From Saccostrea echinata (taxonomy: Eukaryota), in assembly GCF_033153115.1 (NCBI RefSeq), contig NW_026889783.1, positions 2,976,001 to 3,040,000 of the forward strand: a DNA stretch of 64,000 bases. Direction: 5' to 3'. Positions 1 to 64,000 of this stretch are shown one piece after another. The notes beneath the pieces were generated by a model. The model ran no database searches and was not told the DNA's origin. It saw nothing but the letters and a program-made list of their open reading frames with translations. The first letter of the stretch is position 1. The number at the start of each line of letters is the position of its first letter. Position numbers and translations under genes: made by a program.

Positions 1-329
1 GCTTCTTCTTCATTAGTAGTATTTTTACTTACGTATTCCTATTAAAAACTTTGATTCCTATTATGAGCCCATCCTAACCCCAGGGGTGTTGATTTGAATA
101 GATTTGAGTAATCAGGGTTTTGCTGTCTTCAAGGATTAAAAAAAAAATCCCAGTACAATTTTATCATGTATGTTATATTTACTTCACCTTTTGTGACTGT
201 GGTCTACCTTGGGGACCATGATTTGAACAATATTGAATTTACACTATCTGATGATGCTTTCATATTAAAATGACTGATCATGACTGTGCTGTTCTTGAGA
301 AGAATTTTCCATTTTATCCCCATGAACTA

Positions 330-1246
330 AATGTGTTGTAACACCAATAATGCCCCCGCAGGCCTAAATTCTTAATGTCATATTTACTTTTAAATTTGCT
401 TGCACAGAGGATTTTTTTCTAAGTTAAAGAGGGTTAACTCTGTCAAAAGTCATCAAATCATGACTAAATTCAAACTTGACCTGTATTTCCTTGTAAAATA
501 CCTGCATATGCAATTCCAAATTCATACATCCCTGCAAAAGAAGGGAAGCGGAAACTAAAAATTTCTTATTTTTTTCTAAGTTCAAGAGGGATGACTCCGT
601 TAAAAATCATTGGACCAGGGCGAAATTCAAACTTGACTTGTAATTTCTGGTAAAATACCTGCACATGTACATACATCCATACAAAAGTAAGAGAGCATAA
701 ACTGAAAATTTCTTCTTTTTTTTTAAAGTTCAAGTGGATAACGCTATCAAAAAATCATTGGACCACAACCAAATTCAAACTTGACCAGTATTTTCTAAGT
801 AAATACCTGCATATGCAATTTCAACCTTATACTTACTTCCTTACAAAAGTAAGAGGGTGGAGACTGAAAATTTCTTATTTTTTCTAAGTTCAAGAGGGAT
901 AACTCTGTCAAAACTCATTGAACCATGATAAATTCTATTTGACTTGTAATTTCTGGTTAAATACCTGCACATGCAACTTCAACCTTATACATACATCCCT
1001 ACAAAAGTAAGAGAGCGGAAACTGAAAATTTAAATTTTTTTCTAAGTTCAACAGGGATAAGTCTGTCAAAAATCATCGTACCATGACCAAATTTGATCTT
1101 GACCTGCAAATTCCTATGATGTATCAAATTTAAGTTGAATGTGTGCAACTGTTGAAAAGACACTGAAGAGAAAGTCAATGATGATGGAATTACTGAACAG
1201 GGTAACGCTATATGTCCCCAGCCATTTTATAGCGGGGACATAAAAA
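330..1246 (-). mobile_element. Non-autonomous Helitron/Helentron-type element with ~155-bp internal tandem repeats, nested in a degraded Cg170-type element
   Basis: About five repeats of aagttcaagagggataactctgtcaaaa (419-1100). Short subterminal IR atgcccccgc / gcggggacat. T-run end. Confidence 0.6.
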
Positions 1247-1658
1247 TACTGATTGGCCTAACTGTCGGGGACATGATTTGGACAAATTTAAATGTACACT
1301 ATATCAGGAGGCTTTCAAGTAAATTTAATTTCTGGGTCCAGTGGTTATTAGATGATTTTTAACTGTGCCCAACTAGTTTTTAGTATTTCTTAATTATTGC
1401 CCCTTTCCTTGGAATAGGATGTTGCCTTTCAATTGAACAAACTTGAACTCCCTTGTGCCCAATGATGTTTTTTGTCAAATTTGGTTGAAATTGGGCCTCT
1501 TTGAAAAATGAATGTTTCCAATGACAAGACTTTGACAGACAATGACCAAAAAAGTATATTTCTTTTATCATGTTCATGTCAGAGATGACTCTCCCAGTTG
1601 GTTCCACCACCTTATGTATTAAGTTATTAGCTACTTCAATTTGTTTTTTTTTTCTCAG

Positions 1659-4600
1659 GACAATCCATCTGAAAACCCGTATGTTTGGCTAACAGATCCA
1701 CTCTTAAAGGGGCCAAAGGCTGATCTAACCAGAGAAATTCAACTCCCACCATCTTCTGCATCACTTGGAATCTTCCTAGACCTGGCAGTGGATAAGTTAG
1801 GTGTAAATGTGGGTGCAGCCATACTTTCCTGGTCAGCTATGTATGCTCTGCAACTGTACAGGAAGTGGATGTCTGATGTGCGGCATGTAAATTTGCCAGT
1901 TCTATATGGACCTCCCACAGCTGGCAAGACAACAATAGCTCAGTGCGGGGCATGGCTGAATGGCTGTTCAGATAAACATATTGCTTCAAGGTACTGATAG
2001 AAACCATTGTGTTAGCCAAATTATTATTATTAGGAAATGTAAAACAGTCTCAAAATTTATTATTTACCATGCAAATTGCATTACCTGAGTTCTGAATCAA
2101 TAAATGGCGTACCTAGATGTTTGCTTCAGAAATATGATAACATTCAATTCACCTGTTTTCATCTACTTGTTCATTTTAAGGATAAATAACCTTTTAACAA
2201 AAATCAGCAGTATATAACAAATAAACTTCAAGTTCAAATTATTATGGACTGGAATATTTTTTTCCAAAGTAAGTTTGAAAATTATTTGTGATTTTTAAAT
2301 TAATTATGTCTTTAATTTTGAGCTATATCTTGAAGAAATTAAAATAGAAACTGGAACCAAGTCACATATTTAAGGACCCCCCCCCCCCAAAAAAAAATGT
2401 GTTGAAAATCAGTCAAAAATATATATCAATTAATCCAAGTTGTTTTCTTCTAATTTTAATTTATTTATTTTTGGTAATTAAATTGATATTAAATTGACTA
2501 ATTTATTCATTTAGGTGCACTTTGGCATTTGTTACCCAGTGGATAACCACATGCAGTGTACCCTTTGTGTGGGACGATCCGACAACATCAGAAGAAGTTG
2601 CACAACTTGCAGTTGATCTTGGCAATGGTGCGGTAAGTGAAATGCTTTGCATGTGGTTTTTCTGTTCATTTTGATCACTAAATGAATTTATGCCATTCTC
2701 AAAAGTAGTCGCATAGTTGAAAATGGTGAGGCAGGGGATGGGGTCTCAGCTTTGTTAAAGTACATGGAAAGCCAAAAACAATAGGGGAAAATTTATCTGA
2801 CAAGAAAAAAAATTACTAAAATATTATGATACAAATATACATGTATCCTTCCTGACATATATGATCAATAAGGTGAGGGTGGAGGACAAGAAAATTTTAA
2901 CCTTCCACCCAACAATTGAAATAGGGGTCAATCGCCCCCTTCTCACAGACTTAGATAACTTTATATATGTGCCAGTGCCTAAACTTCATTTCATTTTGTT
3001 TTAGGTTAGAGGAAAAGCAACAGAAGATCCTAAAACCCCACTGACAGGATGCCTGGTCACTGCAAATTTTGATCTAAGTTGTCTTTTGAAGTAAGTACCT
3101 TAAATGAATTTTTATAGTACATTCTTTTAAGAACTATGAAGATAATTTAAGAATTGAATTTAAATTGGAAATTGAAATAATAATGTATTTGTTAGTGAAC
3201 TGTTTATTGGCTTTCATTGTGTGTTTCACCTCTTCACAAGTGCTCTTAATGTATTAACGTTCAACAATCTTTGGTCTAAAAATACAATAAGATGGATGAC
3301 TGGTCCTTGTATGAGTAAATTTACCTATAAATTTTTAGATTCTACAAATCTCTATTCCTCACAATGTTGACCTTGATCAGAGCAAATTTTATCTTGTCAT
3401 ATTTAAGGTTTATATAGTTTTTTTTTAACTATATTACAGGTATTTCAGTAGACTTTTTGTGATGAAAGTGGAAAAGCTACCACGAAGAAAGCAGACCGGG
3501 GAGGCAAAGGCTCTGGAAGATGCTGCTTCTGAAGCTTCAAGTGCCTTACCCATGGTACTGAATGCACTAAACAAAATCAACATGACCGAGATTCAGGAAG
3601 CTGTGCAAGCTGTCGATTTTGATGCCGACATACGTATTCTGGAAGGAATAGCAGTTCCGGTTGTGTGTGCAGAAAAGGTAACAATTCATCACATAGGAAC
3701 ATTTTATTCCATACAAGTCACTCAGCATATTGAAACTAGGGGTATGAAAAGCACACTTAAAAGTAATTTATTTAAAAAGAAATTGTTCCCTTATGTGAAA
3801 CAAAGTAACTTATCTACCTAATATCATAGGGTGCTTCAGTACTTCATTGTTTTACATTTTTTGTAACTTCACTGCAGGAGTAGAGATATCCTGTTAGAAA
3901 TATAAACAATGCAAATGATAATTTTTGGCAAATGACAATGTTTAAAACCAGACAAATTAAGTGCCCTGGGAATTCTATGATTTTTCCTAAAATTAATATA
4001 CACAATTTATTTCTGTAGCGGGTAGACAACAAAGCTATCAATTATTGAATTTTCTCAAAGATCATATTACAGAGGCAGACACAAAGATGATTAGCAAGAT
4101 TATTTCATTCAACATAATTTAATTTTGTTGGGTGTCCCAACAATGCATCCCTTTTCGCAATTGAACCAGTGAAAGCACCATCTTAAAAAATTCTGAAAGA
4201 ATGTACAAACATGTTTAGAAAGTTATAAAAATACATGAAACATTAATCTATAAGAAATATAATAGGATTTTTTTTTTTTGGAACGCTAATAAAACAAAAT
4301 TTCTGAAGTTTCTGTTTTAGGGAGCATTCATTTTTTTAAGGCAGCTTAATTAATTTTCGAGTACCTATTAAGGATGTGCGATTTTATCGGTATACCAGTA
4401 TATCGTGATTTTTAATTGTGTAATATGTATCATGATACGGAGATTAAAAGACCGGTACATGGGTATACAATTATATACGAAAATTATCAATTTATTTGTT
4501 CAAACTTTCAAATTACGATTACAGGAAGTGTTTAAAATGTTGAAAACGGTAAAAGAAAGGCATCTTAGCATCCAAACATGCTTTATATTATATAAATAAA

Positions 4601-7600
4601 AAAAAATGAAGTTAGGTTTTTCCAGCATATATATAGGAAAATTATGGATATTCATTTAAAATCATTGTAAAATTTGCATGTAAAAATATCATGTTATTAT
4701 CATGATATTCTGGGGAAAAAATCATGATATTTCGTGATACAAAATTTTTCAATACCCATCCCTAGTACCTATATACTCATTGACTCCCCAAGTTTTAATA
4801 GACTGTTGGTCTCTTTTCTCATTTATCAAACTATATATTACATGTATAAATAAGCACAATTATTCTACCATAGTATAAAAGCATAGAAAGACTGATATCT
4901 AATTATGTCAAATTTTTTTTTTTATAAATTGTAACACAACATTTCAGATACTCAGAGTAGCCCAGAGGGAGGAGTATATGGAGAATGTACATGCTTATGT
5001 GAAAGAGACACTCATTCCCTACTACAAAAACTCCCTCGAAGAATGCAGCAAAACACCAGAAACAGTACCCCCCTTGCCTCGGGACATCAGCATAACAGAA
5101 ATTGCAGACACAATTATTGCCAGTGCACACCAGGTAAGAAATCCTGTAAACTTTCAATAGGACATTTCACGTTCCACATCTTATGTCCAAATTGTTTCAG
5201 TGTTTCTCTTGACCTTTTTACTGTTTTACTGTATTTACAACCAAATAAAATACACTCATTTTGTAGGAAACAAGCAGGAATCAAAATACATTTGAAAAGT
5301 AATTTTCTAGATTAAATTTAAAGCCATGCATGAGAATAATTACTAAAATACGACACACATAAAATATTTTTATCAAGTTCTCTCACACACTGATGACAAT
5401 ACTTAAGAGTACTTAATTATTGCATCCCTAATATGGGATCATTGGCTGTCACCACCACAGAAAGATCTCTTGGATTAGAAATATGTATTGTATATTTTTC
5501 CTTCAGATTGATGACGTCTGCCTGGTGAAAGGCTCTGTAATTGCTGTCAGATCAAAGGTCATCCCTCCCCAGATGCTGAAAAAGTTTTCATCTGTGGGAC
5601 GCACAAATCAGACTGCACGGTTTCAGGGGAAGACAAAGAAATGCGTTACAATTCAGAAAGAACAGTTTGAATCTGAGGACTGGTCTCGGATTGTCAGAGC
5701 AGTCAATGGACTTGGTAATTATTGAAATTATACATATATTGATACCAAAAGTATCTCTTGCTATATTAATAATTCCATTTAAAAAAAATTGAAATAAAAA
5801 AAGATTAATTCTTTACATATTACATATAACTCACTTGTGCTTTCAGATTATACTGATAATATTTTATCCAGTGTCTGTCTGCAAGTCTGTCTATAACCTT
5901 TAAGAAATTTCAACTTTTTCTTTAGAACCATTTGGTCGAATAAACACACAGATTAATGTTTGTTTAAACAAAGGGAGATATTTTAGAAAAAGTGAAATAT
6001 TGGTGATGTCATTTAAAAATCTTCTCAATTAGCATCAGGCAAGAGTTTTGTGGGTTTATAACAGAAGAAGCAATTACACGTACATGGAAAGAAATTGCAT
6101 TAAAAATCTTCTGAAGAACAACTTAAATTAGCAATGATACACGATCGTTATTCAAACAACAAATAAATAATGCAGATTCGAATTTGTTCTAATCATAAAC
6201 CCAGCTGTAGGGGCCCAAAAAATACCTCAGGATGTTTGAATCCTAGTTAAATTATAAACTTGATAAATGAAAAGTGTTATGAAATTAAGGTTTAAATATA
6301 ATAGTAAGTGAGGAATGTATACTTGAAAAAAAAATGGTATAATATGGGCATGAACTGACATTTGTTTATGTATTTTCACAGATGAAGTGGAGGAAAGTTG
6401 TCCAAGTTCGCCTGGGACAGACAGTAGTGGTTCAAGTAGATCAGCATCCCCTGTTTCCCTGCCCGAGTCATCCATATCCTTGGAGCCCAGCCAGCAGAGG
6501 TCCTCACATGAACTCCATGCCAAGTCCGATGAGACAACGAAAAGCAAAGAAAGAGTGCGACCATCAGTATCCCCTGTTTCCCTGGCCGAGTCGTCCATAT
6601 CCTCGGAGCCCAGCCAACAGAGGTCCTCACATGAACCCCATGCCAAGTCCGATGAGACAACGAAAAGCAAGGAAAGAGTGCGACCATCAGCATCCCCTGT
6701 TTCCCTGGCCGAGTCGTCCATATCCTCGGAGCCCAGCCAACAGAGCTCCACACCTGAACTCCATGCCAAGTCCGATGAGACAACGAAAAGCAAAGAAAGA
6801 GTGCGACCATCAGCATCCCCTGTTTCCCTGGCCGAGTCGTCCATATCCTCGGAGCCCAGCCAGCAGAGCTCCACACCTGAACTCCATGCCAAGTCCGATA
6901 AGACAACGAAAAGCAAAGAAAGAGTGCGACCATCAGCATCCCCTGTTTCCCTGGCCGAGTCGTCCATATCCTCAGAGCCCAGCCAGCAGAGCTCCACACC
7001 TGAACTCCATGCCAAGTCCGATGAGACAACGAAAAGCAAGGAAAGAGTGCGACCATCAGCATCCCCTGTTTCCCTGGCCGAGCCGTCCATATCCTCGGAG
7101 CCCAGCCAGCAGAGCTCCACACCTGAACTCCATGCCAAGTCCGATGAGACAACGAAAAGCAAAGAAAGAGTGCGACCATCAGCATCCCCTGTTTCCCTGC
7201 CTGAGCCGTCCATATCCTCAGAGCCCAGCCAGCAGAGATCCACACCTGAACTCCATGCCAAGTCCAATGAGACAACGAAAAGCAAAGAAAGAGTGCGACC
7301 ATCAGCATCCCCTGTTTCCCTGCCTGAGCCGTCCATATCCTCGGAGCCCAGCCAGCAGAGCTCCACACCTGAACTCCATGCCAAGTCCGATGAGACAACG
7401 AAAAGCAAAGAAAGAGTACGACCATCAGCATCCCCTGTTTCCCTGCCTGAGCCGTCCATATCCTCGGAGCCCAGCCAGCAGAGATTCACACCTGAACTCC
7501 ATGCCAAGTCCGATGAGACAACGAAAAGCAAAGAAAGAGTGCGACCATCAGCATCCCCTGTTTCCATGGCCGAGTCGTCCATATCCTTGGAGCCCAGCCA

Positions 7601-8213
7601 GCAGAGGTCCTCACATGAACCCCATGCCAAGTCTGATGAGACAATGAAAAGCAAAGAAAGAGTACGACCATCAGCATCCCCTGTTTCCCTGGAGGAGGAG
7701 TCCATATCCTCAGAACCCAGCCAAGAGATTTCCTCAACAGTACCCAATTACAAAACAATGGCACCAACCTCCAAGGGCCTTAGAGGAAGGATTCACAGCA
7801 TACCCACAACCCCTGCTCCTTTTCCACGTCCAAAAAGAGCAGAAAGCAAGGTATTCTTCCATTTAAACATTAATGAAACATTATGCAAACTATCTTAAAG
7901 AATGATTTAGAACTAAAGAATTGAAATTTTCTTTTATATTTCTGCATAGTGTTTATTTTTGCTAGATAGGAGTGACTTGTCTGTTTTCTCTCACACATAT
8001 TCATGAAATTTGAATTTAGTAATTTATATTTCCATATTTTGATTACAGATAACATGTGGAACGTGTAAAAAGGTCGGAAGAGGAGGAATGAACTGGGTGT
8101 GCTGTGATGGGTGTGATGCCTGGCACCACCAGAAATGCACAATGCCGTTACACAAATTCAGGGCCCTTGGAGATAAGGAGTGGTTTTGTCCCCCTTGCAG
8201 GAACAGCTCTTGA
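1659..8213 (+). CDS. 5'-incomplete multi-exon gene: P-loop AAA+ ATPase/helicase (DUF927/Cch- or SF3-like) + 41-aa repeats + PHD finger
   Basis: Phase-compatible AG/GT exons 1659-1990, 2515-2632, 3005-3090, 3440-3677, 4948-5133, 5507-5714, 6382-7850, 8049-8213 (TGA). Motifs: Walker A LYGPPTAGKTT, Walker B PFVWDDP, DLGNGAVRGK, sensor CLVTANF, putative Arg finger FSRLF. The last exon CGTC...WVCCDGCDAWHHQKC...WFCPPC is a C4HC3 PHD finger. AATAAA at ~8266. Confidence 0.8.
4369..4764. mobile_element. hAT-type MITE in intron
   Basis: Ends TAAGGATG...CATCCCTA; exact 8-bp TSD GTACCTAT at 4361-4368 and 4765-4772. Confidence 0.85.
6441..7725 (+). repeat. Coding tandem repeat, 123-bp unit (41 aa PSASPVSLAESSISSEPSQQSSTPELHAKSDETTKSKERVR), ~10.5 copies
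   Basis: Unit starts at 6441, 6564, etc.; near-identical copies inside exon 6382-7850. Confidence 0.95.
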
Positions 8214-9732
8214 TGGACTGTTGTGTGTTACAATGTACTATGTTTTAATAATTTATTATTTATACAATAAAATTGTTTTTAATCAGATTTAGAAGTTGCT
8301 AGTATTGTATTAGGAAAACAATGATCTTCAAAGTATGGACAGAAATTCATTAATTATAGATAAAAATTTGGAACAAAACCATTCAAAAAGAATTTAAATT
8401 TGGTTTACAATATGATTCAGCATTGCTGGTATATTAAATAATCACCATACGCTAAAAATTATGATGTAATAATGCAATTCATTCATTTTGGTTTTCATGA
8501 AATGGAAAAGAAACCCTCAAAATATAGTTGTAACCCGTGTAACCACAGAGAAGAAGACCCCCTGCTAGACTTCTTTTGCTTTGTAACCATTGTCACCAAA
8601 GAAATATACTTGTAACCCATGTAACCACAGAAAACTGTAAAAATTAGTGATATATCAACCTGATAAAAGACCATTGATGTTTATTACTGAATGCAAAACA
8701 TTGTAATTAGTTGCTTAAATACACAGTTGCCATCTTCTAATGCTGCTTTGGTCATTAAAAGATACAGTTATAATGTAGGTCACACTCTAGTTAAAAATAG
8801 ATCACACTACAGGGTGTTGCTAAAATATACCTGACTCTAATTTGTTTATTATTTTAGAGGGTACTTTTTTCATCTGTACATACCGGTATTCTATTTAAAA
8901 ACAAATTACCAACATAGAATTTGTAACATAAAACCTAGCTATGTTTTACTTCACTTACTGGTTGATATGTTACGAATTTGACATTCTCCACTATTGTTAT
9001 GCATAAGTAAAACAAGATGTTTCTTGTTATATGAGTCATTAAAATGATGATTCGATGGATGATTGAATGAATGAGATGTATTGACATTTATTCTTGCTTA
9101 CCTGTTATTATTTATTAGAGTTATTTGAAATCAATGATGTGCTAGGTGCAAATTGTTCACCAGGTACCGAATTTCCTCCACGTTTTGAGGAATACGGAAC
9201 GTAAATAAACCATTCACTGGTCTACAAATGCTTTTATATAGTACTAAATATTCTTACCTTTGATAATTGGGGTAATTAATAAATCCATTCACTGATAATT
9301 AGAGTAAAAACCTTACAATTACACTCTGCTTTTTCATACTAAGCGGCAAAAGATGTAAAGTACATTCGGAACACCTCGGATGCGTATAATAGTTAAATGT
9401 ATCCGAAGCTTTCCGGCTATTTGAAGTTATGGCGCCAAATCTCATGCAATATACGTCATAATGGGTGTGAAGGCTTTATATATGAGCTCCCCGGGCTCTG
9501 ACAGTCAGACGTCTGCTGTCTCACTCACTGTGCGGTCGCCAAATCTGTCAGATAACGATGACCTTACAAGAACAAGGCTCAGAAGAGTTTAGATGGGTAA
9601 TTATCCGTTCAACATTCAGATTAAGGAGCCCCACAATGTTACGCCGCTAAACATAAAGCTGTAAGTCGTAACAGATATATCAATACTAAATCAAAAATAA
9701 AATTTTATCCAATGTTTTAATGATGCTGTTAA

Positions 9733-10217
9733 GGTCAAGATCTAGTAAATGACTTTAGACTAACTTTTTGGTGCTAGATCCATTATGACGTCATAATCAA
9801 TTTTAACTTTCTTTTTCCCGTACTTTACAGCTCTAATAGAATTATGTAGAAAATAAAGTATTTTCATGGAATTCATTTTGAAATCATGTGAAAAGTAACC
9901 CCGATACCTATGTTCAATTTAATATTATTTTAAAGAAGATGCCAAGAACATACAAATTATCGTTTTCTAAGAGACTGTAAGCAATGTGGATACATTTCCT
10001 TCGTTTGATATGGAAAAAACTCCCGTATTCATGTCCGGTTTTCTTAATTTTTCATTGAAAATGACAGTTCAAAATATGATTTTTTGTCTTGTTCATCTAC
10101 AAATTATGCCCCGAAACATCTTATTTGACCAAGCTAAAGTTATAAAGCATCATTAAAGGAATTTATTTCTCAAAATTGAGAAATCTGTAGGCACCTTTCA
10201 TTTACTAGATCTTGACC
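9733..10217. mobile_element. Kolobok-like non-autonomous element, copy 1
   Basis: 20-bp perfect TIR GGTCAAGATCTAGTAAATGA; TTAA on both sides. Confidence 0.8.
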
Positions 10218-10511
10218 TTAACTCTTAAATAATTTACTAGGAAATGAGTTGATTTCATTTTGAATACTAAATTTCACTTCATTTGAATAAAAACTTTATC
10301 ATATTTTTCTTAAAACTAAACAACAACTTTATAAAATAAAATTTGTAAAGTAATAAACTAGGAGAAGGTATTTTTTCCTGAATTTTGGGGGTTGGATGGT
10401 CTTTTGCGATTTGAAAAAATGTCGATAAAAAATCTCCAGCTTTGAGACCCAAACTCCAGCAGAAAAATTTCAAATCTCCAGTTGTGATTTTTCAGTTCAG
10501 TCACATATATG

Positions 10512-11851
10512 AAAACAAGACCCCCTGCTAGCATTCCTTTGCTTTGTAACCATTGTCACCAAAGAAATATAGTTGTATCCGTGTAACCGCAGAAAATATG
10601 ACCCCCTGCTAGCCTTCCTTTGCTTTGTAACCATTGTCACCAAAGAAATATAGTTGTAACCTGTGTAACCACTGAAAATAAGACCCCCTGCTAGCCTTCT
10701 TTTGCTTTGTAACCATTGTCACCAAAGAAATATAGTTGTAACCCGTGTAACCACAGAAAAGAAGACCCCCTGCTGGCCTTCTTTTGCTTTGTAACCATTA
10801 GTACCAAAGAAATATAGTTGTAACCCGTGTAACCACTGAAAATAAGACCCCCTGCTGGCCTTCTTTTGCTTTGTAACCATTGTCACCAAAGAAATATAGT
10901 TGTAACCCGTGTAACCACTGAAAATAAGACCCCCTGCTGGCCTTCTTTTGCTTTGTAACCATTGTCACCAAAGAAATATAGTTGTAACCCGTGTAACCAC
11001 TGAAAATAAGACCCCCTGCTGGACTTCTTTTGCTTTGTAACCATTGTCACCAAAGAAATATAGTTGTAACCCGTGTAACCACTGAAAATAAGACCCCCTG
11101 CTGGACTTCTTTTGCTTTGTAACCATTGTCACCAAAGAAATATAGTTGTAACCCGTGTAACCACAGAAAACAAGACCCCCTGCTAGCATTCCTTTGCTTT
11201 GTAACCATTGTCACCAAAGAAATATAGTTGTATCCGTGTAACCGCAGAAAATATGACCCCCTGCTAGCCTTCCTTTGCTTTGTAACCATTGTCACCAAAG
11301 AAATATAGTTGTAACCCGTGTAACCACTGAAAATAAGACCCCCTGCTGGACTTCTTTTGCTTTGTAACCATTGTCACCAAAGAAATATAGTTGTAACCCG
11401 TGTAACCACTGAAAATAAGACCCCCTGCTGGACTTCTTTTGCTTTGTAACCATTGTCACCAAAGAAATATAGTTGTAACCCGTGTAACCACAGAAAACAA
11501 GACCCCCTGCTAGCATTCCTTTGCTTTGTAACCATTGTCACCAAAGAAATATAGTTGTATCCGTGTAACCGCAGAAAATATGACCCCCTGCTAGCCTTCC
11601 TTTGCTTTGTAACCATTGTCACCAAAGAAATATAGTTGTAACCCGTGTAACCACTGAAAATAAGACCCCCTGCTGGACTTCTTTTGCTTTGTAACCATTG
11701 TCACCAAAGAAATATAGTTGTAACCCGTGTAACCACTGAAAATAAGACCCCCTGCTGGACTTCTTTTGCTTTGTAACCATTGTCACCAAAGAAATGTCAC
11801 CAAAGAAATATAGTTGTAACCCATGTAACCACAGAAAAGAAGACCCCCTGA
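10512..11851. repeat. 82-bp satellite array, ~16 units, with a 327-bp higher-order repeat
   Basis: Unit aagaccccctgctagccttcttttgctttgtaaccattgtcaccaaagaaatatagttgtaacccgtgtaaccactgaaaat. Identical spurious ORFs are offset by 327 bp (10965/11292, 11047/11374). Orphan ~1.4 units at 8518-8633. Confidence 0.95.
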
Positions 11852-12290
11852 TGGGTTATAAATTAACTGCATCTCATTTTAGGATTTATGTTACCTTCGT
11901 AACTGGATTAATAGTCCTGTAACAGGGTTACAAATGAACATACTTGAAAGTCAGGGCTAATTTCTTGCCATATCTACGTAAGTTTTCAAACATGTTCAAA
12001 CTTGCACATTACACGATTGTATACTAGCTCTTCTGTAACATTTCGGCAGATATTCTTTTTAATTCCTGGTAGCACTAAGTACAATAATCCACATGTGAAT
12101 TCTGAATACAATGCACATTTACATGCACTAAAAGTATATTTCAATACAGTTTACCATCTTTTAACTCATGTGTTGAAGCCATTTCCGAGCAGTTGCTGGA
12201 ACACATAGTATGATGACGTAATGCATTATTAGGTAGCTAGAACACAAAATATTTCGAGAACATTTTCTCTTTTTCTCTACAATCTGTTAA

Positions 12291-12774
12291 GGTCAAGATC
12301 TAGTAAATGAGTTTAGTCTGTCTTTTGGTGCTAGATCCATTATGAAGTCATAATTGATTTAATTTTATTTTTTCCCGTATTTTATGGCTATAACAGAATT
12401 AAGTAGAAAATGACACATTTTCATGGAATTCAATTTGAAATCATTTCAAAAGGAACCCCGATACCTATATTCAAATTAATATCATTTTAAAGAAGAGGTC
12501 AAGAAGATATGAAAAACCGTTTACTGAGAGACTATAGGCAATATTGATACATTTTGTTTGTCTGAGATGGAGAAAACTCCCATTTTTATTCCTGATTTTC
12601 TTCATTTTTCATTGAAAAGGGCAGTTTAAAATGTGTTTTTTCGTTCCGTTTATCTAAATATTATGCCCCGATACACCTCAATTTATTTAGCTACAATTGT
12701 AATATATTATTAAAGGAATTTGTTTTTCAAATTTGAGAAATCTGTAGGCACTCTTCATTTACTAGATCTTGACC
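12291..12774. mobile_element. Kolobok-like non-autonomous element, copy 2 (same orientation, diverged)
   Basis: Same TIR and TTAA flanks; interior alignable with copy 1. Confidence 0.8.
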
Positions 12775-13419
12775 TTAAATTGTAAGTTGCAATACCTAAA
12801 AAACATATCAAGAAAAGTAAGGTTTTTTTGTTAGTATAAATGCTTTGTCTTGGTCATTTGCATGGTTACTATATATACCTTTATAAGTATTCTCAAACAC
12901 TTCGAAAAATAAATTTCAAATCCACGGCAATCGTCATTCGTGATCGTGTGGTCCAAAATGAGAGATTGATTTGCAAATCAACACACAACGACTTGCATCG
13001 TAGTTCAGACAGTCCAAACAACGACAGAAAAAGTGATCTCTATAATGCAGCTATTAAAACTTTACCAGTCTGGAAAAAAATAATAGGCATTATCGAGGCA
13101 TTTTTCTTCAGATAGTTATTTTAAAAGCTAACCTGGAACATTCAAAGTCATTTAAAGTGCGCCAAAACTAGTTTTCGATGTCACAAACATTTTTTTTAAT
13201 GTCAAAACCCCGCATCTTTGTTTTGGGGGTTAAATTTGATGTTAAAGTATGATCAATTTGTAAATATAGAAAAAACGATGTATTGACCCCGTTTACTATA
13301 CAAAATTAAAGGATTTCTAAGTCTAATTTGATCAAAACAAGATGTCACAAACATTGTGGTTGTGTTCCGATATGAAAAAATAATTTAGAATTACCAATAA
13401 AGAAGGCAAAATATTGTAT

Positions 13420-64000: not shown

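What the first reader, a model, noticed from the sequence alone, without database searches (positions are those of the whole stretch)
1659..8213. Phage/MGE-type AAA+ helicase core fused to a PHD finger in an intron-rich animal gene
Seen only after splicing: GPPTAGKTT / PFVWDD / DLGNGAVRGK / LVTAN / SRL, then a segment (TARFQGKTKKCVTI) resembling a winged-helix wing, a ~430-aa repeat linker and a PHD finger. Known: this motif order is typical of DUF927/Cch-like and SF3 replicative helicases of phages, integrative elements and DNA viruses, rather than standard animal ATPases. Inference: this is either the replication gene of an unclassified large element or endogenous virus that reads histone marks, or a domesticated gene. 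The 5' part, possibly a primase or nuclease, is not visible here.
Basis: partly seen in the sequence, partly recalled or inferred. Interest (0 to 1): 0.75.

Follow-up and report, generated by a model that had tools for sequence, protein, structure and literature searches.

The report
Plasmid-type helicase with animal chromatin reader
A spliced gene in an oyster-like genome encodes a protein of the helicase family that bacterial plasmids and genomic islands use to copy their DNA, joined by a long repeat linker to a PHD finger predicted to read histone marks; it likely belongs to an undescribed group of large animal transposons, which would then carry their own DNA-unwinding motor.

Summary
Eight exons (1659-8213) splice to 933 codons without a stop; public contigs join all 6 junctions tested; a further 5' exon lies outside the window. 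The protein is a Cch/SaPIbov1-Rep (DUF927) helicase homologue, not SF3: a sponge relative's model matches Cch at Z 21.2 (MCM 13, poxvirus D5 9.5), and the nearest prokaryotic sequences are primase-helicases like those on cyanobacterial plasmids (profile match E 7e-31). All catalytic motifs are intact. It is one member of a wide animal family (bivalves, sponge, amphioxus) that shares intron positions and often the helicase, repeat linker, PHD layout, and mostly lacks a fused primase. Identical copies on two chromosome-size contigs in Mya and divergent paralogues per genome point to a mobile element; named bivalve members following host relationships fit a domesticated gene. Element ends, transposase and copy number could not be tested: no genome is held. 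No capsid link was found. Best reading: helicase gene of a large DNA transposon (0.55); domesticated gene 0.3. Not found in print; three earlier notes of this scan saw the family.

The parts
1659..1990 (+). exon 1 of those visible (not the first of the gene): end of N-domain, helical segment, Walker A GPPTAGKT at 1908-1931
2515..2632 (+). exon 2: Walker B PFVWDD at 2561-2578
3005..3090 (+). exon 3: sensor-1 LVTAN at 3053-3067; followed by a phase-2 intron also predicted at the same place in sponge-like locus L005
3440..3677 (+). exon 4: arginine finger SRL 3447-3455, helical lid with a second conserved arginine (3633-3635)
4948..5133 (+). exon 5: end of lid, start of C-terminal domain
5507..5714 (+). 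exon 6: predicted winged-helix domain, wing at 5612-5653
   Evidence: fold support weak, from the Saccostrea relative
6382..7850 (+). exon 7: Ser/Glu/Pro-rich linker with 10.4 copies of a 123-bp (41-aa) unit at 6440-7723
   Evidence: acceptor joined
8049..8213 (+). exon 8: PHD finger and stop
8266..8271 (+). AATAAA, likely polyadenylation signal
1..1658 (+). 3' part of an intron (holds a 158-bp tandem repeat at 411-1113); the preceding exon lies outside the window
   Evidence: loose contig ends at 1658 are absent from the window; no match of the relatives' N-terminal domain here

Best explanation
This spliced gene encodes an intact Cch/SaPIbov1-Rep-type (DUF927) AAA+ protein with a PHD finger on a long repeat linker, and it is likely the helicase gene of a large animal DNA transposon, where it would form an ATP-driven ring that unwinds the element's DNA while the PHD finger would steer it to chromatin with methylated H3K4. 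SHOWN: gene structure, splicing, intact motifs, family and fold (fold through relatives), PHD, spread across animals, several copies per genome in relatives. INFERRED from Cch: ring assembly, 3'-to-5' movement, binding of an element end or origin by the C-terminal winged helix. INFERRED from PHD residues: H3K4me binding. INFERRED and least secure: that this copy lies in an element, and whether unwinding serves copying (with host primase and polymerase, since no primase is fused) or processing of ends and targets for a transposase.
For: Fold: model of sponge relative P0088 (pLDDT 72-98 in ten-residue blocks over residues 1-440) hits Cch 5DGK Z 21.2, 411 residues, rmsd 4.7, and SaPIbov1 Rep 8TCH Z 20.9; MCM 13.2; Foldseek agrees (E 5e-13); in the viral library the top rows are phage Toprim/DUF927 proteins. 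Atlas on the Saccostrea relative: DUF927 clusters at 0.97. Bivalve profile versus ten bacterial-type proteins: 99.85%, E 7e-31, 394 columns; one of these has its best helicase-length plasmid matches in Nostoc and Gloeothece plasmids of about 40 kb; 7 of 25 long bacterial-type hits carry Prim-Pol, Toprim or CHC2 domains. Motifs K90, D131-D132, N171, R183, R244 intact. Mobility in relatives: Mya P0004 and P0012 are 100% identical over 436 aa on contigs of 64.4 and 58.0 Mb; paralogues about 43% alike within Mercenaria and within Amphimedon, and 38-43% between Mytilus lineages; Mytilus model P0043 joins a fragment to an rva_4 transposase. The same layout (helicase, unrelated repeat linker, PHD) in Amphimedon, C. 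gigas, Saccostrea, Ostrea. PHD keeps 2 of 3 cage aromatics and both acidic positions of Alfin-like H3K4me3 readers, its best PDB matches.
Against: No element end, target duplication or transposase is tied to this copy: the 5' side is outside the window, no genome is held, and the downstream transposons have their own ends. In the tree the named bivalve members group as their hosts do (window with C. gigas; Ostrea with Saccostrea; Mya with Mercenaria; host relationships recalled), which fits vertical descent. Seven or more introns with repeat insertions indicate long residence. One Mytilus lineage has lost the second Walker B aspartate and the arginine finger yet is kept in three species, so domestication happens in this family. 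The window's own protein was not folded and its exons miss Pfam DUF927. One PHD cage aromatic is missing. Mya and Branchiostoma models lack the PHD.
Confidence: 0.55

Rival explanations
1. Domesticated host gene: an element-derived helicase fixed in bivalves, now a chromatin-guided DNA motor in repair, replication or germ-line work.
For: Intact, spliced, polyadenylation signal; ATPase core strongly conserved (exon 2: 40 of 41 residues identical to C. gigas, against 37% in exon 5); bivalve tree follows hosts; word searches returned only one or two clusters per bivalve species.
Against: Only 67.5% identity to C. gigas over 388 aa; identical copies on two contigs in Mya; divergent paralogues; annotated models fuse it to different neighbours (HscB in C. 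gigas, rva_4 in Mytilus), so no shared context is visible. Active transposon genes are also conserved and spliced.
Confidence: 0.3
2. Element gene, but working as a MuB/TnsC/IstB-like ATP-dependent target selector for a cut-and-paste transposase, not as a replicative helicase. This is a sub-case of the best explanation as to origin and a rival as to mechanism.
For: No fused primase in annotated relatives; a PHD on a long tether suits target choice; earlier scan notes place relatives in cut-and-paste elements (untested here). The MuB/TnsC comparison is recalled.
Against: The fold is Cch over the N-domain as well (model range 1-460); MuB, TnsC and IstB are not among the 50 rows shown.
Confidence: 0.2
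3. Replication gene of an endogenous DNA virus.
For: Phage proteins carry the same fold; one IMG/VR contig holds a bacterial-type member.
Against: Four IMG/VR scans with animal-type queries gave no true relative (the single hit L007 matches only the P-loop stretch of an unrelated ATPase); no match among 50,697 phage records; 9 downstream ORFs scanned gave transposon, F-box, RT and DnaJ families and no viral gene; introns are shared between phyla.
Confidence: 0.08
4. Ordinary eukaryotic ATPase (MCM-like or classic AAA) or a mis-spliced chimera.
For: MCM8/9 and MCM2-7 are the next structural neighbours (Z 10-13); sequence search of the PDB gives VCP/p97, over the Walker A only.
Against: Cch scores 8 Z units higher; junctions seen in contigs; deep search reaches bacterial primase-helicases.
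Confidence: 0.02

Closest known systems
Cch helicase of staphylococcal SCCmec (PDB 5DGK) and SaPIbov1 Rep (PDB 8TCH); Pfam DUF927
   Same: N-domain, AAA+ core and helical lid superpose over 411 residues (via relative P0088); stand-alone helicase without fused primase. Passages of PMC7581432 describe Cch as a DUF927, MCM-like, 3'-to-5', multimeric helicase related to the self-loading SaPIbov1 Rep.
   Different: 12% identity; nuclear gene with spliceosomal introns; repeat linker and PHD finger; no recombinase, SSB or origin identified beside it.
Primase-helicase proteins of cyanobacterial plasmids (Nostoc NZ_CP091920.1, Gloeothece NC_014504.1; Prim-Pol, Toprim or CHC2 fused)
   Same: Closest prokaryotic sequences; 394 aligned profile columns with shared motifs. 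PMC5862659 (passages) lists DUF927 among helicases fused to mobile-element primases.
   Different: They mostly carry a long N-terminal region, with a primase domain recognised in several; animal members lack it and fall on the other side of the tree (SH-aLRT 99, quick tree).
AcademH DNA transposons of animals and fungi
   Same: Precedent for a cut-and-paste transposon that encodes a helicase (passage in PMC10045372).
   Different: Its helicase is RecQ-like superfamily 2 (recalled; the paper PMC7165386 is not held), not a ring AAA+; no Academ transposase was found here.
Polinton/Maverick and Helitron elements
   Same: Eukaryotic elements with their own helicase (recalled for Polintons; Helitron passage in PMC12730594).
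   Different: They use D5-like SF3 or Pif1-like SF1 helicases (recalled); D5 scores only Z 9.5 here; no polymerase, capsid or HUH gene seen.
Alfin-like PHD fingers (PDB 1WE9, 5YC3, 5Y20)
   Same: Best PDB matches of exon 8 (E 1e-6 to 2e-5); both cage tryptophans and both acidic positions kept.
   Different: The cage tyrosine position holds glycine; resemblance is of the PHD type only.

Membership tests
Cch / SaPIbov1 Rep (DUF927) helicases | Whole-length fold: N-domain, AAA+, helical lid | tested here: met
   On sponge relative P0088: Z 21.2; tied to the bivalve profile at E 1.1e-12; Atlas on Saccostrea relative. The window's own protein was not folded.
Cch / SaPIbov1 Rep (DUF927) helicases | Pfam PF06048 above its cut-off (22.6 bits) | tested here: inconclusive
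   No hit for window exons or 7 bivalve proteins; sponge-like L005 exon passes (28.7); P0088 20.3.
Cch / SaPIbov1 Rep (DUF927) helicases | Walker A, Walker B, sensor 1, arginine finger intact | tested here: met
Cch / SaPIbov1 Rep (DUF927) helicases | C-terminal winged helix (recalled for Cch; Pfam HTH_56 appears) | tested here: inconclusive
   Residues 394-489 of the Saccostrea model match many winged-helix proteins, but at Z 3-4.9 only.
Cch / SaPIbov1 Rep (DUF927) helicases | Ring formation, ATP-dependent 3'-to-5' unwinding, origin binding | not testable with these tools
   Needs purified protein.
Superfamily 3 helicases (D5, E1, large T) | SF3 fold as best structural class | tested here: not met
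   D5 Z 9.5, E1 9.4, large T 8.1 against Cch 21.2.
Cellular MCM / ordinary eukaryotic AAA+ | Best structural class and one-to-one orthologues | tested here: not met
   MCM Z 13.2 over 245 residues; paralogues and bacterial nearest kin.
Large DNA transposon (superfamily unassigned) | Terminal repeats and target-site duplication around the gene | not testable with these tools
   5' side outside the window; no genome; no candidate end in 8200-14700 beyond two MITEs.
Large DNA transposon (superfamily unassigned) | Linked transposase | tested here: inconclusive
   Mytilus model joined to rva_4; Ostrea model's extra N-terminal part resembles KDZ-associated cysteine clusters only weakly (scores 0.76-0.82; no Pfam hit); 930-aa ORF upstream in L005 unassigned.
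Large DNA transposon (superfamily unassigned) | Dispersed near-identical copies | tested here: inconclusive
   Met in Mya; not testable in this genome.
Endogenous DNA virus | Capsid, packaging or polymerase genes; viral relatives | tested here: inconclusive
   None downstream or in the viral collections; upstream not visible.
PHD finger (PF00628) | Cys4-His-Cys3 pattern above the Pfam cut-off | tested here: met
   37.7 bits vs 24.
H3K4me3-reading PHD subclass | Three-residue aromatic cage and acidic pocket | tested here: inconclusive
   2 of 3 aromatics, both acids; binding untested.

The most novel reading that the evidence does not exclude
An undescribed class of large self-replicating animal transposons, spread from sponges to bivalves and amphioxus, copies its own DNA with an MCM-like ring helicase taken from a cyanobacterial-type plasmid replicon, which lost its primase, gained introns early in animal history and gained a PHD finger that places replication or insertion at H3K4-methylated chromatin.
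Probability: 0.3. Interest if true: 0.85.

Novelty: new variant of a known kind. Interest (0 to 1): 0.62.

Why it matters
Cch/DUF927 helicases are described from bacterial islands, plasmids and phages; my paper searches found none from animals. A spliced, catalytically intact animal branch with a histone reader means either a type of eukaryotic mobile element with a replication or targeting mode not yet described, or a self-loading MCM-like motor recruited by animals. Both are directly testable with one purified protein and existing bivalve genomes, and hundreds of 'uncharacterized' invertebrate proteins would get a function.

Tried and rejected
Pfam on single exons finds only the PHD; PHROGs nothing below E 0.06; PDB sequence search only Walker A matches to VCP. 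First structure model (Saccostrea, 4 sequences) was poor (pLDDT 44.5) and gave no Foldseek hit; used only for the weak winged-helix hint. Viral scans with animal-type queries: no true relative in 4 of 4; L007 is a P-loop chance hit. Genome scan: one 30-residue hit, E 2e-4, discarded. No listed holder is on record as RNA. The 496-bp 'direct repeats' at 9726 and 12284 looked like element ends around the 82-bp array but are two MITEs with their own 24-bp inverted ends. The 12.6-kb element at 14571-27221 has its own inverted ends and does not enclose the gene. A KDZ link stays a weak lead; nothing like that part was found in the window or loci L001-L008. No shared neighbour gene between L003-L005 and the window. 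HscB at the start of the C. gigas model is taken as a gene-model join: the window's upstream exon matches the family's N-domain instead (7 of 10 residues identical to Saccostrea). No complex prediction was run: a ring would pass by likeness to solved structures. Paper searches for an animal Cch/DUF927 element found none; most subscription journals and Repbase are outside the library, and supplements were not read.

Full report
OBSERVATION. The eight exons named by their motifs splice with GT-AG introns into 933 codons and one final stop. Public contigs laid on 1200-6440 join 6 of 6 predicted junctions, one contig running from an upstream exon through to exon 7. The runs are only guessed to be RNA; three come from one study and the fourth, from a second study, shows one junction. 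One contig keeps intron sequence before exon 1. Junction 7-8 lay outside the stretch laid, but annotated proteins of Crassostrea gigas (P0005) and Saccostrea (P0002) carry the same PHD exon after a different low-complexity linker. The gene begins outside the window: contigs leave the window at 1658 with at least 254 further bases whose last codons match the Saccostrea protein at 7 of 10 positions. The host is inferred to be an oyster-like bivalve from 67.5% identity to C. gigas over 388 aa.

FAMILY. Pfam sees only the PHD in the exons. A profile of 8 bivalve sequences found 273 proteins at E up to 0.001 among 1.84 billion; the best 150 were listed, I read 59 of them and looked up names for 10. 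They fall in two groups. One is animal-type: Mercenaria, Mytilus, Ostrea, Amphimedon, Branchiostoma and many unnamed exon-sized pieces. The other is long bacterial-type proteins, of which 7 of 25 scanned carry Prim-Pol, Toprim or CHC2 domains. For one of these, the two helicase-length plasmid matches are Nostoc and Gloeothece plasmids; the label 'cyanobacterial' rests on these two records. Bivalve and bacterial profiles align over 394 columns (E 7e-31). A model of the Amphimedon member, confident over residues 1-440, matches Cch (Z 21.2) and SaPIbov1 Rep (Z 20.9), well above MCM (13.2) and SF3 helicases (8-9.5) (Foldseek). So it works like a Cch-type helicase, and by fold and motifs is a member of that family; the Pfam DUF927 cut-off is passed only by relatives.

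ANATOMY. N-terminal domain (outside the window), AAA+ core with K90, D131-D132, N171 and R183 (numbering from 1659), lid with R244 matching a conserved arginine of the bacterial proteins, a predicted winged helix (weak), about 490 aa of Ser/Glu/Pro-rich linker with ten near-identical 41-aa units and no frame break, then a PHD finger closest to Alfin-like readers. It keeps both cage tryptophans and both acidic positions named for AL5 in PMC12096798 (passage), but not the tyrosine. The linker sequences of Amphimedon, Branchiostoma, C. gigas and Ostrea differ from each other by eye, so its length and flexibility, not its sequence, seem to be kept.

AGE IN ANIMALS. The phase-2 intron after sensor 1 sits at the same profile position in the window and, as predicted, in sponge-like locus L005. 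Of 123 short matched stretches, 38 end at profile positions 310-324, 14 at 250-254 and 14 at 395-404, where the window has introns; part of this may reflect where the profile weakens. In a quick tree of 80 rows (97 long enough, 17 near-duplicates dropped; no outgroup; careful search unfinished) 27 bacterial-type rows form one side with SH-aLRT 99; the Branchiostoma row is a long branch of unsure place, and P0173 was mislabelled bacterial by my length rule though it is Ostrea. One old entry into animals fits; direction and donor are not shown.

ELEMENT OR HOST GENE. For an element: two Mya proteins identical over 436 aa on different chromosome-size contigs; paralogues about 40% alike within Mytilus, Mercenaria and Amphimedon; gene models joined to different neighbours, among them an rva_4 transposase. 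Two earlier notes of this scan place sponge-like relatives inside large cut-and-paste transposons; these are unchecked leads that I could not test. For a host gene: named bivalve members group as their hosts do, the gene is intron-rich and expressed, and a catalytically degenerate lineage persists in three Mytilus species. For this copy nothing decides: no genome is held and the 3' side shows only unrelated repeats and elements. The 82-bp array has no shown tie to the gene. No viral link was found.

MECHANISM. Most likely (0.55): helicase gene of a large DNA transposon. By analogy to Cch (PMC7581432, passages: multimeric, 3'-to-5', related to self-loading SaPI Rep proteins that bind their origins), subunits would assemble on an element end or origin through the winged helix, hydrolyse ATP at subunit interfaces and unwind DNA. 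With no primase fused in annotated relatives (P0012, P0014, P0088), copying would borrow host enzymes, or the motor would serve end and target handling for a transposase. The PHD on its long tether would bias loading or insertion to H3K4-methylated chromatin. Rivals: domesticated gene 0.3, virus 0.08, ordinary ATPase 0.02.

LITERATURE. Seen as passages only: PMC7581432, PMC10061031, PMC5862659, PMC10045372, PMC12096798, PMC12730594 and PMC4784904 (the last two had nothing on this family). PMC1176014 and PMC7165386 are not held. Searches listed no paper on an animal DUF927/Cch protein; supplements and Repbase were not seen and may mention it.

VERDICT. Real, expressed, and not ordinary: an animal branch of a bacterial mobile-element helicase family with an added chromatin reader. 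New variant of a known kind; interest 0.62, held down because the element context is unproven here and the scan has met the family before.

Noticed in passing
window 14571-27221: 12.6-kb DNA transposon: about 540-bp inverted ends with 21-bp subrepeats, the 6-mer CATAGA directly left and 3 bp beyond the right arm, enclosing a 681-codon ORF with a HECT ligase domain (+, 19778-21820) and a broken rva_4 transposase (-, 24722-26638). The TA start and 6-bp duplication fit IS3EU/GingerRoot as described in PMC10045372.
   Followed up: partly
window 9729-10221 and 12287-12778: Two copies (82% alike) of a 495-bp MITE with perfect 24-bp inverted ends that begin with TTAA; Kolobok- or piggyBac-like (label recalled).
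   Followed up: partly
window 10510-11795 and 8520-8635: 82-bp satellite array (15.7 units) with a detached 115-bp piece 300 bp after the gene's stop.
   Followed up: partly
window 35694-38009 (-): Single 772-codon ORF with F-box and LRR domains.
   Followed up: no
window 48494-51001 (-), within 47608-56044: Frameshifted LINE (endonuclease and RT) lying between two exons of a DnaJ-domain gene.
   Followed up: no
window 4372-4750: Small repeat in intron 4, covered by many unrelated contigs.
   Followed up: no
P0014 cluster (Mytilus, three species): Family member that lost the second Walker B aspartate, the arginine finger, winged helix and PHD but is kept at over 90% identity: candidate domesticated dead ATPase.
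   Followed up: partly
P0001/P0005/P0006 (C. gigas): Gene models join the 5' part of mitochondrial co-chaperone HscB to this gene; it may sit in or beside an HscB intron.
   Followed up: no
L005 1176-3968 (+): Intact 930-codon ORF 3.7 kb upstream of a sponge-like family member; looks by eye like a DDE transposase with OTU-like and CXC parts, but no Pfam or PDB assignment.
   Followed up: partly
L008 (IMG/VR contig, 61 kb): Bacterial-type member (1138 aa) beside FtsK and an exonuclease gene.
   Followed up: partly
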